A program made the position numbers and the translations under genes. Below the pieces are notes generated by a model. The model did no database searches. It had not been told where the DNA came from and was given only the letters and a program-made list of their open reading frames with translations. Below are positions 1-64,000 of a stretch of DNA of 64,000 nucleotides, one piece after another (within the stretch, counting starts at the first letter, position 1; every line of letters begins with the position of its first letter). The stretch lies in contig CAVVEU010000040.1 of assembly GCA_963747235.1 (NCBI GenBank), positions 416,001 to 480,000 on the forward strand. The letters run 5' to 3'. Source of the DNA: an uncultured Candidatus Rokubacteria bacterium (GTDB lineage: Bacteria > Methylomirabilota > Methylomirabilia > Rokubacteriales > CSP1-6).

Positions 1-36
1 CACCGCCACCCGCCCCTTGAGCGCTCCGTCCGCCAC
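1..36 (-). CDS. 5' end of a probable short-chain dehydrogenase (runs off the window edge)
   Basis: Minus strand AGGAGG RBS then GTG start: VADGALKGRVAV, a typical SDR N-terminus just before TGxxxGxG. Confidence 0.45.
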   Translation of the reverse strand, partial: MADGALKGRVAV

Positions 37-84
37 GATGCCCGCCTCCTCGCCAGTGTGGTGTGCCGCGCGTGGCAGTCTACA

Positions 85-170
85 GGGGTCAGGTCTTGAA
101 TTCCGACATTTTCGCCTGGCGCGACATCAGCCCTCGCGTTCCAAAATGTCGGAATTCAAGACCTGACCCC
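85..170. repeat. Perfect 28-bp inverted repeat (REP/MITE-like palindrome)
   Basis: GGGGTCAGGTCTTGAATTCCGACATTTT (85-112) and its exact reverse complement (143-170), 30-nt spacer, intergenic. Confidence 0.9.
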
Positions 171-184
171 AGATCACTACCAGA

Positions 185-1141
185 TCAGCGGCGGGCGTGG
201 ATGAACTCGTGCCAGGTGACCCGGTGGCCGCGGAGGAAGTAGCCCATCATCACGAGCACGGCCAGGAGATTGCCCGCCAGGATGGTCCACCAGGGAACCG
301 CCTCCAGCAGCCACTCGGCGAGGATCGCCACCATCGCGGCGAAGAAGACCTCGAAGCAGCAGAGCAGCATGACGAAGGCGAAGAGCAGGCGCGGCTCGCG
401 GTCGGCGAGCGCCAGCATGCCCGCCGCGGCCAGGCCGAAGAGCACGAAGGCGGCGCCGTGGATCACGGTGTACTGCAGCACGAGGGGCATCGTGATCACC
501 AGCGCCCCCGGCTCGCGCAGGCCGTGGAAGAGCGCGGCGCCCAGCAGGGCCGGGGTGCGCAGGGGCACCCCCGCGGCCGCGTCGTAGGCGAGGAACCAGA
601 GCGCGACCGCGACGGCGCCCAGGAGCCCGGCCACGAGACCCTCGCGCACCACGCGCGTCCAGAGCGGCCCCAGCAGGGCGCGCCCGAGCGCGCGGTGGCC
701 GACGAAGAAGTAGATGAGCATGCCGCCGGCGGCGAGCGCGTTGGCGACGAGGATCGCCCACCAGGCGAGCTCGCCGAGCACCGGATGCGCGAGCCACGTC
801 AGCACCGCCAGGAAGAACACCTCGAAGCACATCAGCGCGATGAACAGGATCAGCACGCGGCTCGGCTCGCGCTGGGCCGAGGCGATCAGGTAGGCGATGA
901 GCACGCCGATCAGAGCGAAGACCACCCCGTGCAGCACCGTGTACTGCACCACCAGGCTGGTCGCGGTGGGCACCGCGGCCGGATCCTTCACGCCCTGGAA
1001 CGTGGCGGCGCCGAGCAACGCGGGCGTGCGGAACGGCTGCCCCATCGCCGCGTCGTAGATGAGGAACCAGACCGCCACGAGCGCGGCCCCGATCAGGCCG
1101 GCGATGATCCCTTCGCGAAGGTAGCGGGAATCGGAGGCCAT
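185..1141 (-). CDS. Polytopic membrane protein with internal two-fold duplication
   Basis: Hydrophobic 318 aa; REGIIAGLIGAALVAVWFLIYDAAMGQPFRTPALLGAA recurs as REGLVAGLLGAVAVALWFLAYDAAAGVPLRTPALLGAA; GGGAGG RBS. Confidence 0.85.
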   Translation of the reverse strand: MASDSRYLREGIIAGLIGAALVAVWFLIYDAAMGQPFRTPALLGAATFQGVKDPAAVPTATSLVVQYTVLHGVVFALIGVLIAYLIASAQREPSRVLILFIALMCFEVFFLAVLTWLAHPVLGELAWWAILVANALAAGGMLIYFFVGHRALGRALLGPLWTRVVREGLVAGLLGAVAVALWFLAYDAAAGVPLRTPALLGAALFHGLREPGALVITMPLVLQYTVIHGAAFVLFGLAAAGMLALADREPRLLFAFVMLLCCFEVFFAAMVAILAEWLLEAVPWWTILAGNLLAVLVMMGYFLRGHRVTWHEFIHARR

Positions 1142-1252
1142 GGGGACCCTCCCTTCCGATCTGGATCTGCTGATGCGAGCGCGACCGATCCAGACCTGAC
1201 CTCAGCGGTACCACCAACCGGTACCGAGAGCAAGCCGGCCCCGCCGGGAGCG

Positions 1253-2389
1253 TCAGGCGATCGCGAGCGCCTTCAGCAGATCCGCGCCGAAGAGGCCCAC
1301 GCGCCAGTCGCGCACGCCCTCGACCTGTCGCAGCGCGGCAAGATCGGCGGGCGGGGCCGCGGCGAGCCGGTCGATGAGGCGCTGGGGAAAGAGCACGCCC
1401 GGATCGAGGCCGATCTCCTTCGAGGCCTTGGTGCGCCACTCGCGCAGCGCCTCCCCGCGCCTCCGCTGGGCCGCGGGCACGTGGGGCCGCGGGGTCGGGC
1501 GGTAGGCGGGCAGCTCCGCGTCGGGCAGCGCGAGCGCGCGCGTGATCGCCTCGAGGATGGCGGGCCCGGCGCGCCGTACCACCGGCGGCGTGCAGCCCGG
1601 CACCGCCAGGATGCCCTCCGCGTCCAGGGGCCGGCGGGCCGCGAGCACGACGAGGCTCTCGTTGCCCACGATCATGAACGGCGGGCGATCGAGCCGCAGC
1701 GCCAGCGTCTCGCGCGCGGCGTACAGCTCGCGCAGCACCGCGAGCCCGCGCGCGTCCAGCTCGCGCGCGCCCTTGATCTTCATGTACGCGTCGGGGTCCA
1801 CCGGCTTCTCGGGCACCACCAGCGCGGCGAGCCCGGCGCATTCCTCCTCCACCCACTGCGCGCGCCCGATCGCGTCGAGGGCTTCCAGCAGGCGCTCGCG
1901 CAGCGGGATGAGATGGAGCACGTCGTCGAGGGCGTAGGCCTCCTGGTCCGCGGTGAGCGGCCGCCGGGACCAGTCGTCCTTCTGGCGCGACTTCACCGCG
2001 GTGACGCCGAGGTACTGGGTGAGCAGCCCCTCGAGCCCGAGCGCGGGCGCGCCGAGGAAGCGGGCCGCGACCGCGGTGTCGAAGAGCGAGGCCACCGACA
2101 CTCCGTACAGGCGCTTGAGGTAGGCCAGATCGTTGTCGGCAGCGTGCAGCACCTTGAGCGTGCCCGGATCGGCCAGCGCCGGCCCCAGCGGCGAGAGATC
2201 GCGCAGCGCGAGTGGATCCACGAGGTGCCCGCGTCCGCGCTCGTCGGCGATCTGCACCAGGCAGAGCTTGCCCGGGTAGTGATGCAGGCTGTCGGCCTCG
2301 GTGTCGATGGCCAGGGCCCCCGCGCCTTCGAGCTGGCGGGCCAGGGCCTGCAGGTCGTCAGGGGTCCGGATCCAGAGGGGAAGCGGCAT
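1253..2389 (-). CDS. rnd: Ribonuclease D (DEDDy 3'-5' exonuclease with HRDC domains)
   Basis: [43 protein letters not shown] motifs; C-terminal HRDC-like region. Confidence 0.9.
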
Positions 2390-2460
2390 GGTCGGCTCGG
2401 TTATACTACACCGTCGGCGACGGTACCCTGCCCGACGGCACTCTGGAGGAGGAGGACGGC

Positions 2461-3228
<768 letters not shown>

Positions 3229-3242
3229 CCAGAGGAGCGACC

Positions 3243-3494
3243 ATGTACCATCCCCCGATCTTCTTCGATCCGCAGTTCACGATGGGCGTGATGGCGGGCT
3301 GGCTGCTCCAGGCCGCGGGCGTCGGCGCGCTGCTGCTGGCCGGCCTCTGGTTCTCGATCGCGGGCGAGTGGCGCCGCGGGACCCCGGCGCCCACCGCGTT
3401 CCGGGCACTCACCGGCCTCGGGCTCGTGATGTTCCTGGGCGGGATCGTCTGGCAGTTCGTCGGCTACTTCCGGACCGGCACGCTCAGCTGGTAA
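3243..3494 (+). CDS. Small two-TM membrane protein, hypothetical
   Basis: GAGGAG RBS, ATG 3243; MYHPPIFFDPQFTMGVMAGWLL... with two hydrophobic stretches. Confidence 0.7.
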   Translation: MYHPPIFFDPQFTMGVMAGWLLQAAGVGALLLAGLWFSIAGEWRRGTPAPTAFRALTGLGLVMFLGGIVWQFVGYFRTGTLSW

Positions 3495-3871
3495 GGCAGT
3501 CGCGCACCTTCCGCATCAGCACGTCGGGCGTGAAGGGTTTCTGCAGCCAGGCGTCCCACCCGGCCGCGCCGTCGATCGCGCCCGTCCATGTTCTCCGGAT
3601 AGCCCGACATGCAGAGCACGCGCAGGCCCGGCCGGTGCGCGCGCAGCCGCCGCGCCAGCTCCGGGCCGCTGGTGCCCGGCATCACCACGTCGGTGATCAG
3701 CAGGTCGATCGTCCCGGGATGCGTCTGCGCGAGGCGGGTGGCGTCGGCCACGTCGAGGGCCTCCAGCACCTGGAAGCCGTTCATCTCGAGAACGTCGCGC
3801 GCGAGCGCGCGCACTTCTTCCTCGTCTTCGACGACCAGGATCGTGGCCGGAGGAGTCTCCGGATCAGGCAT
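3484..3871 (-). CDS. Single-domain response regulator (receiver), one indel near 3580
   Basis: ILVVEDE, DLLITDVVMPG, CMSGY; LQKPFTPDVLMRKVR* continues in another frame to a TGA at 3484. Confidence 0.8.
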
Positions 3872-3977
3872 CGGGGAGCCGGCGCGTAGCCGAGGCTCGG
3901 ATTAGCACTATCGCGACGATGCGCGTCCGACGGTACTTTCGTCTATTCGTACAGGTACGTAATTTCCGGCGCGCGGC

Positions 3978-4634
3978 TCAACCGTCGACCGTGAGGATGC
4001 CCCGCCCCACCGCGTAGCGGACCAGATCGCTCTGGCCCCGCAGCCGCAGCTTGCGTAGCAGGTTGGCCCGGTGGACCTCGACCGTGCGCGGGCTGATGTT
4101 CAGCCGCGCCCCGATCTGGCCGCTGGTCTGCCCCTCCGCGGCCAGGTGCAGGACCTCGCGCTCCCGCTGGGTGAGCGTGCGGTAGAGATCGAGACCGGTG
4201 GGCACCGCGCGCTGCGCGTAGGCCTCCACCATCTCTTCCGAGAGCGGCGGGCTCAGGTGCCGGAAGCCGTCCGCCACCGCCCGGATCGCCCGCACCAGCT
4301 CCGCCGCGCTCGAGCCCTTGAGCACGTACCCGGCGGCCCCGCTCTGCATGGCCTCGACGACGTAGGCCGGGTTCGCGTGCATGGACAGCACGAGCGCGCG
4401 CGTGCGCGGGGAGACCCGGGCCACCCGCCGGATGATGTCGGGCGCGTTCAGCCCGGGCATCACGAAGTCCACCACCAGCACGTCCGGCTTCACGCGCTCG
4501 ACGAGATCGCCCACGTCGAGGCCGCTCGCCGCCTCGCCCACCACCTCGAGGTCGGGCTCGGCCGCGAGCAGGGCGCGCAGGCCCTGCCGGACGACATGGT
4601 GATCCTCGGCCAGCACCACGCTGATCGTCTTCAT
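3978..4634 (-). CDS. NarL/FixJ-family response regulator (REC + LuxR HTH)
   Basis: VVLAEDHHVVR, VVDFVMPG, LTQREREVL...LNISPRTVEVHRANL. Confidence 0.95.
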   Translation of the reverse strand: MKTISVVLAEDHHVVRQGLRALLAAEPDLEVVGEAASGLDVGDLVERVKPDVLVVDFVMPGLNAPDIIRRVARVSPRTRALVLSMHANPAYVVEAMQSGAAGYVLKGSSAAELVRAIRAVADGFRHLSPPLSEEMVEAYAQRAVPTGLDLYRTLTQREREVLHLAAEGQTSGQIGARLNISPRTVEVHRANLLRKLRLRGQSDLVRYAVGRGILTVDG

Positions 4635-7353
4635 CAGTCACCGGCCCTTCGCAAGGACCCGTTGAGCGGGACCTCGGCGGTCAGTCGCACGCCGCGGCCC
4701 GGATGCGTCTCCACCGTGAGGTGCCCGTTGAGCAGGGCGGCCCGCTCGCGCAGACCCGCGAGCCCGCCGCCCCGGCCCGCGCCGAGCACCGCGTCCGGGT
4801 CGAAGCCGGCGCCGTGGTCCTCGACCTGGACGCCCAGCACGTCGTCGGTGGCCCAGAGGCGCACCGTCACCTCGTCCACGTGGCCGTGCCGCGCCACGTT
4901 GGTCAGCGCCTCCTGGACGATGCGGTAGACGCCGGTCTCGGTCTCCGGGGCGAAGCGCCGGTCGAGCCCGCTGTGCTCCAGGTGGACGCGGATCTTGGTC
5001 TGGCTCATGTAGCGCTCGATGTTGTCGAGCAGCGCGGGCAGCACCCCCAGATCGTCCAGGATGCTCGGGCGCAGGTCGAGCGAGAGCGCGCGGATGCGCT
5101 CGAGCAGCTCCTGCACGAGGGCCTGGGCCTGCCCGAGCCGCTCGGCCAGCGCGGGCGACGGCGGCTCGGGCACGTCGAGGGTGAGGCGCAGCCCGGTGAG
5201 GAGCTGGCCGATCTCGTCGTGGAGCTCGCGGGCCAGGTGGCGCCGCTCCGCCTCCTGCACCTCCATCAGGCGCCCGGAGAGCCCCTGCAGGCGGCTGTAG
5301 AGGGTGGCGTTCTGGATCGCGATGGCCGCGTGGTCGGCCAGGCGGATCAGGATCGCCTCGTCGCGGTCGGTGAAGGGGCGATCGGCGCGGTTGGAGACGT
5401 AGAGGAGGCCCTCGACCTGCCCGCTGATCCAGATCGGGACCACGAGGGTGGCGATGACGCCTTCCCGCCTGGCCGCCTCGGGGTAGTCGTCGCGCACCCG
5501 CGGGTCGTCGGGCCGGTTCGCGGTGCGGAAGGGCCGGCCCGTGCTCCACGCCTGGCCCCCCGCACCCCGGCCGCGCACGATGCGCGGCGCGTCCGCCTCG
5601 CCCACCGCGTGGCCCACCCCGTAGCGGGCGAACATCGTGTCGGACTCGACATCCCGGAGCAGGATGTGGGCGATATCGCTCCCGCACAGCTCCCGGGCGG
5701 CGACCGCCACCCGGCGCAGCACCGAGGTGGGATCGAGCGTGGCGGTGATGGTGCGCACCAGCCCGGACAGCGTCTCGGCCTCGACCCGGCGCCGCTCGGC
5801 GTCCGCGTAGAGCCTCGCGTTCTCCAGCGCCACCGCCGCCTGGTCCGCGAAGGCCTGGACGAGGCGCACGTCGTCCTCGGTGAAGACCCGGCCGCTCACG
5901 TCCACCAGGCCGAGCGCGCCGATCACCTGCTCCTTCACGATGAGCGGGACCGCGAGGATGGCCCGGATCGGCGAGGCCTCGAGGAACGCGCGCACGTCCG
6001 GGGAGAACTGCAGGCGCGGGTCGGCCAGGACATTGTTCGAGACCACCGCCCGTCGCTCCGTCACCGCCAGCCCCACCGCCCCGGTGCCGCGCGGAAACCG
6101 CGGCCGCCGGTCGCGAAACGGGCGACAGCCCCGAGAACGCCGTCTGCTCCAGCACGCCCGACTCGGCATCGAGGCGGAACACGGAGGCCGCGAGCCCGCC
6201 GACCAGCTCCCGCACGCAGTCCACCACCCGCTGGGCGACCCCGCCGGGATGGAGGGACTGGGCGAGGGTCTGGCTCACGTTGCCGAGCGCCAGGCTCTCG
6301 CGACGCCGCCGCTCGGTCTCCGCGAAGAGCCGCGCGTTCTCGAGCGCCACCGCGGCCTGGTCCGCGAAGGTCTGGGCCAGCAGAAGATCGTCGTCGGTGT
6401 AGACGCGGCCGAGAGAATCGCCCACCGTGAAGCCGCCCACCACCTGCCCCTTCACCACCAGCGGCAGCGAGAGCACCGACGGGCACAGGGTCTGCCCCGG
6501 GCGCATGCTCGCGGTGGACGCGATCCGGGTATCCACCCGCACGTCGGGCGTGACCACCGGCTGCCGGCGGTTCACGGCCAGGCCGACCACGCCGTGGCCC
6601 GCGGGAATCACGACGCCCGGGTCCCAGAAGCGCTCCGCCTCCCCTGCGCGGCCGATCACCTCGAGATCGCCCGAGCCCGGGCTGGAGGCGGTAGAGCACG
6701 GCGGCGCGCACGCGCAGGGCGCGCAGCACCACGTCGGCGATGCGCTGGCCGAGCGCGACCACGTCGAAGGTCTCGGAGAGGAACCGCCACACCTCCGCGA
6801 GGGCCTCCGCGGTCCGGCGCCGGGTCTCGCTCTCCGCGAAGAGCCGCGCGTTGCCGATCGCCACCGCGGCGTGGCTCGCGAGCAGGTCCACGATCTCGCG
6901 CTCCTCCGCGGTGGGCGGCGCGGTCTCGGAGAGGGCCACGCTGAGCACGCCCATCAGCTCCCCGCCCGCGCTGATCGGCACCCCGTAGTAGACCTTGAGG
7001 CCTCGCTCCTCCCGCCACATCGCGGACACCAGCCGCGGATCGCCGAGCGCGTCGGGCAGCAGCACCGGCTGCCCGCTCTGCGCGACCGCGTGGGTGATCC
7101 CGCTCCCGAAGGGGATGACCTCGGCCACGGTCTCGACGTCAGCGTCGTCGTCGTGCACGCCGCCCTTGGCCGCGAGCCGGTACCCGCCCCGCTCGATGTC
7201 CACCAGGCGCACCACGCAGAAGGCGCGCGGCCGCAGCGAGAGCACCGCCTCCACGACCTGCCGGAGGACGGTGTCCACGTCGAGCGCGCTGGCCACCGAA
7301 CGGGCCAGGTTCGCCACCTGCCGGAGTCGATCGAGGGAAACGTTCTGCATCAC
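4634..7353 (-). CDS. Cytoplasmic multi-GAF sensor histidine kinase (HisKA_3), split by at least 2 indels (~6660, ~6100-6150)
   Basis: Four GAF-ending motifs (HAAVAIGNARLF, QAAVALENARLF, QAAVALENARLY, HAAIAIQNATLY) spread over 3 frames; ERRHLARELHDEIGQ, QEALTNVARH, DHGAGF; stop overlaps the RR start. Confidence 0.85.
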
Positions 7354-7389
7354 TGCGGATTTGGACGTTAGCGGCCCGCTGCCGCCGTG

Positions 7390-8521
7390 TCAAGCCGTAG
7401 GAAACCGGCCGAGACGCAGGTCCTGGATGTCGAGCGTCGAGCGGCCGTCGAGCAGCACCTCGGCCACCGTCTCGCCCACCCCGGGGGAATGCTGAAACCC
7501 GTGGCCGCAGAAACCGACCGCGAGGTACAGGCCCTCCACGCCCGGGGCCCAGTCGAGGATGGCGCGGCCGTCCGGCGTGAGCGGCCGCAGCCCGGCCCAC
7601 GCGTGGCGCACCTGGGCGCCCTCGAGCGCGGGGATGCGCCGCATCGCCTTCTCGACCGCCACCTCCAGCATGGCCCAGTCCACCTGCGCCTCGTACTCGG
7701 TGGTGGCCCCGATGTCGCCCGGGCTCATCAGGATGGCCCCCTGCTCGCTCCGGCAGTAGAACCCGCTGCCGGTGTCGGTGACGAGCGGCATCGGATGGCG
7801 GATCCCGTCGAAGGCGTCGGTCACGAAGATGTGGCGCCGCCGCGGATCCACCGGCAGCGTCGAGGCCGGCCATCCGGCCGACCAGCGGCGCCCAGGGTCC
7901 GGCCGCGTTGACCACGAGCCGCGTCGCGATGGTGCCCGCCGGGGTGACGACACCCGTCACCCGGCCGTGCTCCAGCGTGATCCCGGTCACCGGCGTGTCC
8001 TCCACGATGCGCACGCCGCGGGCCCGCGCCTGGGCCGCGTAGGCCTGCACCACGTCGTTGGGCGAGGCGTGGCCGTCCATGGGCCCCCACACCGCGGCGA
8101 TGGCGTCGTCCACGTTGAGCGACGGCACCAGGGCGCGCGCGTCGTCCGGCGCGATCACCCGCACGTCTCCGCCCATGCTCCGCTGGAGGGCGACGTTGTC
8201 GCGAAAGCGGGCCAGGGTCGGCTCGTCGGTGATCACGAAGAGGTAGCCCTCCTGGTGGAAATCGCAGGGCACCCCCATCTCGTCCTCGAAGCGCTTGAAG
8301 AAGGCGATGCCGCGGAGGGAGAGCTCGATCTCCACGCGCGTCGCGAACTGCACGCGGATGCCGCCCGCCGCCTTGCTGGTCGAGCCGGCGCCAATAGTGT
8401 CGCGCTCGAGCACCACCACGTCGCGCGCTCCGCGCCGGCCGAGCTGGTAGGCGATGCTGGCGCCGATGGCGCCGGCCCCGATGATCACGATGTCGGCGCT
8501 GCGCGGGAGCGCGGGGCTCAT
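7390..8521 (-). CDS. FAD-dependent amine oxidoreductase (sarcosine oxidase beta/DAO family), indel near 7860
   Basis: IIGAGAIG, GSTSKAAGG, VVNAAGPW; C-terminal WAGLRPLTPDG and GHGFQHSP in a second frame. Confidence 0.85.
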
Positions 8522-8533
8522 CGAGCGGTCAGA

Positions 8534-9166
8534 TCAGTACAGCGTCTTCCGCAGGCGCTCCTGCTGGTCGCGCTCGTAGTCCTCGACGCAGGCGTGCCCG
8601 GTCGGCTTGGCCTCGATCTGGTCCCACAGCATGCGGGCCATCGACGGCAGCCCGGCCACGTCGGGCCAGCGCTCCCGCTCCCAGAGGCCGGAGCGCTTGA
8701 AGGCCTTCGCGCAGTGGAGAAAACACTCCTCCACCTCGACCCCGATCGCGACCTTGGGCCGCTTGCCCTGGACCTCGAGGCGGTCGAGGATCTCCGCGTC
8801 GCGCACGATGGAAGCGCGTCCGTTGACGCGCAACGTATCCTCGCGGCCGGGGATCAGGAAGATCATCCCCACGTGCGGGTTCTCCACGATATTGGTGAAC
8901 CCGTCGATGCGGTTGTTGCCGGGCCGGTCGGGCACCACCAGGTGGTGGTCGTCCAGCACCAGCACGAAGCCGGGCGCGTCGCCCTTGGGCGAGACGTCGC
9001 AGCGTCCGGCCGCGCCCGCGGTGGCGATCAGCACGAACGGCGCGCTCGCGATGAAGGCGCGGGAGTGGACGTCGAGGCTCGCCCGCTCCTTGAGCACCGC
9101 GCGCTCCATGGGCGCGCCGAAGATGGCCCGCAGCTCCTCCCGGGACGTCACGGTGTCCTTGAACAA
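8534..9166 (-). CDS. Pyridoxamine 5'-phosphate oxidase-like FMN-binding protein (MSMEG_1061-like)
   Basis: DVSPKGDAPGFV, PDRPGNNRID, TLRVNGRA, FLHCAKAF; GAGGAGG RBS then TTG 9166. Confidence 0.85.
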   Translation of the reverse strand: MFKDTVTSREELRAIFGAPMERAVLKERASLDVHSRAFIASAPFVLIATAGAAGRCDVSPKGDAPGFVLVLDDHHLVVPDRPGNNRIDGFTNIVENPHVGMIFLIPGREDTLRVNGRASIVRDAEILDRLEVQGKRPKVAIGVEVEECFLHCAKAFKRSGLWERERWPDVAGLPSMARMLWDQIEAKPTGHACVEDYERDQQERLRKTLY

Positions 9167-9186
9167 GGCGCGGTCCTCCTCGCGGG

Positions 9187-10866
<1,680 letters not shown>

Positions 10867-10902
10867 AGACCCCGGATGATACCAGCGAAGTGGCGTTTAG
10901 GA

Positions 10903-10932
10903 TTGACAAAAGCGCCGCCCACCACCTATAAG
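10903..10932 (+). promoter_or_regulatory. Sigma70-like promoter for the Liv-type operon
   Basis: TTGACA (10903-10908), 18 bp, TATAAG (10927-10932) just upstream of GTG 10942. Confidence 0.55.
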
Positions 10933-10941
10933 ATACGAACC

Positions 10942-11725
10942 GTGAATGCGGCCGTGGGCGCCGATATTCTGTCCGTGCGGAACGTCTCGATGCGCTTCGG
11001 GGGTATCGTCGCCCTCGACGACGTCTCCTTCGACATGGCGCCGGGCCACATCGTCGGGCTGATCGGCCCCAACGGCGCGGGCAAGACCACGCTGTTCAAC
11101 TGCGTGAGCCGGCTCTACACGCCGAACAGCGGCGACCTGCTCTACGAGGGCCAGCTCGATCATCCGCGACACCCCGCATCACGTGGCCGCGCTCGGCATC
11201 GGCCGCACGTTCCAGAACCTCGCGCTGTTCCCCAGCATGACCGTGCTCCAGAACGTGATGGTGGGCGTGCACGCGCGCACCGGGAGCGACTTCCTGAGCA
11301 ACGCGCTCCGCCTGCCGTCGGTGCGGCGCGAGGAGCGGATGATGCGCGACGCCGCGATGGAGGTCATCGGCTTCCTCGAGCTCGAGCGCGTCGCCGCGCA
11401 TCCCGCCGCGGGCCTGCCGTTCGGCACGCTCAAGCGCGTGGAGCTGGCGCGCGCCCTCGCGGGCAATCCCAAGCTCCTGCTGGTGGACGAGCCGGCGGGC
11501 GGCCTCAACCACGAAGAGGTCGGGACGCTCGGCGGCATCCTGCGCGCCATCCGGGACCGGCGAGGCGTGACCGTGCTCCTGGTGGAGCATCACATGAGCC
11601 TGGTCATGCAGGTGTCCGACCGGGTGGTGGTGCTCGACTTCGGCCGGAAGATCGCGGAGGGGCCGCCCGCCGCGATCCAGCGCGATCCCGAAGTGATCCG
11701 CGCCTATCTCGGGAGCGCGGCCTGA
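10942..11725 (+). CDS. livG: Branched-chain amino acid ABC ATPase LivG-like, indel near 11155
   Basis: [42 protein letters not shown]. Confidence 0.85.
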
Positions 11726-12441
11726 TGCCCGCCCTGCTGGAGGCGCAGGACCTGGAGGCGCAGTACGGGTGGACCAAGGTCCTGCACGGCCTCTCGTTCG
11801 CGGTGGAGACGGGCGGGATCACCACCATCCTGGGCGCCAACGGAGCCGGCAAGACGACGACGCTCCGGGCCGTCTGTCAGATGGTCAAGACCAGCGGCCA
11901 GGTGCGCTTCGACGGCCAGCGCATCGACGGCAAGACCACCGAGGACATCGTCCGCCTCGGCATCGCCCACACCCCGGAGGGACGCGGCACCTTCGTGGAC
12001 CTGACGGTGGAGGAGAACCTCCGGCTCGGCGCCTACGCGCGCCGGGACAAGTCCAGGCTCGCGGAGCGACTACGAGAAGATCTACGAGTACTTCCCGGTG
12101 CTCGCGCAGCGGCGCCGGCAGCAGGCGGGCACGCTCTCCGGGCGGCGAGCAGCAGATGCTCGCGGTGGCGCGCGAGCCTCATGTCGCGCCCGCGACTCCT
12201 GCTGCTGGACGAGCCCTCCCTGGGCCTGGCCCCGCTCGTGGTCCGGGAGATCTTTCGCATCGTGCGAACCATCAATCAGGAGGAAAGCGTGAGTGTGCTA
12301 CTGGTGGAACAGAACGCGGCCATGGCGCTCGATCTGGCCGACCACGCTTACCTGCTCGAGACGGGCCGGGTGGTCATGTCGGGCCCGGCCGCCGATCTGA
12401 AGAAGGACGATGCGATCCGCCGCTCCTACCTGGGATACTGA
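11725..12441 (+). CDS. livF: Branched-chain amino acid ABC ATPase LivF-like, compensating indels ~12065-12175
   Basis: GANGAGKTT, PEGRGTF, LLLDEPSLGLAP, VEQNA, RRSYLGY. Confidence 0.85.
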   Translation: MPALLEAQDLEAQYGWTKVLHGLSFAVETGGITTILGANGAGKTTTLRAVCQMVKTSGQVRFDGQRIDGKTTEDIVRLGIAHTPEGRGTFVDLTVEENLRLGAYARRDKSRLAERLREDLRVLPGARAAAPAAGGHALRAASSRCSRWRASLMSRPRLLLLDEPSLGLAPLVVREIFRIVRTINQEESVSVLLVEQNAAMALDLADHAYLLETGRVVMSGPAADLKKDDAIRRSYLGY

Positions 12442-12444
12442 CCC

Positions 12445-13326
12445 GTGGACATCCTGATCCAGCAGATCGTGTCGGGGCTGGCCACCGGCGGCATCTACGC
12501 GAGCCTCGCCCTGGCTCTCGTGATGATCTACCAGGCCACCGACGTCGTGAACTTCGCTCAGGGCAACATGGCCATGTTCAGCACCTATCTCGCCTGGTCC
12601 CTGCTGCAGGCGGGCCTGCCCTACTGGGTGACGTTCGGCGCGACGGTGATCATCGCCTTCGTGGGCGGACTCCTGATCGAGCGCGTGGTGATCCGGCCGG
12701 TGGAGGGCGCCCCCATCCTCACCATCGTGATCGTGACCCTGGGACTGCTCGTCATCTTCACCAGCGTGGCCGGCTGGATCTACTCCTATATCCAGAAGCC
12801 GTTCCCGAGCCCCTTCCCGGACAAGCCGATCAAGATCGGCAACATCGTCTTCGGCGCCCATGACCTGGGGGCGATCGGCATCACCTTGATCGTCCTGCTC
12901 CTGCTCTTCCTCTTCTTCCGCTTCACGACGCTCGGACTGGCCATGCGCGCCGCCGCGCAGAATCCGGTCTCGAGCCGGCTGTGCGGCATCCGCGTGAGCT
13001 GGATGCTCGGGCTCGGGTGGGGGCTGGCCGCCGCCTTCGGGGCGGTGGCGGGCATGATGGTGGCGCCGGTGGTCTTCCTCGACCCGAACATGATGGGCGG
13101 CATCCAGATCTACGCCTTCGCGGCGGCGACGGTGGGCGGCTTCACGAGCCCGATGGGCGCCGTGGTCGGCGGCTTCCTGGTGGGCGTGACCGAGAACCTC
13201 GTGGGAACCTACGTCTCGTTCATCGGCACCGAGCTCAAGCTCACGGTGGCGCTGGCCATGATCATCATCGTGCTGCTCGTGAGGCCCACCGGTCTCTTCG
13301 GCCGCACCACCGTGCGCCGGGTCTAG
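12445..13326 (+). CDS. livH: Branched-chain amino acid ABC permease LivH-like
   Basis: SGLATGGIYA, VNFAQG, GLAMRAAAQN, RPTGLFG. Confidence 0.92.
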   Translation: MDILIQQIVSGLATGGIYASLALALVMIYQATDVVNFAQGNMAMFSTYLAWSLLQAGLPYWVTFGATVIIAFVGGLLIERVVIRPVEGAPILTIVIVTLGLLVIFTSVAGWIYSYIQKPFPSPFPDKPIKIGNIVFGAHDLGAIGITLIVLLLLFLFFRFTTLGLAMRAAAQNPVSSRLCGIRVSWMLGLGWGLAAAFGAVAGMMVAPVVFLDPNMMGGIQIYAFAAATVGGFTSPMGAVVGGFLVGVTENLVGTYVSFIGTELKLTVALAMIIIVLLVRPTGLFGRTTVRRV

Positions 13327-13339
13327 CTGGCGGGCCCGG

Positions 13340-14348
13340 CTGGCGGCGAAGCGGTCGGCGGGCGGTCGCGCCGCATCCGGCGCCGCAGTCGCCCCTGGCT
13401 GGTCGCGTGTCGCGGTCCTGCGTGGCGGCAACGCTCCCCTTCTTCGTGAGCGGCTTCCGGCTCTTCCAGTTCACCCAGGTCCTGACCTACGCCATCGCGC
13501 TCCTCGGACTCAACATGCTGACCGGCTACAACGGCCAGTTCTCGCTCGGGCCACGGCGCCTTCTACGGGATCGGAGCCTACACCACCGCCATCATGATCG
13601 ACCGCTGGGACATCGGGTACGGCTGGACGATTCTCGCCGCCGGGATCGTCTGCCTGGTCGTCGGGTTCCTCTTCGGCCGGCCCGCCCTGCGGCTGGAAGG
13701 CCTCTACCTCGCCCTCGCCACCTTCTCGCTGGCTCTGGCGGTGCCGCAGATCCTCAAGTACTTCGAGCACTGGACCGGCGGCTCCCAGGGGATCGTGCTG
13801 AGCAAGCCCAAGGCGCCCTTCGGCCTGCGGCTCACCGAGGACCAGTGGCTCTACTTCCTGACGCTCGCGGTGACGATCGTGCTCTTCGTCCTGGCCCGGA
13901 ACCTCCTGCGGCGGGCGCGTCGGGCGCGCCATCGTGGCCATCCGGGACAACCACATCGCCGCCGAGGCCATGGGTGTCGACAACGCCCTCTACAAGTCGG
14001 TGGTGTTCGGGGTCAGCGCGGCCTACACCGGGATCGCGGGGCGCCCTCAGCGCGCTCGCCATCGCCTTCGTGGCGCCCGACACCTTCGACGTCTTCCTGT
14101 CCATCACGCTCCTGACCGGGATCGTCATCGGCGGATTCGGCGACGATCTCGGGCGCCATCTACGGCGCCTGTTCATCCAGTTCGTGCCCAACTGGGCCCA
14201 GGACATCTCCAAGGCCGCTCCCTGGGCCATCTTCGGCGTCTTCCTGATCCTCTTCATGTACGTGATGCCCCGCGGCATCGCCGGCTTCCTGCACCTGGTG
14301 TGGATCCGGCTGACCGCGTCGGCAGTTTCAAGAGAGCAGGGCCGGTGA
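13340..14348 (+). CDS. livM: Branched-chain amino acid ABC permease LivM-like, several indels, start uncertain
   Basis: GLNMLTGYNGQFSLG, LRLEGLYLALAT, AIRDNHIAAEAMG, MPRGIAG distributed over frames. Confidence 0.75.
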
Positions 14349-14406
14349 GCGGAGGCCAGGGGCCCGCCCGGCAGTCACCCTCAACCTGAACGGGAGGCAA
14401 ACATGA

Positions 14407-15617
14407 GTGCTATTCACGCGGTTCATTGCGCTGCTGCTGGTGGGCGGCCTGGCCGGCGCCGGCGGGGCGGCGGCCCAGACGGTGGTCGGCGTCACCGCCA
14501 CCGAGATCAAGATCGGCAACACCAACCCCTACAGCGGTCCGGCGTCCGCCTACGGGACCATCGGCAAGGTCATCGGCGCCTACTTCAAGAAGGTCAACGA
14601 CGAGGGCGGGGTCAACGGCCGCAAGATCAACTACATCACCCTCGACGACGAGTACAGCCCGCCCAAGACGGTGGAGATGGTCCGGCGGCTCGTCGAGCAG
14701 GACCAGGTGGCGCTCCTCTTCCAGACCCTGGGCACGCCTCCCAACAGCGCCATCCACAAGTACGTGAACCAGCAGAAGGTGCCGCACCTCTTCGTGGCCA
14801 CCGGCGCCACCAAGTGGAACGACCCGAAGAACTTCCCGTGGACCATGGGCTACCAGCCCAACTACCAGACCGAGGGCCGGATCTACGCGGCGTACGTGCT
14901 CAAGAACGTGCCCGACGCCAAGGTCGGCATCCTGTACCAGAACGACGACTACGGGAAGGACTACCTGAAGGGCTTCGAGGACGGACTCGGGGACGCGGCC
15001 AAGAAGCTGATCGTGATGAAGCAGAGCTACGAGGTGACCGATCCCACGATCGACTCGCAGATCGTGAACCTCAAGAACAGCGGCGCCAACGTGTTCTTCA
15101 ACATCACGATCCCGAAGTTCGCGGTGCAGGCCATCAAGAAGGCCACACGACATCGGCTGGAAGCCGCTGCACTTCCTGAACAACGTGTCGAGCTCGCTCG
15201 GCACCGTGCTGAAGCCGGCCGGCCTCGAGGCCTCCCGGGGCCTGATCACCGCGCTCTACATGAAGGAGATCACCGACCCTCAGTGGAAGAACGACAAGGG
15301 CTTCACCGACTGGGTCGCCTTCATGAAGAAGTACTATCCGGAGGGCGCGATGGACGACCAGGCCAACGCCTTCGGCTACAACGTGGCGATCCTGATGACC
15401 CAGGTGCTCAAGCAGTGCGGCAACGACCTGTCCCGCGAGAACATCATGAGGCAGGCGGCCAACGTGAAGAACTTCGAGCTGCCGCTCCTGCTGCCCGGCA
15501 TCAAGGTCAACACGAGCCCGACCGACTCACGCCCCCATCGAGCAGGAGCAGCTCGCCAAGTTCGACGGCGAGAAGTGGGCGCTATTCGGCGAGGTGCTCG
15601 ACGCCTTCCGCAAGTAA
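14407..15617 (+). CDS. Liv-type ABC substrate-binding protein, indels ~15145 and ~15530
   Basis: Signal peptide; GVTATEIKIGNTNPYSGPASAY, DDEYSPPKT, YQNDDYGKD; continues in a second frame (15185+) and ends at TAA 15617. Confidence 0.85.
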
Positions 15618-15641
15618 GCAGTCTGCTGGACGGCAACACAA

Positions 15642-15674
15642 GACCGGCGGGGTCACCCCCGCCGGTCGTTTCTT
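15642..15674 (+). terminator. Rho-independent terminator-like hairpin
   Basis: GACCGGCGGGG / CCCCGCCGGTC stem followed by GTTTCTT, between convergent genes. Confidence 0.6.
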
Positions 15675-15686
15675 GCCCGGATCCGG

Positions 15687-16184
15687 TTACTGGCCCTGGA
15701 CCGCGGAGGGGAGCACGGCGGGAGCGGGGGCGGCCGACGCATGGCCGGGCTCGAGGCCCATCGGGCCGCCGCAGCCCATCGGGCCGGAGGCCTGCCCGGA
15801 CGGGCACGACCCCAGCGCGGCGAGCGCGGTCGGTCGCGGAGCATTGCCACCGTCGGTGGCCATGGGGCTCTCCGGCGCGGCGGTGGTCGCGAACGCGGCG
15901 GGGACCGATTTGTCCGAGCCCGGACCGCCACAACCCATCGGACCGGACGCCTCCCGCTCGCTGCAGGTATAGATGCCCTCCAGCGAGGCGGCGCGCTGCT
16001 TCTCGCGGCCGTTGGCCACGATGAGGTAGCCCACGATCAGCGCGATGGCGCCCGCCGCGGAGGCCATGGCCAGCATGAGCTGGGGATCCATGGCGTGCGC
16101 CGGGGCCGGCGCGGCCAGCGTCAGCAGCCCGACCAGGACCAGGGCCACGGCCACGAGCTGGAACCAGGGGGTGTGGCGTTCCAT
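15687..16184 (-). CDS. Hypothetical exported/membrane protein with duplicated C-x4-ASGPMGCGGP motif
   Basis: Signal peptide ending AHA, a second hydrophobic helix, then two motif copies; TATACT 7 nt before ATG 16184. Confidence 0.7.
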   Translation of the reverse strand: MERHTPWFQLVAVALVLVGLLTLAAPAPAHAMDPQLMLAMASAAGAIALIVGYLIVANGREKQRAASLEGIYTCSEREASGPMGCGGPGSDKSVPAAFATTAAPESPMATDGGNAPRPTALAALGSCPSGQASGPMGCGGPMGLEPGHASAAPAPAVLPSAVQGQ

Positions 16185-16248
16185 GCCCCCGAGTATATGC
16201 CAGGCTCTTTTTCTCTCCACCAGGGAAAGCACCAGCCCTGGCGGGGGC

Positions 16249-17205
16249 CTAGAAGACGGCGATCGGGTTGACCGGGGAGCCGGTCACGCCCTTGAGCCGG
16301 AGCGGGGCGATGGTCAGCAGGAACTCCCAGCGCTTGAGCCGGACCGCCGTCCGGGCCAGGTCCTCCAGGTTGGCGTTGTCGATCAGCCAGAGGCCCATGG
16401 CCACCAGGCAGACCACGTGGAAGGAGTTACCCATCGACGGGTACGGCAGCGGGGTGACGTCGTTGTGGGTGTCGGTGCCGACCATGGCCACCCCCCGCTC
16501 GCGCAGCCAGGGGCAGCACGCCGCGTGGAGCGCCGGGTTGCCGGCCTGGAGCGGGTTCACCGGGCCCTCCGCGAGCCGCCGGCCATAGTAGCCGGTGCGC
16601 ACCAGGAGGATATCGCCCGGCTCCACGCGGACCCCGGCGGCCTTCTCGGCCGCCTCGAGATCCTCCGGCATCACGCCCACCCCCGCCTCGAGCCACGGCA
16701 CGCCCTTCGTTCGCGCGACATCCAGCAGCACCCCGCGGCTGACTACCCCGTCGCGCAGCACCTCCACCGAGTTCACGGTGGCCCCCTCGCGCGAGGTCAC
16801 CGCGTTGCACGAGCGGCCGTTGTAGAGCTTGCCGTCCCAGAAGTAGTGCGACGGCGCGTCCACGTGGGTGATGGAGTAGCCGTGGAAGACCATGCCGATG
16901 AACTCGGCCGCCCCGCGGCGCTGCAGCGCGCGCTCCGGGGACACGGTGTCGCGGCCCTCGCCGGAGTCGACCATGAAGCGCATGGGCTGGACGGTGGTGT
17001 CGGCGGCGATGTCGGTGGTGATGGGGCGGGCGCAGGTGACGCTCTCGCCGTGGGTGACGAGGCGCCCCGCGGCCTGGCGCTTGGCGGGGGTGATGAGATT
17101 GATGGTGCCCAGCTCGTCCTCGCTCCCCCAGCGGCCCCAGTTCGAGAGCGTCTTCAGGTACTCGCGGACTTCTGATTCCGAGGGCGCCTCCGGGGGAGCG
17201 GGCAC
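16249..17205 (-). CDS. Cyclase-family (kynurenine formamidase-like) metal hydrolase
   Basis: NWGRWGSEDELGTIN, HGYSITHVDAPSH, GDILLVRTG, GVTGSPVNPIAVF; start approximate. Confidence 0.88.
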   Translation of the reverse strand: MPAPPEAPSESEVREYLKTLSNWGRWGSEDELGTINLITPAKRQAAGRLVTHGESVTCARPITTDIAADTTVQPMRFMVDSGEGRDTVSPERALQRRGAAEFIGMVFHGYSITHVDAPSHYFWDGKLYNGRSCNAVTSREGATVNSVEVLRDGVVSRGVLLDVARTKGVPWLEAGVGVMPEDLEAAEKAAGVRVEPGDILLVRTGYYGRRLAEGPVNPLQAGNPALHAACCPWLRERGVAMVGTDTHNDVTPLPYPSMGNSFHVVCLVAMGLWLIDNANLEDLARTAVRLKRWEFLLTIAPLRLKGVTGSPVNPIAVF

Positions 17206-17222
17206 GATGGCCGGGCCGGGCG

Positions 17223-18149
17223 CTACTTCTTCTCGCCCGAGTAGATCTTCATCACGGTGTCCAGGAACCGCAGCGCGTGGTCGCGCGGCCGCTGGAACGA
17301 GTTGCGCCCGATGATGGAGCCGAAGCCGCCGCCGTCGCGGATGCCGCGGCACTCGTCGAAGATCGCCTCGTCGTTCTCCTTGGTGGCTCCGCCCGAGAAG
17401 ATCACGATGCGGCGTCCGTTGAAGGAGGACTGCACCACGTGCCGCACCCGCTCGCTGAGGGTGGCCATCGGCACCTTGGCCTTCTCGTAGGCCTTCTTGG
17501 CCTCGGCCTGCTCGATGTGATCGGTGGGCGGCTTCACCTTGATGACGTGGGCGCCGAGCTGGGCCGCGATCTGGGCCGCGTAGGCCACCACGTCCAGCCC
17601 GGTTTCACCGGCCTTGCTCACGTCCGTGCCGCGCGGATAGGACCACACCACCGCGGCGAGCCCGCTGGCCTTGGCCTCCTGGATCATCTCGCGGCACTGC
17701 TGGTACATGATCTGGGCCTGCGACGAGCCCGGGTAGATCGTGAAGCCCACCGCCACGCAGCCGAGCCGGAGCGCGTCCTTGACCGAGCCGGTCACCGCGG
17801 AGAGCGGGTCCTTCTCGTCGTGGAGCACGTCGTGGTTGTTCATCTTGAGGATCAGCGGCACCTCGCCCGCGAACTCGGCGGCCCCCGCCTCCAGGAAGCC
17901 GAGCGGCGCCGCGTAGGCGTTGCAGCCGGCGTCGATGGCGAGCTGGAAGTGATACGACGGGTCGTAGCCGGCGGGGTTCACCGCGAAGCTGCGCGCGGGG
18001 CCGTGCTCGAAGCCCTGGTCCACCGGCAGGATGACCAGCTTCCCGGTGCCGGCCAGGCGTCCGTGATTCAGCAGCCGCGCGATGTTGGTGCGCGTGCCCG
18101 GGCTGTCGCTGCTGTACCAGCTCAGGATCTCCTTCACTCGCGATTCCAT
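17223..18149 (-). CDS. fbaB: Class I fructose-bisphosphate aldolase (DhnA/FbaB type)
   Basis: ILPVDQGFEHGP, WSYPRG, GAHVIKVK, GSIIGRNSFQR; own AAGGAG RBS before ATG 18149. Confidence 0.92.
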   Translation of the reverse strand: MESRVKEILSWYSSDSPGTRTNIARLLNHGRLAGTGKLVILPVDQGFEHGPARSFAVNPAGYDPSYHFQLAIDAGCNAYAAPLGFLEAGAAEFAGEVPLILKMNNHDVLHDEKDPLSAVTGSVKDALRLGCVAVGFTIYPGSSQAQIMYQQCREMIQEAKASGLAAVVWSYPRGTDVSKAGETGLDVVAYAAQIAAQLGAHVIKVKPPTDHIEQAEAKKAYEKAKVPMATLSERVRHVVQSSFNGRRIVIFSGGATKENDEAIFDECRGIRDGGGFGSIIGRNSFQRPRDHALRFLDTVMKIYSGEKK

Positions 18150-18177
18150 GGTGCCCGCTCCTTTCCCGACCCGGAGG

Positions 18178-19181
18178 TCAGCGACGGTAGATACGTCGTC
18201 GGCCGTCGCCACGTCCTCGGAGCTGCCGAGGATGACCGCCGCGCGCTGGTGATATTCGGTGGCGACCAGATCGAGCACGCGCTCGAGCCCGGTGCTCGCG
18301 CGGCCGCCCGCCTGCTCGCAGATCAGGGCCATCGGCGCGACCTCGTAGAGCAGCCGCAGCTTGGCCTTCGGCTTCTTCGGATCGCTCCAGTCCGCGGGGT
18401 ACATGAAGAGCCCGCCGTCCAGCAGGGTGCGGTGCACGTCGGCGACCATCGCCCCCGAGTAGCGGAGCGAGTAGGGCCGGCCCGCCGCCTTGTCCGGCGT
18501 CTTCAGATGCTCGACGAAGGCGCGCTGGCCCGGATGCCACGAGTGGAGGTTGCCCTCGTTGATCCCGTAGGTCTTGCCGCGCCGGGGAATCCGCATGTCG
18601 GGATGCGTGAGCAGGAACTCGCCGGACTCCCGATCGAGGGTGAAGCCGTGCGTGCCCTGCCCCACCGTGTAGACGAGCGTGGTGGCGGGCCCGTACATCA
18701 CGTAGCCGGCCGCGATCTGATCGGTGCCGCGCCCGAGCGCGGCCGGCCCCGCGGGCGTCTTGCCCCTCGACGGCCGCAGCGAGAAGATCGTGCCCACCGC
18801 CCCGTTGACGTCGAGGTTCGAGGAGCCGTCCACCGGATCCGCGCAGACCACGAGGGCGTGCGTGCCGCCCGCGTCCATCTCGACCGGCTCGGCGGCTTCC
18901 TCGGAGATCAGCGCGGCGCACGCGCCGGTCTCCCGGAGCGCGCTCACCATGGTGTCGTGGCCCCAGACGTCGAGCTTCTTGACCTGGTCGCCGGTGGCGT
19001 TGTCGCCGCCCACGTAGCCGAGCTGATCGCGGAGCGCGGCGTGGGCCAGCTCCTGCGCGATCACGGCGGCGACGCGCCCGATACGACCGACGACGGCGGC
19101 CACGTTCCGGGCATGCTCGGTCGAGAGCGAGGCTTGCTGGGTCGAGAGATGTTCCGATAGCGTCATCGGCGAGTCGGCCAT
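18178..19181 (-). CDS. fbp: Class 1 fructose-1,6-bisphosphatase (reads through into fbaB as assembled; probable true stop at 18178)
   Basis: GDQVKKLDV, DPVDGSSNLD, RYSGAMVADVHR, KLRLLYEVAP, EQAGG. Confidence 0.92.
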
Positions 19182-19282
19182 GGAATCCTCTCGTCGTTGA
19201 GTCGGATGGCGCGATGCAGAGCGCCTCTCGACGATGCTAGACGATCACCCGTACTCAGTCAACACACGCAGGTCTTGCGGAC

Positions 19283-19300
19283 TTGTGCTTAGATGCACAA
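19283..19300. promoter_or_regulatory. Palindromic operator-like site TTGTGC-N6-GCACAA
   Basis: Perfect 6+6 dyad in the AT-richer divergent fbp/MFS intergenic region. Confidence 0.45.
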
Positions 19301-19303
19301 ATC

Positions 19304-20521
<1,218 letters not shown>

Positions 20522-20589
20522 GGCATTCGTATCCCGGGCGCATCCCGGGGCATCCCCGGGGCATCATAGGGAACGGGAGGCGATCATCC

Positions 20590-20982
20590 ATGAAGACGAT
20601 CACGGCGCTCGGGCTGGTGGCGGCGGTGATCATGGCCCTGGGCCTGACCACGATGCCGACGCCCGCGGCGGCGGTGAGCGCGCCGTCGGGCATCGATTCG
20701 CGGATCCGGCTCGACTGGGAGGCGGGAACCCGGCGCGGGGGCAAGCCGGCGATCCAGGGCTACGTCTACAACGACTACGGCCGCCCGGCGACGGACGTCC
20801 ACCTGCTGGTGGAGACGCTCGACGCCTCCGGCGCGGTGATCGCGAAGACGATCGGCTTCGTGCAGGGCGTCGTCCAGTTCAACGATCGCGTCTACTTCGA
20901 GGTGCCGCTCAAGGCGACCGGCGCATCCTACCGGGTCACCGTGACCTCGTTCGACTGGAAGGGCGGCGGCGGCGGGATGTAA
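20590..20982 (+). CDS. Small secreted Ig-like (FxLYD-like) protein
   Basis: GGGAGG RBS; signal peptide; IQGYVYNDYG...VETLDASGAVI...YFEVP...YRVTVTSFDW. Confidence 0.75.
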   Translation: MKTITALGLVAAVIMALGLTTMPTPAAAVSAPSGIDSRIRLDWEAGTRRGGKPAIQGYVYNDYGRPATDVHLLVETLDASGAVIAKTIGFVQGVVQFNDRVYFEVPLKATGASYRVTVTSFDWKGGGGGM

Positions 20983-22575
20983 TCAGGTGACTTTGCTGTA
21001 CACGCCGGGGGGGATCACCCGGTAGATCGGGAGCGGCTGCGAGACGTTCTTGAAGCTGCGCTCGCCGAGCGATTCCAGCACGAAGAGCCCGGCGATGCGG
21101 TCCGCGGTCACCTGGCCCACCACGATGTCGCCGCCCTCCGCGGCGCCCGCGAACCGCGCCGCGATGTTGGTGGTGGGGCCGGTCGCGGTGAACGTCCAGC
21201 GCTCCGACGCCGCCCCGCTCAGCTTGGTGGCGCCCACCAGCGCCTGGCCGGTATTGATCCCCATGTGCAGCGCGATGGCCGGGAACACGCCCTCGTACTC
21301 CTCGTTCAGCGCGGTGGTCTTCTGGCGGATCGCGAAGGCGGCCCGGGTCGCGTTGAGCGCGTGGTCCTCGTCGCCCCCGCCGGGCCCGCGCGGCTGCTTC
21401 TGGAAGATCACCATGAGCCCGTCGCCCGCGGTCTCGTTCACGTCTCCGTGGTGCCGGCGGATGATCTCGAGGAAGCTCGAGAAGTAGGTCTGGACGAGCT
21501 GGTTGAGCCGCTTGGCCTCGAGCTGCTCGGAGAGCCGCGTGTAGCCCGCGATGTCGAGGAAGAGCACCGAGACCTCCTCGTTGCGCTTCTCCAGCGCGGT
21601 CGCGCTGGGATCCCGCTCCAGCAGCTCCTTGACCGCGTCGGGCACGAACTTGGAGAGCTCGCCCTTGAGCTGCTCGAGCACCTCGAGCCGCTGCCGCGAG
21701 GCCTGCAGGTTCTCGAGCGCGGTGGCCAGCTCGGTATTGCGGGCCGCCAAGCTCTGCTGGGCGAGTTCAAGGTGGCCGGTCATGTCGTTGAGCGCGCCCC
21801 CGAGCTCGGCCACCTCGTCGCCGGAGCCGGCGCGCGCCCGCACCGCGAAGTCGCCCCCGCCGATGCGCCGGGCCACCGCGGCCAGCTCGTGGATCGGCCG
21901 CACCACCACGTAGCGCATGGCCACCGCGAGCACCGCGGCCGCCGCCACGATGGTCAGGAGCCCGATCATGATCTGCCGATTCCGCTGCATGCGCACCTCG
22001 GCCATCACCGGCTCCATGGAGGTCGCCGCCTGGATGACCGCGCGCACCTTGTGGTCCGAGCCGTGGCAGCCCTGGCAGCGCTCCTGGTTGGGGATCGGCT
22101 GGTACACCGTGAACATGGTGACGCCGTCGCGGGACTCGAGCGCCTCCTGGGTCTGCAGCGTCTCGAGCGCCCGGCTGAAGAGCGGCCCCGCCATCGTGCG
22201 ACCCGGCTCGCGGCGCATCTTCTCGATCGAGGCCATCACGTCCTTCGGGAGCTCGGCTTCCTTCGAGACCTCGCGTAGCGTCGCCAGGTCGGTGAAGGCT
22301 TCCACCCCGTTACGCCGATAGACGACCAGGCCCTGGACGAGCTTTGAATTGCGTAGATCGTCGATGAGGCCGCGGGTGATGTCGGGCCGCTCGGAGAGCA
22401 TGGCGGTCTCGATGCTCGAGACCAGGGTGCCGATGAGCTGGCGCGCCGACATCTTGTTCTGCTCGACGAGCAGCTCGCTCTCCCGCTTGATGGTCAGGAC
22501 GGTCGCGATCCCGAACCCGACGATCAACACCAGGATGATCAGGACGGTGATCTTGGCGGTGAGCCGGATGCGCAT
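20983..22575 (-). CDS. Membrane class III nucleotidyl cyclase: TM, periplasmic CxxCH domain, TM, HAMP, coiled coil, cyclase
   Basis: CQGCH at 22063-22077; HAMP RPIHELAAVARRIGGGDF..DEVAELG; FLDIAGYT, ETAGDG, GINTG, TNIAAR. Confidence 0.9.
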   Translation of the reverse strand: MRIRLTAKITVLIILVLIVGFGIATVLTIKRESELLVEQNKMSARQLIGTLVSSIETAMLSERPDITRGLIDDLRNSKLVQGLVVYRRNGVEAFTDLATLREVSKEAELPKDVMASIEKMRREPGRTMAGPLFSRALETLQTQEALESRDGVTMFTVYQPIPNQERCQGCHGSDHKVRAVIQAATSMEPVMAEVRMQRNRQIMIGLLTIVAAAAVLAVAMRYVVVRPIHELAAVARRIGGGDFAVRARAGSGDEVAELGGALNDMTGHLELAQQSLAARNTELATALENLQASRQRLEVLEQLKGELSKFVPDAVKELLERDPSATALEKRNEEVSVLFLDIAGYTRLSEQLEAKRLNQLVQTYFSSFLEIIRRHHGDVNETAGDGLMVIFQKQPRGPGGGDEDHALNATRAAFAIRQKTTALNEEYEGVFPAIALHMGINTGQALVGATKLSGAASERWTFTATGPTTNIAARFAGAAEGGDIVVGQVTADRIAGLFVLESLGERSFKNVSQPLPIYRVIPPGVYSKVT

Positions 22576-22586
22576 GCGGGTGGGCC

Positions 22587-24116
22587 TCAGACGCGCGACG
22601 CGCGCCCGGCCCAGTAGGGCTCGCGGAGCTGGCGCTTGAGCAGCTTGCCCGCCGCGTCGCGCGGGAAGACGTCGTGGAAGGAGACCTCGCGGGGCACCTT
22701 GTAGCCGGCCATGTGCTCCCGGCAGAACGCGCTGATCGCCTCGGCGGTCAGGGTCTCCCCGGGGCGCACGTGGAGGGCGGCGTGCACGCGCTCGCCCCAC
22801 TCGTCGTCGGGCACCCCGAAGACGGCCGCGTCGAGCACCTTGGGGTGACGGTGCAGCACGTCCTCGATCTCGGCCGGGTAGATGTTGACGCCCGCCGAGA
22901 TGATCATGTCGCGCTTGCGGTCGCAGATGTAGTAGAAGCCGTCCGCGTCCACGTAGGCCACGTCGCCCACCGTGTACCAGTCGCCCCGGCGCATCTTCTC
23001 GGTCGCGTCGGGATCGCGGTAGTACTCGTCGAGGATGCCGGGGAACCGGCGCACGTAGAGCTCGCCCGGCTCGCCGGTCGGCACCGGCCGGCCGTCGTCG
23101 TCGAGCAGCGCGATCTCCTTGCCCGGCGCCGCGCGCCCGCAGGAGCCCGGCTTGCGCAGCACGTCCTCGGGCCGCAGCACCGTGTTCACCCCGAGCTCGC
23201 TCGAGCCGTAGAACTCGTAGAGCGCGGGCCCGAAGTGCGCCACCACGCCCTCCTTCACGCGCATCGGGCACGGCGCCGCCGCCACGATGATGGCGCGCAT
23301 CGAGGACACGTCGTAGCGCGCCCGCACCGCCGCGGGCAGGTCCACGATGCGCTTGAGCAGGGTCGGAGCCATGAAGGTGCTCGTGCAGCGGTGCCGCTCG
23401 ATCTCGGCCAGCGCCTGCTCCGGATCGAACTTCGGCATGATGACCACGGTGCCGCCGACCAGGTGCGTGTAGAGCGCGAACCCGCCCGGCGCCGAGTGGT
23501 ACATGGGGCCGGCCACCAGGTGCACATGGGCCGGATCGAGCAGGTCCATGGCTCCCAGCGTGTCCATCAAGTCTTGGGGATTGATCCCGCGCCGCAGGGC
23601 CCCCTTGGGCTTCCCGGTGGTCCCGCCGGTATAGATGATGGACGCGCCGAAGCCCTCGCCCCCCCGGGGCTCCACCGGATCGGGCCGTCCCGCGGCCAGC
23701 AGGTCGTCCACGTGCACGCCCCAGGGCCGGCGCGCCGACCCCAGCAGGATCCACTGCCGCACCTTCCTGGCCTGGGCGCGGATGGCCTCGACCACGGGCA
23801 GGAAGCGATCGCTCACCAGCACCGCGACCGCGTCGGAGTGCTCGAGGATGTAGAGCGCCTCCTCGGCCACGAGGCGGTGATTCATCGGCGCCGGGATCAA
23901 CCCCGCCGCGCGCGCGGCGACGCCGGCCAGGTAGTGCTCCAGCGAGTTCTCCGCGTAGACGATGACGTGGCCGCCGGGCGGCAGGCCCAGGCCGATGAGG
24001 CCGTGGGCCAGCCGGTTGCGCCGGGCGACGAGCTCGGCCCAGCTCCAGGCGCGCTCGCCTTCGAGGAGAGCCGGCTTCTCGGGATGCCGGGCGGCGTGCG
24101 CGGCGAGAACGTCCAT
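22587..24116 (-). CDS. Acyl-CoA synthetase (AMP-binding)
   Basis: YTGGTTGKPKG, YEFYGSSE, TVGDVAY, DRKRDMIISAGVNIYP, GKLLKRQLR. Confidence 0.92.
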   Translation of the reverse strand: MDVLAAHAARHPEKPALLEGERAWSWAELVARRNRLAHGLIGLGLPPGGHVIVYAENSLEHYLAGVAARAAGLIPAPMNHRLVAEEALYILEHSDAVAVLVSDRFLPVVEAIRAQARKVRQWILLGSARRPWGVHVDDLLAAGRPDPVEPRGGEGFGASIIYTGGTTGKPKGALRRGINPQDLMDTLGAMDLLDPAHVHLVAGPMYHSAPGGFALYTHLVGGTVVIMPKFDPEQALAEIERHRCTSTFMAPTLLKRIVDLPAAVRARYDVSSMRAIIVAAAPCPMRVKEGVVAHFGPALYEFYGSSELGVNTVLRPEDVLRKPGSCGRAAPGKEIALLDDDGRPVPTGEPGELYVRRFPGILDEYYRDPDATEKMRRGDWYTVGDVAYVDADGFYYICDRKRDMIISAGVNIYPAEIEDVLHRHPKVLDAAVFGVPDDEWGERVHAALHVRPGETLTAEAISAFCREHMAGYKVPREVSFHDVFPRDAAGKLLKRQLREPYWAGRASRV

Positions 24117-24231
24117 CGCTTCCGCGTGTGTAGCATGAATCGGGCGGGGGCGGCAACCGATGGGCGCTTCACACGCGCCCCCGGTCGGTGTCACAATGGC
24201 GTGGGCTCCATCACAGCGAGGGAGGATGCCC

Positions 24232-24690
24232 ATGGCGGCGGATCGATCGTACGTGGCGGAGAACCAGGCGCAGCTCGAGCGGCTCCGCGCCCTCATCGAC
24301 AAGCTGAGCGACCAGCAGCTCGCCGGGCCGATGGAGGCGGGCTGGACGGTGGCCGGCGTCCTGGCCCACCTCGCCTTCTGGGACGAGCGGATCGTGACCC
24401 TGCATCGACGCGCTGGGACGGAGGACGCGGCACTCCGCCGCCGGGCTACGACGAGGCGGGGGTGGACTGGATCAACGACGCGGGCAAGCCGCTCTGCCTG
24501 GCGCTGCCGCCGCGGGTCGCCGCGCGGATGGCGGTGGAGGCGGCGGTCGCCGCGGACGAGCGGCGTGGCCGGCCTGTCGGAGGCGCAGCTCGCGGCGAAC
24601 GCGGCCGCGGGCAGCCCGATCAGCGTGCTGCGCGCCGAGCACCGGCGCGAGCACCTGGACGAGATCGAGCACATCCTGGCGCGCCGCTAG
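24232..24690 (+). CDS. DinB/maleylpyruvate-isomerase-like protein, compensating indels ~24405 and ~24560
   Basis: GGAGG RBS; GWTVAGVLAHLAFWD ... EHRREHLDEIE His motifs. Confidence 0.7.
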   Translation: MAADRSYVAENQAQLERLRALIDKLSDQQLAGPMEAGWTVAGVLAHLAFWDERIVTLHRRAGTEDAALRRRATTRRGWTGSTTRASRSAWRCRRGSPRGWRWRRRSPRTSGVAGLSEAQLAANAAAGSPISVLRAEHRREHLDEIEHILARR

Positions 24691-24773
24691 CGGCGGGCCG
24701 GGACGCGAGGCCTACCAGCCGGTAACCGCACTCGTCAGCCGGACTACCGGGCGATCGACCGACCTGATGCGAC

Positions 24774-25676
24774 TTACCAGCCCGCGTAGATCCCCTCGCG
24801 GGTGGTGGGCGCGGTCCCGCGCGTCTGGTCCCACTGCTTCTGCATCAGGATCTGGTAGAGGCCGATCGAGCCGGTCGCGAAGGCCGCCGACGAGCACGTG
24901 AGGTAGAGGAGCCAGGTCCGGTAGACCTGCTCGCCCACGATCGCGCGCGCCTCGTCCGCGCGGGCCTTGAGACGCTCCGCCCACTGCCGGCACGTGCGCG
25001 CGTAGTGCGGCCGCAGGTTCTCCAGATCGAGCAGCTCCCAGCCCGCCCGCTCCATCTCGGTGAGCGTCTCGGTCACGCCGGAGAGATCGCCGTTGGGGAA
25101 GACGTGGCGATAGAGGAAGTCGGTCTGGCTGGTGCGCTTCCAGTGGAACTCGTGGTGGATGCCGTGGTTGAGGTAGAGGCCCCCGTCCACCAGCATCTCC
25201 TTCACCCGCGCGAAGAACGACGGGTAGTTCGGGATGCCCACGTGCTCGATCACCCCGATGGCCGCGACCTTGTCGTAGCGCGCGTCCGCGGGCAGGTCCC
25301 GCACGTCGCGGTACTCGACGAGGCACCGGTCCTCGAGCCCTTCCCGCTTGATCCGCGCGGTCGCCCACTCCGCCTGCGCCCTGGAGAGCGTGACCCCGTG
25401 GGCGCGGACGCCGTAGTGCTGGGCGGCCCAGATGCTGAAGCCGCCCCAGCCGCAGCCGATGTCGAGCACCCGCTCGCCCGGCTGCAGTCGCAGCTTCCGG
25501 CAGACCAGGTCGAGCTTGTCCTCCTGCGCCTGCTCGAGCTTGCCGTCCGCGTCGCGGTAGTACGCGCACGTGTAGACCATCAGCGGGTCCAGGAACAGCG
25601 CGTAGAAGTCATTCGAGACGTCGTAGTGATGCGCGATCGATCGGGCGTCGTGATCCTTGGATCGAGCCTGTGTCAT
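24774..25676 (-). CDS. cfa: Cyclopropane-fatty-acyl-phospholipid synthase family methyltransferase (catalytic domain only)
   Basis: IAHHYDVSNDFY, YTCAYY, AQEDKLD, LDIGCGWG, IEHVG, HYARTC; lacks the N-terminal domain. Confidence 0.9.
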   Translation of the reverse strand: MTQARSKDHDARSIAHHYDVSNDFYALFLDPLMVYTCAYYRDADGKLEQAQEDKLDLVCRKLRLQPGERVLDIGCGWGGFSIWAAQHYGVRAHGVTLSRAQAEWATARIKREGLEDRCLVEYRDVRDLPADARYDKVAAIGVIEHVGIPNYPSFFARVKEMLVDGGLYLNHGIHHEFHWKRTSQTDFLYRHVFPNGDLSGVTETLTEMERAGWELLDLENLRPHYARTCRQWAERLKARADEARAIVGEQVYRTWLLYLTCSSAAFATGSIGLYQILMQKQWDQTRGTAPTTREGIYAGW

Positions 25677-26797
25677 GGCGCCACCTCTCGCATGCCGAAG
25701 ATGGAATCGAACACGATCCGTCGCCGCGCCGCCTCCGAGCCCAGGACCACCCGCACCCCGAGCCGGGCCAGCGCGTCGGGGAGATTCGAGAGCTTCCGCT
25801 GGAGCCAGCCGGCCTCACCGGGGCCATAGCGCGCCACGATCTCCCGCGCATAGCCGTCGAGCGGCGTGCCCTGGCGAATGAGCGCCGTCACGGCCGCCGC
25901 GGCCAGCCGGCCGCTCCGGATGGCGGGCCCGATCCCCTCGCCCGACAGGTCGCGGGCGAGCCCGGCCGCATCGCCGATGAGGCAGAACCGGCGGCCAGCC
26001 AGGCGCCGGGGCGCCTGCCGCCGCACCACGTACGCGTGCCCCTTGAACGGCTCGAGCGGGATCCCGTCCGGCAGGCGGCCCGACGCGCGCAAGCTCGCCA
26101 TCAGCGCGTCGCGCCGCCGGGGCAGGCTACCGTCGCCGCCCTGGGTGCAGCCGACGCCGATATTGATGAAGTCGCGCTTCGGGAAGTACCAGCCGTAGCC
26201 GCGCAGGTCGGGCTCGATGTAGAGCTCGGGCGCGTGCAGGAACGGCTCGAGGCGCGCGACCCACTCGGGCGGCAGCCGCGTTTCGCTCTCCTGCGCCACC
26301 ACGACCTCCTCGCGCCCGGAGACCTGCCCGAGCACGCGCGCCACCGGGCAGCGATGGCCGCCCGCGCCGATCACCACCGGCGCTTCGAAGGCCCCGCGAT
26401 CGGTCTCGACCCGGACCCGGTCCGCCTGCTCGGCCACGTCGGTCACCCGGACGCCCCAGCGCACGTCCGCCCCCGCGGCCGCGGCCCGCTCGAGCAGATA
26501 GTGATCGAACTCGCGGCGGATGATGCCGTAGCTGGTGGGCCGGCGCCAGCCCGTCTCGTGCCGGGCCCCCGCGAACTCCAGCACGCACTGGTCGAACGGC
26601 TGGATGGTCCTCGGGTACTTGTCGGGGTCCACCTCGAGGTCGACGAGCGCTTCCGGGGTCACCCAGCCCGCGCAGATCTTCACCCGCGGGAAGACCGCCG
26701 CGTCGAGCACGAGGGGGCGCAGGCCCGCCAGGGCCAGCCGCCAGGCCGCGGTGCTCCCGCCCGGCCCGCCCCCGACCACGATCGCGTCGTAACTCAT
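25673..26797 (-). CDS. Geranylgeranyl-reductase-family FAD-dependent oxidoreductase
   Basis: IVVGGGPGGS, FPRVKICAG, RREFDHYL, GYGWYFPK, IGDAAG..SGEGIGPAIRSG. Confidence 0.88.
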   Translation of the reverse strand: MSYDAIVVGGGPGGSTAAWRLALAGLRPLVLDAAVFPRVKICAGWVTPEALVDLEVDPDKYPRTIQPFDQCVLEFAGARHETGWRRPTSYGIIRREFDHYLLERAAAAGADVRWGVRVTDVAEQADRVRVETDRGAFEAPVVIGAGGHRCPVARVLGQVSGREEVVVAQESETRLPPEWVARLEPFLHAPELYIEPDLRGYGWYFPKRDFINIGVGCTQGGDGSLPRRRDALMASLRASGRLPDGIPLEPFKGHAYVVRRQAPRRLAGRRFCLIGDAAGLARDLSGEGIGPAIRSGRLAAAAVTALIRQGTPLDGYAREIVARYGPGEAGWLQRKLSNLPDALARLGVRVVLGSEAARRRIVFDSIFGMREVAP

Positions 26798-27144
26798 CAC
26801 CGCCTCCACAGCGACAGCAAGATCGACAACTTCTGGAGCGGCGTCACCTTCAGGTCCTCGACCACGTTGGCCACGTCCATCGCCCGGAACAGGTCGCCTT
26901 CCAGGTCGATCCGGCTCTGCACGTAGGCCTCGGCGAAATTGTACGGCGAAGGGTCCCGGATCAGGGCCAGGAACGTTTCCGGGCTCTTGATGACCGCGAT
27001 GCACTCGGGCCGGTCCGAGCCGAAGCGCACCTCCTGGCCGTCCCAGAGCCGGAAGGCGAACGCGGCGGGCAGGCTCCCGAAGACCCGTCGCAGGATCGCG
27101 GCGGCCCGGGCGGGAGTCGGGGTGGGGGTCAGGAAGGCCAGCAT
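26797..27144 (-). CDS. Stand-alone CFA-synthase N-terminal (lipid-binding-like) domain protein
   Basis: FAFRLWDG...PSPYNFAEAYVQSRIDLEGDL resembles the CFA N-terminal 'LGEAY..G.ID.EGD' motif; TGATG overlaps at both ends. Confidence 0.75.
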   Translation of the reverse strand: MLAFLTPTPTPARAAAILRRVFGSLPAAFAFRLWDGQEVRFGSDRPECIAVIKSPETFLALIRDPSPYNFAEAYVQSRIDLEGDLFRAMDVANVVEDLKVTPLQKLSILLSLWRR

Positions 27145-27863
27145 CACCCGCGGAGGGTCTTCATGACGTCGGGGTTCTCGAACGCACGCCTGGGCTCTCC
27201 TTCGAAGATGATCTCGCCGCGGTCGATAGCATACAACCGATCGGCCACCCGGGAGGCGGTCATCAAATTGGACTCGGCGATCAGGAGGGAGATGCCCATG
27301 GCCTTGATTTGCTTGACCGCGTCGATGAACCGGCTCACCACCACCGGGGCCAGCCCCTCGAACGGCTCGTCCAGCAGCAGGATGGACGGCGAGAGCGTCA
27401 TGGCCCGGCCGATCGCCACCATCTTCTTCTGGCCACCCGACAGGAAGAGCCCCCGCCGGCCCGTGAAATCGCCGATCTCGGGGAAGAGCCTCAGCACGCG
27501 CTCGTCGATGCCGTTGCCCGCCAGCACCGCGCCCCCCTTCCCGGCGGACCGGGCGAGCGACTGGCTGATGCGGAAATTCTCCGCGACGGTCAGATCGGGG
27601 AAGATCCCCGCGTCCTCCGGCGAGTAGCCGATGCCCGCGAGCGCCCGCCGATGCGTGGGCAGCTTCGTGATGTCGCGGCCCCCGAGGGCGACCCGGCCGC
27701 TGCGCACGGGCAGCAGGCCCATGATGCCGTCGATGGTGGTCGTCTTGCCCGCGCCGTTGCGCCCGACCAGGCAGACCGATTCGCGGTCCCCGACGGTCAG
27801 CGAGAGGTTCCGCAGCACCTGGGCGGGCCCGCGGAAGACGTTCAGCCCCTCGAGCTCGAGCAT
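27144..27863 (-). CDS. livF: Liv-type ABC ATPase LivF-like
   Basis: [27 protein letters not shown]. Confidence 0.9.
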   Translation of the reverse strand: MLELEGLNVFRGPAQVLRNLSLTVGDRESVCLVGRNGAGKTTTIDGIMGLLPVRSGRVALGGRDITKLPTHRRALAGIGYSPEDAGIFPDLTVAENFRISQSLARSAGKGGAVLAGNGIDERVLRLFPEIGDFTGRRGLFLSGGQKKMVAIGRAMTLSPSILLLDEPFEGLAPVVVSRFIDAVKQIKAMGISLLIAESNLMTASRVADRLYAIDRGEIIFEGEPRRAFENPDVMKTLRG

Positions 27864-27867
27864 TCGG

Positions 27868-28620
27868 TCAGGCGGTCGGGGCGCCGAGCAGGTTGGCGGT
27901 CACCTGGGGGTGGTTCCGGATCTGGTCCGGCGTGCCGTCGGCCAGGATGGCGCCCTGGTGCATGGCCACGATCCGGGGGCAATAGGTGAAGACCACGTCC
28001 ATGTCGTGCTCGACGATGACCGCGGTGATGCCGCCCGAGCGGACCACCGCGGTGATGATGTCCATGATCGGCGCCTTCTCGCGCGTGCTGACCCCGCTGG
28101 TCGGCTCGTCCAGGAAGAGGAGCTTGGGCCGGAGCGCGTAGGCCACCGCCACGTCGAGCAGCTTGCGCTCGCCCTGGGACAGGCCGCCCGCGGGCGACCC
28201 GGTGCGGGCGTCGAGCCCGAACTGCTTGAGCACCGCCACCGCCTCGTCCCGCACCGCGGTGTCGGCGGCGGCCAGCCTGAACAACCGCCGCGTGCGCCCT
28301 TCGCGGGAGAAGATGGCCAGCGTCACGTTGTCGTGCACGCTCAGCTGGTCGAACAGGTTGACGAGCTGGAAGCTGCGCGCGATCCCGAGCTCGATCTTGT
28401 GGTGGATGGAGGCCCGCGTGATGTCGGCCCCCTGGAACTCGATGCGGCCGGAGTCGGGCGGGATGAGCCCGCTGATCAGGTTGATCAGGGTCGTCTTCCC
28501 CGCGCCGTTGGAGCCGATGAGGGCCAGCACCTCGCCCGCGGTCACCGTGAAGTCCACGTGGTCCACCGCGTGGGTCTCCCCGAAGGACTTGCTGAGCTGG
28601 GTGGTCTTGAGGATGTCCAC
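27868..28620 (-). CDS. livG: Liv-type ABC ATPase LivG-like
   Basis: GSNGAGKTT, IARSFQ, LFLDEPTSG, VEHDMD. Confidence 0.88.
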   Translation of the reverse strand: MDILKTTQLSKSFGETHAVDHVDFTVTAGEVLALIGSNGAGKTTLINLISGLIPPDSGRIEFQGADITRASIHHKIELGIARSFQLVNLFDQLSVHDNVTLAIFSREGRTRRLFRLAAADTAVRDEAVAVLKQFGLDARTGSPAGGLSQGERKLLDVAVAYALRPKLLFLDEPTSGVSTREKAPIMDIITAVVRSGGITAVIVEHDMDVVFTYCPRIVAMHQGAILADGTPDQIRNHPQVTANLLGAPTA

Positions 28621-28622
28621 GC

Positions 28623-29597
28623 TCAGGCCGCCTTGGCCGGGCGCACCGCGAAGCGCCGCACGGTCCCCACGATCCCCGCGGGCAGTGCCAGCACCAGCAC
28701 CACCAGCACGATGCCCAGCACCATCTGCCAGTACACGGTGTGGCCCACCGCGTAGGTCTCGAGGTAGTTGAAGATGATCGCGCCGATGATCGGGCCGAAG
28801 AAGGTCTGGAAACCGCCCAGCACCGTGAAGAAGACCATCTTGCCCGAGAAGGTCCAGTGCAGGATGTCGGGGGTGGTGAGCCCGTTGAGCGGCACCCACA
28901 GCGCGCCGGCCAGCCCGGTGAAGATCCCGGAGATCAGGAAGGCCACCCAGCGGTAGTGCCAGACCTGCACGCCCACGAACTCGGCGCGCGTCTCGTTGTC
29001 GCGGATCGCCTGGAGCGCCTTGCCGAAGGGGGAGTGCACGATGACCCACATCACGGCCACGCAGACCACGAAGACCGCGAGGACGTAGAAGTAGTACCGG
29101 TGGGAGAGGAACTCGAACTTGTCGCCGCCCGCCCGCACGAATCCGCCGAGCAGGGTGGGCGTCGGCACGCGGAGGCCGTCGCTGCCGCCGGTCACCCAGA
29201 AGAACTTGAACGCGAGGCTCCACAGCACCTGCGACAGCGCCATCGTGAGAATGCCGAAGAAGATCTTGGTGTAGCGCACGCAGAGCAGCCCGAAGAGCGC
29301 GGCCACCGCTCCCGAGGCGAGGATGCCGGCCAGGAGGAAGGCCTCCATGGACTCGAGCTTGAGGTACTTGACGGTGAAGGCCACCGCGTAGGCGCCCATG
29401 CCGAAGTAGGCGGAGTGGCCGAAGGACAGCAGGCCGGTGTAGCCCAGCAGCAGGTTGAAGCCGAGCGCGGCGATCGCGAAGACCAGGCCGTAGGTGAGCA
29501 GCACGGTCTGGTACGGGGGCACCACGTACGGCAGGACGATCAGCGCGAGCAGCACCGGCGCCGACCAGGTGAGCACGCGGCGCGGCGGCCCCGTCAT
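28623..29597 (-). CDS. livM: Liv-type ABC permease LivM-like
   Basis: GFNLLLGYTGLLSFGHSAYFG, SPFGKALQAIRDNE. Confidence 0.9.
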   Translation of the reverse strand: MTGPPRRVLTWSAPVLLALIVLPYVVPPYQTVLLTYGLVFAIAALGFNLLLGYTGLLSFGHSAYFGMGAYAVAFTVKYLKLESMEAFLLAGILASGAVAALFGLLCVRYTKIFFGILTMALSQVLWSLAFKFFWVTGGSDGLRVPTPTLLGGFVRAGGDKFEFLSHRYYFYVLAVFVVCVAVMWVIVHSPFGKALQAIRDNETRAEFVGVQVWHYRWVAFLISGIFTGLAGALWVPLNGLTTPDILHWTFSGKMVFFTVLGGFQTFFGPIIGAIIFNYLETYAVGHTVYWQMVLGIVLVVLVLALPAGIVGTVRRFAVRPAKAA

Positions 29598-29620
29598 GGG
29601 CCTGGCTCATGCCTGGGCCT

Positions 29621-30503
29621 TCATGCGCGGCCCAGGATCCCCGCGGGACGGATCATGAGCACGGCCGCCGCCATCAGGTAGAGCACGGCCAGCTCGACCT
29701 CCGGGAAGAACGTGATGCCGGCCTCGCGCACGAAGCCCACCATGAGCGCGCCGATCAGCGCGCCCTCGAGGCTGCCGAGCCCGCCGATGACCACCACCAC
29801 GAACGCGAGGATCAGCGCGTCCACCCCCATGCCGAGCACCGCGCCCTGCTGGGGCACGATCACCGACCCGCCGAGGCCCGCCATGAAGCAGCCGAGCGTG
29901 AAGGCCTGCACGTAGACGCGGTTGACGTTGACGCCGAGGGCGGAGGCCATGCGCATGTTCTGGGACGTGGCGCGCAGCACGACGCCGAACTGGGTGCGAT
30001 AGACGAAGGCCCAGAGCCCGGCGGCCGCGACCCCGCCGATGACGATCACCACCAGGTTGTAGGTCGGGTAGATGGACTCGCCGAAGGTGAGGCTGCCGAG
30101 GCCCTCGTAGAGCGCGCTCGCCTGCAGCGGATAGGGGCCCCAGATGAGCCGCATGAGGTCTTCCAGGATCAGGAGCAGGCCGAAGGTGATGAGGAGCTGA
30201 TACTCCTCCGCGCGGCGATAGAGCGGCCGCAGCAGCGTGGGCTCGAGCACCGCGCCCAGCGCGGCGGCGGCGATCGCGCCGACCGGCAGGAGCGCGTACA
30301 TCCAGATGCTGGCCTCGGTGGCGCCGCCGAGCGCGCGTGCCCACCGCCCACGCGGTCACGTAGGCGCCGAAGGCGTAGAGGTTGCCGTGCGCGAGATTGA
30401 CGATGCGCATGACCCCGTAGATCAGGCTCAACCCGCCCGCGATCAGGAACATCACCGACGCGTAGAGGAGCGCGTTGAGGACGTGGACGACCAGGGTGTC
30501 CAT
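29621..30503 (-). CDS. livH: Liv-type ABC permease LivH-like, indel near 30335
   Basis: GLSLIYGVMRIVNLAHG in one frame; VIGGLGSLEGA, RPAGILG in the next. Confidence 0.85.
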
Positions 30504-30526
30504 GGGCCCCGATAAGATGCCCTAGT

Positions 30527-32740
30527 TCATGGGGCGGCATCAACCCGGAACTGCGCGGTCGCCACTTCCGGGCCGACGAGGTTGTCGCCCAGGGCCAGCG
30601 CCACCAGGGCCGTGTAGGCGCCCGGCCTGAGCCGGCCCTTGAGATCCACGATCAGGCGATGGGCCTGCACGTCGCGGGACACCCCGGCGGCGGCCACCGT
30701 GCCGTCGGCGCCCAGGATCACGTAGCGGCAGGCGGGCAGATCGGGGCGCTCCTCCTCGCCGCGGGAGCCCAGCGGCTCGCGGACGAGGCGGTACTCCCGG
30801 AGGAACTTCTCCAGCCGCTCGATCTCCGGCACGATCTCGAGGCGGTCGCCCCGCGCGGTGATGCGCGTAACGTAGGCACGCCGCGGGATCGCGAAGCGAT
30901 CGTAGCTGCCGACGCCGAGCGGGTTGTTCATGTCCCGGAAGACGCCGAGCACGACCGCCCCGTCGGTCCACTTCTCGAGCTGGTAGGGCCCGTTCGTGAC
31001 CAGGTAGTGCCCCCGGCGCTGGGCGAACTGGCGGAGCGCGGCCCAGCGGGCCTGCGCCTCGTCGGCCGCCACCAGCCGCTTGAGCGCCTCCGGGACGTAG
31101 TTCTGGCGCGCGAGGCCGTCCAGGATCGCGCCGAGCTCCTCGCGCGTCTTCGGGTCGCGCGCGAGATCGAGCCAGCGCACCCCGCGCCGGCGCGCCTCGG
31201 CCGCCGAGAACGCGCCGACGCCCCGCTTGACCGCTTCCTCCATCAGCACCATCACGTGCCAGGGCGTGGCGCTCCAGGGCGGCGCCAGCGCGGCCAGCTC
31301 CGCGGTGTCCGCGGTGGCCGCGTTGAGGTAGACCTCCACCACCGGCACCACGTAGGTGAACGTGATGTCGCTGTAGCGCCGCACCTCGCTGTCCACCTTC
31401 ACCAGCCGCACGCCGACGAGGGCCTGGCGCGCGGTCTCGGTGGCCGCCTCGACCGCGGGATCGTGCTCGACGTGGCCGGGCGCGCGCCGGGCGCTCCAGC
31501 GCGCGGCGAAGATGTACGGATAGAGCGCGTCGGCGGCCGAGACGCGCGTGTTGTCGTGGGCCGCCGAGCCCCAGAGGCGATAGGTCACGCGGGCCTTCGC
31601 GGTCTTCCCCTTCCCCACCGGCAGCAGCGCGCCGGTCCCGGCCTCCGGCAGCAGCGCGTCCTCGGGGATCTCGAAGCCCGACGGGCCCGCCACCGCGACC
31701 TGGGCGGGCACCGCGCGATGGGGAATGAACCCGGCCGCGTAGGGGGCCGGGATCAGGCCGGGATCGCCGACCGCGGCCCAGAGCAGCCGCCCGGGCGCGT
31801 CGGTGAAGCCCGCGACCGGATTCCAGGCCGCGGTGGCGCGCCCGGCCACGCCGACCTTGAGCCACCCGTTCCACGGAAAATCCTTGAGCTTGGCGGTGCG
31901 CACGAAGATCTCGGAGTTGAAGCCCCGCTGGGAATCCCAGCCGATGTTCTCGATGCCCTGCGAGAACTCCGAGTTGAAGGGCTCGCGCCGCACCGTGTAG
32001 CCCAGCACGGGCCGCTCGCACCCGGCCGCGAGCCGCTGGACGAGCCGGCGCTCGAGCTCCGCGCGCTCCGCCGCGCCGTCGTAGGCGAACGTGGTGAGGC
32101 GCCGGTAGAGGCCCTCGACGGCCTGGCGGGCGGCCGGGTCCGTGATGGCGGGCGCCTGGAGCAGGTAGGCGTGAAACCATCCCTCCTTGAGCCAGGGCGG
32201 CGCGAAGGTGCCGCCCGCGCCGATCGCGTGCGCGGCCAGCAGGCCCTGGAGGTCCACCTCCTCGACGGTCACCGGCCGGGACGGCGGGCCCGCGGGTGCC
32301 GTCTCGACGGCCTTGCGCGCGGCCTGGGCGAGATCCCAGTGCTGGAGATAGTCCGCGTGATAGGGCGTGATCGCGTACGGATGCGCGACGTGACCGGCGC
32401 GCGGACCGCCCAGGCTCTTGCCGGCACGCGAGGCGGCGGCGCAGCGGGCCGGGGCGTCGGCCGGCGCCGGGTTGAACCGCGCGACCAGGTAGCCCCCGAG
32501 CGAGTCCACGGAGGTGACGTGGGCCGGGAGCCGGCCGCCCGCGAAGGGATCGCCGCCGACATAGGCGTGCAGCGTGCCGTTGCGCAGGAGCGGCACCGCG
32601 GCGGCCGGGGAGAGCGCCTCGATGCGGATCTCCTGCGGGTAGTAGCCGGGATAGAACGGCAGCTCGTGCCCGGCGCGCGCGGGAGGCGCGCCGCCGGCGA
32701 ACACGAGCATCAACGCAACGGCGAGACCGCGGGTGAACAC
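30527..32740 (-). CDS. Large (~737 aa) periplasmic protein, divergent family-5 (OppA-like) binding protein
   Basis: GTG start and signal peptide (VFTRGLAVALMLVFAGGAPPARA); WNPVAGFTD, TNGPYQLEKW reminiscent of SBP_bac_5. Confidence 0.65.
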   Translation of the reverse strand: MFTRGLAVALMLVFAGGAPPARAGHELPFYPGYYPQEIRIEALSPAAAVPLLRNGTLHAYVGGDPFAGGRLPAHVTSVDSLGGYLVARFNPAPADAPARCAAASRAGKSLGGPRAGHVAHPYAITPYHADYLQHWDLAQAARKAVETAPAGPPSRPVTVEEVDLQGLLAAHAIGAGGTFAPPWLKEGWFHAYLLQAPAITDPAARQAVEGLYRRLTTFAYDGAAERAELERRLVQRLAAGCERPVLGYTVRREPFNSEFSQGIENIGWDSQRGFNSEIFVRTAKLKDFPWNGWLKVGVAGRATAAWNPVAGFTDAPGRLLWAAVGDPGLIPAPYAAGFIPHRAVPAQVAVAGPSGFEIPEDALLPEAGTGALLPVGKGKTAKARVTYRLWGSAAHDNTRVSAADALYPYIFAARWSARRAPGHVEHDPAVEAATETARQALVGVRLVKVDSEVRRYSDITFTYVVPVVEVYLNAATADTAELAALAPPWSATPWHVMVLMEEAVKRGVGAFSAAEARRRGVRWLDLARDPKTREELGAILDGLARQNYVPEALKRLVAADEAQARWAALRQFAQRRGHYLVTNGPYQLEKWTDGAVVLGVFRDMNNPLGVGSYDRFAIPRRAYVTRITARGDRLEIVPEIERLEKFLREYRLVREPLGSRGEEERPDLPACRYVILGADGTVAAAGVSRDVQAHRLIVDLKGRLRPGAYTALVALALGDNLVGPEVATAQFRVDAAP

Positions 32741-32745
32741 AGGAG

Positions 32746-32833
32746 CCCCCTCACCCCGGCCCTCTCCCCGACGGGGAGAGGGGGCAGCGAGACTCCCTCT
32801 CCCCCGCGAGGGGGAGAGGGCAGGGTGAGGGGG
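32746..32833. repeat. REP-like composite palindrome (CCCCTCACCC..CCTCTCCCC family)
   Basis: CCCCCTCACCCCGGCCCTCTCCCC...GGGGAGAGGG..CCCTCTCCCCC..GGGGGAGAGGGCAGGGTGAGGGGG. Confidence 0.85.
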
Positions 32834-32847
32834 CGTGTCCGTGTGAC

Positions 32848-34233
32848 CTAGGCCTTCATCTGCGGCCAGGTCTTGTCGATCCAGGTATACGTGGAGGTCG
32901 GCTCCCCCTTCGGCCAGCCGGGAGGCGCCGTGATGTTGCGGATCGGGATCGTGATGATGCGGGTCGGATCCAGGATCTGGAACGGATAGTCGGGCGAGTT
33001 CATGCTGAAGCCCGTCATCGCGTCCTTGTAGCCCTGGTGCGTATCGGGCCGGATGTACACGTAGCCGGCGGGCCCGGCGTGCATCGCGCCCTCGAGCTGG
33101 CTGATGATCGCGTCGTCGTCCGGCCAGCCGCCCATCAGCTTGTTGGCCTTCTCGACCGCGGTCTTCAGCATGTACAGCGTCGAGTACGCGCCCTCCGACT
33201 GGAAGTTCGGATACTCCTTCCACCGGTCGAAGTACTTCTTCACGAACTCGGTGTTGAGCGGCCAGCGATTGTTCGGCGGGTAGTTGAAGTAGTAGTTGGA
33301 GTGCACGCCCGCGATCGCGCCCTCGGGATGATCCTTGCCGATCGCGTGCGGGGCCACTCCGAAGGCGATGGTGGAGGCGAACTTCATCTTCTTGAACATG
33401 TCGTAGCGGAGCGCCTGCTTGTACATGGCCACGTAGTCGCCGCCCCACACCGAGGACACCAGGAGGTCCGGCTTCGACGAGATGGCCTTGGTGATGTGGG
33501 AGGTGAAGTCGGTGGTCCCGAGCTTGGGCCAGCCCTCCGACACCACCTGGGCCCCCGGCACCATCTTCTTCATCACGATGTTGAAGTGGTCGAAGGCGTT
33601 CCGCCCGTAGGAGTAATCGGGATGGATGTGGGCGACCCGCTTGATCTGTTTGCCCCACGTCATGGCCGCGGCGACCGCGCAGGTGACGCCGTCGGCCGAC
33701 TGGATATTGGTGATGCGGAAGATGTAGTGCGGGTTCGGCACCGCCTTGTCGAAGAGAAAGTCGGTGCAGCCGTCCACGAAGATGGTGAGCAGCTTCAGCT
33801 CCTCGGCCACCGGCCCGAGCGCGGGCGTGTTGCCGCTCGAGATGACCCCGGTGAAGAGGTCGACCTTCTCCGACAGCTTGAGCCGCCGCATCTCCTTCAC
33901 GTTGGCGTCGGTGCCCGCGTTCTCGTCGGCCTTGAACGTCTCGATCTTGCGCTTGCCGAGCAGGCCGCCCTGCGCATTGATCTCCTCCGCGGCGAGCGTG
34001 TGCCCCTTGAAGGAGGGCTCGCCCAGCACCGCGGCGGCGCCGGTGAAGAAGGTCATGTGGGCGATCTTGTACGGCGTGTCCGGGATCGTGCCCTTGGGCT
34101 GCGCGTGCGCTTGCGAGATCAGCGGCACGGCGGCGAGGGGTACGCCGGCGGCGGTGGCGGCGCCGGCGGCGGCGGTGCCGACGGTCACGCCCAGACGGGC
34201 CAGGAAATCTCGACGGCTCACTTCTTGGGTCAT
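32848..34233 (-). CDS. Liv-type ABC substrate-binding protein with Tat signal
   Basis: MTQEVSRRDFL twin-arginine motif; EINAQGGLLG, PDYSYGR, DFTSHITK; GAGGAGG RBS. Confidence 0.88.
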   Translation of the reverse strand: MTQEVSRRDFLARLGVTVGTAAAGAATAAGVPLAAVPLISQAHAQPKGTIPDTPYKIAHMTFFTGAAAVLGEPSFKGHTLAAEEINAQGGLLGKRKIETFKADENAGTDANVKEMRRLKLSEKVDLFTGVISSGNTPALGPVAEELKLLTIFVDGCTDFLFDKAVPNPHYIFRITNIQSADGVTCAVAAAMTWGKQIKRVAHIHPDYSYGRNAFDHFNIVMKKMVPGAQVVSEGWPKLGTTDFTSHITKAISSKPDLLVSSVWGGDYVAMYKQALRYDMFKKMKFASTIAFGVAPHAIGKDHPEGAIAGVHSNYYFNYPPNNRWPLNTEFVKKYFDRWKEYPNFQSEGAYSTLYMLKTAVEKANKLMGGWPDDDAIISQLEGAMHAGPAGYVYIRPDTHQGYKDAMTGFSMNSPDYPFQILDPTRIITIPIRNITAPPGWPKGEPTSTYTWIDKTWPQMKA

Positions 34234-34350
34234 GTGTGCTCCCTCCTCATGGAGAGGCCGGTTAAGGACAGTCGGGCAGGTACCGGGCGGATCATCCGTC
34301 GCCATACTGCCCCAGCCACCGAGGCAACCGCAAGGATCTCGCGCACCGGC

Positions 34351-34356
34351 TATAAT
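34351..34356 (+). promoter_or_regulatory. -10 element TATAAT
   Basis: Consensus hexamer in GC-rich DNA, 19 nt before ATG 34376. Confidence 0.5.
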
Positions 34357-34375
34357 CGGGCCCGGGGTCCGGGCC

Positions 34376-35104
34376 ATGGGCGTGGTGAGACGAGTTCTGA
34401 CGGGAATCGGCCGGGCGCTGCGCGCGCGGCCACGGCTCTTCGTCGGCGTGGCCGCCGCGGTCCTGGTCCTGGACGTCCTGGTGCCGGTCGCGGTCCTCTC
34501 GATCGCTCGCGTCCGGGTGGACTACTTCACCTTCAATCCCTGGCTCGGGAACCTGCCGGGCTACCTGGCCTCCGGCAAGGGCACGCTCGGGGAGCGGCTG
34601 GGACGGGCCTGGGAGCTGGCGCTCTTCTGGTTCTCGGCCGACGGCGTCTTCGGCATCGACTGGGGCTTCGCGGTGACCACCGCCGATCTCGCCCGCTTCC
34701 TCCTGATGGGCGCGCTGGTCGGCGCCTACTTCGCGCTCTGGGCGCACCGGCGCGCCGGGGCCGGCGGGGCGGCGGGCTGGCGGATGCGCGCGGGTAGGCA
34801 GGGCGGGATGCTCGGCGCGGCGGGCAGCGTGTGCGGGCTGGCCACCGGCGGCTGCACCGTCATGGGCTGCGGCGCGCCGGTGATCCCGGTCGTGGGCCTG
34901 GCCTTCGTCGGGCTCTCGAGCACCACGCTCACCCTGTTCGCCCAGGTCTCGACCTACGCGACGCTCGCGGTGATCGGGGGACTCACGGCCGGGGTGATTT
35001 ACCTCGCGTGGCGCGTGGGCGCCGCGCCCCCTCACCCTGCCCTCTCCCCCTCCGGGGGCGAGGGTTCAGCCTCCCTCTCCCCTCTGGGGAGAGGGTCGGG
35101 GTGA
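34376..35104 (+). CDS. Hypothetical membrane protein with C-x6-C-x4-C motif
   Basis: Several TM segments; GSVCGLATGGCTVMGCGAPVIP; C-terminus runs through the REP. Confidence 0.75.
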   Translation: MGVVRRVLTGIGRALRARPRLFVGVAAAVLVLDVLVPVAVLSIARVRVDYFTFNPWLGNLPGYLASGKGTLGERLGRAWELALFWFSADGVFGIDWGFAVTTADLARFLLMGALVGAYFALWAHRRAGAGGAAGWRMRAGRQGGMLGAAGSVCGLATGGCTVMGCGAPVIPVVGLAFVGLSSTTLTLFAQVSTYATLAVIGGLTAGVIYLAWRVGAAPPHPALSPSGGEGSASLSPLGRGSG

Positions 35105-35108
35105 GGGG
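35027..35108. repeat. REP-like composite palindrome, second copy
   Basis: CCCCCTCACCCTGCCCTCTCCCCC...GGGGAGAGGGTCGGGGTGAGGGG. Confidence 0.85.
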
Positions 35109-35115
35109 CCCGATT

Positions 35116-35910
35116 CTAGCGGCCCTTGAACTGGGGCTCGCGCTTCTCGACGAAGGCGCGCGCGGCCTCGCGGTGATCCTCGGTCATGCCGGTGCGCGTG
35201 TGGTTCCACGCCTCGAGGTCGAGCATGTCTTTCAGGGACGCGGTTTCCGCGGCGTTCATGTTCCGCTTCATGTAGCGATAGGCCACGCGCGGCCCGCGGG
35301 CCAGGCGTGAGGCGAGCGCCATCGTCTCCTCCTCGAGGCGCGCGTCGGCCACCACCCGGTTCACCAGGCCCAGGCCGAGCGCCTGCTGCGCGTCGAGCAG
35401 GTCCGCGGTGAAGTAGAGCTCGCGCGCCTTGGCGGTGCCCACGAGCTGGGTCAGGTAGTAGCTGCCGCCGAAGTCGCCGGAGTAGCCGACGCGCGCGAAG
35501 GCGGTGCCGAGCTTCACGGTGTCGCTCGCGATGCGCATGTCGCAGGCCATCGCCAGCGAGAGCCCGGCGCCCGCGGCCGGCCCCCGCATCATCGCGATGG
35601 TGGGCTTGGGCATCTCGTGGAGCCACCGCGAGGTCTCCATCCGCGAGCGCAGCGCCTGCGCCCGATCCTCCATGGTCTGGCCGCCCAGCTCGTTGCCCTC
35701 CGCCATGGCCTTGACGTCGCCGCCCGCGCAGAAGCCGCGGCCGGCCCCGGTGAGCACGACCACGCCGACCGCCGGATCCTCGGCCAGCCGCGGGAGGGCT
35801 TCCAGCAGCGCGTCCAGCATCGGCCGCGACATCGCGTTCAACCGATCGGGGCGGTTGAGGGTCAGCACGGCCACTCCGTCCTTCACCTGCTCGATCAGAT
35901 CGGTGCTCAT
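35116..35910 (-). CDS. Enoyl-CoA hydratase/isomerase (crotonase)
   Basis: LTLNRPDRLNA, GRGFCAGGD, GPAAGAGLSLAMACD, DHREAARAFVEKREPQFKGR. Confidence 0.92.
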   Translation of the reverse strand: MSTDLIEQVKDGVAVLTLNRPDRLNAMSRPMLDALLEALPRLAEDPAVGVVVLTGAGRGFCAGGDVKAMAEGNELGGQTMEDRAQALRSRMETSRWLHEMPKPTIAMMRGPAAGAGLSLAMACDMRIASDTVKLGTAFARVGYSGDFGGSYYLTQLVGTAKARELYFTADLLDAQQALGLGLVNRVVADARLEEETMALASRLARGPRVAYRYMKRNMNAAETASLKDMLDLEAWNHTRTGMTEDHREAARAFVEKREPQFKGR

Positions 35911-35994
35911 CGTGGGTCTCCTCCGGCGGCGCCGCCGGATCGTCGTGAGAAATCGGATAGCGTGGACGGGTGATTGTACAATGAAGGCCCGACC

Positions 35995-36933
35995 ATGAAG
36001 CACGCGATGGTGTGGCTGATCGCGGTGGCGTGCAGCGCGGCCGCGGTGCCGTCCACGGCGGCGGACCGCGCGACCCAGTCGCACACGCTCGAGGTCGACG
36101 GCCTCACCCGCACCTACCTGCTGCACGTGCCGCCGACCCTGCCCGCGGGCCCCGCGCCGCTCGTGCTCGTCTTTCACGGCGGGGGCGGCAACGGCCCCGG
36201 CACCGAGCGCCTCACCCGCTTCAGCGAGCTGGCCGATCGCGAGGGCGTCCTCGTCGCGTATCCGGAAGGCGTCGGCCGGAACTGGTACGACGGGCGCGAG
36301 TTCGCCAGCGGCTCGCGCGCCCACCGCGAGCGGATCGACGACGTGGGGTTCGTGGCCGCGCTGCTGGACGCCATCGCGCGCGCGCACGCGGTGGACCCGC
36401 GGCGGATCTACGCCACCGGCATCTCCAACGGCGCGGTCTTCTCCCACTATCTCGCCGCGCACCTCTCCGCGCGCATCGCGGCCATCGCGCCGGTGGTCGG
36501 CGGGATCGCCGATCCGCCCGACGCCTGGCTGCGGCCCGAGCGGCCGGTCTCGGTGCTGATCCTGCAGGGCACGGCGGATCCGCTGGTGCCGTACCGGGGC
36601 GGCGCCATCGCCTTCGGACGCGGCCGGATCATCGACACGGAGGACGCGACGCGCCGCTGGGCCCGGCTCAACGGGACCGCGACCGAGCCCCGGCCGACGG
36701 TGCTGCCCGCGCCCGGACCAGCGCCCGGAAAGGATCACTGCGGGGGCCTCCGGCTCACGTACTCGGGCGGGCGCGACGGCAGCGAGGTGGTGCTGGTGCG
36801 GCTCGACGGCGGCGGCCACACGTGGCCCGGCGGCGGCCAGTATCTCCCGGAGGGGCTCATCGGCCGCGTGTGCCGCGATTTCAGCGCCACCACGGTCATC
36901 TGGGAGTTCTTCCGCACCCATCCGAAGCCGTAG
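35995..36933 (+). CDS. Secreted esterase, PHB-depolymerase/LpqC-like alpha/beta hydrolase
   Basis: Signal peptide; VFHGGGG, VAYPEG, GISNG nucleophile, GTADPLVP, GGGHTWPGG. Confidence 0.88.
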   Translation: MKHAMVWLIAVACSAAAVPSTAADRATQSHTLEVDGLTRTYLLHVPPTLPAGPAPLVLVFHGGGGNGPGTERLTRFSELADREGVLVAYPEGVGRNWYDGREFASGSRAHRERIDDVGFVAALLDAIARAHAVDPRRIYATGISNGAVFSHYLAAHLSARIAAIAPVVGGIADPPDAWLRPERPVSVLILQGTADPLVPYRGGAIAFGRGRIIDTEDATRRWARLNGTATEPRPTVLPAPGPAPGKDHCGGLRLTYSGGRDGSEVVLVRLDGGGHTWPGGGQYLPEGLIGRVCRDFSATTVIWEFFRTHPKP

Positions 36934-36977
36934 CACGGTATGCTCGCGCGAATCCACCCACGGAGGCCGCGCGACCA

Positions 36978-37475
36978 GTGATCGCCCCGGATGAGATCGA
37001 GCAGCGGGTACGGCAGGTCCTCGACGGCCTCGGCCTGCCCCACGAGATGGTCGAGATCGATCCGCAGTACGCCGACACCGCCGCGTTCTGCGCGCAGTAC
37101 GGCTACCCGCCGGAGCAATCGGCCAACACTATCATCGTCGGCTCCAAGAAGGAGCCGAAGCAGTACTGCGCCTGCGTGGTCCGCGCCACCCGGCGGGTGG
37201 ACGTCAATCACACGGTGCGCAAGCTGCTCGGCGTCTCCCGGCTCTCCTTCGCGGATCCGGAGGAGACCCGCGCGCTCACCGGCATGATGCTGGGCGGCGT
37301 CACCGTGTTCGCGCTGCCCGCCGATCTGCCGATCTACGTGGACGAAGGGCTGATGCCCCTGCCCTGGATCATCCTGGGCGGCGGGAGCCGCTCGCTGAAG
37401 GTGAAGATCTCGCCGGAGGTGTTCCGCGTGCTGCCCGGCGCGACGGTCACGCCGGGGCTGGTGACGGAGCCGTAG
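36978..37475 (+). CDS. YbaK/EbsC aminoacyl-tRNA editing family protein
   Basis: ADTAAFC, SANTIIV, LTGMMLGGVTVF, GGGSRSLKV. Confidence 0.85.
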   Translation: MIAPDEIEQRVRQVLDGLGLPHEMVEIDPQYADTAAFCAQYGYPPEQSANTIIVGSKKEPKQYCACVVRATRRVDVNHTVRKLLGVSRLSFADPEETRALTGMMLGGVTVFALPADLPIYVDEGLMPLPWIILGGGSRSLKVKISPEVFRVLPGATVTPGLVTEP

Positions 37476-37482
37476 AGCCCGA

Positions 37483-37517
37483 CCCTCACCCTGCCCTCTC
37501 CCCAGAGGGGAGAGGGC
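37483..37517. repeat. REP-like half element, third copy
   Basis: CCCTCACCCTGCCCTCTCCCCAGAGGGGAGAGGGC between convergent genes. Confidence 0.8.
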
Positions 37518-37518
37518 G

Positions 37519-38334
37519 CTATTCGCGCAGGGCGCCGGCCAGGAGGCCGCGGACCAGGTAGCGCTGAAAGCCCACCACGATCAGGATGGGCGGCAGGCTC
37601 GCCAGCAGCGAGGCGGCCGCGATGTCGCCCCAGGGCACCTCGAACACGCCGGGAAAGAGCGCCAGCGCGACCGGCACCGTGCGGCTGGCCTCGGTGGCCG
37701 TGAAGCTGTAGGCGAACAGGAACTCGTTCCACGAGAACAGGAACGCGAGCAGCGCGGCGGACGCCATGCCCGGCGCCACCAGCGGTAGAACAACCCATCT
37801 GAGAATCGCCAGGCGGTCGGCGCCATCCGTCGCCGCCGCCTCCTCGAGTGCCCGGGGGATCTCGCGGATGAAACCGGTGAGCAGCCAGATCACCAGCGGC
37901 AGGGCGAACGAGCCATTCGCCAGGATGAGGGCCAGCCACGTGTCACGCAGGCCCAGCGCGCGCATCAGGAGATACAGCGGGCTCACGGTGGCGATCTGCG
38001 GAAACGCGGTGGCCGCGATCATCGCGAGCAGGATCACGCCGCGGCCCCGCACCGGCAGCCGCGCGAGCGCGTAGGCGGCCAGCGCCCCGAGCCCCACCGC
38101 GAGCAGCGTGCTGAGGAGCGCGATGCCCAGGCTGTTGACGAGGGCGCGCGGCATCAGGCTCTGGCGGAACACCACGTCGTAGTGCGCCCACGTGAGATGG
38201 CTCGGCAGGAGCCGCGTCAAGGGCAGCAGCTCGGCGTCGGGCCGCACCGAGGTCAGCGCCTGCCAGAAGAAGGGCGACGCGTAGCACGCCAGGGCGAGCA
38301 GCACCAGGCCGTCGCGCAGCCGGCCCGCCCTCAC
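37519..38334 (-). CDS. Carbohydrate ABC permease (MalG-like)
   Basis: EIPRALEEAAATDGA EAA motif, FSWNEFLFA. Confidence 0.88.
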   Translation of the reverse strand: MRAGRLRDGLVLLALACYASPFFWQALTSVRPDAELLPLTRLLPSHLTWAHYDVVFRQSLMPRALVNSLGIALLSTLLAVGLGALAAYALARLPVRGRGVILLAMIAATAFPQIATVSPLYLLMRALGLRDTWLALILANGSFALPLVIWLLTGFIREIPRALEEAAATDGADRLAILRWVVLPLVAPGMASAALLAFLFSWNEFLFAYSFTATEASRTVPVALALFPGVFEVPWGDIAAASLLASLPPILIVVGFQRYLVRGLLAGALRE

Positions 38335-39188
38335 GCGGTCCGCTCCTGCCGGCCGATCAGGCGCAGGTAGAGGGCCGCGACGACCATCACGAGCGCGAAG
38401 ACCACGACGCCGATGGCGGAGCCGAAGCCGATCTGGAGCGTCTGGAACAGGGCGCGATAGGCGTAGACCGTCAGCGACTCGGTGCTGCCCGCCGGCCCCC
38501 CGCCGGTCAGCACGAACATGATGTCGAAGGCGCGGATCGCGTCGAGCGTGCGGAAGAGCAGGGTCACGAGGAGGATCGGCCGCACGAGGGGCCAGGTGAT
38601 GCGGGCGAAGGCCTGGAGCCCCGCGGCGCCGTCCACCTCGGCGGCCTCGTAGAGCTCGGGCGGAATCGTCAGGAGCCGCGCGTAGCAGAGCAGCGCCACG
38701 AACGGCGTCGCGCGCCACACGTCGGCCAGGATCAGCGACGGCAGGGCCAGGTCCGGATCGCCGAGCCAGTTGATCGCGCGGCCGCCCAGCAGGAAGTTCA
38801 CGAGCCCGCCCGCGGGATGGTAGAGCCACTCGAACATCTTGGCCGTCACCACCGACGGCAGCGCCCAGGCCAGGAGCAGCAGCGCCAGCGCGGTGCGACG
38901 CCCGTCACGCTGCCCGCGGAGCGCCACCGCGATGGCCAGGCCCAGCGCGCCCTCCAGCGCGACGGAGGCCACCGTGAACACGCCGGTCACCCACGCCGCG
39001 TTCCAGAAGCGCGTGTCCACCGCGAGAAACGCGAAGTGCTCGAGCCCGGCCCAGCGCGCGATGCCGAACACCGGGATGCGGTACTGGAGCGCGAGCCACA
39101 GCACCCAGAGCGCGGGGTACACGGTGAGCGTGCCGAGGACGAGCAGGGCCGGTGACAGGAGAAGCCAGGCCAGGCCGCGGTCGCTCAC
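38331..39188 (-). CDS. Carbohydrate ABC permease (MalF-like)
   Basis: IPPELYEAAEVDGA, FDIMFVLTGGGP. Confidence 0.88.
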   Translation of the reverse strand: MSDRGLAWLLLSPALLVLGTLTVYPALWVLWLALQYRIPVFGIARWAGLEHFAFLAVDTRFWNAAWVTGVFTVASVALEGALGLAIAVALRGQRDGRRTALALLLLAWALPSVVTAKMFEWLYHPAGGLVNFLLGGRAINWLGDPDLALPSLILADVWRATPFVALLCYARLLTIPPELYEAAEVDGAAGLQAFARITWPLVRPILLVTLLFRTLDAIRAFDIMFVLTGGGPAGSTESLTVYAYRALFQTLQIGFGSAIGVVVFALVMVVAALYLRLIGRQERTA

Positions 39189-40483
39189 GGCGCCACGGAG
39201 CGCAGGAGGTGCTGGATCTGGGCGGTGGCGTCGCGCATCGCGCGGTCGGGGGACTTGCGGCCGACCAGGACCGCGGAGAACTCGGGCTGGAGCGTGGTGG
39301 AGAGCATCAGGTAGTAGGGCGTGATCGGGCGCGGGTGGCCGCGGAGCATCAGTCCGTGGAGCGCGGGCAGGCTCGGATCGCGCGCGACCAGCGCGGCGTC
39401 GCGATAGAGCGCGGGGCGCGAGGGGCGGAGCGCGGCGCCCTCGGTCATCGCGCGCTGGGCGGCCTCGCTGGTGAGAAAGCGCACGAGCGCCACCGCCAGG
39501 TCCCGGTGCCGCGTGCGCGCGCTCACCGCCAGGTGCGCGCCGCCGGTGGAGGCGGCGCCGACCGGGCCGTGGCGCAGGCGCGGGATCGGCGCCACGCCCA
39601 CCTTGCCGCGCACGCGCGAGCCCGGCAGCTCGAAGAGATCGAGCGCGTAGGGCCAGCCCCGCAGGAAGATGGCGCGGCCGTCGCCGAAGGGCCGGCGCGT
39701 CAGCTCCTCGTCCGCCGCGGTGACCCAGGCCGGGCTCACGCCGCTCTCGATGAGGTCGCGCAGGAAGGCGAGCGATTCGCGCGCCCGCTCGGGTTCGGGG
39801 AACGGCCGCCCCGCCTCGTCGAGGAGCCGCGCCCCGTTGGCCCAGAGCGCCTCCAGCACGTTGACCATGCCGCCCTCGTACTGCTTGCCCTGCCAGAGAT
39901 AGCCGTCGAGCTTCGGATCGCGCTCCCCCGCCTGGATCCGCCGCACCTGCCCGGTCAGCTCGTCGTAGGTCTCGGGCGGGCGGAAGCCGTACTTGGTCAG
40001 CAGGTCGGCGCGGTAGTAGAGCAGACCCACGTTCATGAACCAGGGCAGCGCCCAGAGCCGCCCGTCCTGCCGCGCGGGCTCGATCGCGGTCGGGAAGTGC
40101 GCGTCGCGCTCGGCCGGGGTCACCGACGCGGTGAGATCCAGGATCCAGCCCGCGCGCGCGAACTCGGGCACCCAGATCACGTCGAGCATCATCACGTCGA
40201 AGGGCGGGCCGCCGCCTTCGAGGTTGATCACGTAGAACTGATGCTGCTCGTCCGAGCTCCAGGTGAGCGCCTCGCTCTGCACGCGCACGCCGGGGTGCTC
40301 GGCCTCGAAGCGCCGCAGCAAGCCGGGCACCGGGTCGGCGGGCCCCAGGATCTTGGCGTGCTTGAAGACCAGCGTGATCGGCGCGCCCGCGACAGGACGC
40401 TCCCGGCACCCGCCCAGCACGAGGGCGAGGAGCAATGAGACGAGGAGGCCGGCGGCCGCGGCGCGCGCCGGACAGGGCGCCAT
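39185..40483 (-). CDS. Sugar ABC substrate-binding lipoprotein (trehalose/maltose-binding-like)
   Basis: Lipobox LGGC; LDVIWVPEFA, LLYYRADLL, QGKQYEG, PRPITPYY. Confidence 0.88.
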   Translation of the reverse strand: MAPCPARAAAAGLLVSLLLALVLGGCRERPVAGAPITLVFKHAKILGPADPVPGLLRRFEAEHPGVRVQSEALTWSSDEQHQFYVINLEGGGPPFDVMMLDVIWVPEFARAGWILDLTASVTPAERDAHFPTAIEPARQDGRLWALPWFMNVGLLYYRADLLTKYGFRPPETYDELTGQVRRIQAGERDPKLDGYLWQGKQYEGGMVNVLEALWANGARLLDEAGRPFPEPERARESLAFLRDLIESGVSPAWVTAADEELTRRPFGDGRAIFLRGWPYALDLFELPGSRVRGKVGVAPIPRLRHGPVGAASTGGAHLAVSARTRHRDLAVALVRFLTSEAAQRAMTEGAALRPSRPALYRDAALVARDPSLPALHGLMLRGHPRPITPYYLMLSTTLQPEFSAVLVGRKSPDRAMRDATAQIQHLLRSVAP

Positions 40484-40501
40484 GGGCGGCGGCCCCGCGG
40501 G

Positions 40502-41296
40502 CTAGCCCGCGCCCAGCATGTCGCGCAGGGCGCCGCCCTCGGTCTTGAAGTAGTCGAACAGCACGCTCACGTCCCAGCCCATGCAGAAGTGCCGGACGCC
40601 CTGGTCGAGATAGGCCTTCGCCTCGCTCGGATGCGAGATCTCGGCGCGCGGAGCGATGCCGAGCCGGAGCGCGGTCTTGATCACGTGCCGCTCCGCCTCG
40701 ATCACGCGCGGATGGTTCCACTGCCCCGGCAGGCCGATGCTCATCGAGTAGTCGGCGGGGCCGAACTGGACCATGTCCACCCCCTTCACCGACAGCATCG
40801 CCTCCAGGTTCTCCACCGCGGAGGCCTTCTCGATCATCACCGCCACCACCGCGTCCTCGAGCGCCTGGACGAACGCGGGCGAGCCCACGTCCATCACGTA
40901 GCCCACGTCGCGGCGCATCCCCACGCCGTGGATGCCGCCCGCCTCGGGCGTCTCGGCGCGCACGCTCCGCACGCACTCGCGCACGTCCTCGGGCGTGCGC
41001 GGATCGGCGAAGAGCACGTTCTGGATGCCCGAGCCGATGGCCCGCACCGCGAGGTAGGTGCGCGGCTGCTGCTCGACCTTGAACATGGCCGACATGTGGT
41101 CGAAGGTGTTCACCGCCCGCCCCAGGTTCTCGAGCGCGAAGAGATCATAGGGCGCGTACTCGCCCGCGAACTCCACGTAGTCGAAGACCCCCGCGTGACC
41201 CGCCAGCTCCACCACCGCCGGCCACGCCGAATGGATGTGCGTGCCCAGCGTGGGCCGTCCCGCCCGCAGCAGCTCCCGGAGTCGATTGGGTCGCAT
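40502..41296 (-). CDS. HpcH/HpaI-family class II aldolase
   Basis: VMIEKASAVENLEAMLSVKGVDMVQFGPADYSMSIG. Confidence 0.9.
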   Translation of the reverse strand: MRPNRLRELLRAGRPTLGTHIHSAWPAVVELAGHAGVFDYVEFAGEYAPYDLFALENLGRAVNTFDHMSAMFKVEQQPRTYLAVRAIGSGIQNVLFADPRTPEDVRECVRSVRAETPEAGGIHGVGMRRDVGYVMDVGSPAFVQALEDAVVAVMIEKASAVENLEAMLSVKGVDMVQFGPADYSMSIGLPGQWNHPRVIEAERHVIKTALRLGIAPRAEISHPSEAKAYLDQGVRHFCMGWDVSVLFDYFKTEGGALRDMLGAG

Positions 41297-41352
41297 GCGC
41301 CGAGTCTAGGGGGGCAGGTGCGCCCCGTCAATCGCCGCGCTATACTCCCCCG

Positions 41353-42558
41353 GTGCGCGCCCCCGGCCCGCTCTCCGATCTGGTCGTCCTCGATCTCACC
41401 CGCGTGCTCGCCGGCCCCTACTGCACGCGCCTGCTCGCCGACCTGGGCGCGCGCGTGGTCAAGATCGAGCGGCCGGGCGAGGGCGACGACATGCGGAAGA
41501 ACCACCTCCAGATCGAGCCCGGCCGCGCCGACCAGTCCACCTACTTCATCCGCATCAACGTGGGCAAGGAGAGCGTCGCGGTGGACCTGAGCCACCCGCA
41601 GGGCCGCGGCGTGGTGGCCGATCTCTGCCGGGTCGCCGACGTCTTCGTCGAGAACTTCGCCCCCGGCGTGGTCGAGAAGCTCGGCCTGGGCCATGCCGCG
41701 ATGGCCGCCATCAAGCGCGATCTCGTCTACTGCTCGATCTCGGGCTTCGGCCAGACCGGCCCGTGGCGCGAGCGGCAGGCCTTCGCCCACATCATCAACG
41801 CGGCCTCCGGCATGATGCACCTCGACCAGGGCGATCAGCCGTCGCCCCGCGCGTCGAATCTCCAGGCCGCCGACGTGCTGGCCGGCACCCACGCCTTCGG
41901 CGCGATCCTGGCCGCGCTGCGCCGGCGCGATCGCACCGGGCAGGGCGCCTACCTCGACGTCTCGATGCTGGAGGCCCTGATCGCGGCCGACGACGTGTCC
42001 TACGCGGCGGTGCTCAACGGCGGCGAGGCGCAGGGCTCCCCTCGCCCGGCCATGGGCGTCTTCGCGGTGGGCGGCCGGCATCTGGCGCTCCAGACCGGCG
42101 GCGCCGCCGCGCTGTGGCCGCGGCTGCAGGCGCTGCTCGGCCGGCCCGACCTGGCCGCCGATCCGCGCTTCGAGACGCCGGACCAGCGGCGGCGCAACTG
42201 GCCCGCGCTCCGCGACATCATCGGCCTCTGGCTCGCGCGCTTCGCCACCGTGGACGCCGCGCTGGAGGCGCTCCGCGGCGCCCGCATCCCCGCCGCCGCG
42301 GTGCTGATGCCCGAGGAGGTCGTCGCGCACCCGCACCTGCAGGCGCGCGGCGCATTCCCCACCGTGCCGCATCCGGCCCGCGGCGAGGTCCGCGTCACCG
42401 CCGCGCCGTTCCAGCTCGATGGCCAACCGGTCACGCCGGCGGGACCGGCGCCGTACCGGGTCGGCGAGCATACCCGCTCCGTGTTGACCGAGCTGCTTGG
42501 TTACAAGGAACGTGAGATCGACGATCTCGCCCAGGCCGGCGCCGTACAGGCGCCCTGA
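41353..42558 (+). CDS. Family III CoA-transferase (CaiB/BaiF)
   Basis: LDLTRVLAGPYC, KIERPGEGD, ENFAPG, SISGFGQTGP. Confidence 0.92.
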   Translation: MRAPGPLSDLVVLDLTRVLAGPYCTRLLADLGARVVKIERPGEGDDMRKNHLQIEPGRADQSTYFIRINVGKESVAVDLSHPQGRGVVADLCRVADVFVENFAPGVVEKLGLGHAAMAAIKRDLVYCSISGFGQTGPWRERQAFAHIINAASGMMHLDQGDQPSPRASNLQAADVLAGTHAFGAILAALRRRDRTGQGAYLDVSMLEALIAADDVSYAAVLNGGEAQGSPRPAMGVFAVGGRHLALQTGGAAALWPRLQALLGRPDLAADPRFETPDQRRRNWPALRDIIGLWLARFATVDAALEALRGARIPAAAVLMPEEVVAHPHLQARGAFPTVPHPARGEVRVTAAPFQLDGQPVTPAGPAPYRVGEHTRSVLTELLGYKEREIDDLAQAGAVQAP

Positions 42559-42583
42559 GGCGGGGCCACAGGAGAGACGAGAC

Positions 42584-44221
42584 ATGGCGGCGACACCGAT
42601 GACGGGCGGCGAAGCGCTGGTACGCTCCCTCTACACCGAAGGCGTCCGCGTGATCTTCGGGCTGCCCGGCGTGCAGCTCTACGGCGTGATGGCGGCGCTG
42701 CGCGACGAGCCACGCATCCGCTTCATCACCACGCGCCACGAGCAGGCCACGAGCTTCATGGCCGACGGCTACGCGCGCGCGGGCGGGAGCTTCGGCACCG
42801 CCCTCGTGGTGCCGGGCCCGGGCCTGCTCAACGCGATGTCCGGACTCTCCACCGCCTACTCGGCCTCCTCGCCGGTGCTGATCCTCTCCGGCCAGATCCC
42901 GCGCGATAGCATCGGGAAGGACATCGGGCTGCTCCACGAGGTGAACGACCAGCTCGACTGCATCACGCCGGTCACCAAGTGGCGCAAGCGCGTGCTGCAG
43001 GTCGCCGACATTCCCGCCGCGGTGCGCGAGGCGGTCATCCAGCTCCGGTCGGGCCGGCCGCGCCCGGTCGAGCTCGAGATGCCGCCCGAGACGATGGAGG
43101 ACGAGGGCCTCGCCGAGCTGCTGCCGCCGACCGAGGTGCCCCGGCCCGCCGCGGCTGCGCGCGACGTGGACCGCGCGGCCGAGCTGCTGCTCGGCGCGCG
43201 CGCGCCGCTGATCTACGCGGGCGGCGGCGTCCATCTCTCCGGCGCGCACGACGCGCTCGCGGCGGTGGCCGAGCACCTGCAGGCCGGCGTGGCCCAGTCC
43301 GCCGAGGGCAAGGGCGCGGTGAGCGACCACAACACGCTGTCGCTCGGCGCCGCCTACTGGCGCGACTCGCCGCTGCGCAATCACGTGCAGGACGCCGACG
43401 TGGTGCTGGCGGTGGGCACGCGCCTGGCCCTGGTGACCTTCAAGCCGGGCACGCGCATCGTCCAGATCGACGCGGACGAGCGGGAGATCGGGCGCAACCA
43501 CAAGGACACGCTCGGCCTGGTCGGCGACGCGCGGGCCACCCTCGAGGCCCTGCTCGAGCGGCTGCGCGCGGCGTCCCCGCCCCGGGCCTCGCGCAAGGCG
43601 GAGCACGAGGCGCTCCGCGCGAGGATCGCGGCCGACAACACGATGGAGCCCAACGCGTCGATCATCAAGACCCTCCGGGCCGCGACCCCCGAGAACGCCA
43701 TCCTGGTGGCGGGCATGACCCAGATCGGCTACTACTCGCGACCGTTCTGGCCGGTCTACGAGCCGCGGACGTATCTCTCCTCGTCGTACTCCGGCAACCT
43801 CGGCTACGCCTATCCGGTGGCCCTCGGGGCCAAGGTCGCCCGCCCGGACCGTCCGGTGGTCTCGGTCTCGGGCGACGGCGGCTTCCTCTTCAACGCGCAG
43901 GAGCTGTCCACCGCCGCCCGCTACGGCATCAACGTGGTGGCGGTGGTCTTCAACGACAGCTCGTACGGCAACGTGGCGCGCGATCTCGACGAGTCCTGGG
44001 GCGGCCAGTACGGCGCGGAGCTGAAGAACCCGGACTTCATGAAGCTGGCCGACGCCTACGGCGTCCTCGGCATGCGCGCCAAGGACCCGACCGAGGTCGG
44101 ACGCCTCGTGCGCGAGGCCATCGACAAGGATCGCCCGGCGCTGGTAGAAGTGCCGGTCGGCCGGATGAACCGCCCGATGTTCTTCGCCCCGCGGCGGACG
44201 CCGGCCAAGCACCCGCGCTAG
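42584..44221 (+). CDS. Thiamine diphosphate-dependent enzyme (acetolactate synthase-like)
   Basis: FGLPG, RHEQATSFMADGYAR, GDGGFLF..N ThDP motif. Confidence 0.9.
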   Translation: MAATPMTGGEALVRSLYTEGVRVIFGLPGVQLYGVMAALRDEPRIRFITTRHEQATSFMADGYARAGGSFGTALVVPGPGLLNAMSGLSTAYSASSPVLILSGQIPRDSIGKDIGLLHEVNDQLDCITPVTKWRKRVLQVADIPAAVREAVIQLRSGRPRPVELEMPPETMEDEGLAELLPPTEVPRPAAAARDVDRAAELLLGARAPLIYAGGGVHLSGAHDALAAVAEHLQAGVAQSAEGKGAVSDHNTLSLGAAYWRDSPLRNHVQDADVVLAVGTRLALVTFKPGTRIVQIDADEREIGRNHKDTLGLVGDARATLEALLERLRAASPPRASRKAEHEALRARIAADNTMEPNASIIKTLRAATPENAILVAGMTQIGYYSRPFWPVYEPRTYLSSSYSGNLGYAYPVALGAKVARPDRPVVSVSGDGGFLFNAQELSTAARYGINVVAVVFNDSSYGNVARDLDESWGGQYGAELKNPDFMKLADAYGVLGMRAKDPTEVGRLVREAIDKDRPALVEVPVGRMNRPMFFAPRRTPAKHPR

Positions 44222-44249
44222 TGAGACGCCCCGGCGAGGGATAGGCGGC

Positions 44250-45335
44250 ATGGAAGCGCCGGCCTCGGGCGAGCGCGGCTCCGCGGACCGGCTGCAGTTC
44301 CTGGACGCGGTGCGGGGCTTCGCCCTGCTGCTGATGATCGCGAACCACACCGGCCGCTGGTGGCAGGACGGCGCCATGGGCTGGCCGCGCTACAACCTGA
44401 TCTACGCGACGATGGCGGTGGGCGCGCCGCTCTTCCTGTTCCTGGTCGGCTTCTGCCTGCCCCTGTCGTTCGCGCCGCGCCGCCAGGCGGGCGCGCCGCT
44501 CAGCCCCGGCGTGGCCGCGAAGTTCCTCCAGCGCGGGGCGAAGCTCGTGCTGGCGGGCTGGGCGCTCAACCTGGTCGTCTTCCGCGACGAGCCGTTCTGG
44601 GAAGGCGGCGTGCTCCAGACCATCGGGCTCGGCATCATCCTGGCCCTGCCCCCGATGCTGATCCTGCACCGACGGGTGGCCCGCTATCTCCTCGTGGGGT
44701 TCGCGCTCGCCTTCTACGCGCTGTTCTCGATCTTCCACTCGAGTATCGAGGCCTGGCTGCCCACCCATCGCGCCCTCGGGCGCATCTTCTTCTTCGAGTT
44801 TCCTCCGTGGCCCTGGATCGCCATCGTGTGGATCGGGCTCTCGCTGGGCTGGGTCTTCGCGCTCCAGGACACGCCCGAGCGGCGCGCCCGCTACCTCACC
44901 CGCATGACCGCGGCGGGCCTCGCCGGCCTCGCCGTCTTCGCGATCTGGGACTGGGCGCACGGCACGCCGCTCCATCTCTCGCTGGCCTTCAAGCGCGACT
45001 TCGTCGTCAACAACCACTGGACCGCGCGCGGGATCACGACGTTTCTGTGCGTCGGCTCGGTCTTCTGCCTGCTCGGCCTCGCGTACTACCTGGTCGAGGT
45101 CAAGCGCCTGCCCGCCGGATGGCTGGTGATCCTCGGACGCACGTCGCTGATGCTCTACTTCCTCCATCACCTGATCGTGCTCACGCTCGCCAAGGAATGG
45201 CTCGGTCTCAAGCTGAACAACTGGTGGTGGTACGCGCTCGCGAACGCGGTGCTGCTGGTTCTCCTCGTGGGAATCGGCCGGCTCTGGCTGGCCATCCGCG
45301 CCGTCGCGGCTCGGCGGCGCCTCCAGCCCGCGTAG
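44250..45335 (+). CDS. DUF1624/HGSNAT-like membrane acyltransferase
   Basis: RLQFLDAVRGFALLLMIANH, VLQTIG, FPPWPW, LGRTSLMLYFLHH. Confidence 0.8.
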   Translation: MEAPASGERGSADRLQFLDAVRGFALLLMIANHTGRWWQDGAMGWPRYNLIYATMAVGAPLFLFLVGFCLPLSFAPRRQAGAPLSPGVAAKFLQRGAKLVLAGWALNLVVFRDEPFWEGGVLQTIGLGIILALPPMLILHRRVARYLLVGFALAFYALFSIFHSSIEAWLPTHRALGRIFFFEFPPWPWIAIVWIGLSLGWVFALQDTPERRARYLTRMTAAGLAGLAVFAIWDWAHGTPLHLSLAFKRDFVVNNHWTARGITTFLCVGSVFCLLGLAYYLVEVKRLPAGWLVILGRTSLMLYFLHHLIVLTLAKEWLGLKLNNWWWYALANAVLLVLLVGIGRLWLAIRAVAARRRLQPA

Positions 45336-45456
45336 CGCCGGTGCTCTTTTCCGGCCGGGCCCTGACGATTTCTGGAGCCTCGTTCCGCTCTCGCGGCTGA
45401 ACCGGCTGATTTCCCTGCCGCATCCCGCTGGCCCGCGTCTTGCTCTCTCAAGGGGC

Positions 45457-45849
45457 ATGGCCGCTCCCGCATCGCGCCCGAAAATTCTCGTGGTGGACGA
45501 CGAGCCCATCATCGCGCAGCTCATCACCGACGTGCTGACCGGTGATGGCTACGACGTCGACACCGCGTCGGACGGCCTCGTCGCGCTCGAGCACATCGGC
45601 CGCCACGCGTACGACCTCATCCTCAGCGATCTGCGCATGCCCGGGCTCGACGGGCTCGGCCTCTACCGCGAGCTGGAGCAGAGCCGGCCCGAGCTGGCGC
45701 GCCGCTTCGTCTTCATCACCGGCACCTCCGAGCACACCGACTACGCGGGGCTCATCGGAGACCTCGCCGTGCCCATCCTCACCAAGCCGTTCGACATGTC
45801 GGCGCTCCAGCGCGTCGCCCGCGAGACTCTGGCCGCCTCCGTTTCCTGA
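45457..45849 (+). CDS. Single-domain response regulator
   Basis: ILVVDDEP, LILSDLRMPGLDG, FITG, LTKPF. Confidence 0.9.
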   Translation: MAAPASRPKILVVDDEPIIAQLITDVLTGDGYDVDTASDGLVALEHIGRHAYDLILSDLRMPGLDGLGLYRELEQSRPELARRFVFITGTSEHTDYAGLIGDLAVPILTKPFDMSALQRVARETLAASVS

Positions 45850-46000
45850 CCCGTCCGGCTCCTGACGGGCGTCCCGCCGCTGACAAACCGCGTCACTCCG
45901 CGTCGCGGTAGGGCTCACAAATCCAGCCGCTTAGCCGGCCTCTCGCCTGGCATGCGCCATGCTCTGTCTCAAGCCGGGGAGTGATCCCCCGGAGGGAATC

Positions 46001-46684
46001 ATGCAAAAGGCACTGGCGATGTGGCTCCTGCTCGCGGCGAGCGGTGGCGCGCAACCCGAGGTGAGTCCGACCCAGGTGGTGCAGAAAGCCACCGAGCAGG
46101 TCTTGCAGGTCGTCCAGGATGGCCAGCTGGCCGCGTCGGCCAGCCCGGAGCACCGGCGCCTCGAGGTCCAGCGCATCGCCGACCGCCTCTTCGACTTCCA
46201 GGAGATGTCCCGACGCTCGCTGGCGCTGCACTGGCGCGAGCGCACCCCGCAGGAGCAGGCCGAGTTCGTCGCGGTGTTCAAGCAGCTCCTCGGCCGCGCC
46301 TACATCGGACGGCTGGAGAACTACTCCGGCGAGCAGATCGTGTACCTGAGCGAGCACGTGGATGGCGAGTTCGCCACTGTCCGCTCCAAGATCGTGACCG
46401 GACGCGGCGCGGAGATCCCGGTGGACTACCGTCTCCACCAGGTGGGCGCGCGCTGGGTGGTCTATGACGTCGCGGTGTCCGGCGTGAGCTTCGTCGCGAA
46501 CTACCGCGGGCAGTTCGACAAGATCATCCGGAGCTCGTCGTACGCGGCCCTGATGCGCGACCTGAAGGTGAAGTACGCGGAGATGACCGGCCGCGCGGCG
46601 GCGCCCCCGCTTGCTGCCCCGGTTGCTCCCCAAGTTACTCCTGTGGTTGCTCCCGCCGCCGCGCCCGCCCCGAAGAATCCGTAG
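46001..46684 (+). CDS. mlaC: MlaC/Ttg2D phospholipid-binding periplasmic protein
   Basis: FDFQEMSRRSL..W, PVDYRL, WVVYDV..GVSFVANYRGQF; GGAGGG RBS. Confidence 0.85.
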   Translation: MQKALAMWLLLAASGGAQPEVSPTQVVQKATEQVLQVVQDGQLAASASPEHRRLEVQRIADRLFDFQEMSRRSLALHWRERTPQEQAEFVAVFKQLLGRAYIGRLENYSGEQIVYLSEHVDGEFATVRSKIVTGRGAEIPVDYRLHQVGARWVVYDVAVSGVSFVANYRGQFDKIIRSSSYAALMRDLKVKYAEMTGRAAAPPLAAPVAPQVTPVVAPAAAPAPKNP

Positions 46685-46900
46685 CCCGCCCGGCCGAGAC
46701 CGGCGGGCCGCGCCGCGGGCCCGCGCTCGGATCGGCACCCGCCCGATCCGCCGTCCGCCCACCCACCTGCCCCGGCCTCTCGACCACCGATCGCTCCTCG
46801 ATCCGCCCCGCCGAATTCGCGGGGCCACTCTGATAGACTCGGGCAGCCGGATCGGGCCGACCCCGTTCGTGGGGCCGACCCGTCCTCAAGGAGGAGCGCG

Positions 46901-47182
46901 ATGACCCGAGCGTGGGCGGGGCTGCTGGTCTGTGTGCTCGCGGTCGGCCTTGTCGTGGGGTGCAGCCGCAGCAAGGAAGATCTCATCCAGAAGTCGCGCG
47001 GCGTCGGCACGCGCGCGGAGCTCGAGCGGGCGCTCGGCAAGCCGAGCGACATCAGCAAGCTGGGCCCGGTGGAACGGTGGACCTACCAGGCCTCGAACGG
47101 GAACGTGGTCTTCCTCATCGTGGGCGACACGGTCACGATGCAGGCCACCATGAGCCCGGACGAGAAGAAAGACCAGAAGTAG
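46901..47182 (+). CDS. Small lipoprotein (SmpA/BamE-like fold)
   Basis: AGGAGG RBS; lipobox VVGC; LERALGKP...ERWTY. Confidence 0.75.
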   Translation: MTRAWAGLLVCVLAVGLVVGCSRSKEDLIQKSRGVGTRAELERALGKPSDISKLGPVERWTYQASNGNVVFLIVGDTVTMQATMSPDEKKDQK

Positions 47183-47193
47183 GAGGACTCGAC

Positions 47194-48034
47194 GTGAGCG
47201 AATCCATCTCCGACCATCTCACGCGACGGCTCGATCGCCTGGAGCGCGAGAACCGGCGCCTCAAGCTCCTGGGCGGCCTCGCGCTGCTCGGGCTCGCCGC
47301 CCTGACCGTGATGGGCCAGACCGCGCCCACCTCGGTGGCCAACACGCTCGAGGCGGAGCGCTTCGTCCTCCGTGACAACGCGGGCAACGTGCGCGCCACC
47401 CTCGGCCTCCGCCCGGACGGCACCGCCGCGCTGGCGCTGGCCGACGACACCCAGCAGGACCGCGCGGTGCTGAGCGTCACCGCGCCCGGCCTGGCGAGCG
47501 TCGATCTCTCCGATCGCGCCGGGCACCTGCGCGCCGGCCTGGGGGTGCGCGCGGACGGCGCGGCCCTGCTCTCGCTCCTCGATCAGACCGATCGGCCCCG
47601 CCTCGAGCTCCGGACGTACGGCGACGGGCGCCCGAGCGTCGCCCTGCTCGACCAGGGTGGCCGGCCCCGGTCGCTGCTCGCGCTCACCGCCGAGGGCGCC
47701 ACCGGGCTCACGCTCTACGACCGCAACGGGCGGCGGCGCGGCGCGATGGGGACGGAGCCGGCGGGCGCGCCCGCGGTGTGGCTCTACGACGTCGAAGGCA
47801 ACGGCCGCGCCATGCTCGCGGTCACCGGCGACGGGCAGCCCACGCTCAATCTCACCGACGCGGGCGGCAAGGGACGGCTCTGGCTGCGCGTGAGCGCGGA
47901 TCTTCCAGCTTCCGTTCTTGAGCCTGCACGATCGGGACGGCAAGCAGCGCGTGGCCATGCTCCTGTAGCAGGGCGGCGTGCCGAGGCTGGCCCTCGGCGA
48001 CGCCGCCGAGCGGGTGATCTGGAAGGCCCCCTAG
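47194..48034 (+). CDS. Membrane-anchored ~22-aa tandem-repeat protein, indels near 47900-47970
   Basis: AGGAGG RBS, GTG; coiled coil, TM, then repeats L.D..G..RA.L....DG...L; likely end VIWKAP* at 48034. Confidence 0.65.
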
Positions 48035-48040
48035 GCCCGC

Positions 48041-48679
48041 ATGCCCGGCACCAATGTCCTGGTGCTGGTCGGCCTCGTCTTCTACCTGGCCGCCAGCCTT
48101 CTGCTCTGGCGGCTGCTCCTCAAGGAGTCGCCGCCGATGGGGCCGCGCCGGAGCCGGCCGCGCTGGCCCCGCCGTCTCGCGAAGGCCTTCGCGACCCTCG
48201 TCGGCGGCACCGCCGCGGGCGCGGCCTCGCTGCTCGTCGTCGCGACCGTCGTCAACGCGGGCAAGCCCGGCACCTTGTCCTCGCACGAGATGCTCGCGGT
48301 CTGGGCGGTGGCGTCGGTGATCGCGATGCTCTTCATCGGACGCGCCCCGCTGATCCGGAGGGTGGTGACGCGCGCCTGCCTCGCCGTGGGGGTGCAGGGC
48401 GTGATCCTGCCGCTGGCCAGCCTGCTGTCCTTCGTCGTGGCGGGCGAGCGCCTGGCCGGCTCCGCGGGCACCGGCGCCGAGCGAACGGTGGAAGTGCTCG
48501 GGGTGCGACTGGTGGGCAACCTGCCCGCGGTCTGGATCGGGCTCGGCGGGTTCTGCGTCGGCCTGACCCTCGTGTTCATCGGCGACCGGGCGCACCGCCA
48601 GGTCGCCCGGCGCCGCGCGCGGCGGAACTTCCGCTCCTCGCGCGCGGGCATCATCTCCGCCCGCCGTCGCCACCGCTAG
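48041..48679 (+). CDS. Hypothetical membrane protein
   Basis: About 5 hydrophobic segments and a basic C-terminus. Confidence 0.65.
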   Translation: MPGTNVLVLVGLVFYLAASLLLWRLLLKESPPMGPRRSRPRWPRRLAKAFATLVGGTAAGAASLLVVATVVNAGKPGTLSSHEMLAVWAVASVIAMLFIGRAPLIRRVVTRACLAVGVQGVILPLASLLSFVVAGERLAGSAGTGAERTVEVLGVRLVGNLPAVWIGLGGFCVGLTLVFIGDRAHRQVARRRARRNFRSSRAGIISARRRHR

Positions 48680-48728
48680 GAGGGGGCTGAAAAGGCCCCT
48701 CTGCTTCGTCGGCGCCCTCCGGGAACCG

Positions 48729-50036
48729 CTAGCGGGGGGGCGCGGGCTCGCTCCGGGCGAGGCGGGCGCGGGCTTCTTCGAGCGCGAGCGCGACGTGCAG
48801 GCGGCAGTGGTAGACGTCGCGCTGATGCGGCAGGGAGAGGCGGCGGGCCAGGCCCTCGATCTGGCCCCGCAGTGACTCGAGGCGCGTGACTTCCTGGCGG
48901 AGCGCCTCCGGGCCCGGCGCCGACGCGACCGCGGCCTCGGCGTCCCGCAGCAGCGCGTAGTGCCGCTCGAGGATGCGGTTGCCGCGCCACCGCAGGAGCC
49001 ACGGCAGGATCTTGAAGAGCGGCACCCAGATCGCGATGAGAGGCAGCAGGAGCACGCGAAGCTGGATCACCCACCGGAGCGCCCAGTACGGCAGCACGCG
49101 CGAGAGGAACGACTCGCCGCGGGCCAGGTAGGAATCCGCCGCGTCGTGCAGCGGGACGTCCACACCCTCGCGGGTGGGAAAGCGTCCCGGGGGATCGAGG
49201 AGGCTCCCCGCGCCGTGCACCGCCTGGGCCACCGTGAGGATCTGCTCGACCGCGCGAGGATGGAGCGTCTCGCGGCAGACCAGCAGGGCCGCCGGCGCCA
49301 TCAGCGTGATCGCCTCCCGCGGCAGGCCGGCCTTCAGGTCGAGCAGCCCCGGCGGGATCCGCATCGCGGAGAGATAGCGGAAGTTGCCGCTGAAGGCGGC
49401 GTCGCGCTGGAAGCTCAGCAGGCGGACGTCCGGCCGGTGGAGGAGCGCCGCGACGTTGGCGTCGCGGTAGGAGGACACGAAGAAGGCCGCGTCGATCTCG
49501 CCGCTCTCGAGGCGCCCGCGCGCCTCGGTGCCCGGCAGGCTCACGAGGTTCGGACCCGAGGTCGGCAGACCGACGCCCTCGAGCAGCGCCCGGGCGATCG
49601 CCTCCGTCCCGCTGCCGGGCGCGCCGACCGCGATGCGCCGGCCGGCCAGCGCGCCGAGGTCGTCGGTCACCACCTTGCCGCGATAGAAGATCCAGAGGGG
49701 CTCGCGATACAGCGCGGCCATCCCGCGCAGCCGGCCGTCCACGTCCTTCGCGAGCGGGTAGGTGCCGCCCTGCACGAAGGCCACGTCCACCTCGCCGCGC
49801 AGCAGGCGCTCCAGGTTCTCGACCGAGCCCGCGGTGCGGCGGAGGTCCACGCGCAGGCCCTCACGGGCGAGCCGCCGCTGGTACTCGCGGCCGAAGTCGT
49901 CGTAGGCGCCCCCCGGCTGGCCGGTGGCCAGCACGATGCGGGTGGGCGGGAACGGATCCACGAAGCGGAGGCTGAGGCCGACGACGGCGACGGTGAGCAC
50001 CGCCGCCACCGCCCAGAGCGCGAGCCGGCCCTTCAC
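48729..50036 (-). CDS. TAXI-family solute-binding protein with C-terminal TM/cytoplasmic extension
   Basis: LATGQPGGAY, TAGSVENL, AFVQGG, LYREPLWIF, GAPGSGT. Confidence 0.85.
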   Translation of the reverse strand: MKGRLALWAVAAVLTVAVVGLSLRFVDPFPPTRIVLATGQPGGAYDDFGREYQRRLAREGLRVDLRRTAGSVENLERLLRGEVDVAFVQGGTYPLAKDVDGRLRGMAALYREPLWIFYRGKVVTDDLGALAGRRIAVGAPGSGTEAIARALLEGVGLPTSGPNLVSLPGTEARGRLESGEIDAAFFVSSYRDANVAALLHRPDVRLLSFQRDAAFSGNFRYLSAMRIPPGLLDLKAGLPREAITLMAPAALLVCRETLHPRAVEQILTVAQAVHGAGSLLDPPGRFPTREGVDVPLHDAADSYLARGESFLSRVLPYWALRWVIQLRVLLLPLIAIWVPLFKILPWLLRWRGNRILERHYALLRDAEAAVASAPGPEALRQEVTRLESLRGQIEGLARRLSLPHQRDVYHCRLHVALALEEARARLARSEPAPPR

Positions 50037-51199
50037 CGGCGCCGGAACTCCTCCTTCGTGGCCGCGAGCCGGGACGGATCGGCGAGCAGGTCCGCCGCGC
50101 TGAGCGCCATCAGCTTGGCGCCCGCGAGCAGTCCCGTCCGCGCGGCCGGCGCCACCGCGGCGGCGGCGAACTCGCGCGTGTGGATCGCGGTCCCCAGCGG
50201 CGCGATGGCCACCCACGCGTGGATCGTCGGCGTCACCTGGCTCACGTTCCCGATGTCCGAGGAGGCGACGCGATCCGGCGCGGCCGGGCCCTCGGCCAGC
50301 CCGGCGGCGGCCAGATTGCCCGCGAAGACGTCGTTGAGCGCCTGGTTGCGCCGGAGCGGCTCGTAGATGTCGGTGTGCTGGAAGGCGGTGAGGCGCGTGG
50401 ACGTGGCGGCGGCCGCGGCCTCCGCGGCGGCGACCACGCGGCGGTAGAGCGCCCACATCGCGTCCAGGCTCGGCCCGCGCACGTTGAAGTCGGCGACCGC
50501 GCGCTCCGGGATGATGTTGGCGGCGGCGCCGCCCTCCGCGACGACCCCGTGGATGCGGCAGTCGGGCCGCATCTGCTGGCGAAGCATGGCCACCGCGTTG
50601 AAGGTCGCGACGCAGGCGTCGAGCGCGTTCACGCCCTCCCACGGATCGGTCGAGGCGTGGGCGGCGCGGCCCGCCCACTCGAACGTCACGCGCACCACGC
50701 CGAGCAGGTCCTGGTGGAGCAGCGTGCGATCGAAGCCGTGGATCATCATGGCCGCGTCCACGCCCTTGAAGACGCCCGCCTCCACGAGCACGCCCTTGCC
50801 CCCGCCCCGCTCCTCGGCGGGCGTGCCGATCACCTGGATGCGTCCGCCGGGCAGGCGGTCGCGCACCGCCATCAGCGCGGCGCCCGCGCCGGCCCCGGCG
50901 GCGGCGATGACGTTGTGCCCGCAGGCGTGGCCGATGCCGGGCAGCGCGTCGTACTCGCAGAGGATGGCGAGCGTGGGACCCGGGCCGGTGTCGAGGCTCG
51001 CGCGGAACGCGGTCTCGACGCCGCCCACGCCGGTCTCCACCTGGAAGCCGTGCTTGGCGAGGAACTCGCCGATCCAGCCGCAGGCGCGCCGCTCCTCGAA
51101 GGCCAGCTCGGGATGCGCGTGGATGCGCGACGACAGCGCGGCGAGCTCGTCGCCCAGCCCGTCCACCGACTCCGCGATGCGTTGCTTGAGGGCGTCCAT
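50033..51199 (-). CDS. M20-family amidohydrolase
   Basis: HPELAFEE, EYDALPGIGHACGHN, GTPAEE, SSDIGNVS. Confidence 0.92.
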   Translation of the reverse strand: MDALKQRIAESVDGLGDELAALSSRIHAHPELAFEERRACGWIGEFLAKHGFQVETGVGGVETAFRASLDTGPGPTLAILCEYDALPGIGHACGHNVIAAAGAGAGAALMAVRDRLPGGRIQVIGTPAEERGGGKGVLVEAGVFKGVDAAMMIHGFDRTLLHQDLLGVVRVTFEWAGRAAHASTDPWEGVNALDACVATFNAVAMLRQQMRPDCRIHGVVAEGGAAANIIPERAVADFNVRGPSLDAMWALYRRVVAAAEAAAAATSTRLTAFQHTDIYEPLRRNQALNDVFAGNLAAAGLAEGPAAPDRVASSDIGNVSQVTPTIHAWVAIAPLGTAIHTREFAAAAVAPAARTGLLAGAKLMALSAADLLADPSRLAATKEEFRRR

Positions 51200-51223
51200 C
51201 GGCCCACCACGATACCATGAGCC

Positions 51224-51940
51224 ATGCGCAGGCGACGGGGATGGGCGGGCCGGCTGCTCGCCCTCGTGCTGCTGGCGGCCGCGATCTGGATCGGCGTGGA
51301 GATCTGGCGATGGCCCGCGGTGGGACGGCTCGCCACCGAGCGCCCCACGACCACCGCGTTCATCGAGCGGTACCGCGCGCAGCAGCGCGCGACCGGCCGC
51401 CCGGCCCGCGTCGCCTGGACCTGGACGCCCTATGCCGCGATCTCGCCCGCGCTCAAGCGCGCGGTGCTGGTGGCGGAGGACATCGGCTTCTTCTCCCACC
51501 ACGGCTTCGCGCTCGCCGAGATGCAGAACGCCCTCGAGGACGCGCTGCGCGACCGCGAGCTGCCGCGCGGGGCATCCACCATCACCCAGCAGCTCGCCAA
51601 GAACCTCTGGCTCTCCCCGTCCCGCAACCCGCTGCGCAAGGGGAAGGAGGCGCTGCTGACCTGGCAGCTCGAGCGCGCGCTCTCCAAGCGGCGCATTCTC
51701 GAGCTCTATCTCAACGTGGTGGAGCTCGGGCCGGGCATCTACGGGGTGGGCGCGGCGAGCCAGCGCTACTTCGGCAAGGCGCCCGCCGATCTCGACGAGA
51801 GCGAGGCCGCGCTGCTCGCCGCCGCGCTGCCGAATCCGAGCGCGTGGCATCCCGGCGCGACCAGCGCGGCCTACCGACGCCACGTGGCGACCATCGAGCG
51901 GCGCATGAGCCGCGCCGCCTTCCTCCTCAAGCAGATCTAG
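51224..51940 (+). CDS. mtgA: Monofunctional peptidoglycan transglycosylase
   Basis: AEDIGFFSHHG, RGASTITQQLAKNL, RKGKE, ILELYLNVVELG, LPNP. Confidence 0.92.
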   Translation: MRRRRGWAGRLLALVLLAAAIWIGVEIWRWPAVGRLATERPTTTAFIERYRAQQRATGRPARVAWTWTPYAAISPALKRAVLVAEDIGFFSHHGFALAEMQNALEDALRDRELPRGASTITQQLAKNLWLSPSRNPLRKGKEALLTWQLERALSKRRILELYLNVVELGPGIYGVGAASQRYFGKAPADLDESEAALLAAALPNPSAWHPGATSAAYRRHVATIERRMSRAAFLLKQI

Positions 51941-52577
51941 AGGCAGCGTCGAGCAGGTCGGGGAGCGCGGTCAGGCGGTGGTCCGCCTCGCGGAAGTCCT
52001 GGTGGCGGGTGTGGGCGCAGGGCACCACCGCGCAGGCCATGCCCGCGGCCTTGGCCGCGAGCAGGCCGTTGCGCGAGTCCTCGATCACGAGGCAGCGGTC
52101 GGGCGCCACCGCGAGCCGCTCGGCCGCGGCCAGGAACACGTCGGGCGCGGGCTTGCCGCGCGCCACCTGGGTGCCGGAGACCACCGCCTCGAAGAGCGGG
52201 GCGAGCGCGAGCGCGGTGAGGTTGGCCTGGATCACCCGCACCTCCGCGGACGAGGCCAGGGCCATCCGGTATCCCGCCGCGCGCACCCGCTCCAGCACGT
52301 CGGGCACGCCGGGCATCGGAATCGGGCCGTCGCCGATCTGCGCGAGCATGCCGTCGATGTAGAAGCCGGCCAGCGTCTCCGCCGAGTCCGGCAGCGCGTG
52401 GCGGGCCTTCAGGATGCGGCACGACTCGAGCGTGGTGCGCCCGAGGAACTCCGCGTTCTCCTCCTCCGAGTACCCGAGCCCGTAGCGGGCCATCACCCGG
52501 CGCAGGGCCTCGAAGCCGAACGGCTCCGAGTCCACGAGCACGCCGTCCATGTCGAAGATGACGGCCTGGACCTTCAC
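51927..52577 (-). CDS. HAD-family phosphatase (Cbby/beta-PGM-like)
   Basis: FDMDGVLVDSE, ASS, GKPAPD, IEDSRNG. Confidence 0.9.
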   Translation of the reverse strand: MKVQAVIFDMDGVLVDSEPFGFEALRRVMARYGLGYSEEENAEFLGRTTLESCRILKARHALPDSAETLAGFYIDGMLAQIGDGPIPMPGVPDVLERVRAAGYRMALASSAEVRVIQANLTALALAPLFEAVVSGTQVARGKPAPDVFLAAAERLAVAPDRCLVIEDSRNGLLAAKAAGMACAVVPCAHTRHQDFREADHRLTALPDLLDAASRSA

Positions 52578-53524
52578 CGGGCGAGCGCATGAGGGCGGCG
52601 CCTCCCGCGGCCGACGCCCAGGCCCGCCTCGTCGAGGAGGGCCGCGATCGCCTCACGCGCCGCGGGCGACGCGGGCACGAGCGGCGGCGCCGGGCGGCCA
52701 TTGCCCAGCCCCAGCATGGCGCACGCGGCCTTGAGCGCGGACAGCCACGGCCCCTGCTGGTAGATCCGCGCGAGCGCGGTGACCTGCCGCTGGAGCTCCG
52801 CGCACTCCGGCGCCGCGCCGCGGTCGGCGGCGGCCTGCAGGCGGACGAAGAGCGCGGGCGCGAGATTGGCCATGCCCGGCACCATGCCGTCGCCGCCCTG
52901 CAGCAGGCTCGCGGCGGCCAGCGACTCGTGGCCCTGCAGCACGCGGAAGTGCGGGCGCTCCCGCTTGATCGCGAGCAGCTTCTGGAAGGCCTCGAAGTCG
53001 CCCGCCGAGTCCTTGATGCCGAGCACGCGCGGATCCCGGGCCAGCCGGGCCACCGTGTCGGCGGGCAGCACGTGGTGCGTGCACTGGGGAATGTTGTAGA
53101 GCAGCGCGGGCAGCGGCGTGGCGGCCAGCACCGCTTCCACGTGACGCTCCTGCGCGGCGGGCTCCACCCCGAAGTAGTACGGCGAGCCGACCACGAGCGC
53201 GTCCGCCCCTTCGCCCGCGGCCTGGCGGGCGGCCTCGACCGCGGGCCCGGTGGCGGGCAGCATCACGCCGGCCAGCACCGGCGCGCGTCCGGCGGCCGCG
53301 CGCGCCGCCTCCCGCACCACGGCGCCACGCTGCGCGGTGGTGAGCCAGGCGCCCTCGCCGCAGCCACCCAGCATGAACAGGCCGGAGCAGCCGCCGCCGA
53401 TCACGTGGTCCACCAGCGCGGCCATGGCGCCCGCGTCCGGCGCGCCCGCGTCGTCCAGCGGCGAGATCAGGGGTGGAATGATGCCGTGAAGCTGCCGTGC
53501 CCAGTTCCAGTCGCGCTCGCTCAT
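52574..53524 (-). CDS. DapA/NAL-family class I aldolase
   Basis: GIIPPLISP, LGGCGEG, LYNIPQ, GIKDSAGD. Confidence 0.88.
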   Translation of the reverse strand: MSERDWNWARQLHGIIPPLISPLDDAGAPDAGAMAALVDHVIGGGCSGLFMLGGCGEGAWLTTAQRGAVVREAARAAAGRAPVLAGVMLPATGPAVEAARQAAGEGADALVVGSPYYFGVEPAAQERHVEAVLAATPLPALLYNIPQCTHHVLPADTVARLARDPRVLGIKDSAGDFEAFQKLLAIKRERPHFRVLQGHESLAAASLLQGGDGMVPGMANLAPALFVRLQAAADRGAAPECAELQRQVTALARIYQQGPWLSALKAACAMLGLGNGRPAPPLVPASPAAREAIAALLDEAGLGVGRGRRRPHALAR

Positions 53525-53594
53525 ATCCGAGGAGCATAGCAGAGTGGCCTCGGCGGCCGCCCTGATGTAGGCTCTACCGGGAGGAGGACCCCTC

Positions 53595-54245
53595 ATGTTC
53601 GGTTTGAAGAAGCGTGGTTTGCCGTCGGCCGCCGAGGCGCTCCCCGGCCGCCAGGAGCGCATGCCGGTACCCGCCACCCACTTCGTGACCGGCGCCCGTC
53701 TCGAGCCGCCCTTCCCGGCGGGCACCGAGCGCGCCGTCTTCGGCATGGGCTGCTTCTGGGGCGAGGAGAAGAAGTTCTGGGGAATCCCGGGCGTCTACTC
53801 GACCTCCGTCGGCTACGCGGGCGGCCACACGCCGAACCCGACCTACGAAGAGGTCTGCAGCGGGGCGACCGGCCACACCGAGGCCGTGCAGGTCGTCTTC
53901 GATCCGGCCAAGGTGTCCTACGAGTCCCTGCTGCGCGTCTTCTGGGAGGGCCACGATCCGACGCAGGGCATGCGCCAGGGCAACGACGTGGGGACCCAGT
54001 ACCGCTCGGCCATCTACTGCTACGGGCCCGCCCAGCAGGAAGCGGCGGAGGCCTCGCGCAAGGCGTACCAGGCGGTGCTCGAGAAGGCGGGCTACGGTCC
54101 GATCACGACCGAGATCCGCCAGGCCCCCGAGTACTACTACGCCGAGGACTATCACCAGCAGTACCTGGCCAAGAATCCGTGGGGCTACTGCGGCGTCGGC
54201 GGCACCGGCGTCGCCTGTCCGACGGGTCTCGTGCAGTCCACCTGA
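53595..54245 (+). CDS. msrA: Peptide methionine sulfoxide reductase A
   Basis: [32 protein letters not shown]. Confidence 0.95.
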
Positions 54246-54265
54246 GGCGCCCGCCCGCCCCACTC

Positions 54266-55477
54266 GTGACCGACGACTCCCTGCCGCTGCACGGCCTGCT
54301 GGTCGTGGATCTGACCCGCGTGCTCGCCGGCCCCTACTGCACGCGCCTGCTCTCGGATCTGGGCGCCCGCGTCATCAAGATCGAGCGCCCGATCGAGGGT
54401 GACGAGATGCGCCACAACCCGCATCAGATCGAGGCCGGGCGCGACGACCAGTCCACCTACTTCGCGCGCGTGAACGCGGGCAAGGAGAGCGTGGCGGTGG
54501 ACCTGAGCCGGCCCGACGGGCGCGACGTGGTGCTCGGGCTCGCGGGCCACGCGGACGTGTTCATCGAGAACTTCGCGCCCGGCGTGGCCGGCAAGCTCGG
54601 CCTGGCGTACGAGGCGGTCCGCGCCGCCAAGCCCGACATCGTCTACTGCTCGATCTCGGGCTTCGGCCAGACCGGGCCGTGGCGCGAGCGCCCCGCCTTC
54701 GCCCACATCATCAACGCCGCCTCCGGCATGATGGCGCTCGAGCAGGGCGACGAGGCCGCCCCGCGGGCCTCGAATCTCCAGGCCGCGGACGTCCTGGCGG
54801 CCGCCCACGCGATGGGCGCGATCATGGCCGCGCTCTGGCGGCGGGCCCGGACCGGGCAGGGCGCGCACCTCGACGTCTCGATGCTGGAAGCGCTGGTCGG
54901 CGCCGACAGCGTCACCTACGCCTCGGTGCTGAACGGCGGCGAGGAGCACGGCAATCCGCGGCCGGGCATGATCGTGCACAAGCTCGGCGATCGCTACATG
55001 GCGATGCAGATCGTGGGGGCGCCGCGGCTCTGGCAGCGGCTGCTCGGGCTCATGAAGCGGCCGGAGCTGGCCGAGGATCCGCGCTTCACCACCGCGCTCA
55101 CGCGCCGGCGGCACTGGCGCGACCTGCGCTCGGTCATCACCGGGTGGCTCGACACGTTCCCCAGCGCGGACGCGGCGCTCGCGGTGCTCACCGCCGCGCG
55201 CATCCCCTGCGCCCCGGTGCTGCGACCGGCCGAGGTCATCGCCACCGAGCACCTGGCCACGCGGGGCTTCTTCCCGGTGCTGCCGCATCCGGGCCTGCCC
55301 TCGCTGCGCGTGACCGCCAGCCCGTATCACCTGGACGGACGCCCCACCCACCCCCGGGGCCCGGCCGCCTATCACGTGGGCCAGCACACGCGCGCCGTGC
55401 TCCGCGACGTGCTCGGCTACAAGGACGAGCGGATCGCGGAGCTCATCGCGGCGGGCACCGTCGAGGGCCCGGCGTGA
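54266..55477 (+). CDS. Family III CoA-transferase, close paralog of 41353-42558
   Basis: DLTRVLAGPYCTRLL, AFAHIINAASGMM, ASNLQAADVL shared with the paralog. Confidence 0.9.
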   Translation: MTDDSLPLHGLLVVDLTRVLAGPYCTRLLSDLGARVIKIERPIEGDEMRHNPHQIEAGRDDQSTYFARVNAGKESVAVDLSRPDGRDVVLGLAGHADVFIENFAPGVAGKLGLAYEAVRAAKPDIVYCSISGFGQTGPWRERPAFAHIINAASGMMALEQGDEAAPRASNLQAADVLAAAHAMGAIMAALWRRARTGQGAHLDVSMLEALVGADSVTYASVLNGGEEHGNPRPGMIVHKLGDRYMAMQIVGAPRLWQRLLGLMKRPELAEDPRFTTALTRRRHWRDLRSVITGWLDTFPSADAALAVLTAARIPCAPVLRPAEVIATEHLATRGFFPVLPHPGLPSLRVTASPYHLDGRPTHPRGPAAYHVGQHTRAVLRDVLGYKDERIAELIAAGTVEGPA

Positions 55478-55490
55478 GCTACCGGCGCAC

Positions 55491-55797
55491 ATGAACTACC
55501 GAGAAGAAGCGCTCCAGCGGACCGAGAAGGAGATCATCGCGGAGAAGGCGGCCACGCTCGGCCGCGCGGGCGAGCGCCTGGAGGCCGCCCTGCGCCTGGC
55601 CGCCGCAGCTGCACGACGCGATGCGAGAAGCACCCGAGGGCGACGCGCGGGAGCTCGCGCGCGAGCGGTACCGCCAGGCCCGGACGCGAGCTCTCGAGGC
55701 GCGCCGCATCCTGATCATCCAGCGTGAGGCGATCGGCCTCCGCAATCACCGCCTCGTGGATCAGCAATTCCCGGAGCCGCCCCGCCTCGACGTCTGA
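55491..55797 (+). CDS. Small helical hypothetical protein, indel near 55600
   Basis: EIIAEKAATLGRAGERLEAAL then, in another frame, LIIQREAIGLRNH..VDQQFPEP*. Confidence 0.6.
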
Positions 55798-55936
55798 TCG
55801 AGCAGAAATTTCCCGGTTGTCTCTGGGACTGACGCAATTCTCTTGACGCGACCACCGACCTAACACCCTGATTCTCCGACCCGTTCGTCCATGGCCTGCC
55901 TCTTGCTCCTCTGAGCGTCCGCGGAAGGAGCCTGCC

Positions 55937-56287
55937 ATGACCCGGGCCATCGTTCTGACGTGCACCGTTTTGCTATGCAGTGGATTTACATGGCCGCCCG
56001 ACTACGCCGAGCAGTCGCAGGCGGACGTGACCACGTGCGTGAGCTACGCGCAGCGAACCTCCCCCACCTTCGAGGCGCGAGTGCGCGGGGTGGACCTCCA
56101 GACCGGTCACGTGGACATCGAGCGCGCCGCCATCGACGACGCGCGAGGCGAGCGCGCGTTCTCGCGCTGCCTGCTCGCGGTGCGCCAGTGGCGTCTGATC
56201 GAGCGCAACCTGCCGAAGCCCGGCGAGCCTGGCGAGCCCGATCCGGCCACGATGGCCGGCGGAGGGCCCGATTCGCTGACCCGGTAG
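55937..56287 (+). CDS. Hypothetical secreted protein
   Basis: AAGGAG RBS; hydrophobic N-terminus; two Cys in the mature region. Confidence 0.6.
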   Translation: MTRAIVLTCTVLLCSGFTWPPDYAEQSQADVTTCVSYAQRTSPTFEARVRGVDLQTGHVDIERAAIDDARGERAFSRCLLAVRQWRLIERNLPKPGEPGEPDPATMAGGGPDSLTR

Positions 56288-56332
56288 GACAATCTCGGGG
56301 ACCCGCTGGCAGGGCGTGGTAGGCTCCCGCCC

Positions 56333-57254
56333 ATGAAGCTCGGGATCTGCCTGCCCCACTACGGACGTCCCATCGAGCCCTCGCGGCTCGCCCAGATCGC
56401 CGCCCGCGCCGAGGAGATGAGCCTCGACTCGATCTGGGTGACCGACCACGTCATCGTGCCGCGCGACGTGCCGCTGATCTATCGCAGCGACATGCTGGAC
56501 CCGCTCGCGATGCTGCCCTGGCTGGCCGGCGTCACCGAGCGCATCGCGCTCGGCACCAGCGTGATCGTCCTGCCCTACCGATCGCCCCTGCCCGTGGCCA
56601 AGCTCCTCGCCAGCGTGGACGTGCTCTCCGGCGGCCGCCTCATCGTCGGCGTCGCGGTCGGCTGGGTCGAAGGCGAATTCGACGCCCTCAACATCCCCTT
56701 CCGCGAGCGCGGCCGCCGCACCGACGAAGCCATCGAGCTCTTCCGCACGGTGTGGACCCAGGAATACCCCGAGATCAAAACCGCGAACCACACCCTGACC
56801 AACGTGAAGGCCTCACCGATGCCGCTCCAGAAACCGCGTCCCCCGATCCTGGTGGGTGGCGCCTCAGAGGCGGCCCTCCGCCGCGTCGCTCGGCTGGGCG
56901 ACGGCTGGCACGCCTCCGGCATGCCACCCGTCAACGTTCCGCGCCAGCGCCCTCGCCGTCGGAAACCTCTGGAAAGAAGCCAAGCGCGAAGGCGAGCCGC
57001 ATCTGAGCCTGCGCATCCCGATCCTGATCGACGGAGTCCATCAAGCCGCGGTCGACACCGCCCTGCTCGGCACGCGCCACGTCCTCCGCGGCCCACTTCA
57101 AAACATCGTCCGCGAGCTCCGCCAGTACCAAACCGCGGGCTGCGAGCACGTCGCGCTAGAAGTCAGCTACAGCACCTACCCCGCGATACTAGAAACGATC
57201 GACATCATCGCCGAGGAAATCCGCCCAGCCCTCGAACAGCAGCGCGAACGCTAG
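56333..57254 (+). CDS. LLM-class (luciferase-like, possibly F420-dependent) oxidoreductase, indel near 56935
   Basis: SIWVTDHV, LGTSVIVLPYRSP, SVDVLSGGRL, PPILVGG, RLGDGWH; C-terminus in a second frame. Confidence 0.85.
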
Positions 57255-57277
57255 GGAATCAAGAGACCACACGGGAA

Positions 57278-57453
57278 GGCGGCCGCCAGCCGGGCGGGGG
57301 TGGGGGGCATGGGGGTCGGTTCACCCGTTCCCCGCCAAGGCAAGCCAGGAAGCTCCCCAACCCGGATTGGGAACTCCTCCCCGCGGCAAGACGAAACAAC
57401 GTGTCGTGGTGAGAGACCCCCTGCCCCCCACCCCCGCCCGGCTGGCGGCCGCC
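57278..57453. repeat. Long G-tract inverted repeat (39-bp stem) enclosing a ~97-nt structured core
   Basis: 57278-57317 pairs with 57415-57453 except for one bulged T; lies between convergent genes. Confidence 0.85.
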
Positions 57454-57456
57454 GCT

Positions 57457-58542
57457 TCACGCGCGCAGCTTCTCCAGTCCCTTCCAGTCAAACTCAATGC
57501 CGTGGCCGAGGCGATCTGGCGCGATGGCGCGACCGTCTTCGATGCGGAGTGGGTTGGCGATGTAGCGGTCGAGCCCGAAGCCGTGCGCTTCGAGGTAGGA
57601 GCGGTTCGGGACGGCGCCGAGCAGGTGGACCGTGACGTCGTGAGCGCCGTGTGAGGTCACCGGGAGGTTGAAGGCCTCCGCGAGGTGGCAGATCTTCATG
57701 AATGACGTGATGCCGCCGCAGTTGGTGACGTCGGGCTCGGGGAAGGTCACGCCACCGGCCGCGATGAGCGCGCGGAACTCGTAGAGCGTGTGGAGGTTCT
57801 CGCCCGCCGCGATGGGCAGGCCCCCCTCGCGGACGATGCGGGCGTGGCCCGGGATGTCGTCGGGGATGGTCGGCTCCTCGAGCCAGACCGGGTTGAGGTC
57901 CTGGAGCGCGCGCGCCGCGCGGATGGCGTCGTCCACGCTCCAGCGCATGTTGGCGTCCACCATCAAGGGAAACTCAGGGCCCAGATGTCCGCGCATGGCG
58001 CGGACGCGCTCGACGTCCTCGCGGAGCGAGGGGCGGCCCACCTTCATCTTGATCGCGCGGAAGCCGCGGGCCAGGTTGTCGTCGGTCTGGCGCAGCAGGG
58101 CGTCGAGCGGGAACTCGAGGTCGATGCCGCCCGCGTAGCAGGGCACGCGCGGGTCGAAGCCGCCCAGCACGCGCCAGAGCGGGGCGCCCTGCCGCCGCGC
58201 GCGCAGGTCCCACAGGGCGATGTCCACCGCCGACATCGCGAAGCCCTGCGCGCCGCCGCGGCCGCCGTAGTGGAGCGCCCACCACATGGCCTGCCACAGC
58301 TCCTCGATACGCTCGGCATCGCGACCGGCCAGGCGGGGCGCCAGGTCCCGCGCGAGGATCGCGTGCACCGCGGCGCCGCCGGTGCCCACCGTGTACGTGT
58401 AGCCGACGCCCTCGGCGCCGTCCTCGTCGCGCAGGCGCACCGTGATCAGCTCGAAGCCCTCGATCACGCCGTGGGTGCTGTCGGAGAGCGCGACCGGCAG
58501 CGGGATGCGGTAGTGGTCGGCCCGCACCTCCTGGAGCCGCAT
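57457..58542 (-). CDS. Mandelate racemase/muconate lactonizing enzyme family protein
   Basis: SAVDIALWD, KMKVG, MVDAN, WLEEP, AAGEN, TSHG. Confidence 0.92.
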   Translation of the reverse strand: MRLQEVRADHYRIPLPVALSDSTHGVIEGFELITVRLRDEDGAEGVGYTYTVGTGGAAVHAILARDLAPRLAGRDAERIEELWQAMWWALHYGGRGGAQGFAMSAVDIALWDLRARRQGAPLWRVLGGFDPRVPCYAGGIDLEFPLDALLRQTDDNLARGFRAIKMKVGRPSLREDVERVRAMRGHLGPEFPLMVDANMRWSVDDAIRAARALQDLNPVWLEEPTIPDDIPGHARIVREGGLPIAAGENLHTLYEFRALIAAGGVTFPEPDVTNCGGITSFMKICHLAEAFNLPVTSHGAHDVTVHLLGAVPNRSYLEAHGFGLDRYIANPLRIEDGRAIAPDRLGHGIEFDWKGLEKLRA

Positions 58543-59522
58543 CAGGTCCCCAGCGCCGCGCGCTCGGCCTTCCGCGGCCGCCACGCGCCCATGAGGCTCC
58601 CGACGATACCCTTGGGCAGGAACACGATGAAGAGCACGAGCAGGACCCCGTAGACGAGGTTGTCCCAGCCCACCGCGCGGGTGCCGAACGAGATGCGCAG
58701 CACCTCGGCGAGGAGAATGGTGATGACCGCCCCCACGGTGGGCCCGAGCGAGACGTAGATGCCGCCCACCACGACCGCGAACACCATCTGCAACGAGATG
58801 GAGATGCCGCTCACGGTGTCCGGCGAGATGAACATCTGGTACTGGCAGTAGAGCGCGCCCGCCAGCGCGGTCATCATGGCGCTCAGGACCGTGATCTTGA
58901 GCTTCTCCGCGGTGACGTGCACCCCCGCCGCCGCGGCGCCGTCCTCGTCCTCCGAGATCGCCTCGAGCGCGTAGCGCATCATGCTGCGGTCCACCCGGTA
59001 CCATACGTACAGCCCCGCCCCCCAGACCGCGAGCGCGATGAGATACCAGGTGGTCTTGCCGGTGAACTGCAGGGCGTAGAGCGAGCTGCCCCCCTGGTGC
59101 CGCGTCGGGGTGTAGCCGAGCGAGCCCCCGGTGTGATCGCGCGTGGCCGTGATCACCTGCAGCACGATGCCGGACAGCGCGAGGGTGACCAGCGCGAAGT
59201 AGTGGCCGGTGATACGGAAGCGGAAGCACGGGTAGGCCACCAGCAGCGCCAGGATGCCTCCCGCCAGCAGGGCGAGCGGGATGCCGATCCAGGGCGTGAG
59301 GCCCGCGTGGTTCCACGCCAGCGCCGTCACGTACGCTCCGATGCCCATGAACCCGCCGTGGCCGAGAGAGACCAGACCGAAGCGCCCCATGACCGACCAG
59401 GACGTGTAGGCGAACGACCACAGCAGGATGACGACCATGATGTGGAGATGGTAGGGCTGCTGGTAGACGAACGGCAGAACGACCAGCCCCGCCCCCGCGA
59501 TCCAGCCCAGGTAGCGGGTCAT
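58542..59522 (-). CDS. livM: Liv-type ABC permease LivM-like
   Basis: GLVSLGHGGFMGIGAY, YFALVTLA, AISEDE..A, LPKGIVG. Confidence 0.88.
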   Translation of the reverse strand: MTRYLGWIAGAGLVVLPFVYQQPYHLHIMVVILLWSFAYTSWSVMGRFGLVSLGHGGFMGIGAYVTALAWNHAGLTPWIGIPLALLAGGILALLVAYPCFRFRITGHYFALVTLALSGIVLQVITATRDHTGGSLGYTPTRHQGGSSLYALQFTGKTTWYLIALAVWGAGLYVWYRVDRSMMRYALEAISEDEDGAAAAGVHVTAEKLKITVLSAMMTALAGALYCQYQMFISPDTVSGISISLQMVFAVVVGGIYVSLGPTVGAVITILLAEVLRISFGTRAVGWDNLVYGVLLVLFIVFLPKGIVGSLMGAWRPRKAERAALGT

Positions 59523-60388
59523 GACCGGCGGGCCATCAGGCCCTCGGGCCGCACGAACATCATCACGATGAAGAACACGAAGGCGAACACGTAGCCCCAT
59601 TCGAGATCGAGGTAGAGCCCGCCGAGAGAGATCAGCTCCGCGAAGACGAAGGCGGCCGCGAAGCCGCCCACGAAGTTGCCGAGGCCACCGAGCACGCAGA
59701 TCAGGAAGGTGATCGGCCCGAACGACAATCCCACGAACGGATGCACGTCGTACTGGAGCACGAGCAGGCAGGACGCGAGCCCGGCGAGCCCTCCGCCCAG
59801 CGCGGAGGTGATGAGGTAGATCCGTCGCGTATCCACGCCCATCAGCACCATGATCTGCCGGTCCTGGGCGATGGCGCGGATGGCCGCGCCGGTATACGTG
59901 CGGGTCAGGAGCAGGTAGACGAGCACCATCCCGATCAGGGCCGCCGCGAAGGCGAGCAGCCGGGAATAGCTGATGAACATGCCGGCCAGCTTCAGCACCG
60001 GCAGGCGCAGGCCCAGGTTGCGGAACTCGATGCTGAACAGCACGGTCGCGGCCGACTGCAGGAAGAACAGGACCCCGCCGGTGGCCAGGAGCTGATTGAT
60101 CGGCGCCGCGCCGAGCAGCGGCGCGATCACGAGCACGTGGAGCATCACCCCCAGGAGACCCACCCCCACGATGCAGACCACCGCCGCGGCGAGGATCGGC
60201 CAGTGATACACCGTGTAGAGGAAGTACATCCCGTACATGCCGAACATGATCAGCTCGGCGTAGCAGATCCAGACCACGTCGATGACACCGAAGACCAGGT
60301 TGAGCCCGAGCGACAGCAGCGCGAGCACGCCGCCCAGCAGCACGCCGTTGATGAGGGCCTCCAGCAGGAAGACGTCGAAGATGGCCAT
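59519..60388 (-). CDS. livH: Liv-type ABC permease LivH-like
   Basis: NGVLLGG, GLNLVFGV, IRAIAQD, LGGLGN, RPEGL. Confidence 0.9.
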   Translation of the reverse strand: MAIFDVFLLEALINGVLLGGVLALLSLGLNLVFGVIDVVWICYAELIMFGMYGMYFLYTVYHWPILAAAVVCIVGVGLLGVMLHVLVIAPLLGAAPINQLLATGGVLFFLQSAATVLFSIEFRNLGLRLPVLKLAGMFISYSRLLAFAAALIGMVLVYLLLTRTYTGAAIRAIAQDRQIMVLMGVDTRRIYLITSALGGGLAGLASCLLVLQYDVHPFVGLSFGPITFLICVLGGLGNFVGGFAAAFVFAELISLGGLYLDLEWGYVFAFVFFIVMMFVRPEGLMARRS

Positions 60389-60389
60389 G

Positions 60390-61094
60390 TCAGACTCCCA
60401 GGTAGGCCTCGCGGAGCGTGTCGCTCGACAGCAGCTCGGACGCGGGGCCGGCCGCGCGAATGCTCCCCGCCTTCAGCAGGTACGCCCGGTCCACCACCCG
60501 GAGCACCTGCCGCACGTTCTGCTCGACGATCAGCACGTTCAGGCCGCCGGCCCGGATCCGCTTCACGAGGTCGAACACCTGCTCCACGATGACGGGCGCC
60601 AGGCCCGCGGACGGCTCGTCCAGCAGGAGGAGCTTCGGATCCGACATCAGGGCGCGGCCGATCGCGCACATCTGCTGCTCCCCGCCCGACATGGTGCCCG
60701 CGAGCTGGCGACGGCGCTCGCGCATTCGCGGGAACAGGTCGTACACGAAATCGAGGCGCTCCCGGTACTTGGCCCGCGCCGACGGCAGGAAGCCACCCAT
60801 CTTGAGGTTGTCCTCCACGGTCATCCGCGGGAAGAGGCGCCGGCTCTCCGGCACGTGCGCGATGCCCACCGCCACGATGCGGTGCGCGGGCGTCGCGACC
60901 AGGTCCACCCCTTCCATGGCGATGGAGCCGGCGGTGGGCCGGATCAGCCCCGAGATCACCCGCAGGAGCGTGGTCTTGCCCGCTCCGTTGGGACCGATCA
61001 CCCCGACCGCTTCCCCGTGGCGGACCTCGAGCGAGACGTCGAACAGGGCCTGGAATCCGCCGTACCCCGCGCGGACCGATCGGAGCTCGAGCAT
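60390..61094 (-). CDS. livF: Liv-type ABC ATPase LivF-like
   Basis: [33 protein letters not shown]. Confidence 0.93.
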   Translation of the reverse strand: MLELRSVRAGYGGFQALFDVSLEVRHGEAVGVIGPNGAGKTTLLRVISGLIRPTAGSIAMEGVDLVATPAHRIVAVGIAHVPESRRLFPRMTVEDNLKMGGFLPSARAKYRERLDFVYDLFPRMRERRRQLAGTMSGGEQQMCAIGRALMSDPKLLLLDEPSAGLAPVIVEQVFDLVKRIRAGGLNVLIVEQNVRQVLRVVDRAYLLKAGSIRAAGPASELLSSDTLREAYLGV

Positions 61095-61097
61095 GGA

Positions 61098-61850
61098 TCA
61101 GAGGCGGGCGGCCGCGACCGCGCCGGCGGCGCCCGACTGGGTACCGAGGTACACCTCGATCACCCGGGGATCCGCCGCGACCTTCGCCGGAGTTCCCTCC
61201 GCGATCTTCTCGCCGTGATCGAGCACCATCACGCGGTCCACCACGCGCATCAGGACTCCCATGATGTGCTCGACCCAGATGATGGTGATCCCGAGGTCCT
61301 TGCAGATCCGGTGCAGCATCAGCGCGGCCTGATCCATCTCCTGCTCGTCGAGTCCGCTCAGGCTTTCATCGGCGAGCAGGAGCTTGGGCTCGGTGGCCAG
61401 CGCCTTCGCCAGCTCGAGCTTCTTGAGCGCGGCCGCGCCGAGCCCGTCCACCGTCGCCGCCGGGTCGGCGGGCAGGCCCACCAGCCCGAGGGCGCGCTCG
61501 GCGGACTCGAAGGCCCGGCGCCGGGAAGTCCGGCCCTGGCCGAAGAAGCCGGCGAGCACCACGTTCTCGAGCAGGGAGAGGCGACGGAACGGCCGCGGAA
61601 TCTGGAAGGTCCGGCCGATGCCGAGGTTGATGATCCGGTGCGGCGGCTGCCCGGCGATCTCGCGCCCTTCGAAGCGGATCGACCCCGCGTTGGGCACGAG
61701 CGCGCCGGAGAGCAGGTTGAAGATCGTGCTCTTGCCGGACCCATTGGGCCCGATCAGCCCGAGGATCTCGCCCGGCTCGACCTTGAACGACACCTCGTTC
61801 ACGGCCGTGAAGCCGCCGAAGCGCCGGGTCAGCCCCTCGACGGTCAGCAC
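61098..61850 (-). CDS. livG: Liv-type ABC ATPase LivG-like
   Basis: GPNGSGKST, GRTFQIPRPF, VEHIM, DPRVIEVYLG. Confidence 0.92.
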   Translation of the reverse strand: MLTVEGLTRRFGGFTAVNEVSFKVEPGEILGLIGPNGSGKSTIFNLLSGALVPNAGSIRFEGREIAGQPPHRIINLGIGRTFQIPRPFRRLSLLENVVLAGFFGQGRTSRRRAFESAERALGLVGLPADPAATVDGLGAAALKKLELAKALATEPKLLLADESLSGLDEQEMDQAALMLHRICKDLGITIIWVEHIMGVLMRVVDRVMVLDHGEKIAEGTPAKVAADPRVIEVYLGTQSGAAGAVAAARL

Positions 61851-61892
61851 GGCCCCACGCCAGGACAGATCACGCGATAGGTCCCGGCTCCG

Positions 61893-63221
61893 TCAGTTCG
61901 CCGCGTAGGGCGAGGACGCCGGCAAGGGCAGCACCGGCTCACGGATCTGGAGGCTCTTGGGCCACACCACGTACGGCTTGTCGTCCACGTACTGCACGAT
62001 GACCGGGAAGGCGCGCTCGTTCTGGCCGGCCATGGGCGCGCCGTCGCCCACGAACTTCACGCCGAAGCCCAGCATGGTGCCGCCTTCGGGCAAGTTCACC
62101 TCGAGCGCGGCCTTGCGGAGCGAGTCGGCGTCCACGCCCCCGTACTTCTTGATCGCGCGCGGCAGCACCTCGGTCATGAACACGTAGGTGTTGCTGGCCG
62201 CCATGCCGACGTGGGCCGAGCGGACGCTGGTGCCCGGCCGGGCCTTCTCGTACTCGTCCCCCACCATCTTGATCAGGGGCAGCAGCTCGGGCTTGAGCGC
62301 CTTCTCGTTGGCGAGCCAGATCGAGATCGGATCCACGTTGTAGAAGTAGTTGACGTCCTTGCCGAGCGCTTCCTTCAGCTTGTCGTAGACGCCGTAGCCG
62401 GCGCCGTGCCCCACCAGCGCGTTGAAGCGCAGCCCCAGCTCGCGCGCCTGGCGCAGGAACAGGGAGATGTCCGGATTGTAGCCGGTGTGGAAGATGACGT
62501 CGGGCCGCGCGCGCTTCAGCTTGGTGACGAGCGGGGCCAGGTCGGGCGCGGTCGCCGCGTAGCCCTCCTTCAGCACCACGTTGAAGCCCGCCTTCTTCGC
62601 TCCCTCCTCGTTGCCCTTGGAGACGTCCACCCCGTAGGCGCCGTCCTCGTGGATGATCGCGACCCGCAGGTCCTTCGGCTCCTTGCCGAGCTTGGCCTTC
62701 GCGTTCTGGGCGATGAAGTCGGTGGACATCAGGCCGAACTGCCGCCCGCTCGGCTGGATCCGGAACACGTACTTGAGATTGCGATTCTCGAGGACCGCCG
62801 AGGAGATGCAGGTGGTGATCCACATGAACTTCTGGAGCTGTTCCACCCGGCCGGCCACCGGCACGCACTGGGCCGACGAGTAGAAGCCCAGCAGCATGTC
62901 CACCTTCTCCTGCTCGATCAGGCGCACCGCCTCGTTGATGGCGATCTCGGGCTTGCTCTGGGCGTCCGCGTAGATCGCCTCGATCTTGTAGCCCTCGACC
63001 CCGCCCTTCTTGGCGAAGTGGTCGATCATGATCTTGGCGCCGAGGGCGTGCAGATCGGAGCCGCCTCCCGCGAGCGGGCCGGTGTAGTCGAAGATCACCC
63101 CGATCTTCAGCTTCTTGGCCTGAGCGTGCACGGGAGGGATCGGGGACGCGGCGGCGAGCAACCCCGCCAGCACCAGCCCGGAAACCAGCAGCAGCCATAC
63201 GGTCGATCTGCGCAGGGACAT
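61893..63221 (-). CDS. Liv-type ABC substrate-binding protein
   Basis: Signal peptide ending VHA; KIGVIFDYTGPLAGGG, ADAQSKP, HEDGAYG. Confidence 0.9.
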   Translation of the reverse strand: MSLRRSTVWLLLVSGLVLAGLLAAASPIPPVHAQAKKLKIGVIFDYTGPLAGGGSDLHALGAKIMIDHFAKKGGVEGYKIEAIYADAQSKPEIAINEAVRLIEQEKVDMLLGFYSSAQCVPVAGRVEQLQKFMWITTCISSAVLENRNLKYVFRIQPSGRQFGLMSTDFIAQNAKAKLGKEPKDLRVAIIHEDGAYGVDVSKGNEEGAKKAGFNVVLKEGYAATAPDLAPLVTKLKRARPDVIFHTGYNPDISLFLRQARELGLRFNALVGHGAGYGVYDKLKEALGKDVNYFYNVDPISIWLANEKALKPELLPLIKMVGDEYEKARPGTSVRSAHVGMAASNTYVFMTEVLPRAIKKYGGVDADSLRKAALEVNLPEGGTMLGFGVKFVGDGAPMAGQNERAFPVIVQYVDDKPYVVWPKSLQIREPVLPLPASSPYAAN

Positions 63222-63292
63222 GATGATCCTCCCAAGCGGCGTCGGTCGGGATTCGAGCGTGGGCGGCATTACAAACCGCCGCCCTCGACTTG

Positions 63293-64000
63293 TCAAGGAC
63301 CGGCGAGAACGATCTTGCCGAACTGCCCGGCCTCTTCCATGCGCCGGTGGGCGGCGGACACCTCGGCGAGCGGGTAGACCCGGTCCACGACCGGGCGGAG
63401 GCCGTCGCGCGCGTAGAGCTCCAGCATGTCCGCGAACTCGGCCGGGCTGCCCATGGTGGTGCCCAGCACCGAGATCTGCCGCCAGAAGATCGAGCGCAGC
63501 ACCATCTGGGGCACCGGGCCCGTGGTGGCGCCGTAGGTCGCGATGCGCCCGCCCGGCCGCAGCAGGTCCACCGCGCGCGCGAACGTCTCGCCGCCCACGC
63601 TGTCGATGACCACGTCGGGCCCGCGGCCCCCGGTGAGCGCGAGGATCTCCTTCACCCAGTCCTGGGTGCGGTAGTTGGCCCCGCCCGCCGCGCCGAGCTC
63701 GCGGGCGCGGGCCAGCTTGGCGTCGCTGCCCGACGTCACCAGCACGCGGGCGCCCCGCCGGGCCGCGATCTGGAGCGCGAACGTCGACACCCCGCCGCCG
63801 ATGCCGGTGACGAGCACGGTCTCCCCCGCCCGCACCTGGGCGCGGCTGACCACCGCGCGGTAGGCGGTGAGGCCGGCGAGCGGGAGGGCGGCGGCCTCCT
63901 CGAAGGAGAGCGCGGCGGGCTTGGGGTGCACGTTGCGGGCCGGCACCCGGATCTGCTGCGCGTAGGTGCCGTCGTCGGGCAGGCCCAGGATGCGAAACTC
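63293..64000 (-). CDS. Zinc-binding dehydrogenase/quinone oxidoreductase (MDR), 5' part outside the window
   Basis: GTYAQQI, EEAAALPLAGLTAY, TGIGGGV, GTTMGS, QFGKIVL. Confidence 0.88.
   Translation of the reverse strand, partial: EFRILGLPDDGTYAQQIRVPARNVHPKPAALSFEEAAALPLAGLTAYRAVVSRAQVRAGETVLVTGIGGGVSTFALQIAARRGARVLVTSGSDAKLARARELGAAGGANYRTQDWVKEILALTGGRGPDVVIDSVGGETFARAVDLLRPGGRIATYGATTGPVPQMVLRSIFWRQISVLGTTMGSPAEFADMLELYARDGLRPVVDRVYPLAEVSAAHRRMEEAGQFGKIVLAGP

Follow-up and report, generated by a model that had tools for sequence, protein, structure and literature searches.

The closest described counterpart of the locus analysed here is the tmpBA operon (ten-methyl-palmitate; Blitzblau et al. 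2021), which the excerpts of that paper (PMC7791843) place in Desulfobacter, Desulfobacula, Marinobacter and Thiohalospira. According to the same excerpts, these 10-methyl-palmitate producers encode a cyclopropane fatty acid (CFA) synthase-like methylase, TmpB, together with a geranylgeranyl reductase (GGR)-like flavoprotein, TmpA. When 5 operons were tested in E. coli, the TmpB of 4 formed 10-methylene-palmitate, and monoenoic acyl chains of C14-C18 are the substrates of the TmpB homologues. TmpA is presented there as a putative reductase, inactive under aerobic conditions in both E. coli and yeast, and the saturated 10Me16 acid is present in the tmpBA organisms. The bfaAB (tmsAB) genes of the actinomycete tuberculostearic acid pathway share the proposed logic of CFA-like methylenation followed by flavin-dependent reduction. 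However, their gene order is different, BfaA uses NADPH, and BfaA belongs to another flavoprotein family, without meaningful homology to TmpA as far as the excerpted text of PMC7791843 goes. E. coli Cfa is a single chain that works without a partner reductase and forms cyclopropane rings. A disordered linker spans its residues 100-120, and its N and C domains remain associated when expressed separately, as stated in the excerpted part of PMC9851988.

Herein, we describe a related set of three genes in a stretch of 64,000 nucleotides (the window) from an uncultured Rokubacteria genome. As in tmpBA, a CFA-like methylase with DUF7884 and CMAS domains adjoins a GGR-like flavoprotein with matching reductase motifs; the flavoprotein is not of the BfaA type. 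Whereas the tmpBA methylase is one chain, encoded ahead of TmpA, the methylase of the window is divided into two chains of 115 and 300 aa, for which we coined the names TmpB-N and TmpB-C, with the reductase gene in between. Compared with the fused forms in tmpBA layout, the window proteins are only 35-44% identical, and the host is an uncultured member of Rokubacteria. The window methylase shares with E. coli Cfa the two-domain plan, the catalytic-site residues and the linker position, although the N-domain of E. coli Cfa is not recognised by DUF7884.

Layout and conservation of the triad

The ORF list and direct reading of 24774..27144 gave three minus-strand ORFs in the order N-domain, reductase, catalytic domain (the triad, Table 1), confirming the three genes and the TGATG and ATGA overlaps that a sequence-only reading of this DNA had described. 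The TmpB-N gene starts at ATG 27144. The A of its stop codon TGA (26799-26797) is common to the reductase ATG (26797-26795), and the ATG of the TmpB-C gene (25676-25674) forms ATGA with the reductase stop TGA (25675-25673). The stop codon of an upstream livF-like ABC ATPase gene (27146-27144) overlaps the TmpB-N start in the same way as at the junction between TmpB-N and the reductase. All three genes were covered, and both junctions bridged, by contigs of four metatranscriptome libraries from three studies (90-97% alike); these spanning contigs give only a weak hint. A promoter and terminator scan of positions 24000-34000 returned nothing usable.

Table 1. Positions of the triad genes and their junctions in the window.
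Feature	Position	Strand	Remark
TmpB-N gene (free N-domain of split methylase)	26797..27144	-	115 aa; SCP2-like, DUF7884
GGR-family FAD protein gene (TmpA-like putative lipid ene-reductase)	25673..26797	-	374 aa; ATG 26797
TmpB-C gene (catalytic SAM-methyltransferase half of split methylase)	24774..25676	-	300 aa; CMAS domain
TGATG overlap, N stop / reductase start	26795..26799	-	read off sequence
ATGA overlap, reductase stop / C start	25673..25676	-	read off sequence
TGATG overlap, upstream livF-like ABC ATPase stop / N start	27142..27146	-	read off sequence

The synteny expected by that reading was found elsewhere. The order N-domain, reductase, catalytic domain was present in 60 of 69 related loci, which belong to Rokubacteria and to one genome labelled Binatia; the other nine comprise seven loci cut by contig ends and two non-orthologues. 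Since the same genes recur in the same order in 60 of the 69 loci, their association is far beyond chance. A literature search found no paper on the triad besides PMC7791843.

The neighbourhood of the triad is a different matter. A livF orthologue (at least 78% identity) lies upstream in only 21 of the 69 loci, and the other neighbours are kept only among close relatives. The liv ABC-transporter genes were therefore rejected as part of the unit, and the adjacency of livF to the TmpB-N gene is lineage-specific.

The genus Methylomirabilis reportedly makes 10MeC16:0, and the sequence-only reading had connected the locus with it. This tempting link is removed by the two methanotrophic, pmoA-positive Methylomirabilis-like genomes that were inspected: neither contains the triad, only a GGR paralogue of 32-33% identity was found, and their best CMAS matches scored 38.9 and 32.6 bits.

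The two methylase chains and the split point

TmpB-N was matched by Pfam DUF7884 (PF25371) with 32.6 bits (cut-off 27), a domain that precedes CMAS in the fused relatives, and TmpB-C by Pfam CMAS (PF02353) with 306.2 bits (cut-off 27) over profile positions 2-273 of 273. In the 393-position NCBIfam CfaB model (NF040703), TmpB-N matches positions 5-80 and TmpB-C positions 96-393. Since the model is covered between them in this way, the two proteins are complementary halves of one methylase. The translation of TmpB-C contains the SAM motif DIGCGWG, so that the catalytic domain with an intact SAM motif named in the sequence-only reading stands, as does its detached CFA-synthase N-domain of 115 aa. 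The single chain of N-domain and catalytic domain that is usual in bacterial phospholipid-acting enzymes was not found here, the N gene lying two genes upstream of the catalytic one.

The AF2 model of TmpB-N (pLDDT 80.8) had the Aquifex CFA synthase 7qos_A as its best PDB fold match (E 1.5e-4); SCP2 proteins and the L. acidophilus CFA synthase 5z9o came next. Sequence searches of TmpB-N against the PDB, with the single sequence and with a 20-row profile, gave chance-level matches only; its tie to CFA N-domains rests on Pfam, NCBIfam and fold. Standalone homologues of TmpB-N numbered 569 (63-202 aa), and the 120 matches listed were 113-139 aa long, mostly exactly 115 aa. A close fused form was absent among longer proteins: the only two matches there, carrying PF00005 and PF07505, probably stem from miscalled frames, and we regard this result as weak evidence. 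Co-folding of TmpB-N, TmpB-C and the reductase, in which the reductase served as partner, scored 0.00 and 0.20 (mark, 0.32), values that carry no weight on binding either way. Given its SCP2-like fold and the behaviour of the engineered split E. coli enzyme, which stays together, a lipid-binding role of the free N-domain is plausible.

TmpB-C aligned to residues ~109-378 of the full-length CFA synthases 7qos, 5z9o and 6bqc, and its HYD (residues 17-19) aligned with residues 119-121 of E. coli Cfa. By this alignment, the break in the methylase is at the start of the linker. TmpB-C is 35-41% identical to fused TmpB-like genes and 37% identical to E. coli Cfa, and is thus no closer to the former. 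The same genome also carries a separate full-length CFA-synthase-like gene (L002).

The flavoprotein and the relatives with tmpBA layout

The middle protein passed TIGR02032 (geranylgeranyl reductase family) with 178.6 bits (cut-off 158.8) over model positions 1-297 of 297, and gave a full-length sequence match to the T. acidophilum GGR 3oz2. Its AF2 model (pLDDT 89.0) had 3oz2 (E 5e-26) and 3atq as top folds, at TMq 0.79 each, with flavin halogenases and hydroxylases as close structural neighbours. The family membership claimed from the sequence was therefore upheld. The archaeal GGRs 3oz2 (T. acidophilum) and 3atq (S. acidocaldarius) have the fold, TIGR02032 and the FAD and Cys motifs in common with the window reductase; however, they share only about 18-20% sequence identity with it, and the genomic partner of the window reductase is a fatty-acid methylase instead of isoprenoid lipid synthesis genes.

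Among 23 aligned relatives, F36, P37, R38, K40, C42-A43-G44-W45, G144-G147 and P151 of the reductase are invariant, as are G200, Y201, W203, F205, K207, N212, G214, G216 and G275-A281. The invariant C42 lies in KICAGW, and GYGWYFPKRDFINIGVG holds the invariant residues from G200 to G216. The CAGW Cys near the flavin and the YxWxFP...GxG-type (GYxWxF) motif are presumably the hallmarks of GGRs described in the GGR structure papers. By sequence and model, the middle protein belongs to the GGR-family flavoenzymes, and C=C reduction is its predicted activity. CAGW, GDAAGL and SGEGI are all invariant in the reductase alignment; by eye, CAGW and GDAAGL were found in 5/5 and SGEGI in 2/5 of the TmpA sequences printed in the excerpted supplement of PMC7791843.

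Relatives of the reductase with 37-49% identity were present in 47 of 400 sampled Gammaproteobacteria. A full-length DUF7884+CMAS methylase is encoded directly upstream of the reductase in 27 of 30 inspected gammaproteobacterial loci, which is the tmpBA layout. In two others of the 30 (G445 and G604), the methylase is divided where that of the window is, and the order is N, C, reductase, instead of N, reductase, C. The G445 and G604 genes fall into one clade with the window genes and are 48-50% identical to them in methylase and in reductase, but their N proteins score below the DUF7884 threshold. Proteins identical to their reductases are public under Thiohalorhabdus names; a literature search for a Thiohalorhabdus fatty-acid profile found none. 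The occurrence of 10Me16:0 has reportedly been described for this group.

In a quick methylase tree, built like the reductase tree and the alignments from sequences other than the TmpA and TmpB of the paper itself, all split forms made one clade (SH-aLRT 100). Its sister group consisted of the fused GGR-linked forms (SH-aLRT 83 for both together), and E. coli Cfa stood apart. In the reductase tree, the window gene stood beside the gammaproteobacterial genes with tmpBA layout. Judged through these gammaproteobacterial genes and the motifs compared by eye, the products of the window genes are candidate homologues of TmpB and TmpA.

A proposed split tmp-type pathway and its alternatives

We consider it reasonably probable that the triad encodes, in split and rearranged form, a tmp-type pathway of methylenation followed by reduction, in which a two-chain methylase leads to mid-chain methyl-branched acyl lipids; we infer the chemistry and the product. 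The N protein (115 aa, SCP2-like) and the catalytic protein (300 aa) would associate into a two-chain CFA-synthase-like methylase. With SAM as methyl donor, this enzyme would methylate a cis double bond in the acyl chain of a phospholipid and release an exomethylene intermediate, rather than close a cyclopropane ring, and the GGR-family flavoprotein would then reduce the exomethylene C=C bond to a saturated methyl branch, predicted to be mid-chain. The stop/start overlaps would couple translation of the three chains. The methylenate-then-reduce scheme with a GGR-type partner proposed in the sequence-only reading is thus retained as the best chemical reading, but the partner is not new. Since tmpBA is already described in the excerpted text of PMC7791843, the pathway idea is not novel either; what is new is confined to the split and the gene order.

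It seems rather improbable that the methylase is an ordinary, split cyclopropane fatty acid synthase, with a GGR-family protein whose job is unrelated or loosely related (for example, polyprenyl or quinone side-chain saturation) and which is kept in the operon for co-regulation. Aligned with E. coli Cfa (L154), TmpB-C conserves all of the E. coli positions C139, E239, H266, I268 and Y317, which we take to be the bicarbonate ligands; because every one of these residues is kept, a cyclopropane product stays compatible with the sequence. The best PDB sequence matches of the methylase are true cyclopropane synthases as well, and the GGR family includes, by model names, menaquinone and bacteriochlorophyll side-chain reductases. 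However, the fused TmpB-like proteins, whose named members make methylene and not a ring according to the excerpts of PMC7791843, conserve the five residues just as well. Reductase and methylase are linked under three phylum labels and in three gene orders, which chance or mere co-regulation explains poorly, and the separate full-length gene in the same genome also speaks against this explanation.

Slightly more improbable still is a pathway that ends with a methylene or allylic methyl-olefin lipid, or processes this lipid in another way, the flavoprotein being an isomerase, desaturase or oxygenase. The synthesis of furan fatty acids pairs CFA-like methylases with flavoenzymes, and the flavin halogenases and hydroxylases near the reductase model fit such a role. 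In the excerpted text of PMC7791843, TmpA gave no reduced product in either host; against this, the same text records saturated 10Me16 in tmpBA organisms. Over the whole length of the flavoprotein, the best sequence and fold matches are the archaeal GGRs 3oz2 and 3atq and TIGR02032 is passed, and the CAGW Cys and the GYxWxF-type motif, our presumed hallmarks of GGRs, are invariant. An isoprenoid substrate, with a CMAS-like C-methyltransferase acting on a prenyl double bond and with chain saturation by the GGR-like enzyme, would suit the classical prenyl substrates of GGR-family enzymes and the weak match of TmpB-C to geranyl diphosphate 2-C-methyltransferase models, but is very improbable in view of the 330 bits of TmpB-C to CfaB versus 47.5 bits to the geranyl diphosphate methyltransferase model, an N-domain specific to phospholipid-acting CFA synthases, and the C14-C18 monoenoic acyl chains used by the named homologues in the excerpts of PMC7791843.

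Within the proposed split tmp-type pathway, a bolder version, which we hold to be doubtful, would make the free N protein a lipid-handling subunit shared within a three-protein methylase-reductase machine, offering the acyl chain to TmpB-C and next to the reductase, and would make Rokubacteria an unrecognised source of 10-methyl-type lipids.

The triad provides independent comparative evidence that the methylase and the putative reductase belong together, their linkage having outlasted a gene split and two different gene orders in genomes of three phylum labels. This bears on the last step towards 10-methyl-palmitate in organisms other than actinomycetes, as the GGR-type part of the tmp pathway is putative. 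The triad is also predicted to encode a natural two-chain CFA-synthase-type enzyme, cut at the position of the E. coli linker, which helps in dissecting the role of the N-domain. Rokubacteria are abundant in soil, and 10-methyl fatty acids are routinely counted by soil ecologists as an actinomycete or sulfate-reducer marker. This uncultured, soil-abundant phylum is a candidate source of mid-chain methyl-branched lipids, which affects how such biomarkers are read.

Gene layout and protein identities

The window belongs to a host MAG of 5.57 Mb that is 88% complete, with a G+C content of about 71%. The triad consists of three minus-strand ORFs arranged head to tail, and the overlapping stop/start codons between them (TGATG and ATGA) are just as stated in the sequence-only reading. 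A liv-type ABC transporter gene set lies directly upstream and overlaps the first start codon of the triad; it comprises two ATPases, permease-like ORFs and a large substrate-binding-like ORF, and its adjacency is limited to close relatives.

Features of the triad, its upstream neighbours and the genes compared with it (window positions unless a locus is named)
Feature	Positions	Strand	Remarks
N gene	26797..27144	-	115 aa
Reductase gene	25673..26797	-	374 aa
C gene	24774..25676	-	300 aa
livF-like ABC ATPase, upstream of N gene	27144..27863	-	PF00005; overlaps N gene start likewise
liv-type ABC transporter gene set	27144..33658	-	
PLD-like gene, tmpBA-type locus L128	2745..3926	+	PLDc_2
Second CFA-like gene of the host genome, L002 (G000:C13)	1153..2316	+	387 aa, CMAS 201 bits
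G053 methyltransferase, L110 (G053:C1:596080-599736)	1480..2373	+	PF02353 match
G053 type III PKS-like ORF, L110	197..1222	-	

The C protein was assigned to the CMAS family of methyltransferases (Pfam, 306 bits) and aligned with residues ~109-378 of the full-length CFA synthases 7qos, 5z9o and 6bqc. The N protein scored above the Pfam DUF7884 cut-off (32.6 versus 27 bits). Because positions 5-80 of the NCBIfam CfaB model (393 positions) are covered by the N protein and positions 96-393 by the C protein, the two are complementary halves of one enzyme. PDB sequence searches with the N protein gave no match. The fold search with its AF2 model (pLDDT 80.8) returned the Aquifex CFA synthase 7qos_A first (E 1.5e-4), followed by SCP2 sterol-carrier proteins and the L. 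acidophilus CFA synthase 5z9o. The family match, the CfaB positions and the fold bear out the earlier proposal of a detached CFA-synthase N-domain. The GGR-family identity proposed for the middle protein also holds: it exceeded the TIGR02032 (geranylgeranyl reductase family) cut-off over the full model length and aligned end to end with the T. acidophilum GGR 3oz2, and the folds nearest to its model (pLDDT 89.0) were 3oz2 and the Sulfolobus GGR 3atq (TMq 0.79 each).

Conservation of the triad and its relatives

Conservation was scanned with one genome per species, and a reductase relative turned up at 69 loci. Sixty of these have N, reductase and C on the same strand in this order, so the synteny anticipated for other genomes is present; seven others are truncated where the contig or locus ends (L020, L045, L052, L058, L059, L061 and L072), and two are non-orthologues (L077, 35% identity; L078, a 31-aa fragment). 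The closest loci are labelled Rokubacteria, Rokuibacteriota or Methylomirabilota, and the most distant triad (L074, Binatia-labelled) shows 34, 54 and 61% identity for N, reductase and C, respectively. The liv genes, a DinB-like gene, an acyl-CoA-synthetase-like gene and a cyclase are common to close relatives only; the triad, without its other neighbours, is the conserved unit. Across the phylum, 164 of 251 genomes had some match at E <=1e-20. By hand count, orthologues of at least ~62% identity occur in roughly 96 of the 158 genomes in the family to which the window belongs, and beyond it in one clear case (G227). The phylum tallies take in two genomes flagged unpublished (G217 and G076), and no conclusion depends on either.

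Nine loci with full synteny with the Rokubacteria triad and a reductase 74-93% identical to the window's (L012, L014, L015, L016, L021, L035, L061, L066 and L068) are labelled as archaea or as members of other phyla (Acidoferrum, Nitrosotalea, Nitrosocosmicus, Verrucomicrobiia, Limnocylindria, Dormiibacterota, Planctomycetota, Deferrimicrobiaceae). Mis-binning or mislabelling of MAG contigs is the probable cause.

Contigs of four metatranscriptome libraries from three studies (X15-X18) cover parts of all three triad genes. They are 90-97% alike to the window and so represent relatives, not its strain. The reductase/C junction is bridged by three contigs (X15 record 3, X17 record 19, X18 record 27) and the N/reductase junction by one (X15 record 7). 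Since such libraries can hold DNA, and a contig over two genes is not proof of one transcript, this is a weak hint of triad expression in relatives.

More distant relatives were sought in 400 genomes of the gammaproteobacterial class of G251, a Woeseiaceae-labelled genome flagged unpublished, which was the centre of the sample, counts among the positives and supplied one outgroup row of the reductase tree (L120). A reductase relative (E <=1e-30, 37-49% identical) was found in 47 genomes, and 30 of their loci were inspected. In 27, the gene immediately upstream runs in the same direction and has CMAS within a frame of 410-491 aa; this is the layout of tmpBA, the published operon of a methylase (TmpB) and a GGR-like flavoprotein (TmpA). 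The window's N protein also matches inside this frame in 12 of the 27, and both fused relatives scanned carry DUF7884 directly N-terminal to CMAS on one chain. In one locus (L151) no CMAS was found. The remaining two, L124 (G445) and L125 (G604), contain genes for a 120-aa N, a 296-aa C and a 384-aa reductase protein, in that order, with N and C boundaries resembling the window's; at 48-50% identity for both enzymes, they are the closest non-Rokubacteria relatives. Public proteins identical to their reductases are named from Thiohalorhabdus, and those identical to fused-type reductases bear the names Sulfuriflexus, Sulfurivermis and an Ectothiorhodospiraceae bacterium; in every case the annotation is just 'NAD(P)/FAD-dependent oxidoreductase'. 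At L128, a tmpBA-type locus, the reductase gene is followed by a PLD-like gene resembling cardiolipin synthase, a hint that the locus may be part of a broader cluster for membrane-lipid remodelling.

In a methylase tree (45 rows, quick method, root not established), all split forms fell into one clade (SH-aLRT 100), within which the N-reductase-C (14 rows, 96) and N-C-reductase (2 rows, 98) arrangements separated. Its sister group was formed by the 27 fused forms (93), giving a joint GGR-linked clade (83); outside the joint clade lay E. coli Cfa and the paralogue from the host genome, on long branches of which the tree tool warned. The reductase tree agreed (N-reductase-C 80, N-C-reductase 99). 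The simplest reading would be one split event followed by a change in gene order, the trees setting neither direction nor root.

Split point and catalytic residues

The HYD motif of the C protein (residues 17-19) aligned with E. coli Cfa 119-121, which places the start of the C protein at about E. coli residue 103. The E. coli positions C139, E239, H266, I268 and Y317, which we take to be bicarbonate ligands of Cfa and whose letters agree with the E. coli sequence, are kept in the window's C protein, the Binatia-labelled homologue, the gammaproteobacterial split forms and seven fused relatives. The host genome holds a second, full-length CFA-like gene, with S/E/Q/M/Y at these positions (C139, H266 and I268 replaced by S, Q and M) and a very long branch in the methylase tree.

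According to PMC9851988, citing Hari et al. 2018, E. coli Cfa residues 100-120 form a disordered inter-domain linker, and the N and C domains still hold together during purification when each is produced as its own polypeptide. A natural break here is therefore compatible with a working two-chain enzyme; by analogy with E. coli Cfa, such a methylase could be workable in this organism.

Relation to the tmp pathway and proposed function

Blitzblau et al. 2021 (PMC7791843) assign the tmpBA operon to 10-methyl-palmitate producers and describe TmpB as a CFA-like methylase that yielded 10-methylene-palmitate in E. coli for four of five operons; in their work, TmpA has no meaningful homology to BfaA, the actinomycete-type reductase, and no reduced product was obtained with it in either E. 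coli or yeast. The idea of an unrelated reductase partnered with a CFA-like methylase is therefore already published. A split methylase or the N-reductase-C order was not found in print in the full-text literature, subscription journals being mostly outside its coverage. Of the motifs invariant in our 23-row reductase alignment, CAGW and GDAAGL were seen by eye in all five supplementary TmpA sequences and SGEGI in two (PMC7791843). By eye, the supplementary TmpB N-termini of Desulfobacter and Desulfobacula look like the E. coli-type Cfa N-domain, and those of Marinobacter and Thiohalospira like DUF7884, as in the window's N protein; two methylase lineages may therefore be present in the published tmp set.

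10MeC16:0 is reported from Methylomirabilis (PMC6581649), and the triad had been linked to it. In family f13, which has small genomes, G053 and G054 carry pmoA (319-326 bits) and are thus Methylomirabilis-like methanotrophs. For these two the link fails: the sole reductase relative in each is 32-33% identical, and the best CMAS (PF02353) matches reach 38.9 and 32.6 bits, that of G053 being a 297-aa methyltransferase that adjoins a type III PKS-like ORF and lies ~570 kb away from the GGR paralogue. Neither of the two pmoA-positive genomes has a strong CFA-synthase-family gene, so the 10-methyl branch reported for the genus is not accounted for by a bfa-type or a tmp-type pair.

The triad is real and strongly conserved. 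As to its function, we lean towards a two-step, tmp-type route to an acyl chain with a mid-chain methyl branch, a route on which a two-chain methylase would work with a putative GGR-type ene-reductase; we infer the product, the branch position, the association of N and C and any contact with the reductase. The split methylase may instead perform plain cyclopropanation, with which the sequence is also compatible. Relative to tmpBA, the tmp-type system proposed here differs in its split methylase, in the reductase gene placed between the halves and in its phylum, and these features are what is new. Thiohalorhabdus, for whose group 10Me16:0 has reportedly been described, is a cultured genus, and its strains could permit the split system to be tested directly at the lipid level.
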